Made by a program: the position numbers and the translations under genes
Notes under the pieces: model-generated
What the model saw: the letters and a program-made list of their open reading frames with translations, nothing else
What the model was told of the DNA's origin: nothing
Database searches by the model: none
In this document: positions 1 through 64,000 of the stretch, piece by piece
Layout of the letters: each line of letters begins with the position of its first letter
Numbering within the stretch: the first letter of the stretch is position 1
Source of the DNA: Alphaproteobacteria bacterium
Lineage (GTDB): Bacteria; Pseudomonadota; Alphaproteobacteria; UBA828
DNA: 64,000 nt
Direction of reading: 5' to 3'
NCBI GenBank assembly: GCA_965221125.1
Contig: CBDCRW010000005.1
Span: forward strand, 576,001-640,000

Positions 1-1075
1 CGGGTGAGGGCACGCGGATACGGTCCGCCAGGGCCTCCGAGACCACGGGGAGCGTGACGCACCCCACTACGAGGTCCGGCGCGTCTCCGGGCGACTGCGA
101 GCGCGCGTGGATGTAGGTGAGCGCTTCCGAGTGCTGCGTCGTGGTCGGCGGAAGCGTTTTTCGGGCGCGGTACAGGTTGCCGGCGGCGAGAAGATGGTCC
201 TGCAGGTTCTGCCCGACACCGGGCATGTCGTGCCGGACCGCGATTCCGAGCGCCGCCAGCACGGAGCCCGGACCGAGGCCGGACCGCATCATGATGGCGG
301 GCGTGCCGACGACCCCGGCGGCCAGCACGACGGCGCGCCGTGCGTGCAAGCGGTGGCCCGTGCCGCCTGCGAGGGCGTGGACCCCGTTGACGCGTCCGGC
401 GTCGTCGAAGGCCAGCCGGTCGATGAGCAGGCCCGTGCGCAGCGCGAGGTTCGGTCGGGCGCGAACGGCCCCGGTCAGGTAAGCGTCGGCGACGCTCTGG
501 CGCCGGCCGTCCGCGATCGTGAGCGTGTTGAGCGTGGACCCCGCCAGGTCCGGCCCGTTGTGATCGCGGATAGGCTGCAGCCCCAACTCCCTCCCGGCCT
601 GGCAATGGGCGAGGCTCAACGGGTGCGGCGCGGCGGGCTGGCAAAGTCGCACGGGGCCGTCTCCGCCATAGCCCTCTTCCGGCGCGAAGGGCGAGGTTTC
701 CGAGCGGATGAAGTAAGGCCGCAGGGTCGACCAGTCCCACCCCTCGGCGCCTGCGTCCGCCCAGCGGTCGAAGTCGCTCGGGTGGCCGCGCACATGGCCC
801 ATCGCGTGGATCGCGCTGCACCCGCCCACGACGCGGCCCCGCGGCCATGCGTGCGCGCGCCCGGCCGTGGAGCGCTGCGGCACGGTCGCGAACTGCCAGT
901 CGACCTCCGAGCCTTGCAGGAGAGGCCAGGCGGCGGGGTCGGCGATGGCGGGGTTCTCGGGCTCTCCGCCCGCTTCCAGCAGGAGGACGCGGAGGTCCCG
1001 CCGCTCGCTCAGCCGGGCGGCCAGCACGCAGCCTGCCGAGCCGGCTCCGACGATGACGACGTCCGCCTCGCTCAT
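1..1075 (-). CDS. GMC oxidoreductase, pyridoxine 4-oxidase-like (3' end runs off the window)
   Basis: Not in the ORF track. Manual translation from ATG at 1075: MSEADVVIVGAGSAGCVLAARLSE (FAD fold), WPRGRVVGGCSAIHAMGHVRGHPSDF, GQNLQDHLLAAGNLY, QHSEALTY. These segments resemble Mesorhizobium pyridoxine 4-oxidase as I recall it. Confidence 0.8.
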   Translation of the reverse strand, partial: MSEADVVIVGAGSAGCVLAARLSERRDLRVLLLEAGGEPENPAIADPAAWPLLQGSEVDWQFATVPQRSTAGRAHAWPRGRVVGGCSAIHAMGHVRGHPSDFDRWADAGAEGWDWSTLRPYFIRSETSPFAPEEGYGGDGPVRLCQPAAPHPLSLAHCQAGRELGLQPIRDHNGPDLAGSTLNTLTIADGRRQSVADAYLTGAVRARPNLALRTGLLIDRLAFDDAGRVNGVHALAGGTGHRLHARRAVVLAAGVVGTPAIMMRSGLGPGSVLAALGIAVRHDMPGVGQNLQDHLLAAGNLYRARKTLPPTTTQHSEALTYIHARSQSPGDAPDLVVGCVTLPVVSEALADRIRVPSP

Positions 1076-1116
1076 GCCTGCCCGAATGCGCCCGGACGGG
1101 CGCTCAAGCCCGAGGC

Positions 1117-2010
1117 TCACGCGTCGCCGGGTACCGTGCCCTTGGGCAGGCTCTCGACGTGGGCGCAGATGTCGCGCGGGCGCGTGAGCCAGATGCGCTC
1201 GCGCTGCGGCGCGATGTGCTCGAAGAAGCGGCGCAGGTGGCGCAGCCGGTAGGGCCGCCCCATCACGAAGGGATGGAGCGAGATGGGGAAGACCAGGGGT
1301 TGCCCCTCGCTCTGGGCCAGCATCTCGTCGAAGCCGTCGATCAGCATGTCGACGAATTCCTGGGCCGTGTGGCCGTACCAGACGATGCCGCGGGTGTCGT
1401 TGCACTCGACCGGATAGGGCATCGCCAGGATGCGCCCCGCGCGGGTCGTCATCCAGATCGGCTGGTCGTCGCAGGTCCAGTCCATGAAGTAGCGGTAGCC
1501 CGCCTCCTGCAGCAGGTCGGGCGTGACCGCGCTGTTGGAGATCCAGGGGCTCATCCAGCCCACAGGCGGGCTGCCCTCGTGGCGCTCGATGGTGCGTGTG
1601 ACCTCGGCGATCATCGCGGCCTCGGCTGCTTCGTCCAGGTGCTCCTGCATGTCCGAGTTGGTGATGCCGTGGCCCAGGATCTCGTGGCCGCGCTCTCTCA
1701 GCGCCGCCGGGATGTCGGGGCAGTGCTCGTAGACGGCGAGGTTCATCTGGGCTTCGATGGGCACGTCGAAGGCGTCGAACAGCTCCAGCATGCGCCAGAT
1801 GCCGACCCGGTTGCCGTAGTCGCGCCACGAATAGACGCTGTGGCTGTTCGCCTGGTCCGGCGGCGCGATGGCCGCGCCCTTGCCCTCGCCGAAGCTGAAT
1901 TGCTCGACATTGACGGCGACATAGACGGCGAGGCGGGCCCCGTTCGGCCAGTCGTAGACCGGGCGCGCGGCGATGCCGGAGTAGGGGTAGCGTCCGTGGG
2001 TGCGAATCAT
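1117..2010 (-). CDS. Polysaccharide deacetylase family protein (PuuE/allantoinase-like)
   Basis: WPNGARLAVYVAVNVE, RDYGNRVGIWR, HEILGHG, DDQP, LHPFVMGRPYR motifs. Confidence 0.85.
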   Translation of the reverse strand: MIRTHGRYPYSGIAARPVYDWPNGARLAVYVAVNVEQFSFGEGKGAAIAPPDQANSHSVYSWRDYGNRVGIWRMLELFDAFDVPIEAQMNLAVYEHCPDIPAALRERGHEILGHGITNSDMQEHLDEAAEAAMIAEVTRTIERHEGSPPVGWMSPWISNSAVTPDLLQEAGYRYFMDWTCDDQPIWMTTRAGRILAMPYPVECNDTRGIVWYGHTAQEFVDMLIDGFDEMLAQSEGQPLVFPISLHPFVMGRPYRLRHLRRFFEHIAPQRERIWLTRPRDICAHVESLPKGTVPGDA

Positions 2011-2049
2011 GTGGACCTCGATACCGGGCGCCGCCCCGATCCCGGCCGA

Positions 2050-2397
2050 TCAGTCCCGCGCTGCAGCCGTGCCGACTGGGTTGAAATCGTGCTCGCCCAC
2101 GCCTTGCACGAGGGTCACGCGGCAGCGTCCGCCGTCCTTGCCGCAGACCCGGTGCGCGGTGAGCGGCGGCACGACGCAGTGGTCGCCGGGCGCAAGCTCG
2201 TGACGGGCGCGGGGCGCGCGGGTCTCGATCACCACCGTGCCTTCGAGGCCCACGAACACGTCGGTGACGGCCGTGTGGTAGTGCCAGGGAACCTCCTCGC
2301 CCGCAGCCAACGTCATCACTTGGACGCGCATGCCGTCGGCTTCGGCGACGATGTCGTGGCCGGCGATCGAATAGGGCAGGTCTTCCACCGCCGTCAT
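2050..2397 (-). CDS. Cupin domain protein
   Basis: PWHYHTAVTDVF...VPPLTAHRV cupin metal motifs; start trimmed to ATG 2397. Confidence 0.75.
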   Translation of the reverse strand: MTAVEDLPYSIAGHDIVAEADGMRVQVMTLAAGEEVPWHYHTAVTDVFVGLEGTVVIETRAPRARHELAPGDHCVVPPLTAHRVCGKDGGRCRVTLVQGVGEHDFNPVGTAAARD

Positions 2398-2440
2398 GGC
2401 GTCTTCCGCTCGTTCGCGCGCTGTCGTGCGTCGGCCAGCA

Positions 2441-2481
2441 TAGCCCCTTTGGCCGTGACCCTGGTGAGAATTGCGGGCTAA
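2441..2481. repeat. Deleted derivative or solitary end of the MITE-like family at 19273-19568
   Basis: 2453-2480 CCGTGACCCTGGTGAGAATTGCGGGCTA matches the terminal repeat at 19515-19542; TAGCCC at 2441 resembles the opposite end. Confidence 0.65.
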
Positions 2482-2538
2482 ACCCTTCTGCGCCATGATC
2501 CGGCCCACTCACAGCACGGCACGGATGGGGGATGCGTC

Positions 2539-3303
2539 ATGGCCAAGGTACTCGTAATCGTTCCCTTCGCCTTCGACGAGAAGGGGCTCGCGAACCGGCG
2601 TTCGCAACTGGAATCGGTGGCGCTCGGGCCCGACCTCGCGTTCGACTTCCGGGGCGTCAAGGCGGGGCCGGCGCTGCTCGACTGCTACCACGACTACGCC
2701 ATGGCCGACATCGCGCTGTTCGAGGCGGGCTTGAGCGCTGAGGACGACGGCTACGACGCGGTCTGCATCGACACCATGAGCGATTCCGGCATGAACGCGC
2801 TTCGCTCCGTGCTCGACATTCCGGTGATCGGGCCGGGCCGCGCTTCCTTCATGACGGCGCTGATGCTCGGCAACCGCTTCTCGGTCGTGACCCAATGGGA
2901 CGGCTGGATCCCGCTCTACAAGAAGGGCACGCAGGAATACGGCGTCGCCGACAGGCTTGCCTCCATCCGCTCCATCAACGTGATGCCGGACGTGGAAAAC
3001 CTGCTGGGCGGCAAGGAGGAGGTGGTCTTCCCCAAGCTGGTGGACTGCGCCATGCGCTGCATCGAGGAAGACGGCGCCGAGGTGATCCTGCTCGGCTCCA
3101 CCACCATGCACCAGGCGCACGGCCACATGGCCGCCAACCTGCCGGTGCCGGTCATCAACCCCGGCCCGCTCACCTACAAGCTCGCCGAGTTCGTGCTGGG
3201 CCTAGGGCTAACCCACAGCCGCAAGGCCTATCCCAAGCCCAGCGTGCCGAAGCCCGCCATGGTCCACGCCATGATGGACGGCGCGGCCACGGTCGGCGAC
3301 TGA
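2539..3303 (+). CDS. Asp/Glu/hydantoin racemase family protein
   Basis: DAVCIDTMSDSG, IPVIGPG, EVILLGSTTM, PVPVINPG. Confidence 0.85.
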   Translation: MAKVLVIVPFAFDEKGLANRRSQLESVALGPDLAFDFRGVKAGPALLDCYHDYAMADIALFEAGLSAEDDGYDAVCIDTMSDSGMNALRSVLDIPVIGPGRASFMTALMLGNRFSVVTQWDGWIPLYKKGTQEYGVADRLASIRSINVMPDVENLLGGKEEVVFPKLVDCAMRCIEEDGAEVILLGSTTMHQAHGHMAANLPVPVINPGPLTYKLAEFVLGLGLTHSRKAYPKPSVPKPAMVHAMMDGAATVGD

Positions 3304-3321
3304 CGCAGGGAGGACGGCAGG

Positions 3322-4116
3322 ATGGCACGACGACTGGACGGCCGTGTCGCGCTGGTCACCGGGGCCGCGAAGGGCATCGGCAAGGCCTGCTGCCGCGCTC
3401 TCGCGGCGGAGGGCGCGCCGGTGGCGCTCGCCGATATCGACAGGGAAGGGGGTGAGGCGCTCGCGGCCGCGCTTGCGGCGGACGGCGCCGAGACGACGTT
3501 CATCGCCCTCGACGTGACGAGCGAAGCCGACTGGGAGGCCGCGATCCCGGCGATCGTCGACCGTTTCGGCGGCCTCGACGTGCTCGTGAACAACGCCGGC
3601 GTCGGCATCATCGAGCCTTTGCCGGACGTGACGCTGGAGAGCTGGCGCAAGAGCATGTCGGTCAATTGCGAGGGCGTCTTCCTCGGCACCAAGCATGCCA
3701 TGGCGGCGATGCGGCCGGGCGGCTCGATCATCAACGTCTCGTCGATCCTGGGCTTCACCAGCATTCCGGGGCTTTCCGCCTATAGTGCCACCAAGGGGGC
3801 GGTCAGGCTTTTCAGCAAGGGAGCCGCGCTCGACGGCGCCAAGGACGAGCGCCGCATCCGGGTGAACTCGATCCACCCCGGCTACATCCATACCGAGATG
3901 ATGGAGGCCACCTGCTACCGCGACTACGGCAGCCTGGAGGCGGGCTTACGCGAGCTTGCGAAGCAGCACCCCATCGGCCGCGTGGGCAAGCCGGAGGACA
4001 TCGCCAACGGCGTGGTCTTCCTCGCCTCCGAGGAATCGAGCTTCGTCACCGGCACCGAGCTGGTGATCGACGGCGGCTACCTCGCGGTCGGCGGCTATTC
4101 GGTCTTTCCGCAGTAA
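3322..4116 (+). CDS. SDR family oxidoreductase
   Basis: TGAAKGIG, NNAG, YSATK, IRVNSIHPG. Confidence 0.9.
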   Translation: MARRLDGRVALVTGAAKGIGKACCRALAAEGAPVALADIDREGGEALAAALAADGAETTFIALDVTSEADWEAAIPAIVDRFGGLDVLVNNAGVGIIEPLPDVTLESWRKSMSVNCEGVFLGTKHAMAAMRPGGSIINVSSILGFTSIPGLSAYSATKGAVRLFSKGAALDGAKDERRIRVNSIHPGYIHTEMMEATCYRDYGSLEAGLRELAKQHPIGRVGKPEDIANGVVFLASEESSFVTGTELVIDGGYLAVGGYSVFPQ

Positions 4117-4174
4117 AAGCATCGCGCAGGCGACAGCCCTTGTCGCCACTTGTCCGGGAGTACGAAAAGAAACA

Positions 4175-4283
4175 CCCCCACCTCTCCCCATCCCTCTCCT
4201 CCCCAAGGAGGAGAGGGGGCGCTAACCGGCCGGGCTGCGTTCCCCCTCCGCCCATTGGGGGGAGGGGGACAGGGGGAGGTGGG
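4175..4283. repeat. REP-like doublet (CCCTCTCC...GGAGAGGG family)
   Basis: Hairpin CCCTCTCCTCC-CCAA-GGAGGAGAGGG (4192-4217), a second CCCCCTCC..GGAGGGGG hairpin, and outer inverted CCCACCTC/GAGGTGGG. Confidence 0.65.
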
Positions 4284-4321
4284 AATGTTCGGCGCAGGCC
4301 GAAGCGAATGGAGAGAGCATC

Positions 4322-5338
4322 ATGAACGCCGTTATCAATCGCCAGATCACGCTCGCGGCCAGGCCCGTGGGCATGCCGAAGGGGAGCGACTTCTCGCTGG
4401 CCGAGGAGCCGGTGCCGGAGCCTCGAGCGGGCCAGGCGCTGGTGCGCGTGCTCTACCTTTCCCTCGACCCCTACATGCGGGGCCGCATGAGCGCGGCAAA
4501 GTCCTACGCCGCGCCGGTCGGCATCGGCGAGGTGATGACCGGCGGCGCGGTCGGCGAGGTCGTGCGCTCGGAGACGAGCGGCCTCAAGGAGGGCGATCTG
4601 GTCGAAGGTATGTTCGGCTGGCAGGAGTACGCGCTCTGCTCGCGCGGGGCGGTGCGGGTGCTGCCGCAGTCCGGCCATCCGCCGTCCTACGCGCTCGGCA
4701 TCCTCGGCATGCCTGGCGCCACCGCCTATTTCGGCCTGCTGGAGGTGGGCCAGCCGCATCCCGGCGACACGGTGGTGGTCTCGGCGGCCTCGGGCGCCGT
4801 CGGCGCGGTGGTGGGGCAGATCGCCAAGATCGGCGGCTGCCGCGTGGTCGGCACGGTGGGCAGCGACGAGAAGGCGGCCTACGTTACGGGCGAGCTGGGC
4901 TTCGACGCGGCCATCAACTACCGCACGGCGAACGACATTGGCACGGCGCTCGACGAGGCCTGCCCCGCCGGCATCGACGTCTACTTCGACAACGTCGGCG
5001 GCCCGATGACCGACGCGGTGATGCAGCGCCTCGCCTTCAAGGCGCGCGTCGTGGTCTGCGGCTGCATCCACCACTACAACCTGACCGAGCCCTATCTGGG
5101 CCCGAGCCACCTGCGACACATCCTCGTCAACCGGGCGCGGGTCGAGGGTTTCCTGGTGTTCGACTGGCTGGCTCGCTACCCGGAGGCGTTCGCGCGGCTG
5201 GGCGCGTGGCTCGAGGACGGCGCCATCAGCTACCGGGAACACGTGATCGCGGGGCTGGAGAACGCGCCGGAGGGGCTCGGCATGCTCTTCGAGGGGAGCA
5301 ACTTCGGCAAGCTCGTGGTCAAGGTGGCGGAGCGCTGA
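4322..5338 (+). CDS. NADP-dependent oxidoreductase (prostaglandin reductase/CurA-like MDR)
   Basis: LSLDPYMRGRM, LGMPGATAYFGL, SAASGAVG, DVYFDNVGG, NFGKLVV. Confidence 0.9.
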   Translation: MNAVINRQITLAARPVGMPKGSDFSLAEEPVPEPRAGQALVRVLYLSLDPYMRGRMSAAKSYAAPVGIGEVMTGGAVGEVVRSETSGLKEGDLVEGMFGWQEYALCSRGAVRVLPQSGHPPSYALGILGMPGATAYFGLLEVGQPHPGDTVVVSAASGAVGAVVGQIAKIGGCRVVGTVGSDEKAAYVTGELGFDAAINYRTANDIGTALDEACPAGIDVYFDNVGGPMTDAVMQRLAFKARVVVCGCIHHYNLTEPYLGPSHLRHILVNRARVEGFLVFDWLARYPEAFARLGAWLEDGAISYREHVIAGLENAPEGLGMLFEGSNFGKLVVKVAER

Positions 5339-5342
5339 CGCC

Positions 5343-6443
5343 GTGACCGAGACGGGGGTGAGCGCTCCGGAATCGGCCGTCTGCGCGCTGATCGAGGACA
5401 TCTTCGGGGCGCTGGGCTTCACCGCGGACGAGCGCGCGGTGCTGACCGAGACCCTGCTGGAGGCGAGCCGCGCGGGCTATCACTCCCACGGCGTGATGCG
5501 GATCCCGACCTTCGCCGAGAACACGCAGGACGGGATGATCGTGCCGGCGACAGCACCCGTCGTCGTGCACGAGACCGAGGCCGCGGCGATGATCGACGCG
5601 CGGCGCTGCCTGGGGCCAGTCTCCTGCGTCTTCGCCGTGGAGCAGGCCGGTGCCAGGGCGCGGGCGCAGGGCATCGGCTGCGCCGCGGTGCGGAACGGCA
5701 ACGACGTCGCCCGCCTCGGCGCCTACGTGGGCGGGCCGGCACGCGACGGCCTGATGACGCTGCTGCTGGTGAACGACGCCGGTGGCGGCGCCTGCGTCGC
5801 GCCCTTCGGCAGCGCAGCGCCCTTCCTCAGCACCAATCCGCTCGCCTGCGGTATCCCGCGCGCAGCCGTCGAACCGCCGCTGGTGATCGACATCTCCACC
5901 TCCGTCGTGGCCCTCGGCAAGATCAGGATGGCCGCGAACCAGGGCGAGCCCGTGCCGGAAGGCTGGCTGATCGACCGTGCGGGCAGGACGACCACGGAGC
6001 CATCTGGCTTTTTCGACTCGCCGCGCAGCGCATCGCTCCTTCCCCTCGGCGGCGCGGCCGACGGCCACAAGGGTTTTTTGCTCAGCCTCATCATCGAGGC
6101 CTTCGCCGGCGCGCTGGCCGGCGCGGGCATGAGCCGGGGCAACGAGAACGAGGACCAGGGCAACGGCCTCTTCGTGCTCGCCGCCGACCCGCAGGCGCTC
6201 GGCACGGGTGGCGCGTTCGTCCGCGCGATAGAGGAATTCGTGGCCGGGCTGGAGGCGCTGCCGCCGGCGGAAGGCAGCGCAGGCGTGCGCCTTCCCGGTG
6301 CGCGTGCGGGCGGCGGGCCGGGCGGCCCCTTCCCCATCGACGGGCCCACCTGGGCGCGGATCGCGGCGATCCTCGATGCGCTCTCGCTCGGACGCGACTA
6401 CGACGTAAGGCCCGCCGCAGGCGGGGAGCGGTCGCCGCCGTGA
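5343..6443 (+). CDS. Ldh_2 family (type 2 malate/lactate) oxidoreductase
   Basis: [42 protein letters not shown]. Confidence 0.85.
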
Positions 6444-7282
6444 GCGACGAGGCGGCGCGAAAGGCCCGCGCCTGCGCCTGGTTCGAGGCGCTGCGGGACG
6501 AGATCTGCGCCGCCTTCGAGGCGATCGAGGACGAGGCGGAGACGGCGGGCGACCGCTCCGGCCGCTTCGCGCGCAAGGCCTGGGAGCGCCCCGGCGGCGG
6601 CGGCGGGGTCATGGCCATCATGCGCGGCCGCGTGTTCGAGAAGGTGGGCGTCAACGTCTCCACCGTGCACGGCACCTTCTCCGAGACCTTCCGCCACAGG
6701 ATTGCCGGCGCGGCGGAGGACGGCCGCTTCTGGGCGAGCGGACTCTCGGTCGTGGCCCACATGCGCTCGCCGCTCGTGCCGGCGGTGCACATGAACACGC
6801 GCCACATCGTCACCAGCAGGTGGTGGTTCGGCGGCGGCAGCGACCTGACGCCCGCCTACCCAGACGAACGCGACACGGCGGATTTCCACGCGGCGCTGAG
6901 GGCGGCCTGCGAGCGCCACGACACGGCCTACTACCCGCGCTTCAAGGAATGGTGCGACCGCTACTTCCACCTCGCCCACCGCGACGAGCCGCGCGGCGTC
7001 GGCGGCATCTTCTACGACGACCTCAATACGGGTGACTGGGAGGCCGATTTTTGCTTCACCCAGGATGTCGGCCGCGCCTTCCTGGACGTCTACCCGGCCA
7101 TCGTGCGCCGCCGCATGGCGGAGCCCTGGACCGAGGAACAGCGCCAGCACCAGCTCGAGCGCCGCGGCCGCTACGTCGAGTTCAACCTGCTCTACGACCG
7201 AGGAACGCGCTTCGGGCTGGAGACCGGCGGCAACACCGAGGCGATCCTGATGTCGCTGCCGCCCGAGGTGCGCTGGCCCTAG
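6440..7282 (+). CDS. hemF: Oxygen-dependent coproporphyrinogen III oxidase
   Basis: [47 protein letters not shown]. Confidence 0.96.
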
Positions 7283-7425
7283 AGCGCGTCCGACTTTGAC
7301 GGACGCGCGACAGGCCGCGCCAGCGGCCCGCCGCGCATGCGGCGCCCTCGCGGAGGCGCCGGCCGAAGGTCGGCTGCCGTGAGCGATAAAGAATCAGAGC
7401 GTTTCCGCATAAAACGGAAACGCTC
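7280..7425. repeat. Composite palindromic intergenic element (TAGAGCG family, RIME/Bru-RS-like)
   Basis: TAGA-GCGCGTCCG-N7-CGGACGCGC starting at the hemF stop, plus GAGCGTTTCCG-N7-CGGAAACGCTC (7397-7425). Confidence 0.65.
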
Positions 7426-7496
7426 CAAGCGAAGCCGCCTCGCGCCGCCCGCCTGCGGCTCTTGCCGCGCTCGCCCCGCCCTCGTAGCGTATCCGC

Positions 7497-8774
7497 ATGG
7501 AACAGGCGGGAAACGGCGGAGCGGATACCGCAGCGCTCGGCGGCAAGCGGGTGCTGCTGCTGATCGCCGGCGGCATCGCTGCCTACAAGTGCCTCGACCT
7601 CATCAGGCGGCTTCGCGAAAACGGCGCCGGGGTGCGCTGCATCCTGACGCGGGCCGGCGCCGCGTTCGTCACCCCGCTCTCGGTCGAGACGCTGAGCGGC
7701 GAGACGGTTTTTTCCGACACGCTGGCGCTCACCGAGGAGAGCGACATCGCTCACATCCGGCTCGGGCAGGAGGCGGACATCATCGTGGTGGCGCCGGCGA
7801 CCGCCGACATCATGGCCAAGATGGCGCACGGCATCGCCGACGACCTGGCCACCTCCACTCTGCTTGCCACGGACAAGCCCGTGCTGGCGGCGCCCGCCAT
7901 GAACACGCGCATGTGGTTTCACCCGGCGACCCAGCGCAACCGCGCGCGGCTGGAGGCGGACGGCGTGCGCTTCGTCGGCCCGAATGACGGCCCGCTGGCG
8001 GAGGGCGAGAGCGGCCCCGGCCGCATGGCGGAGGTGCCGGAGATCGTGGCCGCCATCGCCGGGATGCTGGGCGGCACTCGGCCCCGCCCGCTCGCGGGCC
8101 TGCGCGTGCTCGTCACCAGCGGCCCGACCCATGAGCCCATCGACCCGGTGCGCTTCCTCGGCAACCGCTCCTCCGGCAAGCAGGGCCATGCCATCGCATC
8201 TGCCTGCGCCGATGCGGGCGCGGCCGTGCTGCTCGTTTCCGGCCCGACGCAACAGCCGGCGCCGGCCGGCGTCGAGACGGTGCAGATCGAGACGGCGGAC
8301 GAGATGCTGGCCGCCTGCGAGCAGGGTCTCCCGGCCGACATCGCCATCTGCGCGGCCGCGGTCTCCGACTGGCGGGCGGCGGCGCCCCGCACGAGCAAGC
8401 TCAAGAAAGGCGAAGGGGGAGACGGCCCGCCCACCCTGGAACTGGCCGAGAACCCGGACATCCTGGCCCGCCTCAGCGCCGCCGGGCCCGAGCACCCGCG
8501 CCTGGTCGTGGGTTTCGCCGCCGAGACCGAGGACCTGGAGGCGAACGCCACCGCCAAGCTCGCCGCCAAGGGCTGCGACTGGATCCTCGCCAACCGGGTG
8601 GCGGAGGGCGCGGTGTTCGGCGACGACGAAAACGACGTCTGCCTCCTGACGCGGGGCGCGGACGGCGAGCCGCCGGCGGTCGAGCGCTGGCCCCGCATGA
8701 GCAAGACCGAGGTGGCGGCGCGGTTGGTCGCGCGCATCGCAGACGCGCTTTCAGCCGACCAGGAGTCCGCATGA
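7497..8774 (+). CDS. coaBC: Phosphopantothenoylcysteine decarboxylase/synthase
   Basis: [49 protein letters not shown]. Confidence 0.96.
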
Positions 8775-9253
8775 GCGAGGCGGTCGCGGCCGCGGTCACC
8801 GTCCAGCGCCTCGCCCACGCACGCGACCTGCCGCTGCCGCGCTACGCCAGCGCCGGCAGCGCCGGGCTCGACCTCCATGCCGCTTCCGGCCCGATCACGC
8901 TCGCGCCGGGCGCGCGCACCCGGATCGGGACCGGGATCGCGCTCGCGCTCCCCGAGGGCTTCGAGGGTCAGGTCCGGCCGCGCTCGGGCCTTGCGCTGAA
9001 GCACGGCGTGACCGTGCTCAACGCCCCCGGCACCATCGATTCCGATTACCGGGGCGAGATCGGCGTGCTGCTCGTCAATCTGGGCCCGAGCACCTTCGTC
9101 GTGGAGCGCGGCATGCGCATCGCCCAGCTCGTGATCGCGCCGGTCGCCCGCGCACATCTGGTCGAAGGCGATATCGACCCCACCGGCAGGGGCGCTGGCG
9201 GCTTCGGCTCGACCGGGCCCGGCCCCGAAGGCGGGGAGGGTCCACGGTCGTGA
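8771..9253 (+). CDS. dut: dUTP diphosphatase
   Basis: [32 protein letters not shown]. Confidence 0.97.
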
Positions 9254-9343
9254 GCGAACGTCGTTGATCGCATGCGGCGCCCGTTGCACAATGCCCTGCC
9301 GGTGCCGGAGGGCGCGGAGCCGGCTGCGAATGGGGAGCGGAGC

Positions 9344-9619
9344 ATGACGATGAGGCGCAGAGGTCGGTTTGGTGTTGGGGCCGTGCTGTCCATGGCGTTT
9401 GTCGCAGGCTTGGCGGTCGCGGCGGTCGCGAGCCACGGCGCCGGCGAGGCGCGCGCGGACGACCACCAGATCGAGCTGGTTTCGATCGAGGCGGAAGACG
9501 GCAAGGCTCAGTCGAGCATCGACCAGGCGCAAGCCACGCACGTTGCGTCCACGGCCGTCGAAGAGGCCGACACCCCGAAGGTCATGAAGAAGAGCAGCTG
9601 CCCGAGAGCCTCCAAGTAA
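9344..9619 (+). CDS. Hypothetical small exported protein (91 aa)
   Basis: GGAG RBS, basic N-terminus, hydrophobic stretch and ARA cleavage-like site; GC hairpin follows at 9626-9644. Confidence 0.5.
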
Positions 9620-9680
9620 CACGGTCGGCGGCCGACTGCCGCCGCCCGTAAGAGTGCGTTTACCCAGCCCCCCCCCTTGC

Positions 9681-9845
9681 TTGGCGCGGCTGGAGGGCAT
9701 CCCGGTGGGCATCTCGTCCGGCGCCGCAATCGCCGCGGCGCTCCAGGTCGGCGCACGGGAGGAGATGGCGGGCAAGCGCGTCCTCGTCATCGTGCCGTCC
9801 TTCGCCGAGCGCTACCTGTCGACCGACCTCTTCGCCGGGATGTAG
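9681..9845 (+). pseudogene. cysK: Cysteine synthase A C-terminal remnant
   Basis: [20 protein letters not shown]...[16 protein letters not shown] is the CysK C-terminus; the N-terminal roughly 250 aa, including the PLP lysine, are absent. Confidence 0.85.
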
Positions 9846-9850
9846 GACCT

Positions 9851-10666
9851 ATGTTCAACGAACGCCAGCTCGAACGCTACGCCCGCCACATCCTGCTGCA
9901 GGAGGTGGGCGGGCCCGGCCAACAGAAGCTGCTGGAGTCCAAGGTGCTGGTCGTGGGCGCGGGCGGACTCGGCTCGCCGCTCATGCTCTATCTCGCGGCG
10001 GCGGGCGTCGGCACCATCGGCGTGGTCGACGACGACGCGGTGGCTCTCTCCAACCTGCAGCGGCAGATCGCCCATACCGAGGCCCGCATCGGCGATCTCA
10101 AGACCGAGAGCGCGGCCGAGACCGTGGCGCGGATCAACCCGGAGGTGACGGTCGAGCGTCACCCCGTCCGCCTCGGCCCGGACAACGCCATGGACCTGAT
10201 CGGGCGCTACGACCTCGTCGCTGACGGCAGCGACAACTTCGCGACGCGCTTCCTCATCAACGATGCCTGCTACCTGTCGCAAACGCCCCTGGTCTCGGCC
10301 TCGATCCTGCGCTTCGACGGCCAGCTCGCGACCTTCAAGGCGCATCTCGGCGGCGACAACCCGTGCTATCGCTGCATCTTCCCCGAAGCGCCGCCGCCGG
10401 GGCTGATCCCGTCCTGCGCCGAGGGCGGAATCCTGGGCGCCGTCGCCGGCTCCATGGGCTCGCTGCAGGCGACCGAGGTGCTGAAGGAGCTGCTGGGGAT
10501 CGGCGAGAGCCTGTCGGGCAGTCTGATCGTCTACGACGGGCTCGCCGCGGTCTTCCGCAAGATCAAGGTGAAGCCCGATCCGGCCTGCGCGCTCTGCGGC
10601 GCCCAGCCCACCATCGTCGATCTCTCGGGCCACGTGGGTGCCAACGCAGAGCACTGCGCGGCTTAG
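9851..10666 (+). CDS. moeB: Molybdopterin-synthase adenylyltransferase
   Basis: ERYARHI, GAGGLG, SNLQRQ, DGSDNF, PCYRC, CALC; start ATG 9851. Confidence 0.92.
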   Translation: MFNERQLERYARHILLQEVGGPGQQKLLESKVLVVGAGGLGSPLMLYLAAAGVGTIGVVDDDAVALSNLQRQIAHTEARIGDLKTESAAETVARINPEVTVERHPVRLGPDNAMDLIGRYDLVADGSDNFATRFLINDACYLSQTPLVSASILRFDGQLATFKAHLGGDNPCYRCIFPEAPPPGLIPSCAEGGILGAVAGSMGSLQATEVLKELLGIGESLSGSLIVYDGLAAVFRKIKVKPDPACALCGAQPTIVDLSGHVGANAEHCAA

Positions 10667-10720
10667 AGCGTTTCTCGGTCGCGGCCTGTCGCGCGTCCGT
10701 GCACGACAGACGCGCTCTAA
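10663..10720. repeat. TAGAGCG...CGCTCTA palindromic element between convergent stop codons
   Basis: TTAGAGCG (10663-10670) and CGCTCTAA (10713-10720); each end contains the TAG stop of a flanking gene. Confidence 0.65.
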
Positions 10721-11724
10721 TCTCCGGCGCTCACCACGCGGATCATCTCGTCGCGGGTGAAGCGCGGCACCGCACCGCCTGTGGAGAAGCCGACGCCGCT
10801 CCCCGCCTCGGCGCGGGCGATGGGCGCACAGGCGAAACCCTCGTCCGCAAGCGTCGCGCGCGCCGTCTCGGCGGCACCGGCGGGGAAGGCCGCGAGCAGC
10901 GCGCCGGAGGCGAGCAGGCCCCAGGGGTCGATGCCGAGCGCTTCGGCCATCGCGCGGCCCGGCTCGTACCAGAGGACGGCGTCGGCGGCGACCACGAGCC
11001 GGATGCCCGCCGTCTCCGCCATCTCGTAGAGCCCGGCCGAGAGCCCGCCCTCGGTCGGGTCGTGCATGGCGGTGGCGCCGAGCGCGGCGGCCCGAAGCGC
11101 CGCGTCCACCACCGAGATGCCGGGCTTGGTCAGCGCGCCCGCGCCCGCCGCCAGCATCGCCGGCGCCACCCTGCCCTCGAGCTGCGCGCCCGCCTCGGCG
11201 GCGAGCACCGCGGCGCCCTCCACCGGCGCGGGGCCGATCTGCAACACCACGTGCCCCGGCTCCAGCGCGGCCGTGCGGGCGAAGCCGCCGTCCTCCCGCA
11301 GGCCCATCATGTGGCCCACGACCACGGTGCGGCGCACCGCGTCGGTGATCTCGACGTGGCCGCCCACCAGCACCGCGTCGAGCGCTGCCAGCGCCTCGTG
11401 CATGCGCCGGTAGAGCACGCGCACGTCCGCCTCCGTGGTCCCCGGCGGCAGCAGGACCGTCGCGGTGAACCAGCGCGGCCGCGCACCCATGACCGCGATG
11501 TCGTTCGCGTTCACGAGCACCGCATGGGCGCCCACGTCCTGTCCGGTGAGCGTCACCGGATCGCTCGCGGCGATCAGCGCGCCGCGCTCGACGGCGACGA
11601 CGCCCGCGTCCTCGCCCACCGTCGGCGCCAGCAGAAGCTCGGGTGGCACGGGCCGCCCTGTCACCAGCACCTCTGCCAGCAGCGCAGGCGGCAGCTTGCC
11701 GACTTCGAGAACCTCGTCGCTCAT
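10717..11724 (-). CDS. AIR synthase-related (PurM/HypE-like) protein
   Basis: GKLPP, VGEDAGV, ASDPVT, NANDIAVMGA, GGHVE, MHDPTEGGL; start ATG 11724. Confidence 0.85.
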   Translation of the reverse strand: MSDEVLEVGKLPPALLAEVLVTGRPVPPELLLAPTVGEDAGVVAVERGALIAASDPVTLTGQDVGAHAVLVNANDIAVMGARPRWFTATVLLPPGTTEADVRVLYRRMHEALAALDAVLVGGHVEITDAVRRTVVVGHMMGLREDGGFARTAALEPGHVVLQIGPAPVEGAAVLAAEAGAQLEGRVAPAMLAAGAGALTKPGISVVDAALRAAALGATAMHDPTEGGLSAGLYEMAETAGIRLVVAADAVLWYEPGRAMAEALGIDPWGLLASGALLAAFPAGAAETARATLADEGFACAPIARAEAGSGVGFSTGGAVPRFTRDEMIRVVSAGD

Positions 11725-11816
11725 GTCACAGATCTCACACGATTCGCCGCCACTGAAGACCACGGCAGCGGCATGTAACAGACAACCGGGGCGTGTGCCA
11801 CCACCCCGCGGGCGCG

Positions 11817-13511
11817 TCAGCCGTCCGACGCCCCCGCGACGACCGCGAGTGGCGCGAAGGCATCGATATCGCTCACCACGTCGATCACCGCCGGCCGTCC
11901 GGCAGCGAAGGCGGTTTCCAGCGCGCCGGGGATGTCGGCGGGTTTTTCGACACGCAGGCCCAGCGCTCCCATGGCCTCGGCGATCGTGGCGAAGTCGACG
12001 TCGCTGTAGGTCCAGAGCTCGCGCCCCTGCTCGGTCTGCTGTCCGCCGTAGGCGCGGTCGAAGCCGGGCGCCCCCTGGTTGCCCGAGCTGTTGTTGTTCA
12101 CCAAGGTGACCGTGTTGATGCCGCAGCGGACGGCGGTCTCGATCTCGCCGAGGTGGTACCAGAAGCCGGCATCGCCGGTGAAGACGAAGACCGGGCGCTC
12201 CGGCGCGGCGCACTTCGCGCCGAGGCCCGCCGGGAAGGCCCAGCCGAGATGGCCGGCGCTCCGGATGTAGCTCTGCCGCGGCGAGCGCAGGTCGTACATC
12301 CCGCCCATCCACATACCGGAGTGCCCGGTGTCGGCCATGACGATGGCGTCCGCGGGCAGGTGCCGGGAAAGCTCGTGGCAGATGCGCTCCGGCCTGATGG
12401 GCACGGCGTCGGACTCCAGAAGCGGCCGGTAGCGCGCGCGCCAGTCGTCCACGATCCCGCGCGCGCGGGCCGTCCACGGCGCGCGGCGCTCTGCTGAACG
12501 GGTGTCGGCATGGTCGAGCATCCAGGCGAGCGCCAGCTTCGCGTCGGCGCAGACCGCCGCTTCGAGCGGGTAGTTGCGGCCGAGGGACTGGGGCTCGATG
12601 TCGATCTGCACCGCCGGCGTGCCGATGGGCGGCACCTGCCAGAAGTGCGTGGTCATGCCGCCGGTCTCGGAGCCGACGAAACAGACGAGGTCGGCCTCGC
12701 CCACGACCCGGTTGGCGGTCTCGCGGGAGTAGGTGCCGACCACGCCGACCGAGAGCGGATGATCGCCGGGAATGGTGTCCTTGCCGTGGAGCGAGGTCGC
12801 GACCGGGACGGCGAGGCGCTCGGCGAGCGCCACCAATTCCGCCGCCGCGCCCGATGCGCGCACGCCGCCGCCCGCGACGAAGACGGGCCGCTCGGCCGCC
12901 TCGATGGCCGCGAGCGCGGCGCGGGCGTGCTCCGGGTCGGGCGGGGGCCTGAAGGGCGGGACGCGCGCGAACAGGGCTTCCGCCAGCGGCTCCATCTCCG
13001 CTTCCTCGTAGTCGATCTGCCCCTCGTTGCCCCGGAACTGCAGGTGCACCGGGCCGGGCTTGCCCGAGACGGCGACGCGGAAGGCCTGGCGCACCAGGTC
13101 GGGTATGCGCGTCACCTCGTCCACGGTCGCGTTGAACTTGGTTACCGGCTCGAACGCGGGCACGTCGTCCAGGTCCTGGTACGCCTTGCGGAACTTGGTG
13201 TGCGGGTCGCGCCCGCCGGTCATGGCGATCACCGGCGCGTTGGCGAGATGCGCGTCGCGCAGGCCGGCGGCGAGGTTGAGCGCGCCCACCACCTGCGCCA
13301 TGCAGATGCCGGGCCGGCCGCAGGCGCGCGCGTAACCGTCGGCCATGTAGGCGGCCGCCTTCTCGGCGTGGACCTGGATGCGTCGGATCGACGTCCGCCG
13401 CTCCATTTCGGCCAGCGTGGGCCGCAGGACCGACGGCACCATGAAGACATGCGTGACGCCGTAGCCCTGCAGCATCTCCGCCAGCACGTCCGCGCCCGTT
13501 CGCTTTACCAT
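11817..13511 (-). CDS. Thiamine pyrophosphate-binding enzyme (acetolactate synthase-like)
   Basis: AAAYMADGYAR, KPGPVHL, GDAGF...NN TPP motif. Confidence 0.9.
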   Translation of the reverse strand: MVKRTGADVLAEMLQGYGVTHVFMVPSVLRPTLAEMERRTSIRRIQVHAEKAAAYMADGYARACGRPGICMAQVVGALNLAAGLRDAHLANAPVIAMTGGRDPHTKFRKAYQDLDDVPAFEPVTKFNATVDEVTRIPDLVRQAFRVAVSGKPGPVHLQFRGNEGQIDYEEAEMEPLAEALFARVPPFRPPPDPEHARAALAAIEAAERPVFVAGGGVRASGAAAELVALAERLAVPVATSLHGKDTIPGDHPLSVGVVGTYSRETANRVVGEADLVCFVGSETGGMTTHFWQVPPIGTPAVQIDIEPQSLGRNYPLEAAVCADAKLALAWMLDHADTRSAERRAPWTARARGIVDDWRARYRPLLESDAVPIRPERICHELSRHLPADAIVMADTGHSGMWMGGMYDLRSPRQSYIRSAGHLGWAFPAGLGAKCAAPERPVFVFTGDAGFWYHLGEIETAVRCGINTVTLVNNNSSGNQGAPGFDRAYGGQQTEQGRELWTYSDVDFATIAEAMGALGLRVEKPADIPGALETAFAAGRPAVIDVVSDIDAFAPLAVVAGASDG

Positions 13512-13626
13512 TGCCGAGGGTCCCCTTGTGGCTATCGCGCGTTCGCTTTGCGCGCGTTCGTGGCGTCACAATCCTGCTCGCGGCGCATCCTGTCACATCT
13601 GCCGCCGCAGCGAAGCCCGGTTGGCG

Positions 13627-13656
13627 TTGACTCGCGGGCGGGCGCGGTGGTAATGA
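13627..13656 (+). promoter_or_regulatory. Putative sigma70 promoter of the rpsM operon
   Basis: TTGACT (13627-13632) followed 16-18 nt later by GGTAAT/TAATGA. Confidence 0.5.
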
Positions 13657-13665
13657 CCCATCGCC

Positions 13666-13698
13666 AAGGCGCGCGGCGCAGGCATCGCCGCGCGCCTT
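13666..13698 (+). promoter_or_regulatory. Perfect 13-bp leader hairpin upstream of the rpsM RBS
   Basis: AAGGCGCGCGGCG-CAGGCAT-CGCCGCGCGCCTT; RBS GAGGAGG at 13708-13714. Confidence 0.55.
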
Positions 13699-13721
13699 TC
13701 CCCCATTGAGGAGGCTCCAGC

Positions 13722-14090
13722 GTGGCGCGCATTGCTGGCGTCAACATCCCGACCAACAAGCGGGTCGAGATATCGTTGACCTACATCCACGGTATCGGGC
13801 GCACCAAGGCCCGGCAGATTCGCGAGACGGTCGGGCTCCCGCCGGAGAAGCGGGTGAGCCAGCTCAGCGATGCGGAGGTCATCCGCATCCGCGAGGTGAT
13901 CGACCAGAGCTACGTGGTCGAAGGCGACCTGCGGCGCGAGGTGGCCATGAACATCAAGCGGCTCATGGATCTCGGCACCTACCGGGGGCTCCGGCATCGG
14001 CGCGGCTTGCCGGTGCGCGGTCAGCGCACCCACACCAACGCACGCACCCGCAAGGGGCCGGCGCGCCCGATTGCGGGCAAGAAGAAGTAG
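13722..14090 (+). CDS. rpsM: 30S ribosomal protein S13
   Basis: [35 protein letters not shown]. Confidence 0.99.
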
Positions 14091-14102
14091 AGGGCAGCGA
14101 AC

Positions 14103-14489
14103 ATGGCGAAGCCGACGCGCACGCGGCGCCGCGAGCGGAAGAACATCTCCTCCGGCATCGCCCATGTCAGCGCCACCTTCAACAGCACGATGATCACCAT
14201 CACCGACGTCCAGGGCAACGCGATCGCCTGGTCGTCGGCCGGCAGCATGGGCTTTCGCGGCTCGCGCAAGTCGACCCCCTACGCCGCCCAGATGGCGGCG
14301 GAGGAAGCCGGCCGCAAGGCCGCCGAGCACGGCGTGAAGTCGCTCGAGGTCGAGATCAAGGGTCCGGGCTCGGGCCGCGAATCGGCGCTGCGCGCGCTGC
14401 AGAGTGCAGGCTTCGTGATCACCGCGATCCGCGATGTCACGCCGATCCCGCACAACGGATGCCGGCCGCCAAAGAGGCGGCGCGTCTGA
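14103..14489 (+). CDS. rpsK: 30S ribosomal protein S11
   Basis: [38 protein letters not shown]. Confidence 0.99.
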
Positions 14490-14571
14490 CGGCATCGCTC
14501 CGGCGCGCAGCCGCGCGCCACATCGCTCATCCGGCGGGCGAACAACCCATCACACGGGGACAGTCTGCGTC

Positions 14572-15585
14572 ATGAAGAAGAACTGGCAGGAACTCATCAA
14601 GCCGTCCAAGCTCGAAGTGACGCCGGAGGGCGATGGCTCCCGCTTCGCCCGTATCGTCGCCGAGCCGCTGGAGCGCGGCTACGGCATGACGCTCGGCAAC
14701 GCGCTCCGGCGCATCCTGCTGTCGTCGCTGCAGGGTGCTGCGGTCACCTCGATGCAGATCAACGGCGTGCTGCACGAGTTCTCCTCGCTTCAGGGCGTGC
14801 GCGAGGACATCACCGACATCGTGCTCAACCTGAAGCTGCTCGCGCTCCGCATGCACGGCGAGGGGCCGAAGCGGATGACGCTCAAGGCGTCCGGGCCGGG
14901 CGAGGTCACGGCGGCGCAGATTCAGGCCGGCCACGGCATCGAGATCGTCGATCCCGGCGTGGTGATCTGCACGCTCGACGAGAACGCGCAGATCGACATG
15001 GAGTTCATGGTCGAGACCGGCAAGGGCTACGTCCCCGCTGCGCAGAACCGCCCGGAGGACGCGCCGATCGGGCTGATCCCGGTCGATGCGCTCTACAGCC
15101 CGGTGCGCAAGGTCGCCTACAAGGTGGACAACACCCGCGTGGGCCAGGTGACCGACTACGACAAGCTGACCATGCGGGTCGAGACCAACGGCACCGTCTC
15201 GCCCGAGGATGCCATCGCGCTCGCCGCGCGGATCATCCAGGATCAGCTGCAGCTCTTCATCAACTTCGAGGAGCCGCACGAGCTGCCGCGCGCCGAAGAG
15301 GCGGTCGAGCCAGAGTTCAACCCGAACCTGCTGCGCAAGGTGGACGAGCTGGAGCTTTCGGTCCGCTCCGCCAACTGCCTCAAGAACGACAACATCATCT
15401 ACATCGGCGACCTGGTGCAGTACTCCGAAGCCGAGATGCTGCGGACGCCCAACTTCGGCCGCAAGTCGCTCAACGAGATCAAGGACGTGCTGGCCGGCAT
15501 GGGCCTCTATCTCGGCATGGAGCTCAGCGACTGGCCGCCCGAGAACATCGAGGAGCTGGCCAAGAGGCTGGACGAGCCCTACTAG
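14572..15585 (+). CDS. rpoA: RNA polymerase alpha subunit
   Basis: [47 protein letters not shown]. Confidence 0.99.
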
Positions 15586-15620
15586 GGCGCGTACCGGGCC
15601 ACGCCGCAGGGGGACAAGCC

Positions 15621-16058
15621 ATGCGCCATCGACATGGCCAACGCAAGCTGAACCGGACGTCGAGCCACCGCCGCGCGATGTTCCGCAACATGGCGACGTC
15701 GCTGCTCAAGCACGAGCAGATCGAGACCACCGTGCCGAAGGCGAAGGAGCTGCGTGGCGTGGTCGAGCGCATGATCACGCTCGGCAAGCGCGGCGACCTC
15801 CACGCGCGCCGGCAGGCGCTGGGCTACCTCGTGGACGAGGCGGTGGTGCGCAAGCTGTTCGACACGCTGGGCCCCCGCTACGCCGAGCGCCCCGGCGGCT
15901 ACACGCGCGTGCTCAAGGCCGGCTTCCGCTACGGCGATTCCGCGCCCATGGCGATCATCGAGCTTGTCGAGCGGGACGAGGACGAGAAGGGCAAGGATTC
16001 CGGCCCCGTCCCCGGCGACGACGACGACGAGATCGAGGAGGAAGAGGCCGCCGCGTAA
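15621..16058 (+). CDS. rplQ: 50S ribosomal protein L17
   Basis: [33 protein letters not shown]; acidic tail. Confidence 0.99.
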
Positions 16059-16100
16059 GGCGTCGCGCGCCTCTCCACACCCCCCTCGACAGACCCCGAT

Positions 16101-16733
16101 TCAGGTCGGGAACACCTCTCGCAACTCGGCGACCTGCTCGTCCGTCAGCAGCCGCACCGGCGCGCCCCGCAGCAGCAGGTGCAGCTTCGCCGTCTCCTCC
16201 AACTCTTCCGCCGCATAGACCGCCGCGTCCAGCGCCTTCCCCGCCACCACGGGGCCGTGGTTGGCGAGCAGCACGGCGTGATGGTCTTCGGCGAAGTCGT
16301 ACACGGCCGAACCCAAGGCGCGGTCGCCCGGCCGGTAGTAGGGGATGAGCGGCAGCCGGCCCACGCGCATCACGTAGTAGGCCGTGAGCGGCGGCAGCAC
16401 GTCCGCCGGATCGACATCGGCGAGGCAGGAGACGGCGACCGAGCAGGTGCTGTGCAGATGTACGATGGCGCGCGCGTCCGGCCGGGCGCGGTACATCGAC
16501 TGGTGAAGGAAGGCCTCCTTCGACGGCGCATCGCCGGAGAGATGCGCACCGTCCGGCCCGAGCTTCGCGATCCGCGCGGGGTCGAGCCGGCCGAGGCAGG
16601 AGTTGGTGGGCGTCACCAGGATGCCATCGTCGAGCACGACGCTGATGTTGCCGGACGCGCCGCAGCCGTAGCCGCGCGTGAACAGGGATTCGCCGTGAAG
16701 GGCGATCTGCTCGCGAAGGGCGCTCTCGCTCAC
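16101..16733 (-). CDS. otnC: 3-oxo-tetronate 4-phosphate decarboxylase (class II aldolase)
   Basis: [48 protein letters not shown]; GTG 16733 overlaps the otnK stop. Confidence 0.88.
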
Positions 16734-18028
16734 GGCAGGACCGTGAACGCCCGGGTGAAGAAGTCCGGCCCGCCGAAGTTGCCGGACTTCAGCGCGAGGT
16801 GGAGCCGGGGCTCGCCCACGCTCATGGTCCAGGGCACGCCGGGGTCGATCTCGGCCCCGATGCGGAGCGCCTGCACGCCGAGCGCGCCGACCACCGCGCC
16901 TGCCGTCTCGCCGCCGGCCACCACCAGCCGGCCCACGCCCGCGTCCACGAGGCCGCGCGCGATACGGGCGAGGCAGCGCTCGATCATGGCGCCGGCCTTG
17001 TCCGCGCCGAGCCGCTTCTGAATCCGCCTGACCCGCGCGGGCGGAGCGCTCGCGTAGATCAGGACCGGCCCGTCGGCGAGCCTGGGCCGCGCCCAGGCCA
17101 GCGCCTCCGCCGCCACGCGCCGGCGCGCGGCGAGCGCCTCGGCATCGACGAAGAACGCCGGACACGACGCCGCCATGGTCTCGATCTGCCCGAGCGTCGC
17201 CGGCGAGCAGCTTCCGGCGATCACCGCCGCGTGCCCGCTCGACGCCGGCAGCGTGGCCGCCTCCCCCGCCGCAACGAGCAGCCCGGCCGCCCGGAAGTTC
17301 GCCGGCAATCCCATGGCGACGCCGGAGCCGCCCGTCATCAGCGGCAGGTTCGCGCACGCGGCGCCGATGGCCATGAGGTCCTCGTCGGCGATGGCATCGA
17401 CGACGGCGTGGCGCGCGCCGGCGCCCTGCAGCCCGTCGAGGGCGCGGCGGATGGCATCGGCGCCCTCGCGCACCGTCGCGTGCTCGACCAGCCCCACCGG
17501 GCGGGGCGTCTGCGCGCCCAGCACCGCCACGAGATTGGAGTCCCGCATGGGCGTCAGCGGGTGGTTGCGCATGCCCGAGTTCTCGAGCAGCACGTCGCCC
17601 ACGAAGAGGTGCCCCTTGTAGACGGTGCGCCCGTTGGTCGGGAAGGCCGGGCAGGCGATGGCGAGGCCGGCGCCGAGGTCGTCGAGCAGCGCGTCGGCCA
17701 CCGGCCCGATGTTGCCGCGCGGCGTGGAATCGAAGGTCGAGCAGTACTTGAAGAAGATCTGCCGCGCACCGCCTTGCTTCAGCCATGCGAGCGCCGCGCG
17801 GGACTCGCGAACGGCCTTGGCCGGCGCCACCGTGCGCGACTTGAGCGCGACCACCACGGCATCGGCATCGGGCACCGGGGTCTCCGCGCGCGGCACGCCG
17901 ATCACCTGGACCGTGCGCATGCCGCCCGCCACCAGCGTGTTGCAGAGGTCGGTCGCGCCGGTGAGGTCGTCGGCGATCGCGCCGAGCAGAAGCCCCGTTC
18001 TTCGCCGCCTGCCGCCGCGCCGCGCCAT
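16730..18028 (-). CDS. otnK: 3-oxo-tetronate kinase (DUF1537)
   Basis: GAIADDLTGATD, FKYCSTFDST, MRNHPLTPMRDS, AGGETAG, LKSGNFG. Confidence 0.92.
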   Translation of the reverse strand: MARRGGRRRRTGLLLGAIADDLTGATDLCNTLVAGGMRTVQVIGVPRAETPVPDADAVVVALKSRTVAPAKAVRESRAALAWLKQGGARQIFFKYCSTFDSTPRGNIGPVADALLDDLGAGLAIACPAFPTNGRTVYKGHLFVGDVLLENSGMRNHPLTPMRDSNLVAVLGAQTPRPVGLVEHATVREGADAIRRALDGLQGAGARHAVVDAIADEDLMAIGAACANLPLMTGGSGVAMGLPANFRAAGLLVAAGEAATLPASSGHAAVIAGSCSPATLGQIETMAASCPAFFVDAEALAARRRVAAEALAWARPRLADGPVLIYASAPPARVRRIQKRLGADKAGAMIERCLARIARGLVDAGVGRLVVAGGETAGAVVGALGVQALRIGAEIDPGVPWTMSVGEPRLHLALKSGNFGGPDFFTRAFTVLP

Positions 18029-18030
18029 GG

Positions 18031-19245
18031 TCAGGCGAAGGCCTGGATGCCGGTCTGCGCCCGGCCGAGGATCAGGGCGTGGATGTCGTGGGTGCCCTCG
18101 TAGGTGTTGACCGCCTCGAGGTTCATGACGTGGCGGATCACGTGGAACTCGTCGCTGATGCCGTTGCCGCCGTGCATGTCGCGGGCGGTGCGCGCCATCT
18201 CCAGCGCCTTGCCGCAGGAGTTGCGCTTGATCAGCGAGATCATCTCGGGCGTGGCGCGGCCCTCGTCGAAGAGCCGGCCCACGCGCAGGCACGCCTGCAG
18301 GCCGATGGCGATCTCGGTCTGCATGTCGGCGAGCTTCTTCTGGATGAGCTGGTTGGCGGCGAGCGGCTTGCCGAACTGCTTGCGGTCCATGGTGTAGTCG
18401 CGGGCCGCCCGCCAGCAGAACTCGGCGGCGCCGAGCGCGCCCCAGCCGATGCCGTAGCGGGCCCGGTTGAGGCAGCGGAAGGGGCCGGACAGCCCGCTCG
18501 CGCCGGGCAGCTCGTTCTCCGCCGGCACGAACACCTCGTCCATCTGGATCATGCCCGTGACCGAGGCGCGGAGCGAGAACTTGCCCTCGATCTTGGGCGC
18601 CGCCAGCCCCGCCATGCCCTTCTCCAGCAGGTAGCCCCGGATCGTGCCCTCGTCGTTCTTGGCCCAGACCACGAAGACATCGGCGATAGGCGAGTTGGAG
18701 ATCCAGTTCTTCGCGCCGGAGAGGAGGAAGCCGCCGTCGACCGCCCTGGCGCGGGTCGTCATGCTGCCGGGGTCGGAGCCCGAGTCCGGCTCGGTGAGGC
18801 CGAAGCAGCCGATGGCCTCGCCGGCAGCGAGCCGCGGCAGCCACGCCTGCTTCTGCGCCTCGGTGCCGTAGGCGTCGATGGGATACATCACCAGGCTCGA
18901 CTGCACGCTCATCGCCGAGCGGTAGCCGGAATCCACCGCCTCGATCTCCCGCGCCGCGAGGCCGTAGCAGACGTAGCTCACGCCGGCGCAGCCGTGGCCC
19001 TGGATGGTCGATCCCAGCAGGCCGAGGGCGCCCATCTCGTTCATGATCGCGCGGTCGAAGCGCTCGTGCCGGTTCGCCTCGAGGATGCGCGGCATCAGCT
19101 TCTCTTGGGCGTAGGCGCGGGTGGTGTCCCGCACCAGCCGCTCGTCCTCGCCGAGCTGATCGTCGAGAAGGAAGGGATCGTCCCACTGGAACGCGGGCTT
19201 CGTGCGGGGCGGTGCGGCCTCGGCGGCCGCGGCGGACTGGACCAT
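18031..19245 (-). CDS. gcdH: Glutaryl-CoA dehydrogenase
   Basis: [55 protein letters not shown]. Confidence 0.93.
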
Positions 19246-19272
19246 GATTCCCTCCTGGACGATGCGCCGTTT

Positions 19273-19542
19273 TAGCCCGCATTTCTCACCAAGGCCACGG
19301 CCTGCGTCGTGCCCAGGCGTTCGATCCGCCAGGAGCGGGCCGAAAAGCGTATCGGGGAATACGGTTGAGGCCCGCGACGCCGCGGGCGGGCGCCTGGGCG
19401 CGACCCGAAGGGCGGCGCTCTCCGGCCGACATGCTGCGTCGATGCGCTTGCCCGATGTCCCTGCATCGCGCTGCGCGCCTCTCCTTGCCTGTCGGCCGGA
19501 CAGCGCCGCGCAGACCATGACCTTGGTGAGAATTGCGGGCTG
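19273..19542. mobile_element. MITE-like non-autonomous element, 270 bp, with 28-bp terminal inverted repeats
   Basis: Left TAGCCCGCATTTCTCACCAAGGCCACGG (19273-19300) and right CCATGACCTTGGTGAGAATTGCGGGCTG (19515-19542), 24/28 complementary; long internal stems; no transposase. Confidence 0.7.
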
Positions 19543-19568
19543 GCCCGCATTTCTTATCAAGGCCACGG
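19541..19568. repeat. Third copy of the same terminal repeat, back-to-back with the element
   Basis: TGGCCCGCATTTCTTATCAAGGCCACGG, 25/28 identical to the left end. Confidence 0.7.
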
Positions 19569-19770
19569 TGAGGGATGCGGGCGGACGGCCCGGACCATGG
19601 TGCGGTGCAGGGTGCGCACGCGCTGCGTCAGGATCGCGCCATGAAGCAGGGGAGCATACGCGCCGCCGCGGCCGAAAGCAGGACCGGGGGACGCGCGGGG
19701 CTGCGGCAAATGGCCCCGCACGAGCACCGCCCAGGCCGTTGCGGGGGCCGTTCGGACACCCGGCAGCCCA

Positions 19771-19830
19771 TCTCGCCTTGTCTCACTTTGTCTCGCCTTG
19801 TCTCGGAATATCTCGGCTTATCTCGGCTTT
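19771..19830. repeat. Tandem array of six 10-bp units, each beginning TCTC
   Basis: TCTCGCCTTG TCTCACTTTG TCTCGCCTTG TCTCGGAATA TCTCGGCTTA TCTCGGCTTT. Confidence 0.85.
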
Positions 19831-19958
19831 TTCGGCAAAAAAAGTTGCTAGGCGCGCCTCACTTAGCACTGCGCGGCGCGCACGACGGGCGGGCTCTTGG
19901 CGTCGCGCGCGTCCCCGCGAGACTTGCTTCGGCGCACGTTCCGCAAGAGGCTCCGCCC

Positions 19959-20897
19959 ATGCCCGCCGATCAGCCCGCAGCGGAGAAACCCGGCGCCGCC
20001 GCCCGTCCGAGTCTTCTATTGATCGGGATGCTGTTCGTCCTCGGCGTCTCCTTCGCGCTCGCGGTCTCGCTCAACCGCTTCGCGGCCGATGGCGGCGTGC
20101 CCTTCCTCCCTTACGTGTTCTGGCAATCGTTCGGCGGGGGTGCGGCGCTGATGCTGCTGGCTGCCGCGCTTCGCCGTCTGCCGCCGGTGGACTTCCGCCA
20201 CGTCCGCATCTTCCTCTCCACCGGGGCGCTGAACCTCGCCTTCCCCTACATGCTGCTCGCCTACCTCGCGCCCAAGGTGCCGGCGAGCCTGCTGTCGCTG
20301 GGTCTCGCGCTGGTGCCCATCATGGTCTACGTGCTGGCGCTCAGCCTCAGGCTGGATCGCTTCCACTGGCTCCGCTGCAGCGGCATCCTGCTCGGGTTCG
20401 CCGGCATCCTCATCGTGCTGGTCCCGCAGGCGAGCCTGCCGGCGCCCGGCATGGCAGGCTGGGTGGCGCTCGGCCTGGTGCCGTCGCTCTCCTACGCGGT
20501 GAACGCGGTCCTCGTCGCGCGCTGGCGGCCGCAGGAGACGACCTCGCTGCCGCTTGCCGGCGGCCTCATGCTGGCCTCCGGCGGCTACGTGCTCGTCGTG
20601 ATGGCGGCGATGGGGGAGTGGTGGGCCTTCGGCGGCGATTTCGGCATCGGCCACGGGGCGACGATCGGCGCCATGGCCAACAACTGCGTCTCGTTCTACC
20701 TGGTGTTCGAGATCATTCGCCGCGCCGGCCCGGTAATCTTCTCCACCGTCAACTACATCGCCACGCTGTCGGGCATGGGCTTCGGCATGTGGTTCTTCGG
20801 CGATGCGCCCTCGGCCTATATCTGGGGCGCGATCGTCCTGATGTTCGCCGGCCTCTTCCTGGTGACCACGACCGGCCGCAGCGAGAATTCGGGCTAG
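19959..20897 (+). CDS. DMT/EamA family transporter
   Basis: About 10 hydrophobic helices in two repeats; IIRRAGPVIFS; start ATG 19959. Confidence 0.85.
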   Translation: MPADQPAAEKPGAAARPSLLLIGMLFVLGVSFALAVSLNRFAADGGVPFLPYVFWQSFGGGAALMLLAAALRRLPPVDFRHVRIFLSTGALNLAFPYMLLAYLAPKVPASLLSLGLALVPIMVYVLALSLRLDRFHWLRCSGILLGFAGILIVLVPQASLPAPGMAGWVALGLVPSLSYAVNAVLVARWRPQETTSLPLAGGLMLASGGYVLVVMAAMGEWWAFGGDFGIGHGATIGAMANNCVSFYLVFEIIRRAGPVIFSTVNYIATLSGMGFGMWFFGDAPSAYIWGAIVLMFAGLFLVTTTGRSENSG

Positions 20898-20906
20898 CGC
20901 CGAACT

Positions 20907-21398
20907 CTACTGAGCGACATCCCCGCTCGACGAGGACTCGCCGCCTTCGCCGGCGCCGGCGTCGCCTTCCGCCGCCCCGGCCCGGCGCCGCTTCTGGCCG
21001 AGGCCGATCTGCTTCGCGAACTCCGAGCGCCTGCGCGCGTAGTTGGGTGCCACCATCGGGTAATCGGGGTCGAGCCCCCACTTCGCCCGGTATTCGTCCG
21101 GGGTCATGTTGTAGGTCGTGCGCAGGTGCCGCTTCAGCATCTTCAGCTCGCGGCCGTCTTCGAGGCAGACCAGGTAGTCCGGCGTGATCGACTTCTTGAC
21201 CGGGACGGCGGGCTTCGGCGCCGCGGAGACGGCGGTCTCGCTGGCCTGTGCCTGGCGCAGGGACGCATGAACCGTACGAATGACATCGGCGAGGTCAGTC
21301 GGCGCCACTGTATTATTGCCCACATAGGCGGTCACGACGTCTGCAGTCATGCGTAACAGGGCGTCGTTCGAGCCGGGGTTTTCTGTCTCGTCGCTCAT
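20907..21398 (-). CDS. mucR: MucR/Ros family zinc-finger regulator
   Basis: PAVPVKKSITPDYLVCLEDG..LKMLKRHL..YNMTPDEYRAKWGL..DYPMVAPNY. Confidence 0.93.
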   Translation of the reverse strand: MSDETENPGSNDALLRMTADVVTAYVGNNTVAPTDLADVIRTVHASLRQAQASETAVSAAPKPAVPVKKSITPDYLVCLEDGRELKMLKRHLRTTYNMTPDEYRAKWGLDPDYPMVAPNYARRRSEFAKQIGLGQKRRRAGAAEGDAGAGEGGESSSSGDVAQ

Positions 21399-21554
21399 TT
21401 CACTGTCTTTATCATATGTGACCGGATATTCGTCACGAGTATATTGATGATATGCTTGCGTTGTCAAATGCGATTCTTCAACTCTAGTCTGCGTTGCTAT
21501 AAGACGAAGACCGCGCCGAGCCAGTCAACGACCCGCTGCACCGGAGATTTCGCC

Positions 21555-22958
21555 ATGATTCAAACGCCCGCGACGCGCGACGCCCCTGCCTTCGAGGCGC
21601 TCTATGCGCTGGTGAGCGAGAACCTCGACCCGGGCGCCGGCGACATCCCGGTGGACCGGCTCATGCAGGTCTTCCGCTGCCTCTCCGACCTCTACGACGC
21701 CGATGTCAGCAGCCCGCTCAACATGGGCTACTTCTGCATCGACGCGGACGCGGCCTCGCTCGCCGCCATGGACGAGACCAACCGGCGCGGCGCGAACGTG
21801 GCGGTCCGGGGGCAGCATCCGGCCTCCGCCGCCTTCGAGCAGTACGGCGTCGACCTGCTTCTCGAGGCCTTCGGCATCGACCCTGCGGGCGGGGCCGGCC
21901 ACTTCACGGCCTGCGGCACCGAGGCGAACCACACCGCCATGATCGTCGCCCTGACCGATCGGCTCTCGCACCGCAATCCGCGCTGCCGCGCCTACGATCC
22001 GGCGCTGTGTACCGACGAGGCCGGGCGCGAGGAGCCCTTCGAGTACTGGCGCCACGGCGCGCTGCCGCTCCGGGTGCGGCCTGCGCTCTACGTCTCGCCC
22101 CAGACCCACGTCTCGATCGAGAAGAACGCGCGCAACCTGATCGGCACCGCGTCGATCCGCACCGTGCCGGTCGACGGCGCGCTGCGCATGGACGTGGGCG
22201 CGCTCGCCGAGATGATGGCGGCCGACGCGGCCTCGGGCGCCTTCCTGCCCTTCCTCGTCATCGGCTCGGTCGGCGCGACGCCGTCGGGCATCGTCGATCC
22301 GCTGGCCGAGATCGGCGCTGTCTGCCGCGAGCAGGGCGCATGGTTCCACGTGGACGCACCGTGGGGCGCCATCGCGGCGTTCTCGCCCCGCCTGCGCGAG
22401 GCCTGCCTCGCCGGCCTGGAGGCCGCGGACTCCCTCATCTTCGACCCGCACAAGACCCTGGTGCCGCTGGGGGCGGGCGGATGCGGCATGTTTCTCTGCC
22501 GCCACCGCGCGGCGGTGGAGCGCGCGTTCAACGTCTCCGGCGGCGACGTGAAGCCGCACGAGTTCGCCTATCTCTCGCTCCAGGGCTCGCGCGCCAACAG
22601 CGGGCTCCGCGTGCTGACGTCCATTCTCCAGCCGGACGCGCTGGCGCAGCGGATCGAGCGGGAGGCCGCGCTGGGCGACACGCTTCGCCGCCTTCTCGGC
22701 GATGCGGGCTGGGAGATCGTGAACCGGACGCCGCTGCCGGTCGTCTGCGCCGTTCACCCGGCGATGCGGGCGGGCGCGTTCACCGCCGCCGAGGCGGTCT
22801 GGCACCTGCGGACAGAAGGCGTGCTGGCTTGGGCGGAGGCGCTCAGGCCGGGCGAGCCGGAGGCCGTCCGCCTCGGCATCATCAGCCGCCGGACGACCGA
22901 GGAGTCGGTGCGCTTCGTCGTGGAGCGGCTCTCGGCCTTCGCCGCAGAGCGGACTTAA
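21555..22958 (+). CDS. Group II PLP-dependent decarboxylase
   Basis: GTEAN, THVSIEK, GATPSGIVDPL, WFHVDAPWG, ADSLIFDPHK. Confidence 0.85.
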   Translation: MIQTPATRDAPAFEALYALVSENLDPGAGDIPVDRLMQVFRCLSDLYDADVSSPLNMGYFCIDADAASLAAMDETNRRGANVAVRGQHPASAAFEQYGVDLLLEAFGIDPAGGAGHFTACGTEANHTAMIVALTDRLSHRNPRCRAYDPALCTDEAGREEPFEYWRHGALPLRVRPALYVSPQTHVSIEKNARNLIGTASIRTVPVDGALRMDVGALAEMMAADAASGAFLPFLVIGSVGATPSGIVDPLAEIGAVCREQGAWFHVDAPWGAIAAFSPRLREACLAGLEAADSLIFDPHKTLVPLGAGGCGMFLCRHRAAVERAFNVSGGDVKPHEFAYLSLQGSRANSGLRVLTSILQPDALAQRIEREAALGDTLRRLLGDAGWEIVNRTPLPVVCAVHPAMRAGAFTAAEAVWHLRTEGVLAWAEALRPGEPEAVRLGIISRRTTEESVRFVVERLSAFAAERT

Positions 22959-23374
22959 CCCTTTCCGGGCCGCCAGCCGGGCGGAGCCAGCTCGAAGCCC
23001 GCGAACGCGAAGGCCGGCGCCACCGTGCAGCCGACCAGCGTCCAGTCGCCTTCCGAACGCGCGCTCTGCCAGGCGCGCACGGGAACCGTGACCTGCGGCC
23101 ATGCGCCGTCGCCCACTCCCAGGCGATGACTCGCCGTCGCCACGCCGTCGAGCGAGAGCTCGAGCCTGAGCGCGGCGCCGGCATGGTAGTGCCAGATCTC
23201 CACCGCATCGATCCGGTGCCAGTGGGAGACCTCGCCCGCCCGCAACAGGTAGTAGATGGAGGTCACCGCGCCGCGTCCGCCGCCTTCGGGCAGGGCACGA
23301 TATGTCTCGCGGTAGTGACCGCCCTCCGGGTGCGGGACCAGTCCGTAGCGGGCGATGATCTCGTCGGCGTTCAT
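22955..23374 (-). CDS. Cupin_5 (DUF985) protein
   Basis: PHPEGGHYRETY, TSIYYLL, SHWHRI, LVGCTVAPAF. Confidence 0.9.
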   Translation of the reverse strand: MNADEIIARYGLVPHPEGGHYRETYRALPEGGGRGAVTSIYYLLRAGEVSHWHRIDAVEIWHYHAGAALRLELSLDGVATASHRLGVGDGAWPQVTVPVRAWQSARSEGDWTLVGCTVAPAFAFAGFELAPPGWRPGKG

Positions 23375-23489
23375 CGGCGCTCTCCCTCCGGCGGACGGTG
23401 ACGGCACTGCGCGGAAACCGCCTCGGCAGGGCGGCCGGCGTGCCGCTTCGGAAGCATGGCAGCGCCCTCTTCTGTACTATACTGGGCGC

Positions 23490-24752
23490 ATGATGGAATG
23501 CTCTTTCGGCATGGCTCGATCGAGGTGGGCGGCGAGGCCGGTGCGGACCGTGCGACACCGGGTGGGCGCGCGCGTTTTCGCGGCGGCGGCGGGGCTGGCG
23601 GCGCTGACGATGTGGTCGAGCGCCGGGGCGGCGGAGACGCTCATCGAGGGCTTCTCCTTCGGCTGCGAGACCGCCGACGGCACGATCGTCAAGCCCCGCC
23701 ACGGCGACATCGAGGGCATGTCCTACCCGGACCTTCCGGCTCAGCGCGCCCAGTGCCTCGGCACCATCGATCGCAAGATCGCGCTCTGCTGGGAGAACAC
23801 GGAGTTCGCGACCGGGGCCGACAACCAGGAGTACGCCGCCTGTCTCTCGGTCTTCCAGGATCAGGCGCGCGCGTGCGTCGGGCACTTCTCGTTCGAGCGA
23901 TCGAAGTGCGGCGCCGAGGGTCCCGATTCCGACGCGGTCCAGGCGGGCGAGCAGGACGGCCAGCCGGCGCTGGAGGGCCCGCCGAGAGACCGTTACCGCG
24001 TGAAACCGCTCGTGCGGCTGATGACGGTGAGAGAGGCGGCCAATGTCAGGACCGGCCCCGGCCCCGACTACGACATCGTGGGCACGGTCATGGTCGGCGA
24101 CGAGGTGCGCGTGACCGGCGAAGTGCGCGGCCGGGACTGGGTGCGGGTGGTGTACCCCGGCACCGGCGAGCCCGCCTTCATATACGCGCCGCTCCTGCAT
24201 GGGGCGCGGGAGCCAGCGCCGCAGCCGGCACCGGATGCGGCGACTGCGGCGCCTGCGGAAACCGCGGTGCCGGCGCAGACGGCATCGCCTCTCGAGCCTT
24301 CCGGCCCGAGCTGGTCGGTCGCCGAGAACACCCCTTGCCTCGTGTGGAACTACGGCAACAGGGACTACGAGCCGTTCACCTGGTCGGGTGCCTGCGTGGA
24401 CGACAAGGCCTCCGGCGAAGGGCGCCTGGTCTTCCGCGGCGGCGAGGGGGTCTACGAAGGCCCCATGCAGGCCGGCAAGATGCACGGACGCGGCGTCTTC
24501 GAATGGACCAACGGCTTCCGCTACGAAGGCGAGCTTCGCGAGGGCAAGCAGCACGGGCACGGGGTCTACGTCGGCACCAGCGGCGAGCGCTACGAGGGCG
24601 AGTGGCGCGAGGGCAGGCCGCACGGGCAGGGCACCTACATCGAAGCCGACGGCACCGTCTATGAAGGCGCGTGGCGCGACGGCTGCTTTGGAGACCGCGA
24701 CAGCCGCTGGGCCTCGATCGGAACCTCGGCGGCGGCCTGCGGCTTCGAATAG
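23490..24752 (+). CDS. Exported protein: Cys-rich N-terminal domain, bacterial SH3 and MORN repeats
   Basis: Signal-like AAAAGLAALTMWSSAGAA; ANVRTGPGPDYDIVG (SH3b); four YEG.(W/L/M)..G..HG.G-type MORN units; start uncertain (23490/23511). Confidence 0.8.
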   Translation: MMECSFGMARSRWAARPVRTVRHRVGARVFAAAAGLAALTMWSSAGAAETLIEGFSFGCETADGTIVKPRHGDIEGMSYPDLPAQRAQCLGTIDRKIALCWENTEFATGADNQEYAACLSVFQDQARACVGHFSFERSKCGAEGPDSDAVQAGEQDGQPALEGPPRDRYRVKPLVRLMTVREAANVRTGPGPDYDIVGTVMVGDEVRVTGEVRGRDWVRVVYPGTGEPAFIYAPLLHGAREPAPQPAPDAATAAPAETAVPAQTASPLEPSGPSWSVAENTPCLVWNYGNRDYEPFTWSGACVDDKASGEGRLVFRGGEGVYEGPMQAGKMHGRGVFEWTNGFRYEGELREGKQHGHGVYVGTSGERYEGEWREGRPHGQGTYIEADGTVYEGAWRDGCFGDRDSRWASIGTSAAACGFE

Positions 24753-24782
24753 CGCGCGTCCGATTGTGACGGACACACCCTA
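24750..24782. repeat. Short palindromic element bridging two convergent TAG stops
   Basis: TAGCGCGCGTCCGATTGTGACGGACACACCCTA; same GCGCGTCCG-N7-CGGAC core as 7284-7308. Confidence 0.6.
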
Positions 24783-25592
24783 AATCAGGACACCCCCGTC
24801 CACGTTGATGGCCTGCCCGGTGACGTGTGGGGCCTCCACCAGGTAGAGGGCGAGCGCGGCCATGTCGTCGGCGGTCTGCGGCACGCCTTGCGGAATGAAG
24901 CCCTCGACGATGCGCGAGAAGGCCTGATCGGGCGTCTCCCCCGGCTCCAGCTGGGCCTCGGTGAGATGCGTCCACATCTGCGTTCCCACGATGCCCGGGC
25001 AGATGCAGTTCACCGTGATGTCCTCGCGCGCGACCTCCTTGGCGAGCGCATTGGTGAACCCGACCACGGCAAATTTCGACGCGCAGTAGTGCGTGATGTT
25101 CTTGTAGCCGTTCCGGCCCGCGATCGACGCGATGTTGATGATCCGCCCGCCTCCGCCTTGCGCGCGCATGCGGATGACCGCCGCCTTGTTCACCAGGAAG
25201 GTCCCCCTGGCGTTCACGTCCATGGTGTAGTCCCACTCGGCTTCGCTGATATCGGCGATGGCGTGGGTGACGATGACCCCGGCGGCGTTGACCACGACGT
25301 CGACCCGGCCGAAGCGTTCGACCGTCTGCGCGAACATGGCGTCGACCTGGGCCCCGTCGGCGACATCCGCCTCGATGGCGACGGCATCGCCGCCGATCTC
25401 GGCCGCCACGGCCTCAGCCGCGCTGTAGCCGCCGATGTGGGTCTTCTCGTACTGGTTGCCGGCGCTCGGCGCATGCTCCAGCCCCGCGAGCGCGACCTTC
25501 ATCCCCTCCTCGGTGAAGCGGAGCGCGATGCCCTTGCCGATGCCGGTCCCGCCGCCGGTGACGAGCGCGACCTTGCCCGCTGCGTCCGTCAT
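24780..25592 (-). CDS. SDR family oxidoreductase (acetoin reductase-like)
   Basis: TGGGTGIG, NAAG, YCASKF, VNCICPGIVGT. Confidence 0.88.
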   Translation of the reverse strand: MTDAAGKVALVTGGGTGIGKGIALRFTEEGMKVALAGLEHAPSAGNQYEKTHIGGYSAAEAVAAEIGGDAVAIEADVADGAQVDAMFAQTVERFGRVDVVVNAAGVIVTHAIADISEAEWDYTMDVNARGTFLVNKAAVIRMRAQGGGGRIINIASIAGRNGYKNITHYCASKFAVVGFTNALAKEVAREDITVNCICPGIVGTQMWTHLTEAQLEPGETPDQAFSRIVEGFIPQGVPQTADDMAALALYLVEAPHVTGQAINVDGGVLI

Positions 25593-25693
25593 GTCCGTCC
25601 CACTCCCTCGTCAAGCTCTTCACGCACCGCTGCGTCGCGGTGGCCGTGAACGTGTGGCTTCGCGCGCCTGGAGTCCAGGCCTATGATCGTCCC

Positions 25694-26992
25694 GTGCAAA
25701 CGCTCTGCCGCGACTGCGGCCACCGGCCGCTCGGCCCCGCCGGCAGCTGCCCGGCCTGCGGGTCTGCGCGCGTACTCAGCCACGCGGAGCTGCACGACCT
25801 CGCCATCGCCCACCTCGACTGCGACGCCTTCTACGCCGCGATCGAGAAGCGCGACCGCCCGGCGTTGCGCGAGCGCCCCGTGATCGTCGGCGGCCGCCAC
25901 CGGGGCGTGGTCGCCGCCTGCTGCTACATCGCCCGCACCTACGGCGTCCGCTCCGCCATGCCCATGTTCAAGGCGTTGCGCGCCTGCCCCGATGCCGAGG
26001 TCATCAAGCCCGACATGAGGAAGTACGCGGCGGTCGGCCGCGAGGTCCGCGCCATGATGCTGGACTGCACGCCGCTGGTGGAGCCGCTCTCCATCGACGA
26101 GGCGTTCATGGACCTCTCCGGCACCCAGTCCCTGCACCGCGCGAGCGCGGCGGAGACGCTGGCGGCCCTCGCGCGCCGCGTGGAGGATGCGCTCTCCATC
26201 ACCGTCTCCGTCGGCCTCAGCTACAACAAGTTCCTGGCCAAGATCGCCTCCGACCTCGACAAGCCGCGCGGCTTCGCGGTGATCGGCCGGGCCGAGGCCC
26301 GCGCCTTCCTCGCCGACAAGCCGGTGGGGCTGCTGTGGGGCGTGGGCGCGGCGATGCAGCGGCGCCTCGCGCGGGACGGCATCACGCGCATCGGTGAGCT
26401 TGCCTGCCTCGACGAAGCCACGCTCGTTGCCCGCTACGGCAAGATCGGCAAGCGGCTCGCCATGTGCGCGCGCGGCGAGGATGATCGCCCGGTCAACCCC
26501 GAACGCGAGACCAAGAGCATCTCCTCGGAGATCACGCTCGACGAGGACATCACCGATCCGGCAGCGCTGCGCTCGATCCTCTGGCGCCTCACCGAGACGG
26601 TGGCCCGGCGCCTGAAGAAGGCCGGGCTCGCCGGCGGCGGCGTCACGCTCAAGCTCAAGACCGCCGACTTCCGCATCGTCACCCGCGCGCGGCGGCTCGG
26701 CGCCGTGACCCAGTCGGCGGACGAGATGTTCCGCGCGGCCGAGGCGCTGCTCGCCCGCGAGTGCGACGGCCGCGCCTTCCGCCTCATCGGCATCGGCGCC
26801 CACGCCCTCGCTCCGGCCGGGGACGCGGCCGAGGCCTCCCAGGGCGACCTCTTCGCCGATCCCGCGCCTGCCGAGGACAAGGTCGACAAGGCATTGGATG
26901 CCGTGCGCGACAAGTTCGGCGAGGACGCCATCGTCAGGGGCCGCGGCTTCGGCACGAAGCTCGTCCGCCAGGGCCCCTCCAAGGTGGAGTAG
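25694..26992 (+). CDS. dinB: DNA polymerase IV with N-terminal Cys4 knuckle
   Basis: LCRDC..CPACGS, HLDCDAFYAAIE, YIARTYGVRSAMP, SIDEAF, KFLAKIASD. Confidence 0.95.
   Translation: MQTLCRDCGHRPLGPAGSCPACGSARVLSHAELHDLAIAHLDCDAFYAAIEKRDRPALRERPVIVGGRHRGVVAACCYIARTYGVRSAMPMFKALRACPDAEVIKPDMRKYAAVGREVRAMMLDCTPLVEPLSIDEAFMDLSGTQSLHRASAAETLAALARRVEDALSITVSVGLSYNKFLAKIASDLDKPRGFAVIGRAEARAFLADKPVGLLWGVGAAMQRRLARDGITRIGELACLDEATLVARYGKIGKRLAMCARGEDDRPVNPERETKSISSEITLDEDITDPAALRSILWRLTETVARRLKKAGLAGGGVTLKLKTADFRIVTRARRLGAVTQSADEMFRAAEALLARECDGRAFRLIGIGAHALAPAGDAAEASQGDLFADPAPAEDKVDKALDAVRDKFGEDAIVRGRGFGTKLVRQGPSKVE
26966..26992 (+). repeat. Left direct repeat (att-like; last 27 nt of dinB)
   Basis: CGCCAGGGCCCCTCCAAGGTGGAGTAG. 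Confidence 0.9.
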
Positions 26993-27064
26993 ACTCGGCG
27001 ATTTCCGTGTGCAATTTCGCAAGTGCGAACCCTCGCCAATCTCAACACTTTGATCGCAAAGCGG

Positions 27065-27106
27065 AAAAAGAAAAGAGGGGACTTCCGGCTGGTGCTGGAA
27101 GTCCCC
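27065..27106 (-). terminator. Intrinsic terminator downstream of the islet HTH gene
   Basis: GGGGACTTCC/GGAAGTCCCC stem (27077-27106) followed on the minus strand by TCTTTTCTTTTT. Confidence 0.75.
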
Positions 27107-27213
27107 ATATGAGGCCCAATGACCCTGGAAACATCTCCCCGAGATGATCGCTTGTCGACGAACAGCCGGGGCTGTGATCTTGGCGTACAGGGCCCTCAGA
27201 CTAGGGTGAAGCC

Positions 27214-27720
27214 CTAATCTGGAGCCTCAACAGGTCGCCTGCGAAGGCCGGGTCGGGTCACTTCGCGGCGGCGTTTCTTGTTTTCCTCCTCGACTTCGCG
27301 AAATTCGGGCTCTAGCTCCGCCAGACGTGCTACGAGCCCACTGAGGTCGTATTCGTTGCTGAGTTTGCCCCGGTGGGGGGCCGTGCGCTCTATACGCTTG
27401 ACGTAACCCATTTCCTCAAGCTCGGCGATGTAGCGTTGCACCTGTCGAGCGCTCAGGTTCAGGCGCTCGCCAAGCGTCTGCTTCTTGGGCCACGGTCTGC
27501 GCTCTGCATCCCACCAATAGTCGGCGAGGTGCATCACAACCGCTAACTGCGTCGGGCTCAGTTTCAATCTGGCCTGAGCTCGAAGCAGTAAGGAGGGCAC
27601 AATGCAAAAGCCTAGCTTCATAACGGCTTTGCCCCACTTTCTCTCGGAAGCTTTGGCGGCACTCCGAGGGCGCAGGGCTATGATCTTGGCGGAATCGCGT
27701 GTCATATTGAGTTTTCCCAT
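27214..27720 (-). CDS. Helix-turn-helix protein (HTH_36/replication-initiator-like)
   Basis: WPKKQTLGERLNLSARQVQRYIAELEEMGYVKR..SNEYDL; start uncertain (27705, 27720 or 27804). Confidence 0.75.
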   Translation of the reverse strand: MGKLNMTRDSAKIIALRPRSAAKASERKWGKAVMKLGFCIVPSLLLRAQARLKLSPTQLAVVMHLADYWWDAERRPWPKKQTLGERLNLSARQVQRYIAELEEMGYVKRIERTAPHRGKLSNEYDLSGLVARLAELEPEFREVEEENKKRRREVTRPGLRRRPVEAPD

Positions 27721-27932
27721 GTCGACGCGTGCTTCCCAGCGAAGATATAGCTCTAAATCAGGTATTTCAATGGACATCAATGAGACATACATGTCGCGTG
27801 CCACAGGACAGTAGTGACCAGTGCCTGGAGTTGGCCATGTCTTGTGAATAAGGACTGCCTAATGTCCATACCAAGCTATACTTACGAACGAGGACCAGAT
27901 GCGTGCGGTCACTCATGTCCTGTCGGCTGAAG

Positions 27933-27959
27933 CGCCAAGGCCCCTCCAAGGTGGAGTAG
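27933..27959 (+). repeat. Right direct repeat (att-like; duplicate of the dinB 3' end)
   Basis: CGCCAAGGCCCCTCCAAGGTGGAGTAG; last 21 nt identical to 26972-26992. Confidence 0.9.
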
Positions 27960-27979
27960 GCCCGGCCGGAAACCGACTC

Positions 27980-28867
27980 TTACCGCCGCATCCCGACGGC
28001 AGCCTGCCCGCCGATGCTGCCGAGGATGATGAGCCCGCCGACGAGAGTGAGCACGCTCGGCACTTCGCCGAAGGCGAGCCATACCCAGATCGAGGCGAAC
28101 ACCACCTCGGTCAGCGACAGCACAAGCAGCTCGGCCGCCGGCACGTTCCTGGCGCCGATGGTCAGCATGAAGATGCCGGCGCCGATCACCAGCACGCCGT
28201 ACATCGCAGCCAGGCCCACATCGACGATGGGTGCTGCGAGCCCGGTGCCGTCGGCTGCCGCCATCACGGCGCTGAATGCGGCGGTGATCGCGGCGCCGAT
28301 CAGGATCGTCGGCGACATGTCCGTGTGGCGGCCGCGCCGGATCGCGACCGAGAAGCCCGCGAAGCCCACCGCCGAGGCGAGCGCCGCGAGGTCGCCCAGC
28401 AGGTCGGACTCGGCCAGCCCCTCGCCGATCATGATGGCGACACCCGCGATCACGCCGAACATGGCGAACCACATGGAGCGCGCCACCCGCTCGCGCAGCA
28501 CCATCCAGCCGAGGAAGGCCGCGACCAGCGGCGCCGCGCTGATGAGGAAGAGCGCGTTCGCCACCGTGGAGTGCATGACCCCCCACACGTAGCCGGTGAA
28601 CGCCACCGCGAGACCGAGGCCGCCCACCAGCCCGTTCGCGCCCGCGCTCCGCACCATCTCCAGCACCGGGCGGCGGGTGATGAGGAAGTAGAGCAGGATC
28701 ATCGCCGCCGCGCCGAGGGAGCGGTAGAACAGGAACTGCCACGGCGTGCTCTCGTCGGCGAGCCGGATGATCGGCCCGCCGAGGCTCATGCAGAGCCCGG
28801 CCGAGAGCACCCAGAGCCGGCCCGTGATGCGGCCGCGGTCGGGCCCGGAACCCGGGATCGTGGTCAA
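27980..28867 (-). CDS. DMT/EamA family transporter
   Basis: About 10 TM helices; STVANAL, VLRERV, AFGEVPS. Confidence 0.88.
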   Translation of the reverse strand: MTTIPGSGPDRGRITGRLWVLSAGLCMSLGGPIIRLADESTPWQFLFYRSLGAAAMILLYFLITRRPVLEMVRSAGANGLVGGLGLAVAFTGYVWGVMHSTVANALFLISAAPLVAAFLGWMVLRERVARSMWFAMFGVIAGVAIMIGEGLAESDLLGDLAALASAVGFAGFSVAIRRGRHTDMSPTILIGAAITAAFSAVMAAADGTGLAAPIVDVGLAAMYGVLVIGAGIFMLTIGARNVPAAELLVLSLTEVVFASIWVWLAFGEVPSVLTLVGGLIILGSIGGQAAVGMRR

Positions 28868-28942
28868 GAGGCCTCCCCACGGTCTGCGAGAGCGGCCGGG
28901 ACGCGCCGGGGCGCCCGCCGGAAGCGCGCAAGCATGCCCGCA

Positions 28943-30193
28943 TTAGGCCGGCTTGTCGCCGTCCGATTCCGTCTCCGAACGCGGGTCCAGCTCGTAGAGC
29001 GTGGGCGAGGTGCGGGGCACCGCCACGAAGCCGCTGCGGTCCTCCTGCACCGGCCGCCGGCTGAGCGCGATGCGGGCGACGGTGAAGAGCGCCAGCGCCG
29101 CGTGGACGGAGGTGGTGAACAGGAACAGCCCGCCGCTGCCGTAGCGGTTCATCAGCGCCGATGCGATCAGCGGCCCGAGGGACGCGCCGAGGCCGTATAT
29201 GAGAAGGAGCCCGCCGGCCGTCGCCACGAAGCGGGTGTCCTCCGCCTTGTCGTTCGCGTGCGCCACCGAGACCGCGTAGAGCGGCATGGCGAAGCCGCCG
29301 AACGCGGCAGACAGCCCGATCAGCAGCGTGGTCGACGGCTCCGCCCAGGAGCTGAGCAGCACCCCGCTCGCGGCGGCGCAGAGCGTGGCGCCCACGATCA
29401 CGAAGCGCCGGTCGATCCGGTCGGAGATCAGCCCGAGCGGCCACTGCAGGATGGCGCCGGCCAGCGTCGCGCCGGCCACGAAGTAGACCAGGCCGTCGAT
29501 GTCGAGGCCGCTCCGGCTCGCGAACACCGGCCCCAGCGACCAGAACGAGCCGTTGACGAGGCCGACGCTGAGGCAGCCGACGAAGCCCACCGGCGAGAGG
29601 CGCCAGAGGCCCAGGATGTCGAGGCCGATGGCGGCCGGCCGGGGCGGCTCCGGCGCCCTCGTGAGCGAGACCGGCACCAGCGCGATGGCGATGAGGATCG
29701 CGATCAGCGCGAAGGGCTCGAAGCCTGCGGGATCGTACGCCGTCAGCAGGAACTGCCCGGCCATCAGCACGCACAGGCTGATGAAGGTGTAGGCCGACAT
29801 GATCGCGCCGCGGTTGGCGGGGCCGGCACGGTCGTTCAGCCAGCTCTCGATCGCCACGTAGAGGCCGGCGAAGGCGAAGCCCACGAGGAAACGCAGCACC
29901 CCCCACGCGATGGGGTCGATGATGAGCACATGGGCGAGCGCCGTGGCGGCGATGACGCCGGAAAGCGTCGCGAAGGTCCTGATGTGGCCGACGCGGCGCA
30001 CCACCAGCGGCACGTTGAGGCAGCCCAGGATGAAGCCCGCGAAGTAGACGGTGCCGAGCAGGCCGATCTCGAGCGTCGAGAAGGCCTCGATCTCCGCGCG
30101 CACGGGCAGCAGCGTGTTGATCAGCCCGTTGCCGGTGAAGAGGATCGCCGTGCTGAGCAGCAGCGCTGCCAGCTGACGAAGTGTCGTGGTCAT
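28943..30193 (-). CDS. MFS transporter (YcaD-like)
   Basis: RRVGHIRTFA, IESWLN, QWPLGLISDRIDRR, PLYAVSVAHAND. Confidence 0.9.
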   Translation of the reverse strand: MTTTLRQLAALLLSTAILFTGNGLINTLLPVRAEIEAFSTLEIGLLGTVYFAGFILGCLNVPLVVRRVGHIRTFATLSGVIAATALAHVLIIDPIAWGVLRFLVGFAFAGLYVAIESWLNDRAGPANRGAIMSAYTFISLCVLMAGQFLLTAYDPAGFEPFALIAILIAIALVPVSLTRAPEPPRPAAIGLDILGLWRLSPVGFVGCLSVGLVNGSFWSLGPVFASRSGLDIDGLVYFVAGATLAGAILQWPLGLISDRIDRRFVIVGATLCAAASGVLLSSWAEPSTTLLIGLSAAFGGFAMPLYAVSVAHANDKAEDTRFVATAGGLLLIYGLGASLGPLIASALMNRYGSGGLFLFTTSVHAALALFTVARIALSRRPVQEDRSGFVAVPRTSPTLYELDPRSETESDGDKPA

Positions 30194-30280
30194 GGCGATG
30201 TGCAGGTAGGGTGGCGGACCCCTGTGAGCAACACAATTTCGCCCGCCACCGGAAGATTTTATTGGGCGGCGATGTCGCCC

Positions 30281-31576
30281 CTAAGCCACCGTCACGGCGA
30301 CGCGGTGGAGCGCGTTGTTGAGGTAGCCCTTCGGGTTCCAGGCGACGGCGTGGGGCTGGCCGACGCCTTCCGAATCCGTCGCCCTGGCCCAGATCTCGTA
30401 GTAGCCCGGCCCCGGAAACTCCACCGAGGCGCGCCAGTTCTGCCAGGCCCCGGCGTTCACCGGCGTATCCAGCGCAGCGTCCGTCCAGGTCGCGCCGAAA
30501 TCGATGGAGAGGCGGACCGCGCTCACCGTCCGCTCCCCGGCCCAGGCGTGCCCCCGCGCCTCCACCGCCCGCGCGCCCGTGCGGTGGCCGGTGGCCGGGC
30601 GCGTGATCAGCGATTTCACCGGCATGGCCTCGATGATGACGAAGTCCGCCTCGCCCAGCGCCTCCCCCGGCGCCAGCGGGCGGGCGGGAACGCGGTAGGA
30701 TGTGCCGGTCATCTTCGCCCCGTCGTGCACCCGGTCCCGCAGCCGGAGGCGCGTGAGCCACTTCTGGGAGCACGACCCCGGCCATCCGGGCACGACTAGG
30801 CGGAGCGGCGCGCCGTTCATGGGGTGGATCGGCGCACCGTTCTGGGCGAAGGCGATGAGCATGTTCGGGTCCATGGCCTTCGCGATCGGCACGCCGCGCG
30901 AGATCGGCTGCCGGCCCGGCTCGCCCGAGGGGTGCGCGTCGGCACCTTCGTGCGCGGTATAGACGGCGCCCGCCTTCACGCCGGCTGCCTTCAGCACGTC
31001 GGCGAGGCGGACGCCGGTCCACTCCGCGCAGGCGACGGCGCCGTAGGTCCACTGCGCGCCGTCCGCCGGCGGGTCGAAGAAGGCGCGGCCGTTGCCGGCG
31101 CACTCCAGCGTCAGCGCGGCGGTGACGACATCGAACCGGCGCCTGAGGTCGGCGATGCCGAGCGTGAGCGGAGTCTCCACCAGGCCGTCCACGGTGAGCG
31201 TCCACGCCGCCGCATCCACGCTCTCGGGCAGGATGCCGTTGTTGCGGATGAAGTGCCGCGCGCTCGGCGTGATCGCGTCGTCCAGCAGGTGCGCCAGCGT
31301 CTCCGCGCTCAGCGGGCGCTCGTTGAGCACGACCAGGCCGTCCTTGCCCCGGATGACCGCTTCGCCGGCAAGCGCCACCGGCATGAAGTGCTCCGGCATG
31401 GTGCGGTGGAAGGGGATGCCCGCGCCCACCAGCGCCGCCATGGCGCCGAGCCCCGCGCCCTTCAGGAACCCGCGCCGGTCAGAATGGGTCACGCGGCCGA
31501 ACATCAGACGGTCGGCCCTGTCCGGGTCTTCGCGATAGAGCGTGTGCAGGCCCCGGCTCGCGGGGGTCTCGCCCAT
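30281..31576 (-). CDS. Sulfite oxidase family molybdoenzyme (SorT/SoxC-like), Tat-exported
   Basis: DRRGFLKG Tat motif, HFIRNNG, LECAGNGR, GAPLRLVVPGWPGS..KWL, WNPKGYLNN. Confidence 0.9.
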   Translation of the reverse strand: MGETPASRGLHTLYREDPDRADRLMFGRVTHSDRRGFLKGAGLGAMAALVGAGIPFHRTMPEHFMPVALAGEAVIRGKDGLVVLNERPLSAETLAHLLDDAITPSARHFIRNNGILPESVDAAAWTLTVDGLVETPLTLGIADLRRRFDVVTAALTLECAGNGRAFFDPPADGAQWTYGAVACAEWTGVRLADVLKAAGVKAGAVYTAHEGADAHPSGEPGRQPISRGVPIAKAMDPNMLIAFAQNGAPIHPMNGAPLRLVVPGWPGSCSQKWLTRLRLRDRVHDGAKMTGTSYRVPARPLAPGEALGEADFVIIEAMPVKSLITRPATGHRTGARAVEARGHAWAGERTVSAVRLSIDFGATWTDAALDTPVNAGAWQNWRASVEFPGPGYYEIWARATDSEGVGQPHAVAWNPKGYLNNALHRVAVTVA

Positions 31577-31715
31577 GGCCCGCCTCGTATTCCCTGGCGG
31601 CGTGTACCATAGCGCCTGCGGCATGGAACGAACAGGCGTCGCGCCCAACGCAGCGCGGCACCGATCGGATAAACTGCGGGCGGTTTGGCAAGTGGAGAGC
31701 CGGGGGACACCAGAC

Positions 31716-32486
31716 ATGACCGCCGACTACGAGACCATGACGCTCACGCGCGACGGCCGGCTGCTGCGCATCGAACTGACGCGGCCGGAGCGGCTCAACG
31801 CCTTCGCCATGACCGGCACGCGCGAGCTGCTCGACGCGGCCCGGCGCATCGCCGCCGACGAGGACGTGCGCATGGTCTCGATCGCCGGATCGGGCCGGGC
31901 GTTCTCCACCGGCATCGACCTCAAGGACCTCGCCGCAGGCAGGATCGAGCAGAGCTATTTCGACATGTGGGACGCGGCGCTCCGCGTCTTCGAGACCATG
32001 GACAAGCTGGTGCTCTGCCTCATCCACGGCTATGCCGTGGGCGGCGGCCTGCAGCTCGCGCTCGCCTGCGACATCCGCGTCTGCACGCCCTCCGCCCGGC
32101 TCGGCCTGCCCGCGATCAAGGAGGGGCTGATTCCCGGCCTCGGCACCTTCCGCCTCGCGCGTTACGTCGGGCTCGGCCGCGCCAAGTCGCTCATCATCCG
32201 CGGCAACATGATCGACGGCACCGAGGCCGAGCGCATCGGCATGGTCGATCACCTGGTCGCCGAGGAAACCGCGTTCGAGGACTACGAGGCCTATCTCGCC
32301 GAGTACGCGTCAACCAACTCCGCCGGCTGCCGGGCGTCGAAGCAGATGCTGCTCGACTGCTTCGACCTCGGCTGGCAGGGCTTCTTTCACAAGTACCTGG
32401 TGCTGCAGAACAAGGCCATGGCCGCGCCCGACTTCGCCGAGGCGATGGAGGCCTACCTGGCCGGCCGCGATCCCCGCTGGGAGTAG
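31716..32486 (+). CDS. Crotonase (enoyl-CoA hydratase/isomerase) family protein
   Basis: RPERLNA, AFSTGIDL, GYAVGGGLQLALACD. Confidence 0.88.
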   Translation: MTADYETMTLTRDGRLLRIELTRPERLNAFAMTGTRELLDAARRIAADEDVRMVSIAGSGRAFSTGIDLKDLAAGRIEQSYFDMWDAALRVFETMDKLVLCLIHGYAVGGGLQLALACDIRVCTPSARLGLPAIKEGLIPGLGTFRLARYVGLGRAKSLIIRGNMIDGTEAERIGMVDHLVAEETAFEDYEAYLAEYASTNSAGCRASKQMLLDCFDLGWQGFFHKYLVLQNKAMAAPDFAEAMEAYLAGRDPRWE

Positions 32487-32545
32487 GGCGCGTCCATCGT
32501 CACCCTGATTTCGGTAGTGGAAACTGCGGCTCTAGCCGATCCAGA

Positions 32546-33031
32546 TCACGATTCGAGGGCCAGGTCGGCGGGCGAGATCAACACGCCGAACTGCACGCAC
32601 CAGATGACCACGCTCGGGTAGTCGTTCAGGTCCACGCCCTTCGGTATGGGGTATTTCTGGCTGCCCTCGAAGGCGCGCAACTTGCCGAGATCGATGTACA
32701 TCGTTCCCTTGACGTCCGAGGATTCGCGGACTTCTTCCTGGGGCACGAGGTAGACGTGAAACGCGGGCCCCGGCCCGACTTTGAAATCCTCTTCGAGGAA
32801 CACGAGGTCCTCGTAAACCGTGACGTTTCCTTCTCCATAATGGATGGGATCGGAGGGATTCGCGTGAATGAAGGTGCCGCGCGCGAGCACCTCGGTCTGC
32901 TCCTCGGCGGTGAGGGTTTCCATCGCGGGCGGCGGCGGAAACACGTAGGGAAAGATGAAAAACCCGACGGCGACGCCGAAGGCCGTACCCATGACCCCAC
33001 CAATGAAGAACGCGATAATCCATTTCCGCAT
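32546..33031 (-). CDS. DM13 domain protein with N-terminal membrane anchor
   Basis: HYGEG, GPGPAFHVYL, DLGKLR...GSQKY, SVVIWCVQFGV. Confidence 0.85.
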   Translation of the reverse strand: MRKWIIAFFIGGVMGTAFGVAVGFFIFPYVFPPPPAMETLTAEEQTEVLARGTFIHANPSDPIHYGEGNVTVYEDLVFLEEDFKVGPGPAFHVYLVPQEEVRESSDVKGTMYIDLGKLRAFEGSQKYPIPKGVDLNDYPSVVIWCVQFGVLISPADLALES

Positions 33032-33534
33032 CGCCACCTCCTTCAGCGTGACGGGCTGCAACCCCGTCCACATTAGTTGCAACAAAGGGCCGGGAATAAC
33101 GGACTGCAACATGCGACTTTCGCAAACGAAACCGTCCGGAGAACAACCTCAACCGCGTGCTTTGACACTACCTTAGACAGTAGTTGCGCGGATTGACCCT
33201 TTCAAGGGGCGACGCCCGGCGTGGTCCGAATCACCAATGGCGGGATGCTGCCGCGCAAGGCTCGCACAGCCTCGCCGCCCGCAGCCGCCCGCTTCGGTTC
33301 CCGTCTACGTAACCCGGTTGGGGGTGGGCGGTCGACGCCAACGCCGAGCCGCGATAGGCGGCGCACGTGCCCCACGTTGATCATGCGCAGGTAAAGGTGC
33401 GGTGTTATCATCAATGCAGGTCACGCAGACCGGGACACCCTTTTTTTGGAACTGCCGGCGCACGCAATGACGGCGGCGGCTGCGCCCGAACCGGCTAAGC
33501 GGTTTGCGGCGCCACACCAAGGGGAGGAACAACG

Positions 33535-34737
33535 ATGAGCAAGAACAGGACCGATACGAAATCGCAGCCGACGAAGCGCCGTGTATCGCGGCGCGGCGTG
33601 CTCAAGGGCGCGGCCGCGGCAGCGGTCGCCGGCTTCACCTGGAAGAGCACCGGCCCCTTCGTGCGGAACGCGGAGGCGGCAACGCTGGAGCTGCGCTGGC
33701 TCGGCTGGGAGCACTACAACGTCAAGAGCCTGACCGCAGAGTTCGAGGCCCGGCACGACGTCAAGGTCAGCGCCGGCTTCTTCGACGGCAACTCCGAAGC
33801 CTGGAACAAGCTCCGGGCCGGCGGCACCCAGGACTTCGACCTGGTGATGGCGGACGGGTTCTGGCCGCGCCTCTACGCCAAGCAGGGGCTGGTGCAGGCG
33901 GTCGACTACTCGAAGCTCGACCTCAGCAACGTGTTCGACGACTTCGTGCCGCCCAAGTTCACGCTGCTCCGCGCGGAGGACAGCGAGGACATGATCGCCG
34001 CACCCAACTGCTGGGGCGGCTACGGGTTCACGGTCAACATGGACAAGGTCGCGGCCGAGGATCAGGAATCGGTGAACCTGCTCTTCAACGAGAAGTACGA
34101 CGGCCACCTCTCCACCAGCGCCCGCTTCGAGGAGAACATCGCGCTCGCCGGCATCCTTGCCGCCCACAACATGGGCACGAAGGACGGCCCCCGGCCCGAC
34201 GGCAAGAGCTTCAACCCCTACGTGCTCTCGGACGAGGAGCTTGAGGAGTGCAAGCGCCTCCTGATCAAGCAGAAGCCGCTGCTGGTCAACCGCTGGAACG
34301 ACGAGGACACGCTTGAGCGCCTGCTGCGCGCGCAGGTGGTGTGGGCCTCGCCGGAGTGGTCCGGCATCTACCGGCGCATTCACTTCGACAAGCTGGACGG
34401 AAAGTCCGACCTCAACATGCGCCACGTCCTCAAGCCCACGGAAGGCGGCCTCGGCTGGGTGGACCAGTGGTCCATCACGTCCGGCGTGACCGACAGCGAG
34501 AAGATGGAGATCGCGCACAAGTGGATCGACTTCCGGCTCGAGCGCGAGAGCATGAAGACCGTGGCGGTCGAGATCGGCTGGGCGCCCACGGTCGACGTTC
34601 GCGACATGCTCGACGATCGCTACGTCGACACCCTCTTCCTCAACGAGACCGAGGCGATCCACGGCCTCTACCAGTTCGACGCGCCGTCCTCGCCCGAGAA
34701 GTGGGAGCGCATCTGGTCGGCAGTGGAAGCGGCCTAG
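33535..34737 (+). CDS. ABC substrate-binding protein, PotD/PotF-like, Tat signal
   Basis: SRRGVLKG, LGWEHY, FDLVMAD, PTEGGLGWVDQW, AHKWIDF. Confidence 0.88.
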   Translation: MSKNRTDTKSQPTKRRVSRRGVLKGAAAAAVAGFTWKSTGPFVRNAEAATLELRWLGWEHYNVKSLTAEFEARHDVKVSAGFFDGNSEAWNKLRAGGTQDFDLVMADGFWPRLYAKQGLVQAVDYSKLDLSNVFDDFVPPKFTLLRAEDSEDMIAAPNCWGGYGFTVNMDKVAAEDQESVNLLFNEKYDGHLSTSARFEENIALAGILAAHNMGTKDGPRPDGKSFNPYVLSDEELEECKRLLIKQKPLLVNRWNDEDTLERLLRAQVVWASPEWSGIYRRIHFDKLDGKSDLNMRHVLKPTEGGLGWVDQWSITSGVTDSEKMEIAHKWIDFRLERESMKTVAVEIGWAPTVDVRDMLDDRYVDTLFLNETEAIHGLYQFDAPSSPEKWERIWSAVEAA

Positions 34738-34764
34738 CCCTGACGACCGGGCAACCTGAGCAGG

Positions 34765-34797
34765 GAGGGATCGGACCTCACGGTCCGGTCCCTCTTT
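34765..34797 (+). terminator. Intercistronic hairpin after the binding-protein gene (partial terminator or mRNA stabiliser)
   Basis: GAGGGATCGGACC-TCAC-GGTCCGGTCCCTC-TTT. Confidence 0.55.
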
Positions 34798-34881
34798 CAG
34801 GGCGCTGAGGTTGGTCTTGCGCAGACGAGGCCGGCAGCCGACGCTTGCGGCAGCGGCGCGGATGCCGGGGCTGCGGGCGCG

Positions 34882-35976
34882 ATGACCGATCAGCCAATCC
34901 TGCGTATCGAGGCGGTCGAGAAGCGCTTCGGTACGGTCCGCGCGGTCGACGGCGTGAGCCTCGAGGTCGGCCGGGGCGAGTTCTTCGCGCTGCTCGGGCC
35001 GAGCGGCTCGGGCAAGACCACGCTGCTCCGCATCGTCTCCGGCCTGGAAGCGCCCGATGGCGGCCGGGTGGAGATCGGCGGCGTCGACGTGACGGCGCTG
35101 CCGCCCTATCTGCGGCGCATCGGCATGGTGTTCCAGGATTTCCTCCTCTTCCCGCACCGCACGGTCGCCGAGAACATCACCTTCCCCCTCAAGATGCAGG
35201 GCCGCAGCCGGGCCGAGCGCGAGGAGCAGCTCGACTGGATCCTGGGCTTCGTCCACATGGAAGGGCTCGGCGACCGCTTCCCGCATCAGCTCTCCGGCGG
35301 CCAGAAGCAGCGCGTGGCACTCGCGCGGGGGCTGATCGCACGGCCCGAGCTTCTCCTGCTCGACGAGCCGCTGGCCAATCTCGACCGCGAGCTCCGCAAG
35401 GAGATGGAGATCGAGGTGCGCCGCTACCAGGAGGAGCTCGGCATTCCCTTCGTCTACGTGACGCACAACCAGGAAGAAGCGCTCACCATGAGCGACCGCA
35501 TGGCGGTGATGCAGCAGGGCGTCCTGGAGCAGATCGGGCCGAAGCTCGACGTCTACAACGCGCCTGCCACGCGCTTCGTCGCCTCGTTCGTGGGGGCGCC
35601 CAACAAGCTCGCAGGCCGCGTGATCGAGGGCGACGGCGAACGTATGCGTATCGATTGGGGCGGCATCGCGCTCACCGGTCGCGGCGCGAGCGGCGCCCGG
35701 CCCGACGATCCGGTGGAGCTGTTCATCAAGAGCGAGCGGATCGTGCTCGGCCCCGCGGCGGAGAGCATCGAACACGAGAACCGGTTCGAGGGGACGGTGC
35801 GGGACATCATCTTCAAGGGCCAGTTCGCCGATTACATCGTCCGCGCCGACAACGACGTCGAGCTGGTCGTGAGCGGGCCGCCCAGCATCGCGGGCGTGGA
35901 TCGCAATTCCCGCGTGAGCCTGGGCTGGGCCGTCGATGCGGCCGACGTGTTCACGGTCGGGGACAGCGAGCCGTGA
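34882..35976 (+). CDS. ABC ATP-binding protein, PotA-like
   Basis: GPSGSGKT, LSGGQKQRVALAR, LLLDEP, YVTHNQEEA, TOBE-like C-terminus. Confidence 0.92.
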   Translation: MTDQPILRIEAVEKRFGTVRAVDGVSLEVGRGEFFALLGPSGSGKTTLLRIVSGLEAPDGGRVEIGGVDVTALPPYLRRIGMVFQDFLLFPHRTVAENITFPLKMQGRSRAEREEQLDWILGFVHMEGLGDRFPHQLSGGQKQRVALARGLIARPELLLLDEPLANLDRELRKEMEIEVRRYQEELGIPFVYVTHNQEEALTMSDRMAVMQQGVLEQIGPKLDVYNAPATRFVASFVGAPNKLAGRVIEGDGERMRIDWGGIALTGRGASGARPDDPVELFIKSERIVLGPAAESIEHENRFEGTVRDIIFKGQFADYIVRADNDVELVVSGPPSIAGVDRNSRVSLGWAVDAADVFTVGDSEP

Positions 35977-36854
35977 CGGCGCGCCGCGCCCTGCATCTCG
36001 ACCCGCGCGTGCGCTTTGCCGCGCTGGTGGGGCCGGGCGCCCTCTTCATCGTCCTCTTCCTGCTGATTCCGCTGCTCTCGATCCTGGTCTTCAGCTTCTG
36101 GCGGACCGAAAGCTACGAGCTGATCGACGACTGGAACGTGAACAACTACGCGTCGGTTCTCGGCGAGTGGATCTACCTCAAGTTCCTGCTGCGCTCGCTC
36201 CTCATGGCCGCCGCGGTCTCCGCCGTCTGCCTCGCGTACGCCTGGCCCTGCGCCTACCTGATCGCCAAGCACGGCGGGCGCTACCGCCTGATCCTCGTGC
36301 TGCTCACGGCGGCGCCGTTTCTCACCGGCATCCTGCTGCGCATCACCGCCATGCAGCAGATCCTGGGACCCATCGGGCTGGTCAACATGGCGCTGATGGA
36401 GCTCGGACTGCCCCCGGTCGAAGTGCTCATGTACACCAACGTCGCGAGCGCGGTCGGTCTGATCTACCTGTGGATCCCTTTCATGCTGCTCGCCATCTAC
36501 CTCTCGCTCTTCAACTTCAATTTCGAGTTGCTGGAGGTGGCGAAGGTGAACGGCGCACGGCCGTGGCGGGCGTTTCTCGAAATCACCTGGCCACTCAATT
36601 GGATCGGGACGGCCATCGGCATCGTCCTCGTCTTCATTCCCACCTTCGCCGCCTCGGTGACGCCGCGCTTCCTGGGCGGCACCGACGGCGCGATGTTCGT
36701 CAACCGTCTCGAGCACCAGTTTGGCTCGGCCGGCACGTGGGCGCTGGGCTCGGCGATGGGGGTGGTGATGTGCGTGGCCTCGCTCGTGGTCACCTTCATG
36801 CTCTGGCGAACGATCCGGCTGCGGCGCGCAGGCTTCACGGGCGCGGGGGCCTGA
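35973..36854 (+). CDS. ABC permease, PotB-like
   Basis: GTG overlaps the ATPase stop; WIPFMLLAIY..EVAKVNGARPW loop. Confidence 0.88.
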   Translation: MTARRALHLDPRVRFAALVGPGALFIVLFLLIPLLSILVFSFWRTESYELIDDWNVNNYASVLGEWIYLKFLLRSLLMAAAVSAVCLAYAWPCAYLIAKHGGRYRLILVLLTAAPFLTGILLRITAMQQILGPIGLVNMALMELGLPPVEVLMYTNVASAVGLIYLWIPFMLLAIYLSLFNFNFELLEVAKVNGARPWRAFLEITWPLNWIGTAIGIVLVFIPTFAASVTPRFLGGTDGAMFVNRLEHQFGSAGTWALGSAMGVVMCVASLVVTFMLWRTIRLRRAGFTGAGA

Positions 36855-36855
36855 G

Positions 36856-37674
36856 ATGGCCGCGGTGAACCCCGGCGAGCGCTTCGTGGTCGGTGGCCAG
36901 ACCGTTCTGCTGTTGGCGCTCTACCTCTTTCTCTACTTCCCGATCTTCTACATCGGCTACCTCTCGGTCACGGAGAACACCGTGTGGCCGTTCCCGCCGC
37001 TGTTCACCGGCGAATGGTACGGCCGCCTCATGATCATGAGCGACTTCCACACGGGCCTGGTGAACAGCGTGCTCATCGGGGCCGGCACCGCCGTGCTGTC
37101 GACGCTCTTCGCCACGACCGCGGCGATCGGGATTCTGCGCTACCCGCTGCGCCGCCGCGGGTTCGTCGTCGTCCTGTTTCTCGCGCCCCTCTTCATCGCC
37201 CAGATCCTCATCGGCATCTCGACGCTGATGTTCAACCGCAACGTCCTTGGCATCCCCGGCAACATCGAATCGGCGATCGTGGCCAACACGACCTACAGCG
37301 TCTCCTTCGCCTTCCTCGTGATCCTGGCGCAGCTCGTGCGCTACGACTGGCGCTTCGACGAGGTCGCCCAGGTGTTCGGCGCGCGCCCGTTCCGCTGCTT
37401 CCGCGAGGTCACGTTCCCCAACATCTGGCCGGCCGTGCTCGGCGCCTTCATCATCAGCTTCATCCTCGGCTTCAACAATTTCGAGATCACCTTCTACAAC
37501 GTGGCCGCCATCCCGACGCTCCCCACCATCGCCTGGGGCACGCTGCGCCACGGCATCGAGCCGGAGCTCTATGCGCTGGCCACCATCGTCAACGCGCTGG
37601 TCTTCGTCCTTCTGTTCGTGATCTACCTGCTGATCCGCGTCGGCGCGCTCCGCCTCGGCGTCCCTGACGATTGA
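36856..37674 (+). CDS. ABC permease, PotC-like
   Basis: FLYFPI, DEVAQVFGA, VTFPNIWPAV, TLPT. Confidence 0.88.
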   Translation: MAAVNPGERFVVGGQTVLLLALYLFLYFPIFYIGYLSVTENTVWPFPPLFTGEWYGRLMIMSDFHTGLVNSVLIGAGTAVLSTLFATTAAIGILRYPLRRRGFVVVLFLAPLFIAQILIGISTLMFNRNVLGIPGNIESAIVANTTYSVSFAFLVILAQLVRYDWRFDEVAQVFGARPFRCFREVTFPNIWPAVLGAFIISFILGFNNFEITFYNVAAIPTLPTIAWGTLRHGIEPELYALATIVNALVFVLLFVIYLLIRVGALRLGVPDD

Positions 37675-37689
37675 AATCCCGGCCGGCGG

Positions 37690-38808
37690 CTACGCCTGCA
37701 CCCGATAGTCGCGGATGACGTCAGGGTCGGGCTCGGCGCCGAGGCCGGGGCCGGTGGGGATGCGGAAGCGGCCGTTCTCGTCCGGGTCGACGAACCCCGG
37801 ATAGAGCGTCGCCTCGAGCCGCGTGTAGAAGCGCTCGGCCCAGCCGCCGCCGGGGCGGCCGGTGAGCGGCATCGCGCCCAAGAGCTGCAGCGTCGCGAGC
37901 CAGCCGGGGCCGAAGTAGGGCGAATGCGGCATCACGGTCACGCTGTAGCCCTCCGCCACGGCCAGCACCTTGAGGAACTCGGTGATGCCGCCCACCTTGG
38001 TCACGCTCGGCTGCGCGTAGCGCACGGCGCCGGCGTCGAGCATGCGGCGGAACTCGAAGGCGGTGCACGCGTTCTCGCCACAGGCGAGGTCGATGCCCGA
38101 TTCCTGCTGCAGCCGCGCCAGCGCCGCAAAATCCTCGGGCGGGAAGATGGGCTCCTCCAGCCAGTGGAGGTCGTAGGGCTTGAGCCGCGCCACCATCGCG
38201 CGCGCCTCGGCCGGGGTCCATGGGCAGTTGGTGTCCGTGCACAGCGGCATGTCCGGCCCCATCGCCTCGCGCGCGGCCGCGATCTCGGCCTCGCCCGTCT
38301 CGTGCAGCTTGATGGCGGGGTAGCCGTCCTCCACCGCATCGCGCACGGTCTTGGCGACCAGTTCGCGATCCCGGTACTTGAGCAGGCTCGCGTAGCCCGG
38401 CACGAGAGGCGGCGTGGCCGGCCCGCCGAGGAGCTGGCCGAGCGGCCGCCCCGCCCGCTTGCCCGCGAGGTCCCAGAGCGCGATGTCGATGGCGGAGATC
38501 GCGAACATGGTGATGCCGTAGCGGCCGAAGAGGTGGAGCGCCTGCTGGAGGTCGCGGTTGATCGCCGCGATGTCCGTGGCGTCGCGGCCGATCGCGATGG
38601 GCGCCACCGTCGCATCGACGGCCGCCTTCAGCGCCGGCATGCAGTTGTAGCTGAAGCCTTCGCCCCAGCCGGTGGCGCCGTCCTCGGTCTCGATGCGGAC
38701 CAGGAGGATCGTGAGCCCCTGCCACGCCTGCCCACCCCAGGCCGGCGGCGGCCCGCCGTGATCGTGCGGGATGGCGAGGGGGATGGTCTCGATGCGGGTG
38801 ATCTTCAT
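37690..38808 (-). CDS. Mandelate racemase/muconate lactonizing enzyme family protein
   Basis: GATGWGE, SAIDIALWDLAGK, KLH, DTN, WLEEP, GEN, KVGGITE. Confidence 0.9.
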   Translation of the reverse strand: MKITRIETIPLAIPHDHGGPPPAWGGQAWQGLTILLVRIETEDGATGWGEGFSYNCMPALKAAVDATVAPIAIGRDATDIAAINRDLQQALHLFGRYGITMFAISAIDIALWDLAGKRAGRPLGQLLGGPATPPLVPGYASLLKYRDRELVAKTVRDAVEDGYPAIKLHETGEAEIAAAREAMGPDMPLCTDTNCPWTPAEARAMVARLKPYDLHWLEEPIFPPEDFAALARLQQESGIDLACGENACTAFEFRRMLDAGAVRYAQPSVTKVGGITEFLKVLAVAEGYSVTVMPHSPYFGPGWLATLQLLGAMPLTGRPGGGWAERFYTRLEATLYPGFVDPDENGRFRIPTGPGLGAEPDPDVIRDYRVQA

Positions 38809-38842
38809 GGGTGTTTTCCGATGGCGGTGTGGCAACGCTAAA

Positions 38843-39559
38843 TCAAGGAAGGTCGCCGACCAGGTCGCGGATGTGGCCGGGCGGCGGTGGTGGCAGCGCG
38901 ATGTCGAAGCGGCGTTTCAACGCGTCGGCGATGAGCTCGAAGCAGGCGCCGTAGCGGACGACCTCGAACGTCTGCAGGTCGAGCAGCGTCGATGAGGCGC
39001 GGTACAGGTGATAGAGGCGGAGCCCGTGGTCGATGACGATGTCGGCGATGGCCATCAGCTCCGGCTCGATGTCGTCGACGCGGAACTTCGTGCCGGAGAG
39101 CGAAAGGTTGGCGGACGAGCCGAACAGCGGGTGCTGCGCCTCGCGGCTGAGCCGCGTGATCGCCGCGTGGAAAGGGCCCGCGTTGAGCAGCATCAGCACG
39201 GTGCCGGCGCTGGTGGAGGCTTCGAGCGCCGCCGGCTCCATCCCGGCGAGAATGGGGTGGTCCATGCGCGCGGGCGCGATGGCGCCGAGCGGCAGGTCGT
39301 AGTCCTCGATCAGGGTGCTGGCGACGTCCCACCCCCTCTGGTCGAGGACGTGCAGCGCGCGGTGCAGGGCCATGTCGCCCAGCATCGCGTTCAGCTTCGC
39401 GGGCGCGCGCCGCTTGGTCTCGAAGATCGTCTTCAGCGCCGCCGCCGACCCGCCGATGGCGGAATAGCCGACGCTCATGGGCAGGATGGCGATCCCGCCC
39501 CGTTCGAGGACGGCGAAGGCCCGCTCGGCATCGCGCCCGACGTCCGGTCTGCCTGTCAC
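38843..39559 (-). CDS. Atypical Sua5/YciO/YrdC family protein
   Basis: GGIAILP, IFETKRR, PLFGSSANLS, SSTLLD. Confidence 0.75.
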   Translation of the reverse strand: MTGRPDVGRDAERAFAVLERGGIAILPMSVGYSAIGGSAAALKTIFETKRRAPAKLNAMLGDMALHRALHVLDQRGWDVASTLIEDYDLPLGAIAPARMDHPILAGMEPAALEASTSAGTVLMLLNAGPFHAAITRLSREAQHPLFGSSANLSLSGTKFRVDDIEPELMAIADIVIDHGLRLYHLYRASSTLLDLQTFEVVRYGACFELIADALKRRFDIALPPPPPGHIRDLVGDLP

Positions 39560-39614
39560 GTTCGGGATTCCCTCCTGCTTCGCGCGCCCCCGGCTGCCGT
39601 GCGCGAGACGTGCT

Positions 39615-39647
39615 TAGAGCGTTTCCGTGAAAAAGGGAAACGCTCTA
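39615..39647. repeat. TAGAGCGTTTCC palindrome (same family as 7397-7425)
   Basis: TAGAGCGTTTCC-N9-GGAAACGCTCTA. Confidence 0.75.
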
Positions 39648-39744
39648 GTATCCGCCGCACCCTCAGTATCCGCCGCGCCTTCAACCGGGAGAGCACGATG
39701 ACCCCGTCCACCATCCCCGTCGGCAAGCGCGCGCCAAGGCACGC

Positions 39745-41766
39745 ATGAACGACGCGGTCAGGGTGGGGGTCGAGGTCGGCGGCACGTTCACCGATCTCGT
39801 CGCGTTCGAGGGCGGCGGCGTGCGCATCACCAAGGTGCCGAGCACGCCGCAGGCGCCGCACCGGGGCGCCGTCGCCGCGCTCGACGAGTCCGGTCTGCCG
39901 CTCAGCGCCGCCGGCGATCTCGTGCACGGCTCGACCGTCGCCACCAACGCGGTGCTCGAGCGCAAGGGCGCAAAGGTGGCGTTCTTCGCCACCGAGGGCT
40001 TCCGCGACCTGCTTTCCCTGCAGCGCCAGAGCCGGCGCTCCATCTACGACATCCATTACCGCAAGCCCGAGCCGGTGGTGCTGCGCCGCGATACCTTCGA
40101 GATCCCCGAACGCGTGGGCCCGGACGGCGAGGTGGTCATCGCCCTGGATGAGGCGGCCGCGCGGCACCGCATCGCCCAGACGTTGCAGGGCGGCGGCTAC
40201 GAATCCGTCGCGATCTGCTTTCTCAACAGCTACGCGAACCCCGCGCACGAGCGGCGTGTGGCGGCGATGATCGCCGAGCGCTTCCCCGGCGTCGGCATCA
40301 CGTGCTCCTGCGACGTGACCCGCGAGTTCCGCGAATACGAGCGCGCGTCCACCACCGTGCTCGCGGCCTACGTGCAGCCCGTCATCGACCGCTACCTGGG
40401 CGCGTTCGCGCGCGCGTTGGGCGAGCGCGGGTTCGAGGGCCGCTTCAGCCTGATGCAGTCCAACGGCGGCCGGCTGCCCGCCCGCGGCATGGCCGGCAAT
40501 GCCATCACCTCGCTCTACTCCGGGCCGGCGGCGGGCGTGATGGGCGCGATCCGCCAGGCGGAGCGCTCCGGCTACCGCGACCTCATCACCTTCGACATGG
40601 GCGGCACGAGCACGGACGTCTGCCTCGTGCGGGACGGCACGCCGGTGCTCACCAGCGACGCCGAGATCGACGGCCTGCCCATCCGCATTCCCGTGCTCGA
40701 CATCGTGACGGTGGGCGCGGGCGGCGGCTCGATCGTGTGGCGGGACGACGGCGGCATGCTCCGGGTCGGCCCGCGCTCGGCCGGCGCCGAGCCCGGCCCC
40801 GCCTGCTACCGGCGGGGCGGCGCCGACCCCACGATCACCGACGCTCACCTGATCCGCGGCACCGTGCTCGCCGACACCTTCCTCGGCGGGCGCATGGACG
40901 TGGATCCTGACCTCGCCCGCAGCGCCTTCGCCGCGCTGGCAGAGCAGTTCGGCCGCAGCGTCGAGCAGGTCGCCGACGACGCGGTGCGGGTGGCCGAGCA
41001 CAACATCATCCGCGCGATCCAGCTCGTCTCGACCGAGCGGGGGCGGGACCCGCGCGACTACGTGCTGGTCCCCTTCGGCGGCGCGGGGCCGCTCCACGCG
41101 GCACGGGTCGCAGACGTGCTCGGCATCGCCACCATCGTCATTCCGCCGGCGGCCGGCGTGCTCTCCGCCTTCGGCCTCGTCGCCTCGGACTTCGTGCGCT
41201 ATGCGAGCCGCACGGCGCGCTTTGCCCTCGACGAGAGGGGTGTCGCCGCGCGCGTCCGCGCGCAGTTCGCGGCCATGCGGGCGGACGCCGAGGCCGCTTT
41301 CGCGGCGCTCGGGCTCACCGGCGGCCTCCGCTGCACCCACACGCTCGAGATGCGCTACGTGGGGCAGGCCTTCGAGGTCCCGATCCAGCTCGGCGAGGAC
41401 GAGATCGCGCGGCTCGACGCGGCCCACCTCCGCGAGCGCTTCAACGAGGCGCATCACCGCATCTTCGAGTTCGACGATTCGCGCACCAACCGGCCGGAGA
41501 TCGTCTCCTTCCGGCTCGGCATCGCGTCGCCGCCCCCGGCCGTGCCTCAGCTCACGGGGACGGACGACGCACCGCATGAGGCCGCCGTCACGCTCTTCGA
41601 TGGCGGCACTGAGCTGGAGGCCCGCAGGCTCAATCGCCGCGCGCTGCTCGAGGCCGGCGCCAGCAAAGGACCGCTGCTCGTCGCCGACGAGACCTCCACG
41701 GCCTACGTCCCGCCGGGATGGCGTGCGCGCATGGATGCGCACCATAATGTCATCCTGAGCCGCTGA
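39745..41766 (+). CDS. Hydantoinase A / 5-oxoprolinase family ATP-dependent subunit
   Basis: EVGGTFTD, HGSTVATN, REYERAST, SGPAAG, DMGGTSTD, GAGGGS, PGPACY. Confidence 0.93.
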   Translation: MNDAVRVGVEVGGTFTDLVAFEGGGVRITKVPSTPQAPHRGAVAALDESGLPLSAAGDLVHGSTVATNAVLERKGAKVAFFATEGFRDLLSLQRQSRRSIYDIHYRKPEPVVLRRDTFEIPERVGPDGEVVIALDEAAARHRIAQTLQGGGYESVAICFLNSYANPAHERRVAAMIAERFPGVGITCSCDVTREFREYERASTTVLAAYVQPVIDRYLGAFARALGERGFEGRFSLMQSNGGRLPARGMAGNAITSLYSGPAAGVMGAIRQAERSGYRDLITFDMGGTSTDVCLVRDGTPVLTSDAEIDGLPIRIPVLDIVTVGAGGGSIVWRDDGGMLRVGPRSAGAEPGPACYRRGGADPTITDAHLIRGTVLADTFLGGRMDVDPDLARSAFAALAEQFGRSVEQVADDAVRVAEHNIIRAIQLVSTERGRDPRDYVLVPFGGAGPLHAARVADVLGIATIVIPPAAGVLSAFGLVASDFVRYASRTARFALDERGVAARVRAQFAAMRADAEAAFAALGLTGGLRCTHTLEMRYVGQAFEVPIQLGEDEIARLDAAHLRERFNEAHHRIFEFDDSRTNRPEIVSFRLGIASPPPAVPQLTGTDDAPHEAAVTLFDGGTELEARRLNRRALLEAGASKGPLLVADETSTAYVPPGWRARMDAHHNVILSR

Positions 41767-41805
41767 GCGCGGAGCGGAGAGCCAGGAGCCGCGAGGGGAG
41801 GGACC

Positions 41806-43425
41806 ATGGCGCTCGACCAGGTCGACCAGGCGATCATCTCTCAGGCGCTGATCGCCGCCGCGAAGGAAATGGGGATCAAGCTCGTGCGCTCGGCCTATTC
41901 GCCGATCGTGCGCGAGGCCAACGACTGCTCGGCCGCGCTGCTCGACGTGGACGGCAACGTGGTGAGCCAGGCGGAGCTCATTCCCATGCAGCTCGGCCCC
42001 ATCGGCACCACCTTCCGCCCCTGCGCCGCGCTCTATCCGCCCGAGACACTGGAGCCCGGCGACTTCTACATCAACAACGACCCCTACAACGGCGGCCAGC
42101 ACATCCCCGACATCTTCATCTTCACGCCCATCTTCTACCGTGACCGGCTCGTGGGCTTCAGCGCGACCGTCGCCCACCACCTCGATCTCGGCGGCGGTGC
42201 GCCGGGTCTCAACATGGCGGCCGGCGACGTCCACCAGGAGGGCCTGATCTTCCCGCCCAGCCGCTACAACGTGAACCGCGACTGGAACGGCGGCCCCTTC
42301 GAGCGCCTGGTGCGCGCGAACGTCCGCGTGCCCGAAAAAACCATCGGGGATTGCAACGCCCAGTTTGCGGCCAACGGCGTGGGCGCGCGGCGCGTGGTCG
42401 AGCTCTGCGAGAAGTTCGGCGCGGACGCGGTCACGGAGGCGATGGCGGGGCTGCTCGACTACGCCGAGCAGCGCATGCGGGCCGCGATTGCCGCCGCGCC
42501 CGATGGCGTCTACGCGGGCCGGGACCAGCTCGACAGCGACGGCGAGAACGACGAGCCGCTGGTGGTCCGCGCGCGGGTGGAAATCGCGGGCGATACCGTC
42601 TCGGTCGACTACGAGGGCACCTGCGACCAGGTACGCACCAACGTCAACTGCCCCTTCGCGTCCACCATCGCGGCGGGGCTCTCCTGCATCAAGTCGGTGC
42701 TGACCAGCCCCGACATCCCCTTCAACGAGGGCGCGAAGCGGCCCATTACCATCGCCGCGCCCTACGGCTCGCTGCTCAATCCCCGCCCGCCGGCGCCTGT
42801 GCGCGCGCGCATGCTCTCCGCCTACCGCGCCTACAACGCGGTGATGAAGGCGCTGGCCCACGCGGTGCCCGAGCAGGTGATGGCCGCCGGCTTCGACACC
42901 ACGCATGCCACCTGCCTCTCGCACCTGGGCGAGCAGGGCTACGGCATCTACCTCGAGATTTTCGGCGGCGGCTACGGCGCGAGCGCGCTGGGCGACGGCT
43001 GCGACGCGGTGGACAGTCCGCTGTCGAACTGCTCGAACATCCCCGTCGAGGCCATCGACATGGAGCACGCCTTCTTCCGCGTAGCCGAGTACGCGCTCGT
43101 GGCGGGCTCGGGCGGCGCCGGGGAGAACCGCGGCGGGCTCGGGGTCCGGCGCGTCTACGAGGTCCTCGCCGACGACGTCGAGTACCAGTCCTACTCGGAC
43201 CGCTTCACCATCGCGCCGGAGGGGCTCTTCGGCGGCGCGGACGGCGGGGCGGCGTTCGTCAGCGTGCTGCGCGGCAACCAGGAAATCTCGCTCGGGTCCA
43301 AGACGAGCTTCCGGCTGGCGAAGGGCGACCGCGTGGTCATGAGCACCGGCGGCGGCGCGGGCTACGGCGACATCGCCCGCCGCACGCCCGAACGCGCAGC
43401 CCAGGACCGCGTGGACGGCGCCTGA
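41806..43425 (+). CDS. Hydantoinase B / oxoprolinase family subunit
   Basis: SPIVRE, NDPYNGGQHIPD, HHLDLGG, QEGL, GGGAGYGD. Confidence 0.93.
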   Translation: MALDQVDQAIISQALIAAAKEMGIKLVRSAYSPIVREANDCSAALLDVDGNVVSQAELIPMQLGPIGTTFRPCAALYPPETLEPGDFYINNDPYNGGQHIPDIFIFTPIFYRDRLVGFSATVAHHLDLGGGAPGLNMAAGDVHQEGLIFPPSRYNVNRDWNGGPFERLVRANVRVPEKTIGDCNAQFAANGVGARRVVELCEKFGADAVTEAMAGLLDYAEQRMRAAIAAAPDGVYAGRDQLDSDGENDEPLVVRARVEIAGDTVSVDYEGTCDQVRTNVNCPFASTIAAGLSCIKSVLTSPDIPFNEGAKRPITIAAPYGSLLNPRPPAPVRARMLSAYRAYNAVMKALAHAVPEQVMAAGFDTTHATCLSHLGEQGYGIYLEIFGGGYGASALGDGCDAVDSPLSNCSNIPVEAIDMEHAFFRVAEYALVAGSGGAGENRGGLGVRRVYEVLADDVEYQSYSDRFTIAPEGLFGGADGGAAFVSVLRGNQEISLGSKTSFRLAKGDRVVMSTGGGAGYGDIARRTPERAAQDRVDGA

Positions 43426-43479
43426 GGGAGCCGGCCGCTACGTATACGGCTTTTCCGACACCTTGCGGCGGGGAGTGCG

Positions 43480-44208
43480 ATGAAGGACCGCGTCGTTCTC
43501 ATCACCAACGTCGAGCACTTCGTGGGCCGGCCCGTCGCGGCGGAGCTTGCCGCGCAAGGGGCGAGCGTGGTCTGCCACGACGGGAGCTTCGCCGATGCCG
43601 CCGCCGCGGAGGCGTTCGCCGCCGCCAATCCCGCGCTCAGCACGGTCCGTGCTCAGGCGCCGGCGGAGATCGTCGCGGCCGCGACCGAGGCCTGCGGCCG
43701 GATCGACGTGGTGGTCTGCAACGACGCGGGCGCTGCCGTCCGCGCGCCCATCGAGGCGGCGCGCCCCGACGACCTGCGCGCCGCGCTCGAGGAGATGACG
43801 GTCTTTCCCTTCGAGATGGCGAGCGCCGTCGTGCCGCAGATGAAGGCGCGGAAGAGCGGCAAGATCCTGTTCATCACCTCGGCGACGCCGCTAAGGGGGC
43901 TGCCCAACTACTCGATGTACGTGGCAGCGCGCGGCGCCACCAACGCGCTCACGGTCTCGCTCGCCCAGGAGCTCGGGCGCGACAACATCCAGGTCAACGC
44001 CATCGCGCCCAACTATGTCGAGAGCCCGACCTACTTCCCGCCCGAGCTGGTGAACGATCCCGCGACCCTGGCGAAGATGACCCGCAACATCCCGCTGAAG
44101 CGCCTCGGCAAGCCGGAGGAGGTCGCCGCGCTGGTGGCCTTCTACGCCTCCGACAGGAGCGACTTCATCACCGGCCACGTCATGCCCTTCGCCGGCGGCT
44201 GGGCCTGA
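43480..44208 (+). CDS. Halohydrin dehalogenase (HHDH, SDR-related)
   Basis: Both diagnostic HHDH motifs: T-X4-F-X-G (TNVEHFVG) and S-X12-Y-X3-R (S-ATPLRGLPNYSM-Y-VAA-R); ND in place of NAG; NYVESPTYFP. Confidence 0.85.
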   Translation: MKDRVVLITNVEHFVGRPVAAELAAQGASVVCHDGSFADAAAAEAFAAANPALSTVRAQAPAEIVAAATEACGRIDVVVCNDAGAAVRAPIEAARPDDLRAALEEMTVFPFEMASAVVPQMKARKSGKILFITSATPLRGLPNYSMYVAARGATNALTVSLAQELGRDNIQVNAIAPNYVESPTYFPPELVNDPATLAKMTRNIPLKRLGKPEEVAALVAFYASDRSDFITGHVMPFAGGWA

Positions 44209-44245
44209 GCGGCCCGCGCCGGCCGGCAGACCGAGGGAGAGAGCC

Positions 44246-45013
44246 TTGAGCAACATCGTGAGTGAGCACGCGGACGACTGCCTCCGCATCCGCCTTAGCA
44301 GAGGCACCGCCAACGCGCTGACGACGGCGGTCATTCAGGACCTTGCGCAGGCGGTCGCGGACGCCAACCGGGGCGCGCGCGGCGCAATGCTCTGCGGCGG
44401 CGAGAAATTCTTCTGCAACGGCCTCGACCTCGACTGGGCGCTCGCGTGTTCGCGCGCCGAGATCAAGGAGATGTTCCACGAACTGGCGGGGCTCATCCTA
44501 GCCATGCTGGAATCGCCGCGCCCCGTCGTCGGCGCGATCAAGGGCCACGCCATCGGCGGTGGCACGGCCATCTACCTCGCCTGCGACTACCGCTACGCCG
44601 CGACCGGGCACGTGCTCATCGGCAAGCCGGAAATCCTGCTCGGCATGCCCAATCCCTACTACGGCGACCAGTTGCTGCGCTTCGTGGCCGGCGACTTCGT
44701 CGCCTCGGACATGATCTACACCGGTAAGCTCGTGCCGGCCGAGGAGGGCCGCGCTCTCGGCCTCGTCCACGAGACCGGGCCGAAGGCGGAGATCGAGGCG
44801 AAGGCGTGGCAGCGCCTGCTCTTCCTGCGCGACCTCGCGCCGGAGGCGTTCCAGGAATCGAAGCGCATGCGGCTCGGCAAGTTCTGCGCCGACCTGCGCG
44901 AGCAGATGCCTGCCCGCATCGCCCGCCAGGTCGAGATCTGGTCGAGCGACGAGGCGCAGGCCCGCCTCCGCGCCGGCGCGGAGCGGCTCAGGCGCCGCCG
45001 AAATGCGGGTTAA
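44246..45013 (+). CDS. Enoyl-CoA hydratase/isomerase (enoyl-CoA isomerase-like)
   Basis: FFCNGLDL, GHAIGGG, ACDYR, PEILLG (only the second catalytic Glu is present). Confidence 0.85.
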   Translation: MSNIVSEHADDCLRIRLSRGTANALTTAVIQDLAQAVADANRGARGAMLCGGEKFFCNGLDLDWALACSRAEIKEMFHELAGLILAMLESPRPVVGAIKGHAIGGGTAIYLACDYRYAATGHVLIGKPEILLGMPNPYYGDQLLRFVAGDFVASDMIYTGKLVPAEEGRALGLVHETGPKAEIEAKAWQRLLFLRDLAPEAFQESKRMRLGKFCADLREQMPARIARQVEIWSSDEAQARLRAGAERLRRRRNAG

Positions 45014-46110
45014 CCGATCAGGCGGAGCGCGCGGGGGAAGGACGTGAGCGAACGCGCGCCGTCCTCGGTGACGGTCACGTCGTCCTCGATCCTGACGCCG
45101 ACGTCGCCCGCGCCGTAGAGGCCGGGCTCGATGGTGATGACGTAGCCCGGCTCCAGTATCTGGTGGTTGCCGACCATGACCTGGGGCGCCTCGTGCACGT
45201 CGAGGCCGAGGCCGTGGCCGGTCTTGTGCACGATCAGATCGGCGAAGGGCGAGGCGCGAAGCACGCCGGTCACGGCCGTATCCAGCTCGTGCGCCGTGAC
45301 GCCCGGCCCGGCCGTGCGGCGGCCGAGGGCGTTCGCCTCGCGCACGGTCTCGTAGATCTCCCCGTGGCGGTCGCTCACGTGCTCGCAAAAGAAGGTGCGC
45401 GTGATGTCCGCGCTGAACCCGTCGATCTTCGCGCCGAAGTCGATCAGCAGCGCATCGCCGGGACCGAGCGCCGTCTCGCCCGGCGTGCCGTGCGGGTTCG
45501 CCGCGTTGGCGCCCGCCAGCACGATGGGATCGAAGCCGAAGGCAGCCGAGCCGTGGGCCAGCATGCGGGTCTTGAGCAACGCCGCGATGGCCCGCTCCGT
45601 ATCGCCGGCGCGGACCTCGTCCAGGGTTTCCGCCAGCGCCAGCTCGCTGATCTCGATGGCGCGCGAGAGGCTCGCGATCTCGTCCTCGTCCTTGGCGATG
45701 CGGAGCGCCTGCAGGGCGGCGTCGGCGTTCCGCACGTCGCCGTTGCCTGAGTGGCGGCGCAGCGCATCGTACTCGAACATGCGCATCCGCCCGCCTTCGA
45801 CGCCCACCGCGGCGGCGCAGAGTGCGCGTGTCGCAGCCTCGAAGGCGTGCTCGAAGCCGTCGCTGTCCTGCCAGTAGAAGGTCTCGGCCTCGGGAAACGC
45901 GCTCGACCACTTGAGCCGCTCCAGCTCCGGCATGATAGCGAGGACTCCGCCCGCCGCCGTGACGAAGAGCAACGTCGGCCGCTCCATCAGGGGGAAGTCG
46001 AGGCCGGTGAGATAGTGAAAGCTCGGCCCCGGCACGAAGGCCGCGGCGTCGAGGCCCGCGCCCCGGATCAGCGCCGCCGCACGCTCGCGTCGCCCGGCAT
46101 GGCGCGTCAT
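45010..46110 (-). CDS. M24 Xaa-Pro peptidase family protein
   Basis: ANPHG, LIDFG, ADITRT, HKTGHGLGLDVHE, TIEPG, GVRIEDD. Confidence 0.92.
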   Translation of the reverse strand: MTRHAGRRERAAALIRGAGLDAAAFVPGPSFHYLTGLDFPLMERPTLLFVTAAGGVLAIMPELERLKWSSAFPEAETFYWQDSDGFEHAFEAATRALCAAAVGVEGGRMRMFEYDALRRHSGNGDVRNADAALQALRIAKDEDEIASLSRAIEISELALAETLDEVRAGDTERAIAALLKTRMLAHGSAAFGFDPIVLAGANAANPHGTPGETALGPGDALLIDFGAKIDGFSADITRTFFCEHVSDRHGEIYETVREANALGRRTAGPGVTAHELDTAVTGVLRASPFADLIVHKTGHGLGLDVHEAPQVMVGNHQILEPGYVITIEPGLYGAGDVGVRIEDDVTVTEDGARSLTSFPRALRLIG

Positions 46111-46838
46111 AGCGCGCCGAGCCCCTCGCCGAAGCGCTCGAGCCCCATCGCCCCGCCGAAGCGGGGCTCGAGCGAGCGGGCGACGATCGCGGCGTCGGCC
46201 AGCATCATTCGCTCGATCGCGCGATCGCTCGCATCGGCATCGCCGGTGAGCACCGCCTCCGCCAGCGCCTGCAGCCGGGCGACAGACGCGCGGCGCTCGT
46301 CCGGGGTGGCGTTGGGCACGTAGTGGAGCACGCGCATGCGCATCCCCGCATCGATGACCTCGTCGAAGAACTTGATGAGAAAGATGTTGCGGGAGAGCCC
46401 CGCCAGGTGGCGCAGCACCTCCAGCTCGCTCCTGAGCGAATCCTCCCACTCGTCCGCGTCCACGGCGCGGACGAAGCGCTGCACGTTCTCGTTCAGCACC
46501 GCCGCCTCGGCCCGGCCGGAGAGCGCCGCGGCCCGGGCCACCGCGCGGCCGACGATCAGAGCGGTGTCGAGATAGTCGCCCGCATTGTCGAGCGAGAAGG
46601 GCGCCACGATGCTGGTCCGGTTCGGCAGGAACCGGACGAGCCGTTCGCCGGCCAGCAGCAGCAGGGCCTCGCGGATCGGCGTGCGCGAGACCTCGAAGCG
46701 GGCGGCAAGGTCGCGCTCGTCCAGGGCCGTGCCCGGCGCGATGCGCACCCAGAGGATTTCCTCGCGCAGCGCGTCATGGACCTGCAGCGCGCCGCGGCGC
46801 CCGCGCTTGCGTGTCTTTGCCTCGGGCTTCGCTGCCAT
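46107..46838 (-). CDS. GntR (FCD-type) transcriptional regulator
   Basis: LREEIL..PGTALDE..LAARFEVSRTPIREAL. Confidence 0.9.
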   Translation of the reverse strand: MAAKPEAKTRKRGRRGALQVHDALREEILWVRIAPGTALDERDLAARFEVSRTPIREALLLLAGERLVRFLPNRTSIVAPFSLDNAGDYLDTALIVGRAVARAAALSGRAEAAVLNENVQRFVRAVDADEWEDSLRSELEVLRHLAGLSRNIFLIKFFDEVIDAGMRMRVLHYVPNATPDERRASVARLQALAEAVLTGDADASDRAIERMMLADAAIVARSLEPRFGGAMGLERFGEGLGAL

Positions 46839-46878
46839 GCGACGATGATCAGGCGGGCGATCCGCGCGTTCGGGGGCT

Positions 46879-46919
46879 TTGCATTATGTTGGCATAATGA
46901 TAGGCTGACCCGAAGTCAA
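46879..46919. promoter_or_regulatory. Putative GntR operator overlapping divergent promoters
   Basis: Palindrome CATTATG-TTGG-CATAATG (46882-46899); plus strand TTGCAT-N16-TAGGCT; minus strand TTGACT-N17-TATGCC. Confidence 0.6.
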
Positions 46920-46941
46920 GACTGACCAGGGAGAGCATGAC

Positions 46942-47934
46942 ATGACGCGATCCATCTCATTTGTGCTGGCGGCTGCGGCCCTGGCCCTCGCCCTTGCCGC
47001 ACCGGCAATGGCGGACTCCAAGAAAGTCGCCTTCTTCGCGGCCTCTTCGCAGAACGGCTTCAACCAGGCCACGTACGAAGGGGTCGAGGAGATGGCCATC
47101 AAGCTCGGCTACGAGGCCGAGATCTACGACGGCAAGTTCGACGCCATCCACCAGTACAGCCAGATCGAGGACGTGCTCGCCAGCGGCCGCTTCGCGGGCA
47201 TGATCGTGGCGCCCAACGACCCCGTCGGCATCTCCGGCGCCTTCGAGCAGGTGATCGAGGCCGGCGTGCCGATCGCGACCGTGCTCTTCCCCATCGGGCC
47301 GGACCTCACCACCCTGCAGCCGCAGGTGGAGGGAATCACGTCGACCGTCGCATCGCCGCCCGTCGACGGCGCCACCTGGCAGGCCGAGGCCGCGGCGGCC
47401 CATTGCGCGGACAAGGACCCCTGCAACGTCATCATCATCATCGGCTTCAAGACCTTCCCCTTCGACAATCTCCGCCTCGAGACCTTCGAGAAGGTCCTGG
47501 CCGGGTATCCCAACATCAAGATCGTGGGGATCGGCGAGGGCTGGTATTCGCCGGATACCTCGCTGAAGGCGATGCAGGACATGCTGCAGGCGGCGAAGGA
47601 CGTGCACGTGGTGCTGTCCAACGCCGACCAGCACCTGGTGGGTGCCGAGATCGCGCTGGAGGCCGAGGGCTACAACGTGGCCGACCTCTACCTCATCGGC
47701 GGCGGCGCGGCGGCGATCTCCATCGAGGCGATTCGCGAGGGCCGCTGGGATGCGACGCTCGCCTACTTCCCCAAGACCATGGGCGCGCTCGCCATGGAGC
47801 AGATCGCCAACGCCATCGAGGGCAAGCCCGTCGACAACGCCATCAACATGGACGTCTCGGGCCCGCTCCAGGCCATGATCGACAAGGCCATTCTCGACGC
47901 GAACCCCGACTTCAGGGGCGAGTGGGAGCAGTAG
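46942..47934 (+). CDS. Sugar-type ABC substrate-binding protein (RbsB-like)
   Basis: Signal peptide APAMA; QNGF, QYSQIED, VAPNDP, NADQ, PKTMG. Confidence 0.88.
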   Translation: MTRSISFVLAAAALALALAAPAMADSKKVAFFAASSQNGFNQATYEGVEEMAIKLGYEAEIYDGKFDAIHQYSQIEDVLASGRFAGMIVAPNDPVGISGAFEQVIEAGVPIATVLFPIGPDLTTLQPQVEGITSTVASPPVDGATWQAEAAAAHCADKDPCNVIIIIGFKTFPFDNLRLETFEKVLAGYPNIKIVGIGEGWYSPDTSLKAMQDMLQAAKDVHVVLSNADQHLVGAEIALEAEGYNVADLYLIGGGAAAISIEAIREGRWDATLAYFPKTMGALAMEQIANAIEGKPVDNAINMDVSGPLQAMIDKAILDANPDFRGEWEQ

Positions 47935-47949
47935 CCGACGATACTGCCT

Positions 47950-47971
47950 GCCGGGGCCTTCGCGCCCCGGC
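47950..47971 (+). other. Intercistronic GC hairpin after the binding-protein gene
   Basis: GCCGGGGC-CTTCGC-GCCCCGGC. Confidence 0.5.
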
Positions 47972-47998
47972 GGCGCACTCGCGCCGGGAGATGCCGCG

Positions 47999-50026
47999 TT
48001 GACCCGACACTACCGGGTGTCCGCCGATATCGGCGGCACGTTCACCGATATCGTCTACCAGGATTGCGAGTCCGGCGCCTGCGGTGCGGCAAAGGTTCTC
48101 TCGACGCCCGACGACCCGGCCCTCGCCGTGCTCCGGGGCATCGAGACGGCGATCCCTGCCGAAGCCGCCATCGATTTCTTCGTGCACGGCACCACGGTGG
48201 GGCTGAACGCGCTGCTCACCCGGCGGGGCGCCAAGGTGGCGCTGCTCACCACCGAGAATTTCCGCGACATCTACACGATCCAGGGCAACGACCGGGGCGA
48301 GATCTTCTCTATCCGCTGGAACAAGCCCGAGCCGCTGACGCCGCTGGAGCACACCTTCACGGCGCGGGAGCGGATGGCGGCGACCGGCGAGGTCGCGACC
48401 CCGCTGGAGACCGCCGACCTCGACCGCCTCGTGGACGCGGTGAGCGAGCAAGGCTTCGAGGCCATCGCCATCGCCTTCCTCTTCGCCTTCAAGAACCCCA
48501 AGCATGAGCTGGAGGCGGCGGACTATCTTGCCGCCCGCCTCCCCGGCATCCCCATCGGGCTCTCGCACCGCGTCTCGCCCGAGTGGCGGGAGTTCGAGCG
48601 GACGTCGACCACGGTGATGAACAGCTACCTCGCGCCGGTCGTACGCGGCTATCTGGAGACCCTGATCGGCGGGCTCAGCGACCGCCTGCCGCGAGGCCGG
48701 GGGCTCCACGTCATGCAGTCCAACGGCGGCGTGATGACGGCGGAGACCGCGAGCGAGACGCCGCTGCAGACGCTCCTTTCCGGCCCGGTCGGTGGCGCCA
48801 TCGGCGGCCGGGCGCTCTCCGCCGCGACCGGGCGGCCCAACCTCATCTGCATCGACATGGGCGGCACCTCCTTCGACGCGAGCCTCATCATCGACGGGCT
48901 GCCGTCGGGCTCCAACCAGGCCAAGCTGGAAGGGCTGCCGGTGCAGATGTCGGTGGTGGACATCCACGTCATCGGCGCGGGCGGCGGCTCCATCGCGTGG
49001 GAGGAAGCGGGCGCCATGCGCGTGGGCCCCCAGTCCGCCGGCTCCATGCCGGGGCCGGCCTGCTACGGCCTCGGCGGGACGGAGCCCACGGTCTCCGACG
49101 CCAATCTCGTGCTCGGCCGCCTCGACGGCGCGAATTTCTCGGGCGGCGCCATGACGCTCGACCGCGCAGCGGCGGTGCGTGTGCTGGAGGGCATCGGCGC
49201 TTCGTTCGGGCTTTCCACCGAGGCCATGGCGCAGGGCGTCGTCGATGTCGTGAACGCCAAGATGGCGGACGCCATCCGCACGATCACGGTCCAGCGCGGC
49301 ATCGACCCGCGGGATTTCTCGCTCGTCGCCTTCGGGGGCGCCGGGCCGGCGCAGGCCGGCGCGCTCGCCGAGGAGCTGCAGATCCGCGAGGTCATCGTGC
49401 CGGTGCACCCCGGCGCGTTCTCCGCCTGGGGCATGCTGCAGACCGACGTGCGCCACGACTACAAGGAGACCCTCTACGGCTTCTGGGACCTCATGGAGCC
49501 GGCAGCGCTCGAAGCCGCCTTCGCGGGGCTGGAGGAGAGGGGCCGCCGGCACCTGCTTGCGGAAGGCATCGCCGAGGACGCCATCGCCTTCGAGCGCTCC
49601 ATCGACTTCCGCTACTACGGGCAGGAGTACGTCCTCACCATCCCGGTTCCAGATGGGCCGATCGACATGGCGGCCGTGCGCACCAGCTTCGATGTGGCCT
49701 ACGATCGGCAGTACGGCCATTCCAGCCCGGAGAACCGCGTCGAGATGGCGAATATCCGACTGGCCGCGCTCGGCCGCCTGGCGCGCCCGGATTCCGCGCC
49801 GCCCGCGCAGGAGCCCGCGCGGGAGCCACGCGAGCGCGACGTCTTCTTCGCCGGCCGGGCGCTGAGGACGCCGGTCCTCGACCGCAACGGGCTTGAGATC
49901 GGCGATGCCGTGCCCGGCCCTGCGATCATCGAGGAGACGACGGCGACGACGCTGGTGCCGCCCGGCTGGCAGGCCGCGGTGATCGAGGGCGGCCACCTCT
50001 CCATGACGCTGGAGGCGGGATCATGA
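47999..50026 (+). CDS. Hydantoinase A / oxoprolinase family subunit (second paralog)
   Basis: DIGGTFTD, HGTTVGLN, REFERTST, SGPVGG, DMGGTS, PGPACY. Confidence 0.93.
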   Translation: MTRHYRVSADIGGTFTDIVYQDCESGACGAAKVLSTPDDPALAVLRGIETAIPAEAAIDFFVHGTTVGLNALLTRRGAKVALLTTENFRDIYTIQGNDRGEIFSIRWNKPEPLTPLEHTFTARERMAATGEVATPLETADLDRLVDAVSEQGFEAIAIAFLFAFKNPKHELEAADYLAARLPGIPIGLSHRVSPEWREFERTSTTVMNSYLAPVVRGYLETLIGGLSDRLPRGRGLHVMQSNGGVMTAETASETPLQTLLSGPVGGAIGGRALSAATGRPNLICIDMGGTSFDASLIIDGLPSGSNQAKLEGLPVQMSVVDIHVIGAGGGSIAWEEAGAMRVGPQSAGSMPGPACYGLGGTEPTVSDANLVLGRLDGANFSGGAMTLDRAAAVRVLEGIGASFGLSTEAMAQGVVDVVNAKMADAIRTITVQRGIDPRDFSLVAFGGAGPAQAGALAEELQIREVIVPVHPGAFSAWGMLQTDVRHDYKETLYGFWDLMEPAALEAAFAGLEERGRRHLLAEGIAEDAIAFERSIDFRYYGQEYVLTIPVPDGPIDMAAVRTSFDVAYDRQYGHSSPENRVEMANIRLAALGRLARPDSAPPAQEPAREPRERDVFFAGRALRTPVLDRNGLEIGDAVPGPAIIEETTATTLVPPGWQAAVIEGGHLSMTLEAGS

Positions 50027-51744
50027 ACGACACGCGTGCGCGGAACGTGGCGGACCCGGTGACCACCGAGATCGTGCGCAACTTCGTCATCTCCTGCGCG
50101 GAGGACATGAACGCCTCGCTCTGGCGCTCCGCCCATTCGGCGGTCATCTACGAGGGCCGGGACAGCGCCGTGGGCCTGCTCGATGCGAACGGCAACATGC
50201 TCGGGCAATCGAGCGGCGTGCCGCTCTTCATCGGCGCCATCGACGCCAACGTCCACCACGTGATCGACTACTACGGCGACGACATCGCGCCCGGCGACAT
50301 CTTCATCATGAACGACAGCTACATGCAGGGCTCCCACCTGCATGACGTCTCCGTGGTCGGGCCCATCTTCTTCGACGGCGCGCTGATCGGCTTCGGCGCC
50401 GCGCGCGCACACTGGAACGACATCGGCGCCATCGACCCCGGCACGGTCATGGGCTCCACCAACATCTATCAGGAGGGGCTGCGCCTCGGGCCCACGCGCA
50501 TCGTGGCCCAGGGCAAGCCCATCCGCGAGTGGTTCGACCTGCTCCGCCTCAACACCCGGATGCCGGACGCGAGCATCGGCGACCTCGGCGCCCAGATCGC
50601 CGCCGTGCGCACCGGCGAGCGCCGGCTGTCGCAGCTGCTGGAGCGCATCGGCATCGAGACCTACCGGGCGGCCTGCGACAACATCTTCGAGCAAGCGCGG
50701 CGCATGGACCGCGAAGCCATCGCCGCGATCGAGGACGGCACCTGGTACCGCGAAGGCTACCTCGACAGCGACGGCGCGGGCGACGACCCGGTCAAGGTCG
50801 CGCTCAAGCTCACCGTCGAGGGCGAGGCGCTGATCGTCGACCTCGAGGGCTCGTCCGGCATCGTCCCCGGCTCGGTCAACTGCGGCGCGAGCCAGACCGT
50901 CTCGCTGCTGCGCCTCGCCTACAAGACGATGATCAACCCGGAGCGCGCGATCACCGGCGGCTCCTTCGAGACCATGACCGTCCGTATCCCCGACGACTGC
51001 ATGTTCAACGCCAGGGAGCCGGCGGCCTGCGAGTGGTACTTCACCGGCCTCGGCCTGCTGGCGGACCTCTTCATTTCCTGCCTCTCCGAAGCGATCCCCG
51101 AGCGCTCCACCGCCGCCCACTATGGCGATTCGATGGTCTCTCTCTTCTTCTCCGTCGACCGCACGCGGGGCCAGTGGATGTCCATCGAGGCCACGGCCGG
51201 CGGCTGGGGCGGCCGCAACGACGGCGACGGCCAGAGCGCGCTCATCAACCTGGTGAACGGCAGCTTCCGCAACATCCCGGCCGAGGTGATGGAGACGAAG
51301 TTCCCCGTCCGCCTCGAAGAATTCTCCATCCGCACCGATTCCGGCGGGCCGGGGCGGCACCGGGGCGGCTGCGGCGTCGTGCGCCGCTACAGGACGCTCG
51401 AGGACTGCTACTGCGCGCTCTGGTTCGAGCGCTCGCGCACGCCGGCCTGGGGGCTGAACGGCGGGAGCGACGCGCGCGGGCCGGAGGTCGAGATCACCCA
51501 CGCCGACGGCGCGTGCGAAGGGCCGCTCAAGATGCGGGCGCGGCCCGTCGCGGCGGGCACCGTGGTCGAGACCAGGACCGGCGGCGGCGGCGGCAACGGC
51601 GACCCCAGGGCGCGCCCCTTCGAAGAGGTGCGGCGCGACGTGCAACGGGGCTATGTTTCCCCCGACGGTGCCTGGAGGGACTATGGCGTGCGGATCGGCC
51701 CTGGCCTCTCCATCGACGTGCAGGGGTCCGAACCGCGCGCCTGA
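50023..51744 (+). CDS. Hydantoinase B / oxoprolinase family subunit (second paralog)
   Basis: [49 protein letters not shown]. Confidence 0.93.
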
Positions 51745-51756
51745 TTGCGGGAAGTG

Positions 51757-53271
51757 ATGGCTGACGAGCCGGCGTTACGAGCGAACGGGATCGGCGTCGC
51801 CTTCGCGGGCGTCTGGGTGCTCAGCGACGTCTCGGTGGACATCCTGCCAGGCGAAATCCATGGGCTGATCGGCGAGAACGGCGCCGGCAAGTCGACGCTC
51901 GGCAAGGTGTTCGGCGGCTACTACGCGGCCAGCGCCGGCTCCCTCGACGTCTTCGGCGAGCGCACGAGCGCGTGGGACCCGCTGATGGCGCTGTCGAAGG
52001 GCGTCGCCATCATGCACCAGGAGCTCCAGCTCGTGCCCGCGCTCACCGTGGCGGAGAACGTCTTCCTCGGGCTGGAGGACCAGCGCTGGGGCGTGCTGCG
52101 CCGCACCGAGGCGGACCGCCTCACGGACCTGATGGAGGCGAGCGGCTTCCAGCTCGACCCCAACGCCATCGTCTCGCGGCTGCCCATCGCCGACCAGCAG
52201 AAAATCGAGATCCTGCGCGCGCTCGCGCGCGAAGCGCGCATCATCGTGATGGACGAGCCCACGTCCTCGCTCTCGCGGGACGAGGTCTCCCAGCTCCACC
52301 TCGCGATGCGGAAGCTCCGGGACGAGGGGCGCTCGATCATCTACGTCTCGCACTTTCTCCACGACATTCTCGAGGTCTCCGACCGGATCACCGTGCTCCG
52401 CGACGGCTTGCACGTGAAGACGGCGCCGGCCGCCGGCGAGACCCGCTCCAGCCTGGTCGCGGCGATGCTGGGCGGGGGCAAGAGCGAGACTCCCTTCCCG
52501 CCCCGCGCGCGCCCCGAGAAGCCCGAGCCCGTGCTGGAGGTACACGAGCTGGAGAGCGAGGCGGGCGCCAACGGCGCGAGCCTCTGGGTCGGCCGGGGCG
52601 AGATCGTGGGCCTCACCGGCCTCGTCGGCAGCGGCCGGAGCGAGATCGCGCGAGCCATCGTCGGCGCCGATGCGGCGACGGCCGGCGAGGTCCGGCTGCG
52701 GGGCGAGGCCTACCGCAACCGCTCCATCCGCCGCTCCGCCGCGCTCGGCATGGTGATGTCGCCGGAGGACCGCCGCAAGCAGGGCCTGGTCATGACCATG
52801 CGCGTCTCGCCCAACATGACCTTGCCTCACCTCGGCCGCTTCGCGCACCTTGGCGTCATGAAACGCCGCGCCGAGCGCACCCGCGCACTCAGCCTGATCG
52901 AGCACTTCAACGTGCGCCCGGCGGACCCCAACGGCAACGTCGCGACCTTCTCCGGCGGCAATCAGCAGAAGGTCCTGATCGGCAAGTGGCTCATGGAGAA
53001 CCCCGACATCGTGATCCTCGACGAGCCGAGCCGGGGCGTGGACGTGGGCGCGCGCGAGCGCATCCACTTCGCCATCGCGGAGCTTGCGGCGGGCGGCACC
53101 GGCGTGCTGCTCATCTCCAGCGAGATCGAGGAGGTGCTGGGCCTCGCCCACCGCGCCTACCTCACCGACGGCGGGCGCATCGTCGAAGAGGTGATCCCCG
53201 AGGAGTCGAGCGAAGCCGACCTTCTCGCGCTGCTCTTCCAGCACCAGAGCCAGAGGCGCGGCGCCCAATGA
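51757..53271 (+). CDS. Sugar ABC ATP-binding protein (RbsA-like, two NBDs)
   Basis: GENGAGKST, MDEPT, GLVGSGRSE, EDRRKQGL, SGGNQQK, DEPSRGVDVGA. Confidence 0.93.
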   Translation: MADEPALRANGIGVAFAGVWVLSDVSVDILPGEIHGLIGENGAGKSTLGKVFGGYYAASAGSLDVFGERTSAWDPLMALSKGVAIMHQELQLVPALTVAENVFLGLEDQRWGVLRRTEADRLTDLMEASGFQLDPNAIVSRLPIADQQKIEILRALAREARIIVMDEPTSSLSRDEVSQLHLAMRKLRDEGRSIIYVSHFLHDILEVSDRITVLRDGLHVKTAPAAGETRSSLVAAMLGGGKSETPFPPRARPEKPEPVLEVHELESEAGANGASLWVGRGEIVGLTGLVGSGRSEIARAIVGADAATAGEVRLRGEAYRNRSIRRSAALGMVMSPEDRRKQGLVMTMRVSPNMTLPHLGRFAHLGVMKRRAERTRALSLIEHFNVRPADPNGNVATFSGGNQQKVLIGKWLMENPDIVILDEPSRGVDVGARERIHFAIAELAAGGTGVLLISSEIEEVLGLAHRAYLTDGGRIVEEVIPEESSEADLLALLFQHQSQRRGAQ

Positions 53272-54209
53272 CGGTACGCGGCTTCCACGTCGGGCGCTTC
53301 CTGCAGACCTACGCGGTCCTGATCATGATCGTGTTCCTGGTCATCGCGCTCAGCATGATGTCCGAGAACTTCCTGACCGCCCGCAACCTGCTGAACATCC
53401 TCAACCAGAACGCGCCGCTCGCGATCATGGCCTCGGCGATGACGCTGGTGATCATCGCGGGCGGGTTCGACCTCTCGGTGGCGGCGATCTTTTCCATGGG
53501 CTCGGTCATGTCCGCCTGGATCGCGATCCACGTGGACCCCTACCTCGGCCTCTTCCTGGCACCCTTCATCGGCCTCATTCTCGGCACCATGAACGGCGTG
53601 GTGATCAACGCGCTCCGGGTGCACTCCTTCCTCGCCACCATCGCCACGAGCCTGATCTTCAAGGGCGTGGCCATCGTCATCTCCGACGGGCGGCTGATCT
53701 CCGTCCGCCTCGACACCTTCACCTGGCTCGGGCGCGACAAGGCGGGCGGCGTCTTCATCGCCGTCTGGATCATGGCGGTCTTCGCCCTGATCCTGACCTT
53801 CACGCTGACGCGAACCGCCTTCGGGCGCCGCGTCTTCGCCGTCGGCGGCAACGAGGAGGCCGCCGTGCTCTCCGGCATCCGCACGGACCGGGTGAAGACC
53901 GCCACCTTCGCCATCGCGGGCTTCGCGGCGGGCCTCGCCTCGATCATCGCGACCTCGCGCGTGGCGCTGGGGCAGGCGGCGGCCGGGCAGGGCATGGAGC
54001 TGCAGGCCATCGCTGCGGTGATCCTGGGCGGCACCAGCATCTACGGCGGCGCGGGCGCGGTCTGGCGCAGCCTCGGCGGCGTCTTCCTGCTGGCGCTCAT
54101 CAGCAACGGCTTCAACATCCTGAACGCCGATCCCTTCTACCGCGACCTGACCACCGGGCTGGTCATCCTCGCCGCGATCGGAATCAGCGCGGGCGGCAAT
54201 CGGAGGTAA
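53268..54209 (+). CDS. Sugar ABC permease (RbsC-like)
   Basis: GGFDLSV, SFLATIA, AVGGNEEAA, ELQAIAAVILGGTS. Confidence 0.92.
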   Translation: MTVRGFHVGRFLQTYAVLIMIVFLVIALSMMSENFLTARNLLNILNQNAPLAIMASAMTLVIIAGGFDLSVAAIFSMGSVMSAWIAIHVDPYLGLFLAPFIGLILGTMNGVVINALRVHSFLATIATSLIFKGVAIVISDGRLISVRLDTFTWLGRDKAGGVFIAVWIMAVFALILTFTLTRTAFGRRVFAVGGNEEAAVLSGIRTDRVKTATFAIAGFAAGLASIIATSRVALGQAAAGQGMELQAIAAVILGGTSIYGGAGAVWRSLGGVFLLALISNGFNILNADPFYRDLTTGLVILAAIGISAGGNRR

Positions 54210-54212
54210 GCC

Positions 54213-55487
54213 ATGGGCTACACCATCGCCGAGAAGATCCTGGGGCGCGCGAGCCGCGCGGGCGCGCCGGTGCGCGCCGGCACGGAGGTCGAGGTCAAGC
54301 CCGACTACGTGCTGGGCTACGATTTCCCCGGCTACCTCGACCTGATCTTCAGGCAGATGAAGGAGGAGTTCGGCATCGAGCGCGTGGCCGAGCCGGAGCG
54401 CTTCGCCCTCTTCATCGACCACATGGTGCCCGCCAACACGCCGGAGGAGGAGGAGCTTCACATCGTCACCCGCACCTGGTGCGCGGAGAACGGCGTGAAG
54501 CTCCACGAGCGCGAGGGGATCGGCCACCAGGTCGCGGCGGAAGCGGGCTACGCCGTGCCCGGCGGCTTCGTCGTCCACTTCGACGGCCACGTCGCGCAGC
54601 TCGGCGCCTTCGGCACGCTCGCCGTCGGCATTCACACGCAGCTTCTGGAGGCCTTCGTCCGCGAGCGGATCGACTTCACCGTGCCGGAGACCACGCGCGT
54701 GAACCTCACCGGCCGGCTCGCGCCCGGCGTCATGGCGCGCGACGTGTTCCACCATCTGGTGCGCGTGCTCGGCCCCCGCTCCTGCCGCTTCCAGGTGCTG
54801 GAGCTGGGCGGGCCGGCGCTCGGCGACATCTCGCTGGAGGGGCGCCAGACCATCACCGGGCTTGCCATGTTCACCGGCGCGCTGACGGCGATCTGCAACC
54901 CGGACCGCCTCGCGCTCGATTACGCGAAGGCGCACGTGAGCCGGCCCTTCGCGCCGCAGGCGAGCGACGCGGCCGCCACCTACGCCGCGCTGCACGAGGT
55001 GGACCTTACCGATCTCGCCCCCGTCGTCGTGGTGCCGCCCAACCCGGCGGCGACCGCCGACCTCGCGGACCACGCCGGGCTCGCGGTCCAGGCCGGCTAC
55101 CTCGGCTCCTGCGCCTCCGGCCGGCTCGAGGACCTGCGGGTCGCGGCGGCGGTGCTCAAGGGCCGCCGCGTCGCACCGGGCTTCCAGCTTCACGTCGTGC
55201 CGACGAGTCAGGCCATCATGGCCGACGCCGCCCGCGAGGGCCTGCTGACGACACTGATCGAGGCCGGCGCCTTCGTCACCTCGTCCTCCTGCGACTACTG
55301 CTACGGGCGGATCGCCACCATGACCGCAGGCCAGCGCGCGGTCTCCACCGGCACGCTCAACGTCACCGGGCGCATGGGGAGCCCGGACTCCGAGATCTAC
55401 CTCTGCAACGCCGCGGCGGTCGCGGCGTCCGCGCTGGAGGGGCGGATCGCCGACCCGCGCCCCTACCTCTCGGAGTCAGATACGTGA
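54213..55487 (+). CDS. Aconitase/LeuC-HacA family large subunit (atypical)
   Basis: TIAEKIL, DHMVP, GIGHQV, GSC and CDYC Fe-S cysteines, GRMGS. Confidence 0.85.
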   Translation: MGYTIAEKILGRASRAGAPVRAGTEVEVKPDYVLGYDFPGYLDLIFRQMKEEFGIERVAEPERFALFIDHMVPANTPEEEELHIVTRTWCAENGVKLHEREGIGHQVAAEAGYAVPGGFVVHFDGHVAQLGAFGTLAVGIHTQLLEAFVRERIDFTVPETTRVNLTGRLAPGVMARDVFHHLVRVLGPRSCRFQVLELGGPALGDISLEGRQTITGLAMFTGALTAICNPDRLALDYAKAHVSRPFAPQASDAAATYAALHEVDLTDLAPVVVVPPNPAATADLADHAGLAVQAGYLGSCASGRLEDLRVAAAVLKGRRVAPGFQLHVVPTSQAIMADAAREGLLTTLIEAGAFVTSSSCDYCYGRIATMTAGQRAVSTGTLNVTGRMGSPDSEIYLCNAAAVAASALEGRIADPRPYLSESDT

Positions 55488-56005
55488 GCCTCGCGCCGCT
55501 CTGCGGCCGCGTCGCCTACGTCTTCGCGGAGGCGGACTTCGACGTCGACCAGATCGTGGGCGTCGAGAACATCCGGCTCACGGACCCCGACGAACTCGCC
55601 GCGTGCGCCATGCGCCGCTTCGACCCCGGCTTCGCGGACAAGGTCGCGCCCGGCGACGTCATCGTCGGCGCCGAGAATTTCGGTTACGGCCATCCCCACT
55701 TCGCGCCGATGATCGGGCTCCGGCGCTTGGGCGTCCGCGCCGTGATCGCCGACTCCTTCGCCACCGGCTACTGGCGCGAAGAAATCGCCGAGGGCTTTCC
55801 ACAGATCGCCTGCCCCGGCATCACCGGCCTGGCCCGGCGCTGGGACGAGATCGAGATCGACTGGGAGGCAGCGCAAGTCCGCAACCTCAGCCGGGGCGGG
55901 GCGCTCCCCATCGCGCCCTATTCCACCGCCGAGCGCGGCATGCTGCAGGCCGGCGGCCTAATCCCCTACCTGCGCGACAAACTGGCTGCCGAGAACGGCG
56001 GGTAA
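55484..56005 (+). CDS. LeuD-HacB family small subunit (atypical)
   Basis: DVDQIV, PGDVIVGAENFGYGHPH, AVIADSFA, AGGLIPY. Confidence 0.85.
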   Translation: MSLAPLCGRVAYVFAEADFDVDQIVGVENIRLTDPDELAACAMRRFDPGFADKVAPGDVIVGAENFGYGHPHFAPMIGLRRLGVRAVIADSFATGYWREEIAEGFPQIACPGITGLARRWDEIEIDWEAAQVRNLSRGGALPIAPYSTAERGMLQAGGLIPYLRDKLAAENGG

Positions 56006-56062
56006 GGCCGCCTCCCCGGTTTCCTGTCTCGGACGTACCCGCGCACGACGCGAACTCTCGCT

Positions 56063-56091
56063 GCCATGGCCGGACTTGCTCCGGGCATGAC
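56063..56091. repeat. REP-like palindrome (CATGGCCGG family) between convergent genes
   Basis: CATGGCCGGA-CTTGC-TCCGGGCATG. Confidence 0.5.
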
Positions 56092-56149
56092 GAAACGGGT
56101 TGCCGTGGACGGGTCGACGAGCGGGCGTGGCCGGCCCGGACGGAGAGTG

Positions 56150-57055
56150 TCAACCGCTGCCAAGGCACCAGAGCAGGATCGCCTTCTGCGCGGGCACGCG
56201 GTTGGCCGCCTCGTCGAGCACCACGGACTGCGGGCCGTCGAGCACCGCGTCGGTCACCTCGCAGCCGCGCTTCGCCGGCAGGCAGTGCATGAAGATCGCG
56301 TGGGGCGCCGCCATCGCCATCACCGCCTCGTCGACCCGGTAGGGCTCGAACGAGACGTTGCCCTTGCGCGCAGGCTCGTCGTGCATCGAGACCCAGCTGT
56401 CGGTCACGACGCAGTCGGCGCCCGCGACCGCGCTGGCCACCTCGGTGCCGACCGCGATGTCGGCGCCCCGCTCCCTGGCCCAGTCCACGATCTCCTGAGC
56501 AGGGGGGCAGGCGGCCGGGCAGGCGAGGCGCAGGCTGAAGTCGCAGAGCGCCGCCGTCTGCACCCAGGTGGCCGCCATGTTGTTGCCGTCGCCGAGCCAG
56601 GCGACCGTGCGGCCGGCGATGGGCCCGCGGTGCTCCTCGTAGGTCATCACGTCGGCCACCAGCTGGCAGGGGTGGCTGCGGTCGGAGAGCGCGTTGATGA
56701 CCGGCACGCTCGCGCCGTCCGCCAGCGCCATCAGGGTCTCGTGCGAGCGGGTGCGCAGCGCGATCGCATCGACGTAGCGCGAGAGCACCCGCGCGGTGTC
56801 CTCGATGGTCTCGCCGCGCCCGAGCTGCATGTCGGCCGCCGTCATGGTGATGGTCTTGCCGCCGAGCTCGTCCATGGCGACCTCGAACGAGACCCGGGTG
56901 CGCGTCGACGGGCTCTCGAAGATCGCGGCGAGCGTCTTGCCGGCGAGAGGGGCTGCGCCGTTCCGCCCCTTCAGCGTGCGCGCGCTGTCGATGGTCGCGC
57001 GCAGCGTGGCGGCGTCGAGCGCGTCGAAGTCGAGGAAGTGGCGTGGCCCGGTCAC
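56150..57055 (-). CDS. argF: Ornithine carbamoyltransferase
   Basis: FESPSTRTRVSF, HPCQ, DSWVSM, FMHCLPA. Confidence 0.95.
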   Translation of the reverse strand: MTGPRHFLDFDALDAATLRATIDSARTLKGRNGAAPLAGKTLAAIFESPSTRTRVSFEVAMDELGGKTITMTAADMQLGRGETIEDTARVLSRYVDAIALRTRSHETLMALADGASVPVINALSDRSHPCQLVADVMTYEEHRGPIAGRTVAWLGDGNNMAATWVQTAALCDFSLRLACPAACPPAQEIVDWARERGADIAVGTEVASAVAGADCVVTDSWVSMHDEPARKGNVSFEPYRVDEAVMAMAAPHAIFMHCLPAKRGCEVTDAVLDGPQSVVLDEAANRVPAQKAILLWCLGSG

Positions 57056-58220
57056 GTGCCCACCTGGCCCAGCGCCCGCTCCAGCGCGCCGCAGGCCTCG
57101 TCGATCTCGGCCTCGCCGATGGTGAGCGGCGGCAGCATGCGGAGCACGTTGCCGTCCGCCGGCAGCGCCAGAACCCTGTTCTCGCGCAGCGCGCCGAGAA
57201 GCTCCATGTTGGGGATGACGCACTCCAGGGCCAGCATCAGGCCGCGCCCGCGCACGCCCGTATAGACGCTCTTGTTGCCGGCAAGCGCGGTCAGCCGCTC
57301 GGTCAGCAGCGCTCCGTTCTTCTGCACGCTGTCCAGAAAGCCCTCGCCCAGCACCACGTCGAGCACGGCGTTGCCCACCGCGCAGGCCAGCGGGTTGCCG
57401 CCGAAGGTGGTGCCGTGGCTGCCGGGGACCATGGCGGCCGCCACCTCCTCCCGCGCGAGGCAGGCGCCGATGGGAAGCCGTTGCCGAGCGCCTTGGCGAC
57501 GGCCATGACGTCCGGCGCCACGCCTGCCCACTCGTGGGCGAAGAGCCGGCCGGTGCGCCCGACGCCGCACTGCACCTCGTCGAAGATGAGCACCAGGCCC
57601 GCCTCGTCGCAAAGCGCGCGCAGGCCCTGCAGGAACGCGTCGCTCGCCGGATAGACGCCGCCCTCGCCCTGGACCGGCTCCACCATGATCGCCGCCGTCT
57701 CGTCGCCGATGGCGGCGCGGGTCGCGTCCAGATCGCCCAGGTCCACCTGGTCGAAGGCGTCGACCGCCGGCTCGAAGCCCTTGAGGTGCTTGGCCTGGCC
57801 GCCGGCCGCGATGGTCGCCAGCGTGCGCCCGTGGAAGGCGTTGCGGAAGGTGATGACGCGGTAGCGCGCAGGCGCGCCCCGGCTCGTCTGGTAGATGCGC
57901 GCGAGCTTGAGTGAGGCCTCCACGGCCTCCGCGCCGGAATTGCAGAAGAGCACGCGGTCGGCGAACGTCGCGGCCGTCAGTTGCTCGGCGAGGCGCGTCT
58001 GCGGCGGGATGTGGTAGAGGTTGGAAACGTGCCAGAGCTGCTTCGCCTGGCCCTCCAGCGCGGCGACCACATGCGGATGCGCGTGGCCCAGGCTGGTCAC
58101 GCCGATGCCGCAGCCGAAATCCAGGTAGCGCTCGCCGTCGGCGGTGAAGAGGTAGGACCCCTCGCCCCGCTCGAAGGTCAGGTCGAAGCGGCCATAGTTG
58201 GCCATCACGGACGTGGACAC
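57052..58220 (-). pseudogene. argD: Acetylornithine aminotransferase with a 1-bp frameshift near 57472-57474 (possibly an assembly error)
   Basis: [26 protein letters not shown] in one frame; [18 protein letters not shown] in another; junction reads TTC CC ATC. Confidence 0.85.
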
Positions 58221-58251
58221 GGCAACGCCTCCTTGAATTTGGGAAGCGCGC

Positions 58252-58280
58252 ACTATCCGTTCGCAGGCTCCGCAAGTCAA
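58252..58280 (-). promoter_or_regulatory. Putative sigma70 promoter of argD-argF
   Basis: Minus strand TTGACT-N17-GATAGT. Confidence 0.45.
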
Positions 58281-58304
58281 CGCGAGTGCGCGGTCTGCGC
58301 GCGA

Positions 58305-59972
58305 TCAGATTGGGTATTCGATCTTGCCCAGGCGGGCCGAGAGCTTCATGTTCTCGCCGTAGTCGATGGGCACGCCGATCACCGCAGGCCCCGGCTGGCT
58401 GAAGGCCTCCTCCAGCGCCGGGCCGAGCTCGTCGGCCTTCTCGATGGTTCGCCCCCAGGCGCCGTAGGACTGCGCCCAGAGCGCGAGATCCGGGTTGGTG
58501 AAGGAGAGGTCGAAGTGGCGGCCGTCGAAGGCGTTCCGCTGCTTCCACTCGATGAGCCCGTAGGCGCCGTCCATCCAGATCATGGCGACGACGTTGAGCT
58601 TGCGCCTGACGGCGGTCTCCATGTCCTGCGCGTTCATGAAGAAGCCGGCGTCGCCGTTGATCGAGAGGACGCGGCGGTCGGGCATGGCGATCTTGGCCCC
58701 GAGCGAGCCGGGGAAGGCGAAGCCCATGGTGCAGAAGCCGTTGGAGATGAGGCAGGTGTTGGGCTCGTCGCACTGGTAGTAGCGGGCGATCCACATCTTG
58801 TGCGCGCCCACGTCGGAGAGCAGCACGTCCCCCGGCCCCATGAACGCGCGCACGTCGTGGAGCACCTTCTGCGGGCGCATGGGGAAGTGGCTGCTGCCCC
58901 GCTCGGCAGTGAGATCGTCGTGGATGGTGTGGCGGAGCGCCTGGCGCTCGCCGATGTCGAAGAGCGGCAGGCTCGGGCCGCCCTCCCTGGCGCGGCGCTC
59001 GATCTCCTCGTTGATCTGCCAGAGCGCATCGGCGATGTCGCCTTGCACGTCCACCGCCACGTCGTAGTCGCCGTCCACCTCGGCGGGCCAGAAGTCGATA
59101 TGGACGATGGTCTTGTCTGCCCCGCGGTTCCAGAAGGCCGGCGAATACTCCACCAGGTCGTAGCCGACGGAGACGATGACGTCGGCCTCGCGCAAGGCAC
59201 CGATGATGTGGTCCTTGCCCTGGAGGCCCACGGTGAAGAGGCAGTGCTCGTCGCCCCTCGGCACGGCGCCCTTGCCCATGAAGGTATTGACGACGCCGAT
59301 GCCGGTGAGTTCCGCGAGGCGCCGGAGCTGGGTCGAGGCGCGCTTGCGGATGGCGCCGTTGCCGGCGAGGATCAGCGGGCTTTTCGCGCCCACGATCGCG
59401 TCCACGGCGCGGGCCACCGCCTTGTAGTCGGCGCCGGGGCGCCGCGTCTTGACGGGGGCAATGGGCGCGCCCGCTGCCTCGTGCTCGGCGATGTCCTCCG
59501 GCAGCTCGATCAGCACCGCACCGGGCTTCTCGGCCTCGGCGACCTTGAAGGCCTTGCGCACGATCTCGGGGATGTTGTCCGGCTGGTGCACCGTCTGCGC
59601 CCAATTGGTGATGGGGCGGAACATGGAGACCGAGTCCATGTTCTGGTGGCTCTCCTTGTGGAGGCGCTGGGTGCCGGCCTGGCCGATGAGGCAGACCAGG
59701 GGCGCGCGGTCCATGTTGGCGTCGGCGACGCCGGTCACGAGATTGGTCGCGCCCGGGCCGAGGGTGCCGAGGCAGACCCCGGCCTTGCCCGTGAGCCGGC
59801 CGTAGACGTCGGCCATGAAGGCCGCCGCCTGCTCGTGGCGGCAGAGGACGAAGTCGATGTCACTCTCGATCAGCGACATCATCACGTCGGCGTTCTCTTC
59901 GCCGGGAATGCCGAAGATATGGGTCACGCCCTCGGTTTCGAGGCACTTGACCAGAAGATCGGACGCTTTCAT
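58305..59972 (-). CDS. Acetolactate synthase large subunit family protein
   Basis: FGIPGEEN, RHEQAAAFMA, LGPGATN, DVGAHK, GDAGF. Confidence 0.92.
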   Translation of the reverse strand: MKASDLLVKCLETEGVTHIFGIPGEENADVMMSLIESDIDFVLCRHEQAAAFMADVYGRLTGKAGVCLGTLGPGATNLVTGVADANMDRAPLVCLIGQAGTQRLHKESHQNMDSVSMFRPITNWAQTVHQPDNIPEIVRKAFKVAEAEKPGAVLIELPEDIAEHEAAGAPIAPVKTRRPGADYKAVARAVDAIVGAKSPLILAGNGAIRKRASTQLRRLAELTGIGVVNTFMGKGAVPRGDEHCLFTVGLQGKDHIIGALREADVIVSVGYDLVEYSPAFWNRGADKTIVHIDFWPAEVDGDYDVAVDVQGDIADALWQINEEIERRAREGGPSLPLFDIGERQALRHTIHDDLTAERGSSHFPMRPQKVLHDVRAFMGPGDVLLSDVGAHKMWIARYYQCDEPNTCLISNGFCTMGFAFPGSLGAKIAMPDRRVLSINGDAGFFMNAQDMETAVRRKLNVVAMIWMDGAYGLIEWKQRNAFDGRHFDLSFTNPDLALWAQSYGAWGRTIEKADELGPALEEAFSQPGPAVIGVPIDYGENMKLSARLGKIEYPI

Positions 59973-60140
59973 GCAGCCCCCTTCCAGGGCGCGGTCTCGC
60001 CTTCTGCGCCCGCCTGAGTGCGCGGCGCACGATGCGGCCGCGGTACGCTCAAGTCAACGCGCCTGCGGCGTGGATCACGTCGCTGTTTGAAGAGTTGAAT
60101 GATCGTCCCAAGCGAACGTTCTGCGCGACGCTGGCTTGAC

Positions 60141-60314
60141 CTAATCGCGAGATGGAGGGAAGCGCGGCTTATCCTGCATCGCCTCAGCGTCGTCTTCGTG
60201 CGCCTGCCGCGCGATATCCTCCTCGCTCGTCGTATCCAGCACCGCATGATCGACCCGCCCCGGAGGAAGGCTGCGGCGATCGTCCGGGTCAATCTTGACG
60301 CGTGTCCTGCTCAT
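60141..60314 (-). pseudogene. Truncated antitoxin (N-terminus of an XRE-HTH antitoxin of BrnT-type modules), 57 aa
   Basis: Manual translation MSRTRVKIDPDDRRSLPPGRVDHAVLDTTSEEDIARQAHEDDAEAMQDKPRFPPSRD*; GGAGG upstream; no HTH. Confidence 0.55.
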
Positions 60315-60360
60315 ACTCCCGAACCTCCTTGGCCTTGCGCGCTGAAATGATGCGGCACGC
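60289..60360 (-). pseudogene. BrnT-family toxin C-terminal remnant
   Basis: ACRIISARKAKEVREYEQDTRQD* carries the RIISARKA motif and overlaps the antitoxin start. Confidence 0.6.
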
Positions 60361-60362
60361 GC

Positions 60363-62777
60363 CTAACCCGCGTCTTCGCCCGAGCTGCTGCCCGCATCCT
60401 CCGGCCCGTCGGCGGTCCGCTGGCGGGGCGTGCGATCGCGCTGCTCTGCCCGTCTCTTCCGCTCCGCCTTGTCGTCACCGGAGGCGGGCGGCGACGCCGG
60501 GCCGTCCCCGTCCCCGCGCGCTTCCTCGATGACCACGCGGGCGGCAGGCGCCCGGCCCTGCTTGTCCTCGCCGAAGTAGATCTGGGTGTGGGGGAAGGGA
60601 ATCTCGATGCCGCGTTCGTCGAAGGCGGCCTTGAGCCTGCGGTTGTACTCCCGCCCGGTCGCCCACTGCGTGAGCGGCCTGGTCTTGAGCCGGGCGCGGA
60701 CGATGACGGCCGAGTCGCCAAAACTGTTGAGGCCCATGATCTCCAGCGGCTCCAGCATGTTGGGGCCGTGCTCGGGGTCCCGCTGCAGGTCGGCGCCCAC
60801 CTCGCGCATGACGCCCGCCACCTCGTCGTAGTCCTCGCGGTAGGCCACGCCCATGTCGATCAGGTAGTAAGAGAACTCCTTGGTCATGTTGGAGATCGTG
60901 TCGACCGAGCTGTAGGGCACGGTGTGCACCTGCCCCTGCAGGTCCCGCATCCGGATCGTGCGGATGGTGATCGCCTCGACCGTGCCGGTATGGCCGCCGG
61001 CGGTCACCACGTCGCCGACGGCGACGCTGTCCTCCAGCAGGATGAAGAGCCCGGTGATGATGTCCTTCACCAGGGTCTGCGCGCCGAAGCCGATGGCGAG
61101 GCCGGCGACGCCGACGCCCGCCAGCACCGGCGCGATGTCGATGCCGATCTCGGAGAGGATCATCAGCGCCGCGATGATGCCGACGACGACGCGGAGCGCG
61201 TTGCGCGCGAGCGGCAGCAGCGTTCGCGCGCGCTGGCTCCGCTCCACCATCTCGCCCTTCTCGTCGACCTGAGTCAGGTAGCGGTCGATCAGGGTCGTCG
61301 CCACTTCCAGCACGATCGTGGCGATCAGCGCGATGGCGACGATGGAGGCGAGCGTCGCGATGACGGTGCGGCCCGTCTCGCTCGCGAGCCAGGTGAAGAT
61401 GTCGGCGTTCCAGGCCTCGAGGATGAGGCAGATCCCCAGCAGCAGGATCACCGCCTGCGCCGCGCGCCGCGCCACCGGCAGGTAGCGGTTGACCCTGGCC
61501 TGGAGCCCCGGATAGCGCTCGTGCAGCTCGGCGCGAATGCGGAAGCCCCGCTCGAAGGCGCGGCGGACGCCTGCGAAGCCGAAGCCCGTGGCCCAGGCGA
61601 TGACGACCGTGGCGGCGCTCCCCTTGACGAGGAAGAGGAAACCCTCGAGCCCCTCTGCCGCCGCCAGCAGCCCGCCGGCGACGACGTAGAGGATCGCCGG
61701 GATGTGCCAGAAATCCGCGAGCTTGCCGAGGAACGCGAAGACCCGCAGGTGCGCCCGCGTGCCGCTGGTCCGCCCGGTCTCGTGCAGCCAGCGCGCGAAG
61801 GCGATGCGGTTCTGCAGGATGAAGGTGATGAGGAGACCGACCAGGAGGACGCCGAGCAGGCGCACCAGCGCGGCATAGCCGCTCTCCGGCAGGCCGAGCA
61901 GCAGGGCCGCCTGGCAGAAGACGTAGCCGTAGGCCCCGATGTTCACCAGGCGCCGCCACCAGACCGAGCAATAGGCGGCGTTCTCGTCGCTGATCGGGGC
62001 GAGGCGCAGCTGCGGCGCGTAAGGCGCCAGCACCAGCGTGCCGGCCGCCTTGACCACGCTCACGATGAGGTGGGCGTTGATGATCGCAAGCGCGATCACG
62101 CGCAGCGCATCGGCCGGCGAGATGACGGTGAGGACGCCGTAGGCCACGCCGGCGGCGATCAGGTTGGGCGCCGCCCGGAGCACGGCGTGATAGAGCAGCA
62201 GCGGAGGCCGCAGCCAGAGGGAGGGCGCCTCCCGCCGCTCCACCCGGCGCCTGAGCGTGGTGAGCGCGTAGAAGGCGATCAGCCCGCCGGCGATGCCTGC
62301 GGCGATCACCGCGACCAGCTTGCCGAAGGAGATCAGCCAGGCGTCGCGCTCGTCGGGCTCGCCCCAGTGCTCGATGAGCCAGGCGATGGCATCGGGGATG
62401 CCGGCGATCTCCCGCGCGAGTGCCACGATGTGCTTGCCAAGCACGGCGACCCCGTCGGAGATCGCCCGCATGGCGGATGCACCCTCGGCATCCGCGCTCT
62501 CCTCCTCGGCCTGCCGGGCATCGAGCGCGGCCTTCAAATCGGCGAGGAAGCGCGCGCGCTGCTCCTCCGATTCGAGGGTCTCGACGAGGTTCTCGAGGGC
62601 CTGGGCATCCGCCGCGTCGGCGGCAGGCGCGCTCTCCTGCGCGAGCGCCGGCGCGCTTGCGGCGAGCCAGAGCGCCGTCAGGCACAGCGCCACCCAGCTC
62701 ACGATCCATGCGCGCGAGGGGCTCAGGCGCGGCCTCTGGACACCCGGCGGAAGCGCGTGCCAGAGTGCCGCCGCCAT
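60363..62777 (-). CDS. MscS-family mechanosensitive channel (YbiO-like)
   Basis: Many TM helices; GLAIGFGAQTLVKDIITGLF, VGDVV, GREYNRRLK, IEIPFP; start uncertain. Confidence 0.9.
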   Translation of the reverse strand: MAAALWHALPPGVQRPRLSPSRAWIVSWVALCLTALWLAASAPALAQESAPAADAADAQALENLVETLESEEQRARFLADLKAALDARQAEEESADAEGASAMRAISDGVAVLGKHIVALAREIAGIPDAIAWLIEHWGEPDERDAWLISFGKLVAVIAAGIAGGLIAFYALTTLRRRVERREAPSLWLRPPLLLYHAVLRAAPNLIAAGVAYGVLTVISPADALRVIALAIINAHLIVSVVKAAGTLVLAPYAPQLRLAPISDENAAYCSVWWRRLVNIGAYGYVFCQAALLLGLPESGYAALVRLLGVLLVGLLITFILQNRIAFARWLHETGRTSGTRAHLRVFAFLGKLADFWHIPAILYVVAGGLLAAAEGLEGFLFLVKGSAATVVIAWATGFGFAGVRRAFERGFRIRAELHERYPGLQARVNRYLPVARRAAQAVILLLGICLILEAWNADIFTWLASETGRTVIATLASIVAIALIATIVLEVATTLIDRYLTQVDEKGEMVERSQRARTLLPLARNALRVVVGIIAALMILSEIGIDIAPVLAGVGVAGLAIGFGAQTLVKDIITGLFILLEDSVAVGDVVTAGGHTGTVEAITIRTIRMRDLQGQVHTVPYSSVDTISNMTKEFSYYLIDMGVAYREDYDEVAGVMREVGADLQRDPEHGPNMLEPLEIMGLNSFGDSAVIVRARLKTRPLTQWATGREYNRRLKAAFDERGIEIPFPHTQIYFGEDKQGRAPAARVVIEEARGDGDGPASPPASGDDKAERKRRAEQRDRTPRQRTADGPEDAGSSSGEDAG

Positions 62778-62799
62778 GCGATGCACCGGGAGGGACGAC

Positions 62800-63147
62800 A
62801 TGGCGGTGACTATTTACCACAACCCGCGCTGCTCCAAGTCCCGTCAAGCGTTGCAGTTGTTGCGGGACCGGGGCGTCGAGCCGGAAATCGTGGAGTACCT
62901 GACGTCGCCGCCGTCCGCCGACGAGATCGACGCGGTGCTCGCCAAGCTCAGCCTGGAGCCGCGCGCGGTGATGCGCGCGAAGGAGGCCGCCTACCGCGAG
63001 GCCGGCATGGGCGACGAGGGCCTCTCGCGGCGCGCGCTGATCGACCTCATGGTCGCCAATCCCGTCGTGATCGAGCGGCCGATCGTGGTGAACGGCGAGC
63101 GCGCGGCCCTCGGCCGCCCGCCCGAGAACGTGCTCTCGGTCCTCTAG
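62800..63147 (+). CDS. arsC: Arsenate reductase (glutaredoxin), ArsC family
   Basis: IYHNPRCSKSR, IERPIV, GRPPE. Confidence 0.88.
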   Translation: MAVTIYHNPRCSKSRQALQLLRDRGVEPEIVEYLTSPPSADEIDAVLAKLSLEPRAVMRAKEAAYREAGMGDEGLSRRALIDLMVANPVVIERPIVVNGERAALGRPPENVLSVL

Positions 63148-64000
63148 GTGCCCGTGGCGCTGCCGGTCGTCTTCCACCCGGACTACACCGTCCCGCTGCC
63201 GCCCGGCCATCGCTTCCCCATCGGCAAGTTCGGCCGGATCAAGGACGTGCTGCTGGAGGACGGCGTGATCGCGCCGTCCGATCTGGTGGAGCCCGTGCCT
63301 GCGAGCCAGGCGTGGCTCACGCGCGCCCATGACGAGGCCTACGTCGACGCGGTGATGGCGTTGGCACTCGACCGCCGGGCGGTGCGGCGCTTAGGGTTGC
63401 CGCTCTCCGACGCGCTGGTGCGCCGCGGGCGCGCGGCGGTCGGCGGGACCGTGCTCGCGGGCCGGCTTGCGCTCAGGCACGGGCTCGCCTGCAACACGGC
63501 GGGTGGCAGCCACCACGCCTTCGCCAATCACGGCGCGGGCTTCTGCCTCTTCAACGATGTCGCCGTCGCCATCCGCGTGCTGCGGGGCGAGGGGCTGATC
63601 GAGCGCGCGCTGGTGGTCGATCTCGACGTCCACCAGGGCGACGGCACCGCCGCGATCTTCCGGGGCGAGCCGGAGACCTTCACCTTCTCGCTCCACTGCG
63701 AGGCGAACTACCCGCCCGCCAAGGAGACGAGCGACCTCGACATCGGCGTGCCCCCCGGCACCGGCGATGCGGTCTACCACTCGGTGCTCGCGACCCACCT
63801 GCCGGGCCTCGTCGCCCGCCATCGGCCCGACATCGTGTTCTACAATGCCGGCGTCGATCCCCACGCCGAGGACAAGCTCGGCCGGCTCGCCCTCACGGGC
63901 GAGGGGATCGCCAGGCGCGACCGCTACGTGATCGAGACCTGCCGCGCCGCCGGCGTGGCGTGCGCCTGCGTCGTCGGCGGCGGCTATGCCGACGATCTCG
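63148..64000 (+). CDS. Histone deacetylase family protein (runs off the window end)
   Basis: Not in the ORF track. Manual translation: [43 protein letters not shown]. Confidence 0.9.

Follow-up and report, generated by a model that had tools for sequence, protein, structure and literature searches.

A sub-kilobase, recombinase-less module between att-type repeats at the 3' end of dinB in an alphaproteobacterium

The duplicated end of dinB and the DNA it encloses

The window analyzed here is a stretch of 64,000 nucleotides (64 kb) from an alphaproteobacterial genome assembly, in which the 3' end of dinB is present twice. As the initial annotation had claimed, dinB is intact and a second copy of its last 27 nt lies 967 bp downstream, with 26 of 27 nt identical between positions 26966-26992 and 27933-27959; a longer alignment (26966-26999 with 27933-27966) retains 31 of 34 nt, and both copies share a perfect core of 21 nt that, in the first copy, finishes at the dinB stop codon. 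The features of the locus are as follows:

25640-26992, plus strand: dinB (DNA polymerase IV type), 450 aa, intact; the last seven codons and the stop form the att core
26966-26999, plus strand: attL-side direct repeat; perfect core at 26972-26992
26993-27059, no strand assigned: variable spacer from the core to the terminator, presumed P' arm; TCGCAA twice, at 27017 and 27054
27060-27106, minus strand: hairpin resembling an intrinsic terminator; stem at 27077-27106, then a U-run (from an inverted repeat and the minimum free energy fold)
27107-27216, minus strand: conserved structured 3' RNA, 'type A', of about 110 nt; begins with a hairpin over the stop codon
27214-27705, minus strand: winged-helix protein (HTH_36/DnaD_N/RP-C), 163 aa, intact
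27706-27932, minus strand: repeat-studded 5' region; GACAT seven times (27719-27919) and a conserved box, TCCTTATTCA (27845-27854)
27742-27770, minus strand: sigma-70-like promoter match, TTGAAA, 17 nt, TATCTT, 37 nt before the ATG; a consensus match only
27933-27966, plus strand: attR-side direct repeat; perfect core at 27939-27959
27980-28867, minus strand: convergent EamA-family transporter gene (Pfam EamA, 5e-24); host DNA of the right flank

The dinB product is of the DinB/Pol IV type (Pfam IMS, 8e-47; IMS_C, 2e-27), and the gene carries its core within a block of core genes. The anatomy of the repeat is that of an att site: (i) the core runs to the stop codon, (ii) the adjoining mismatch, which is the only one in the 27-nt repeat, is synonymous (CAG versus CAA), such that both copies encode R-Q-G-P-S-K-V-E-stop, and (iii) similarity at the codon level fades further inward. 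The encoded tail is itself conserved, as an RQGPSK-type ending is found in nearly all of the best 120 DinB homologs (76-96% identity) and takes the exact form TKLVRQGPSKVE in 37 of them. Additional copies of the core with up to three mismatches are absent from the rest of the 64-kb window, and two matches to the core arose in 0 of 100 shuffles. Excision is predicted to leave the dinB stop 20 nt from the EamA stop, the distance originally proposed. No paper naming dinB as an integration site was found in the literature.

The 946 bp enclosed between the repeat copies (26993-27938) have a GC content of 56.0%, as compared to 72.4% for dinB, 70.9% for the EamA gene and 70.0% for the whole window, which bears out the lower GC first remarked on; the lowest value (49.4%) is reached at 27706-27938. 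The 163-aa helix-turn-helix (HTH) protein is the sole family-matching ORF of the insert. Integration and transfer genes are absent from the insert, which is too small to hold a recombinase gene in addition to the HTH gene. An integrase next to another copy of the core had been suggested as something to look for; the window yields neither a further core nor a recombinase gene among the 54 ORFs examined, a set that required GC3 of at least 0.75 and that small or overlapping genes could escape. The 64-kb window has no tRNA genes, and the repeats listed for the region include no inverted repeat linking both ends of the insert. Phage records gave no DNA match and one weak match in a protein search. 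The insert is foreign, att-flanked, recombinase-less DNA at the 3' end of dinB, which it leaves intact.

A winged-helix protein between a repeat-studded 5' region and a structured RNA

The length of the HTH protein is set at 163 aa by its homologs, in agreement with the single intact HTH protein initially called. Its profile matches (Pfam HTH_36, DnaD_N and RP-C) cover the winged-helix part only, and by Pfam and PHROG it resembles the N-terminal domains of replication initiators (DnaD_N, RP-C and phage O-like). An AlphaFold2 model (mean pLDDT 74.6) has the DnaD N-terminal domain as its best Foldseek match in the PDB, followed by the MarR family; the modeled fold is a DnaD-N-like or MarR-like winged helix. 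NCBIfam has no named family for the protein (for RepC, its 14 bits fall short of the cut-off of 150), and the ESM Atlas returns only unnamed 'HTH domain' clusters. Compared to the homolog of a syntenic relative (L005, below), the protein is 88% identical, yet identity at four-fold sites is 53%; on these sequence comparisons the gene is under purifying selection. Fused forms of the protein were considered and set aside, as the sole long homolog (P0004, 320 aa) resembles a read-through tail.

One homolog resides on plasmid pB379_4, a ColE1-type replicon with RNAI, and is thus not the Rep of that plasmid. Others are paired with PD-T4-5/AbiD-like (Abi_2) genes (L017, L027, L028 and L030; also L029 and L031) in defense hot spots. 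These paired units are similar to the window element in that a member of the same winged-helix family (56-68% identity) comes first and a partner second. By contrast, the HTH gene of the window is followed by a structured RNA and terminator in place of an Abi_2 gene, with no ORF there. The 'Rep-like' label first given to the protein is weakened by its fold, by the ColE1-type plasmid homolog and by several of the PD-T4-5/AbiD-like pairings.

Upstream of the HTH gene, the array of repeated motifs noted previously is recovered as GACAT, which occurs seven times, compared to about 2.3 expected per 1150 nt from the whole-window count; the word is short, is found in both orientations and is irregularly spaced over about 200 nt. 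The first conserved site of this 5' region is 14 nt from the attR core. Homologous 5' regions, each with a repeat word of its own, are found in six related elements (L006, L007, L011, L015, L020 and L023).

Downstream, the intrinsic terminator of the initial annotation stands as a minus-strand hairpin with a 13-bp stem and a U-run, which a simple terminator scan did not call; the hairpin is kept by compensatory changes in relatives, with 5 of 14 pairs changed on both sides. Between the HTH gene and this terminator is a conserved structured RNA that had gone unmentioned. RNAalifold on five sequences gives 49 pairs, including the terminator hairpin, of which 16 are changed on both sides, as compared to 5.8 +/- 1.9 in shuffles (16 being reached in 0 of 500) and 1-5 with slid partners. 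The type A RNA is also found in L015 and L032. The only Rfam match, a weak one to BjrC68, covers the hairpin and scores 21 bits where the gathering score is 39. Target choice guided by RNA, in the manner of bridge RNAs, was rejected, since elements that differ in target share a conserved 3' RNA; no core-like stretch is seen in it by inspection. A 17-nt repeat (27169-27185 and 27675-27691) was also discarded as a general feature, being significant in only two of seven elements (the window and L005). The insert is, in sum, a conserved module of three parts: the repeat-studded 5' region, the 163-aa winged-helix protein and the structured 3' RNA with its terminator.

Related modules with and without a recombinase

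Among 30 related loci, L005 is the only syntenic one, with dinB followed by the same module. In this independent assembly, the dinB end is followed in turn by spacer, terminator, RNA and HTH gene, as in the window; the spacer (26993-27059 in the window) has no similarity to its counterpart. The L005 module is broken by an IS110 element in the HTH gene and is adjoined by transposon genes. A family of larger islands targeting dinB, from which one of the two origins first envisaged would derive the insert, was not found; L005 is the one syntenic relative. The two DinB proteins are only 88-89% identical. The shared position of the module may reflect old, vertical inheritance. The orthologous dinB end of L005 differs at 4 of 21 core positions, and divergence at four-fold sites between the genomes is 24-47%, whereas the two cores of the window are identical at 21 of 21; the repeat may thus have arisen after the split or have been kept uniform. 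No second copy of the dinB end was detected in L005 within the 10 kb fetched, including by short-word BLAST, and the right boundary lies beyond. As an indirect point in favor of a mini element, none of the contigs (0.93-3.55 Mb) bearing the closest DinB homologs (93-96%) matches a contig from the best 120 HTH clusters.

In four of the 30 loci, the module alone, with no recombinase, is flanked by direct repeats of the 3' end of another gene in units of 1.1-1.7 kb, and a fifth locus brings the repeat-flanked units to five:

L007: 1455 bp; module only; 329-nt repeat from the stop
L023: 1591 bp; module only; direct repeats of another gene's 3' end
L033: 1136 bp; module only; repeat finishes at the stop; truncated HTH gene
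L020: 1729 bp; module only; direct repeats of another gene's 3' end
L031: 3667 bp; fifth repeat-flanked unit; truncated HTH gene

The L023 unit includes an ORF of the excisionase family (TIGR01764, 36.5 bits; cut-off 28.8) and no integrase. No sequence is evidently common to the att sites across the five or six mini units; thus, no single helper fits them all. The direct repeats are 21-329 nt in length across units, a variation that is also consistent with integration driven by homology. MITEs and other transposons were rejected as an identity for the insert, as terminal inverted repeats are lacking and the duplications are not short and of fixed length.

The repeat-flanked units are interspersed on the protein tree with relatives that carry a recombinase. 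In six of the 30 loci (L015-L018, L021 and L032), an Xer-like tyrosine recombinase gene immediately precedes the module and is read in the same direction, in the position where the window element has attR; the six are not independent, as L016-L018 represent three Caballeronia species. In L015, 8 nt separate the stop codon of the recombinase gene from the first conserved 5' site, compared to the 14 nt between that site and attR in the window. Around the units of recombinase and module at the six loci, the only short direct repeats were two 11-mers, which are taken as chance. At the related loci, 93 of 122 and 96 of 121 ORFs were submitted to Pfam in two filtered sets, which small or overlapping genes may escape. 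A search of E. coli genomes with the enterobacterial module gave nothing beyond an unrelated match of 160 nt.

Comparison with known elements and origin of the insert

Classical tyrosine-integrase islands and prophages replace gene 3' ends, as exemplified by e14 and phage 21 in icd. Like these, the window element brings a surrogate 3' end, leaving its target gene intact and the gene end duplicated; the classical elements encode an integrase and span tens of kb, whereas the window insert encodes none. The IMEX (e.g., CTX-phi and TLC) also have no recombinase and are inserted by host XerCD at chromosomal dif, a short and simple site. The window element is likewise recombinase-less, and a reliance on Xer-type tyrosine recombinases is proposed for it; it differs in its site, the last codons of dinB, which is set apart from dif by position, and in its candidate enzymes, Xer-like proteins that are encoded by elements and score well under the XerC/XerD cut-offs.

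The CIMEs are described as elements flanked by attL and attR that are devoid of integration and transfer genes and rely on the recombinase of another element using the same site (PMC5704250). The window element matches this plan in its attL and attR repeats (34 nt, with a 21-nt perfect core) and its gene content, but is far smaller (0.95 kb), has no sign of ICE ancestry (L020 being the only relative examined with conjugation or mobilization genes near the module) and is of a type that recurs as a defined unit instead of as random debris. The microcin H47 island of E. coli is reported to have imperfect direct repeats and no recombinase of its own, with trans-acting host functions performing excision and integration in a 'parasitic strategy' (PMC3191183). 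The window element is similarly repeat-flanked and devoid of recombinase genes. By contrast, the microcin island is 13 kb, has cargo and long repeats with several crossover segments, and lacks the HTH/RNA module; mobility of that island was shown experimentally.

With a probability of about one half, the insert is a non-autonomous, CIME-like integrative mini element whose integration relied on a recombinase acting in trans. A 967-bp circle would have carried an attP mimicking the dinB end, and this attP would have recombined with the conserved 21-bp core of dinB through a tyrosine recombinase encoded outside the element. The likeliest enzyme would be an Xer-like recombinase similar to those whose genes immediately precede the module in relatives, coming from a related element at another place in the genome or from one formerly in tandem. 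The element-borne codons are proposed to rebuild the DinB C-terminus, so that the host gene is unharmed. The winged-helix protein may bind the repeats of its own 5' region for autoregulation and possibly to assemble a recombination or replication complex beside attR, while the structured RNA and terminator may serve to end and stabilize the transcript or may form a separate RNA. Of the satellite of about 1 kb first envisaged, mobilized in trans and equipped with a Rep-like protein, it is the small trans-mobilized unit that gains from the four module-only loci and the six with an Xer-like gene; the Rep-like label is weak.

The leading alternative, less probable and yet a serious contender, is that the insert is a dead relic: an island with its own integrase (int, 5' region, HTH gene and RNA, as in L015) would have entered dinB and then lost int and any cargo by deletion, leaving DNA that is immobile and either neutral or kept for an HTH protein or RNA useful to the host. 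Relatives with int directly upstream of the module are of the type required, the presence of the module at the same dinB site in as divergent a relative as L005 fits a long residence, and decay is evident in the transposon-invaded L005 module and in the truncated HTH genes of L031 and L033. The CIMEs are, moreover, by definition ICEs or IMEs that have decayed but retained the att sites (PMC5704250). A deletion of this kind must, however, have taken int to about its stop and yet spared an attR just 14 nt from the conserved 5' site, and outcomes of comparable neatness are found in at least four other lineages. The intact HTH gene and the selection upon it also argue against a relic, as does the non-coding attR core, which still matches the dinB copy in full where the orthologous L005 core has diverged.

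An integrated mini-replicon is improbable. By this account, a plasmid-like circle of about 1 kb (iterons, small initiator and control RNA) took up the dinB end and entered by Campbell-type homologous recombination with no site-specific recombinase. The matches of the HTH protein to initiator N-terminal domains and the element-specific repeat arrays upstream of its gene fit this account, as do repeat lengths that vary as expected if only homology matters. The 5.7-kb Vibrio plasmid p93U204, which carries an HTH homolog, has no other ORF of at least 100 aa as a candidate Rep. A weak lead comes from a hand count of the best 120 homolog clusters, in which the longest contig is 900-999 nt in 16, compared to 5 in the next 100-nt bin. 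However, the protein has just one winged-helix domain and is roughly half as large as known iteron initiators, the pB379_4 homolog is not the Rep of that plasmid, and other homologs are paired with Abi-like genes in defense hot spots. A homology of 21-34 nt is very short for RecA-dependent recombination, and three short contigs tested for circularity (L008, L009 and L027) have no terminal overlap. The homology, furthermore, ends at the stop codon in the window, L007 and L033, which favors selection for a gene-restoring attP over capture of a fragment. An assembly artefact, in which a small unrelated contig was misjoined at a short shared word, is very improbable: the window is a single assembly, yet the independent L005 assembly has the matching order, the two junctions lie within a 21-nt repeat that makes sense at the codon level, and the architecture recurs at other genes in other genomes.

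The non-autonomous mini element, if taken further, leads to a more tentative reading in which the insert is one of many non-autonomous integrative elements of 1-1.7 kb that form a widespread family ('MITEs of genomic islands'), each composed solely of a conserved winged-helix protein, its binding repeats and a structured RNA. Such elements would mimic the last codons of a conserved gene and borrow Xer-like recombinases, and the RNA of one branch would be a tRNA-like gene with an expanded anticodon arm. In a bolder variant, the HTH-RNA pair may be the functional unit, with the RNA replacing the Abi-like defense protein of sister modules. No paper was found in the literature on miniature or non-autonomous integrative elements or on a tRNA-like gene beside such an HTH gene.

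The known integrase-less, att-flanked elements (CIMEs, the MccH47 island and IMEX) are usually seen either as debris or as special cases of several kb. The window element is instead below one kilobase, has a conserved and defined anatomy and is of a kind met repeatedly, in separate lineages, at the 3' end of one conserved gene or another. Its winged-helix family, which is very widespread, uncharacterized and common in defense islands, is adjoined by two conserved RNA structures that were undescribed. If mobilized in trans, the element would be about the smallest integrative element described, and site-specific islands, like transposons, would spawn miniature non-autonomous parasites.

The dinB 3' end and the DNA it encloses

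The 946-bp insert between two copies of the dinB 3' end (26993-27938) is read here, with a probability of about one half, as a non-autonomous integrative mini element. A circular molecule of 967 bp, its attP mimicking the dinB end, would have been integrated by a tyrosine recombinase encoded outside the element, most plausibly a Xer-like enzyme from a related element, and excision would be possible only with the help of such a recombinase.

Features of the insertion site (window coordinates, strand)
25640-26992, +: dinB, a 450-aa ORF bearing the DinB-type polymerase domains IMS and IMS_C
26966-26999: left copy of the dinB 3' end (attL)
Between the hairpin and the dinB core: 67-nt spacer, without conservation even in syntenic L005
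Between the type-A RNA and the spacer, -: hairpin with a 13-bp stem and a U-run; stem with compensatory changes
27107-27216, -: type-A RNA, a conserved structured 3' RNA
27214-27705, -: intact 163-aa HTH ORF, its length taken from homologues
Attachment-site (attR) side of the HTH ORF, -: AT-richer 5' region, 230 nt, with GACAT seven times, a promoter match and a shared box
27933-27966: right copy of the dinB 3' end (attR)
27980-28867, -: EamA family transporter gene, convergent to dinB

The initial annotation had placed a duplicate of the last 27 nt of dinB 967 bp downstream (26/27 identical, with a 21-nt core including the stop), leaving dinB intact, and comparison of the repeats bears this out. 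The final 27 nt recur at 27933-27959 with one mismatch, within a wider repeat of 34 nt (31/34 identical) whose perfect 21-nt core has the TAG stop at its end. The core occurs at just two sites in 64 kb at up to 3 mismatches, and two matches arose in 0 of 100 shuffles. The sole mismatch is synonymous (dinB CAG, distal CAA), both copies encoding R-Q-G-P-S-K-V-E-stop; a fainter codon-level likeness extends a few codons farther into dinB, and past the stop the copies diverge at once (4/7 nt identical). The peptide that the core encodes is conserved: almost every one of the 120 top-ranking DinB homologues (76-96% identity, Defluviicoccus sp. among them) terminates in an RQGPSK-type tail, with the exact TKLVRQGPSKVE in 37. 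To judge from sequence, this is the pattern expected of an element that brings along a substitute for the 3' end of its target gene, with recombination taking place within that stretch. Excision of the insert and one copy would leave 20 nt between the dinB and EamA stop codons, the distance originally proposed.

The enclosed DNA was also correctly described as lower in GC and as holding one intact HTH protein, its own terminator and a motif array. The GC content of the insert is 56.0%, compared to 72.4% for dinB, 70.9% for EamA and 70.0% for the window, and drops to 49% at 27706-27938. On the minus strand, from attR toward dinB, the insert consists of the 5' region, the HTH ORF, the structured RNA, the hairpin and the spacer. 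The 5' region has seven GACAT copies inside 200 nt, versus about 2.3 expected per 1150 nt, a sigma-70-like promoter (consensus match) 37 nt 5' of the HTH start codon, and a box, TCCTTATTCA, common to relatives. There is no room for a recombinase gene in the insert; a Pfam scan of 54 window ORFs detected no integrase, resolvase or transposase, with GC3 >= 0.75 required, such that a low-GC foreign gene could escape. The insert is surrounded by core chromosomal DNA, with rpsM, rpsK, rpoA, rplQ and metabolic genes, and the remaining window stretches below 64% GC are all short.

The DinB of the window (residues 23-43, window 25640-25800) has two CxxC pairs (CRDC...CPAC) on an extension N-terminal to the polymerase domain, with only weak zinc-ribbon-like Pfam matches.

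The winged-helix protein and the RNAs beside it

The comparison set comprises 30 related loci from one genome search with the HTH protein, designated by L-numbers.

Features of related loci
L007: 1455-bp period; 329-nt repeat, 91%, starting at the stop codon; target NOV_C-domain gene
L023: 1591-bp period; 45-nt repeat, 37 perfect; target 3' end of an 826-aa tetrapyrrole-methylase gene
L033: 1136-bp period; 39-nt repeat, ending at a TGA stop; target luciferase-like gene; HTH gene truncated
L020: 1729-bp period; 94-nt repeat; target inside a Replic_Relax ORF
L031: 3667-bp period; 146-nt repeat; unit also with GNAT and Abi_2 genes; HTH gene truncated
L005 6208-7970 and 8557-9837, L018 5607-8614, L022 4208-8121: TniA/TniB(/TniQ)-type transposon genes adjoining the module (3/30 loci)
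L028 9929-11186, L029 9962-11219, also L017, L027, L030, L031: HTH gene paired with a PD-T4-5/AbiD-like (Abi_2) gene; partner 219-244 aa
L010 10500-10606, same position in L004, L008, L009, L012, L013, L020, L021, L024, L025: tRNA-like gene

A longer reading of the HTH ORF (196 aa) finds no support in the homologues, which have 163-168 aa. The protein matches HTH_36, DnaD_N, RP-C and PHROG replication-initiation families, all via one winged-helix domain, and no NCBIfam family names it. Its AlphaFold2 model (mean pLDDT 74.6) is closest to the DnaD N-terminal domain, then to MarR-family regulators. The family includes 1096 proteins at E <= 0.001 out of 1702 candidates, mostly of 163-170 aa, with a mean column identity of 67% over 42 members. 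The repeated word of the 5' region is specific to each element (e.g., TAGGCGT in L007, GACCGG in L011 and GACTAG in L020). The HTH protein is taken to be a DNA-binding protein that probably acts on its own 5' region, and its candidate further roles are those of initiator, regulator or recombination accessory factor.

The domain matches to initiator N-termini and the element-specific repeated words point to replication, as does the 5.7-kb Vibrio plasmid p93U204, where the HTH protein is accompanied only by toxin-antitoxin genes and two PAGEV RNAs. Other observations speak against replication: the 2.8-kb E. coli plasmid pB379_4, which encodes a homologue, carries RNAI and is thus a ColE1-type replicon; the recognition helix is near-invariant family-wide, yet the repeated words vary by element; and a PD-T4-5/AbiD-like gene lies directly downstream of the HTH gene in L017, L027, L028 and L030. 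An Abi_2 gene is likewise downstream in L029 and L031, and in L028 and L029 the HTH and Abi_2 pair is set among P2-like prophage genes, between portal/terminase genes and the gpA replication gene. A further point against replication is that many related loci are rich in defense genes, among them restriction-modification, SMODS, SIR2, AbiV and Shedu.

By hand count, the longest contig is 900-999 nt in 16 of the 120 best HTH homologue clusters, versus 6 at 600-899 nt and 5 at 1000-1099 nt. This excess, near the 967-bp period, may stem from circles or from assemblies that break where elements end, or may be due to chance.

The approximately 110 nt of conserved non-coding sequence after the HTH gene (the type-A RNA) fold into 49 pairs, including the terminator hairpin (RNAalifold, 5 sequences). 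Sixteen pairs are altered on both sides, versus 5.8 +/- 1.9 in column shuffles (0/500 as high) and only 1-5 once partners are slid. The structure is shared by L005, L006, L007, L011, L015 and L032, two of which lie outside the five-sequence alignment, and the window sequence on its own has a folding z-score of -2.6. Rfam at E <= 10 returns no family for this RNA except a weak BjrC68 match over the terminator. A 17-nt direct repeat (16/17; 27169-27185 and 27675-27691) links an internal loop of the RNA to HTH codons 5-10; it is significant in the window, weaker in L005 and absent from the other five type-A elements.

The type-A RNA occupies the position held in a sister group by a tRNA-like gene, found about 5-15 nt after the HTH stop codon in 10 of the 30 loci. 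This gene combines a 7-bp acceptor stem, D and T arms and an encoded CCA with an insertion of about 33-36 nt in the anticodon loop that forms a separate covarying hairpin. ARAGORN calls none of the ten; the Rfam tRNA model gives 55 bits for the L010 gene with a 36-nt insert, and the other nine were identified by eye. In L011, a fragment resembling the 3' end of a tRNA (~3330-3380, with T arm and acceptor strand) lies about 100 nt beyond the module terminator, and the 13-kb locus contains no complete tRNA; the fragment may be an att remnant between two tandem islands.

Repeat-flanked units, recombinases and age of the insertion

The module (5' region, HTH gene and 3' RNA) lies between direct repeats in five of the 30 loci (L007, L020, L023, L031 and L033). 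No recombinase ORF is found within any of these units, four of which (<=1.7 kb) have little or no space for one besides the HTH gene. Each has at least one flank with a higher GC content, and the L023 unit encodes an excisionase-family protein. Together with the window element, the five are spread over separate parts of the HTH protein tree.

A co-directional gene for a tyrosine recombinase of about 300 aa immediately precedes the module in six loci (L015, L016, L017, L018, L021 and L032), which are not independent, since L016-L018 represent three species of Caballeronia. These enzymes are Xer-like, with scores far under the XerC/XerD cut-offs. In L015, the recombinase stop codon is 8 nt before the first conserved 5'-region site; in the window, the attR core is found there, 14 nt away. 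Other enzyme types also occur near the module: a serine recombinase upstream in L013 and, 1.3 kb downstream in L026, a P4-type integrase. The Pfam scans of related loci covered filtered sets of 93/122 and 96/121 listed ORFs, excluding previously scanned ORFs, HTH ORFs and some overlapping ORFs.

L005, the syntenic locus, belongs to an alphaproteobacterial MAG with a DinB 88-89% identical to that of the window. Collinearity with the window extends from 16.6 kb to within the HTH gene, and dinB end, spacer, hairpin, RNA and HTH gene follow one another as they do there. In L005, the HTH gene is interrupted by an IS110 transposase gene; a TniA/TniB-like pair lies directly upstream, followed by helicase- and primase-like genes. 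Tn5053-type transposons home to recombinase-bound res sites and, if such homing applies, the module 5' region may by analogy be a res-like site. A short-chain dehydrogenase gene (24780-25592), immediately 5' of dinB, is absent from the otherwise collinear L005, a second small gene-content difference here. No second dinB-end copy occurs in the 10 kb of L005 examined. L005 thus independently confirms the left junction; the initial annotation had proposed looking in related genomes for empty sites and larger elements at dinB, and L005 offers no empty site and no larger island that is clean.

Comparison of the window with L005 gives 88% identity for the HTH protein and 53% for its four-fold sites (66 sites), and 89% and 76% (250 sites) for DinB; the HTH gene has thus been under purifying selection. 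The L005 dinB end differs from the window core at 4/21 positions, yet the two window copies, one of which is non-coding, are identical at 21/21. If the insertion predates the split, a few differences should have built up, and zero differences would, by rough estimate, have a chance of a few per cent; thus, the window repeat appears to be younger than the split or to have been kept uniform. The DinB homologues nearest that of the window (93-96%) are on contigs of 0.93, 3.33 and 3.55 Mb, and no contig of such size is among the 120 best HTH clusters; thus, the nearest relatives may be without the element.

A possible but less favored explanation is a relic that has lost its own recombinase by deletion and is now immobile, which accounts for the same dinB site and the decay in L005 but requires a neat deletion to recur in several lineages and leaves the perfect repeat unexplained. 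An improbable alternative, Campbell-type entry of a tiny replicon through homologous recombination, agrees with the variation in repeat length. It accords poorly with the 21-nt core, with homology that stops at stop codons and with the weak case for a Rep function. An assembly artefact, raised at the outset as a means of refutation, is very improbable given the independent left junction of L005.

Relation to known elements

IMEX elements rely on Xer-type enzymes, as is proposed for the mini element of the window, but they insert at the dif site, whereas its site is the end of dinB. Ordinary islands have their own integrase, which this element lacks. The element would function like a CIME as defined in PMC5704250. 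It would also resemble in its working the microcin H47 island, which is integrase-less and uses trans-acting host functions (PMC3191183). A limited literature search found no paper that names dinB as an attachment site and none on miniature elements of this kind. The main points of interest are the recurring, defined sub-kilobase form and the undescribed RNAs beside a widespread, uncharacterized protein family.
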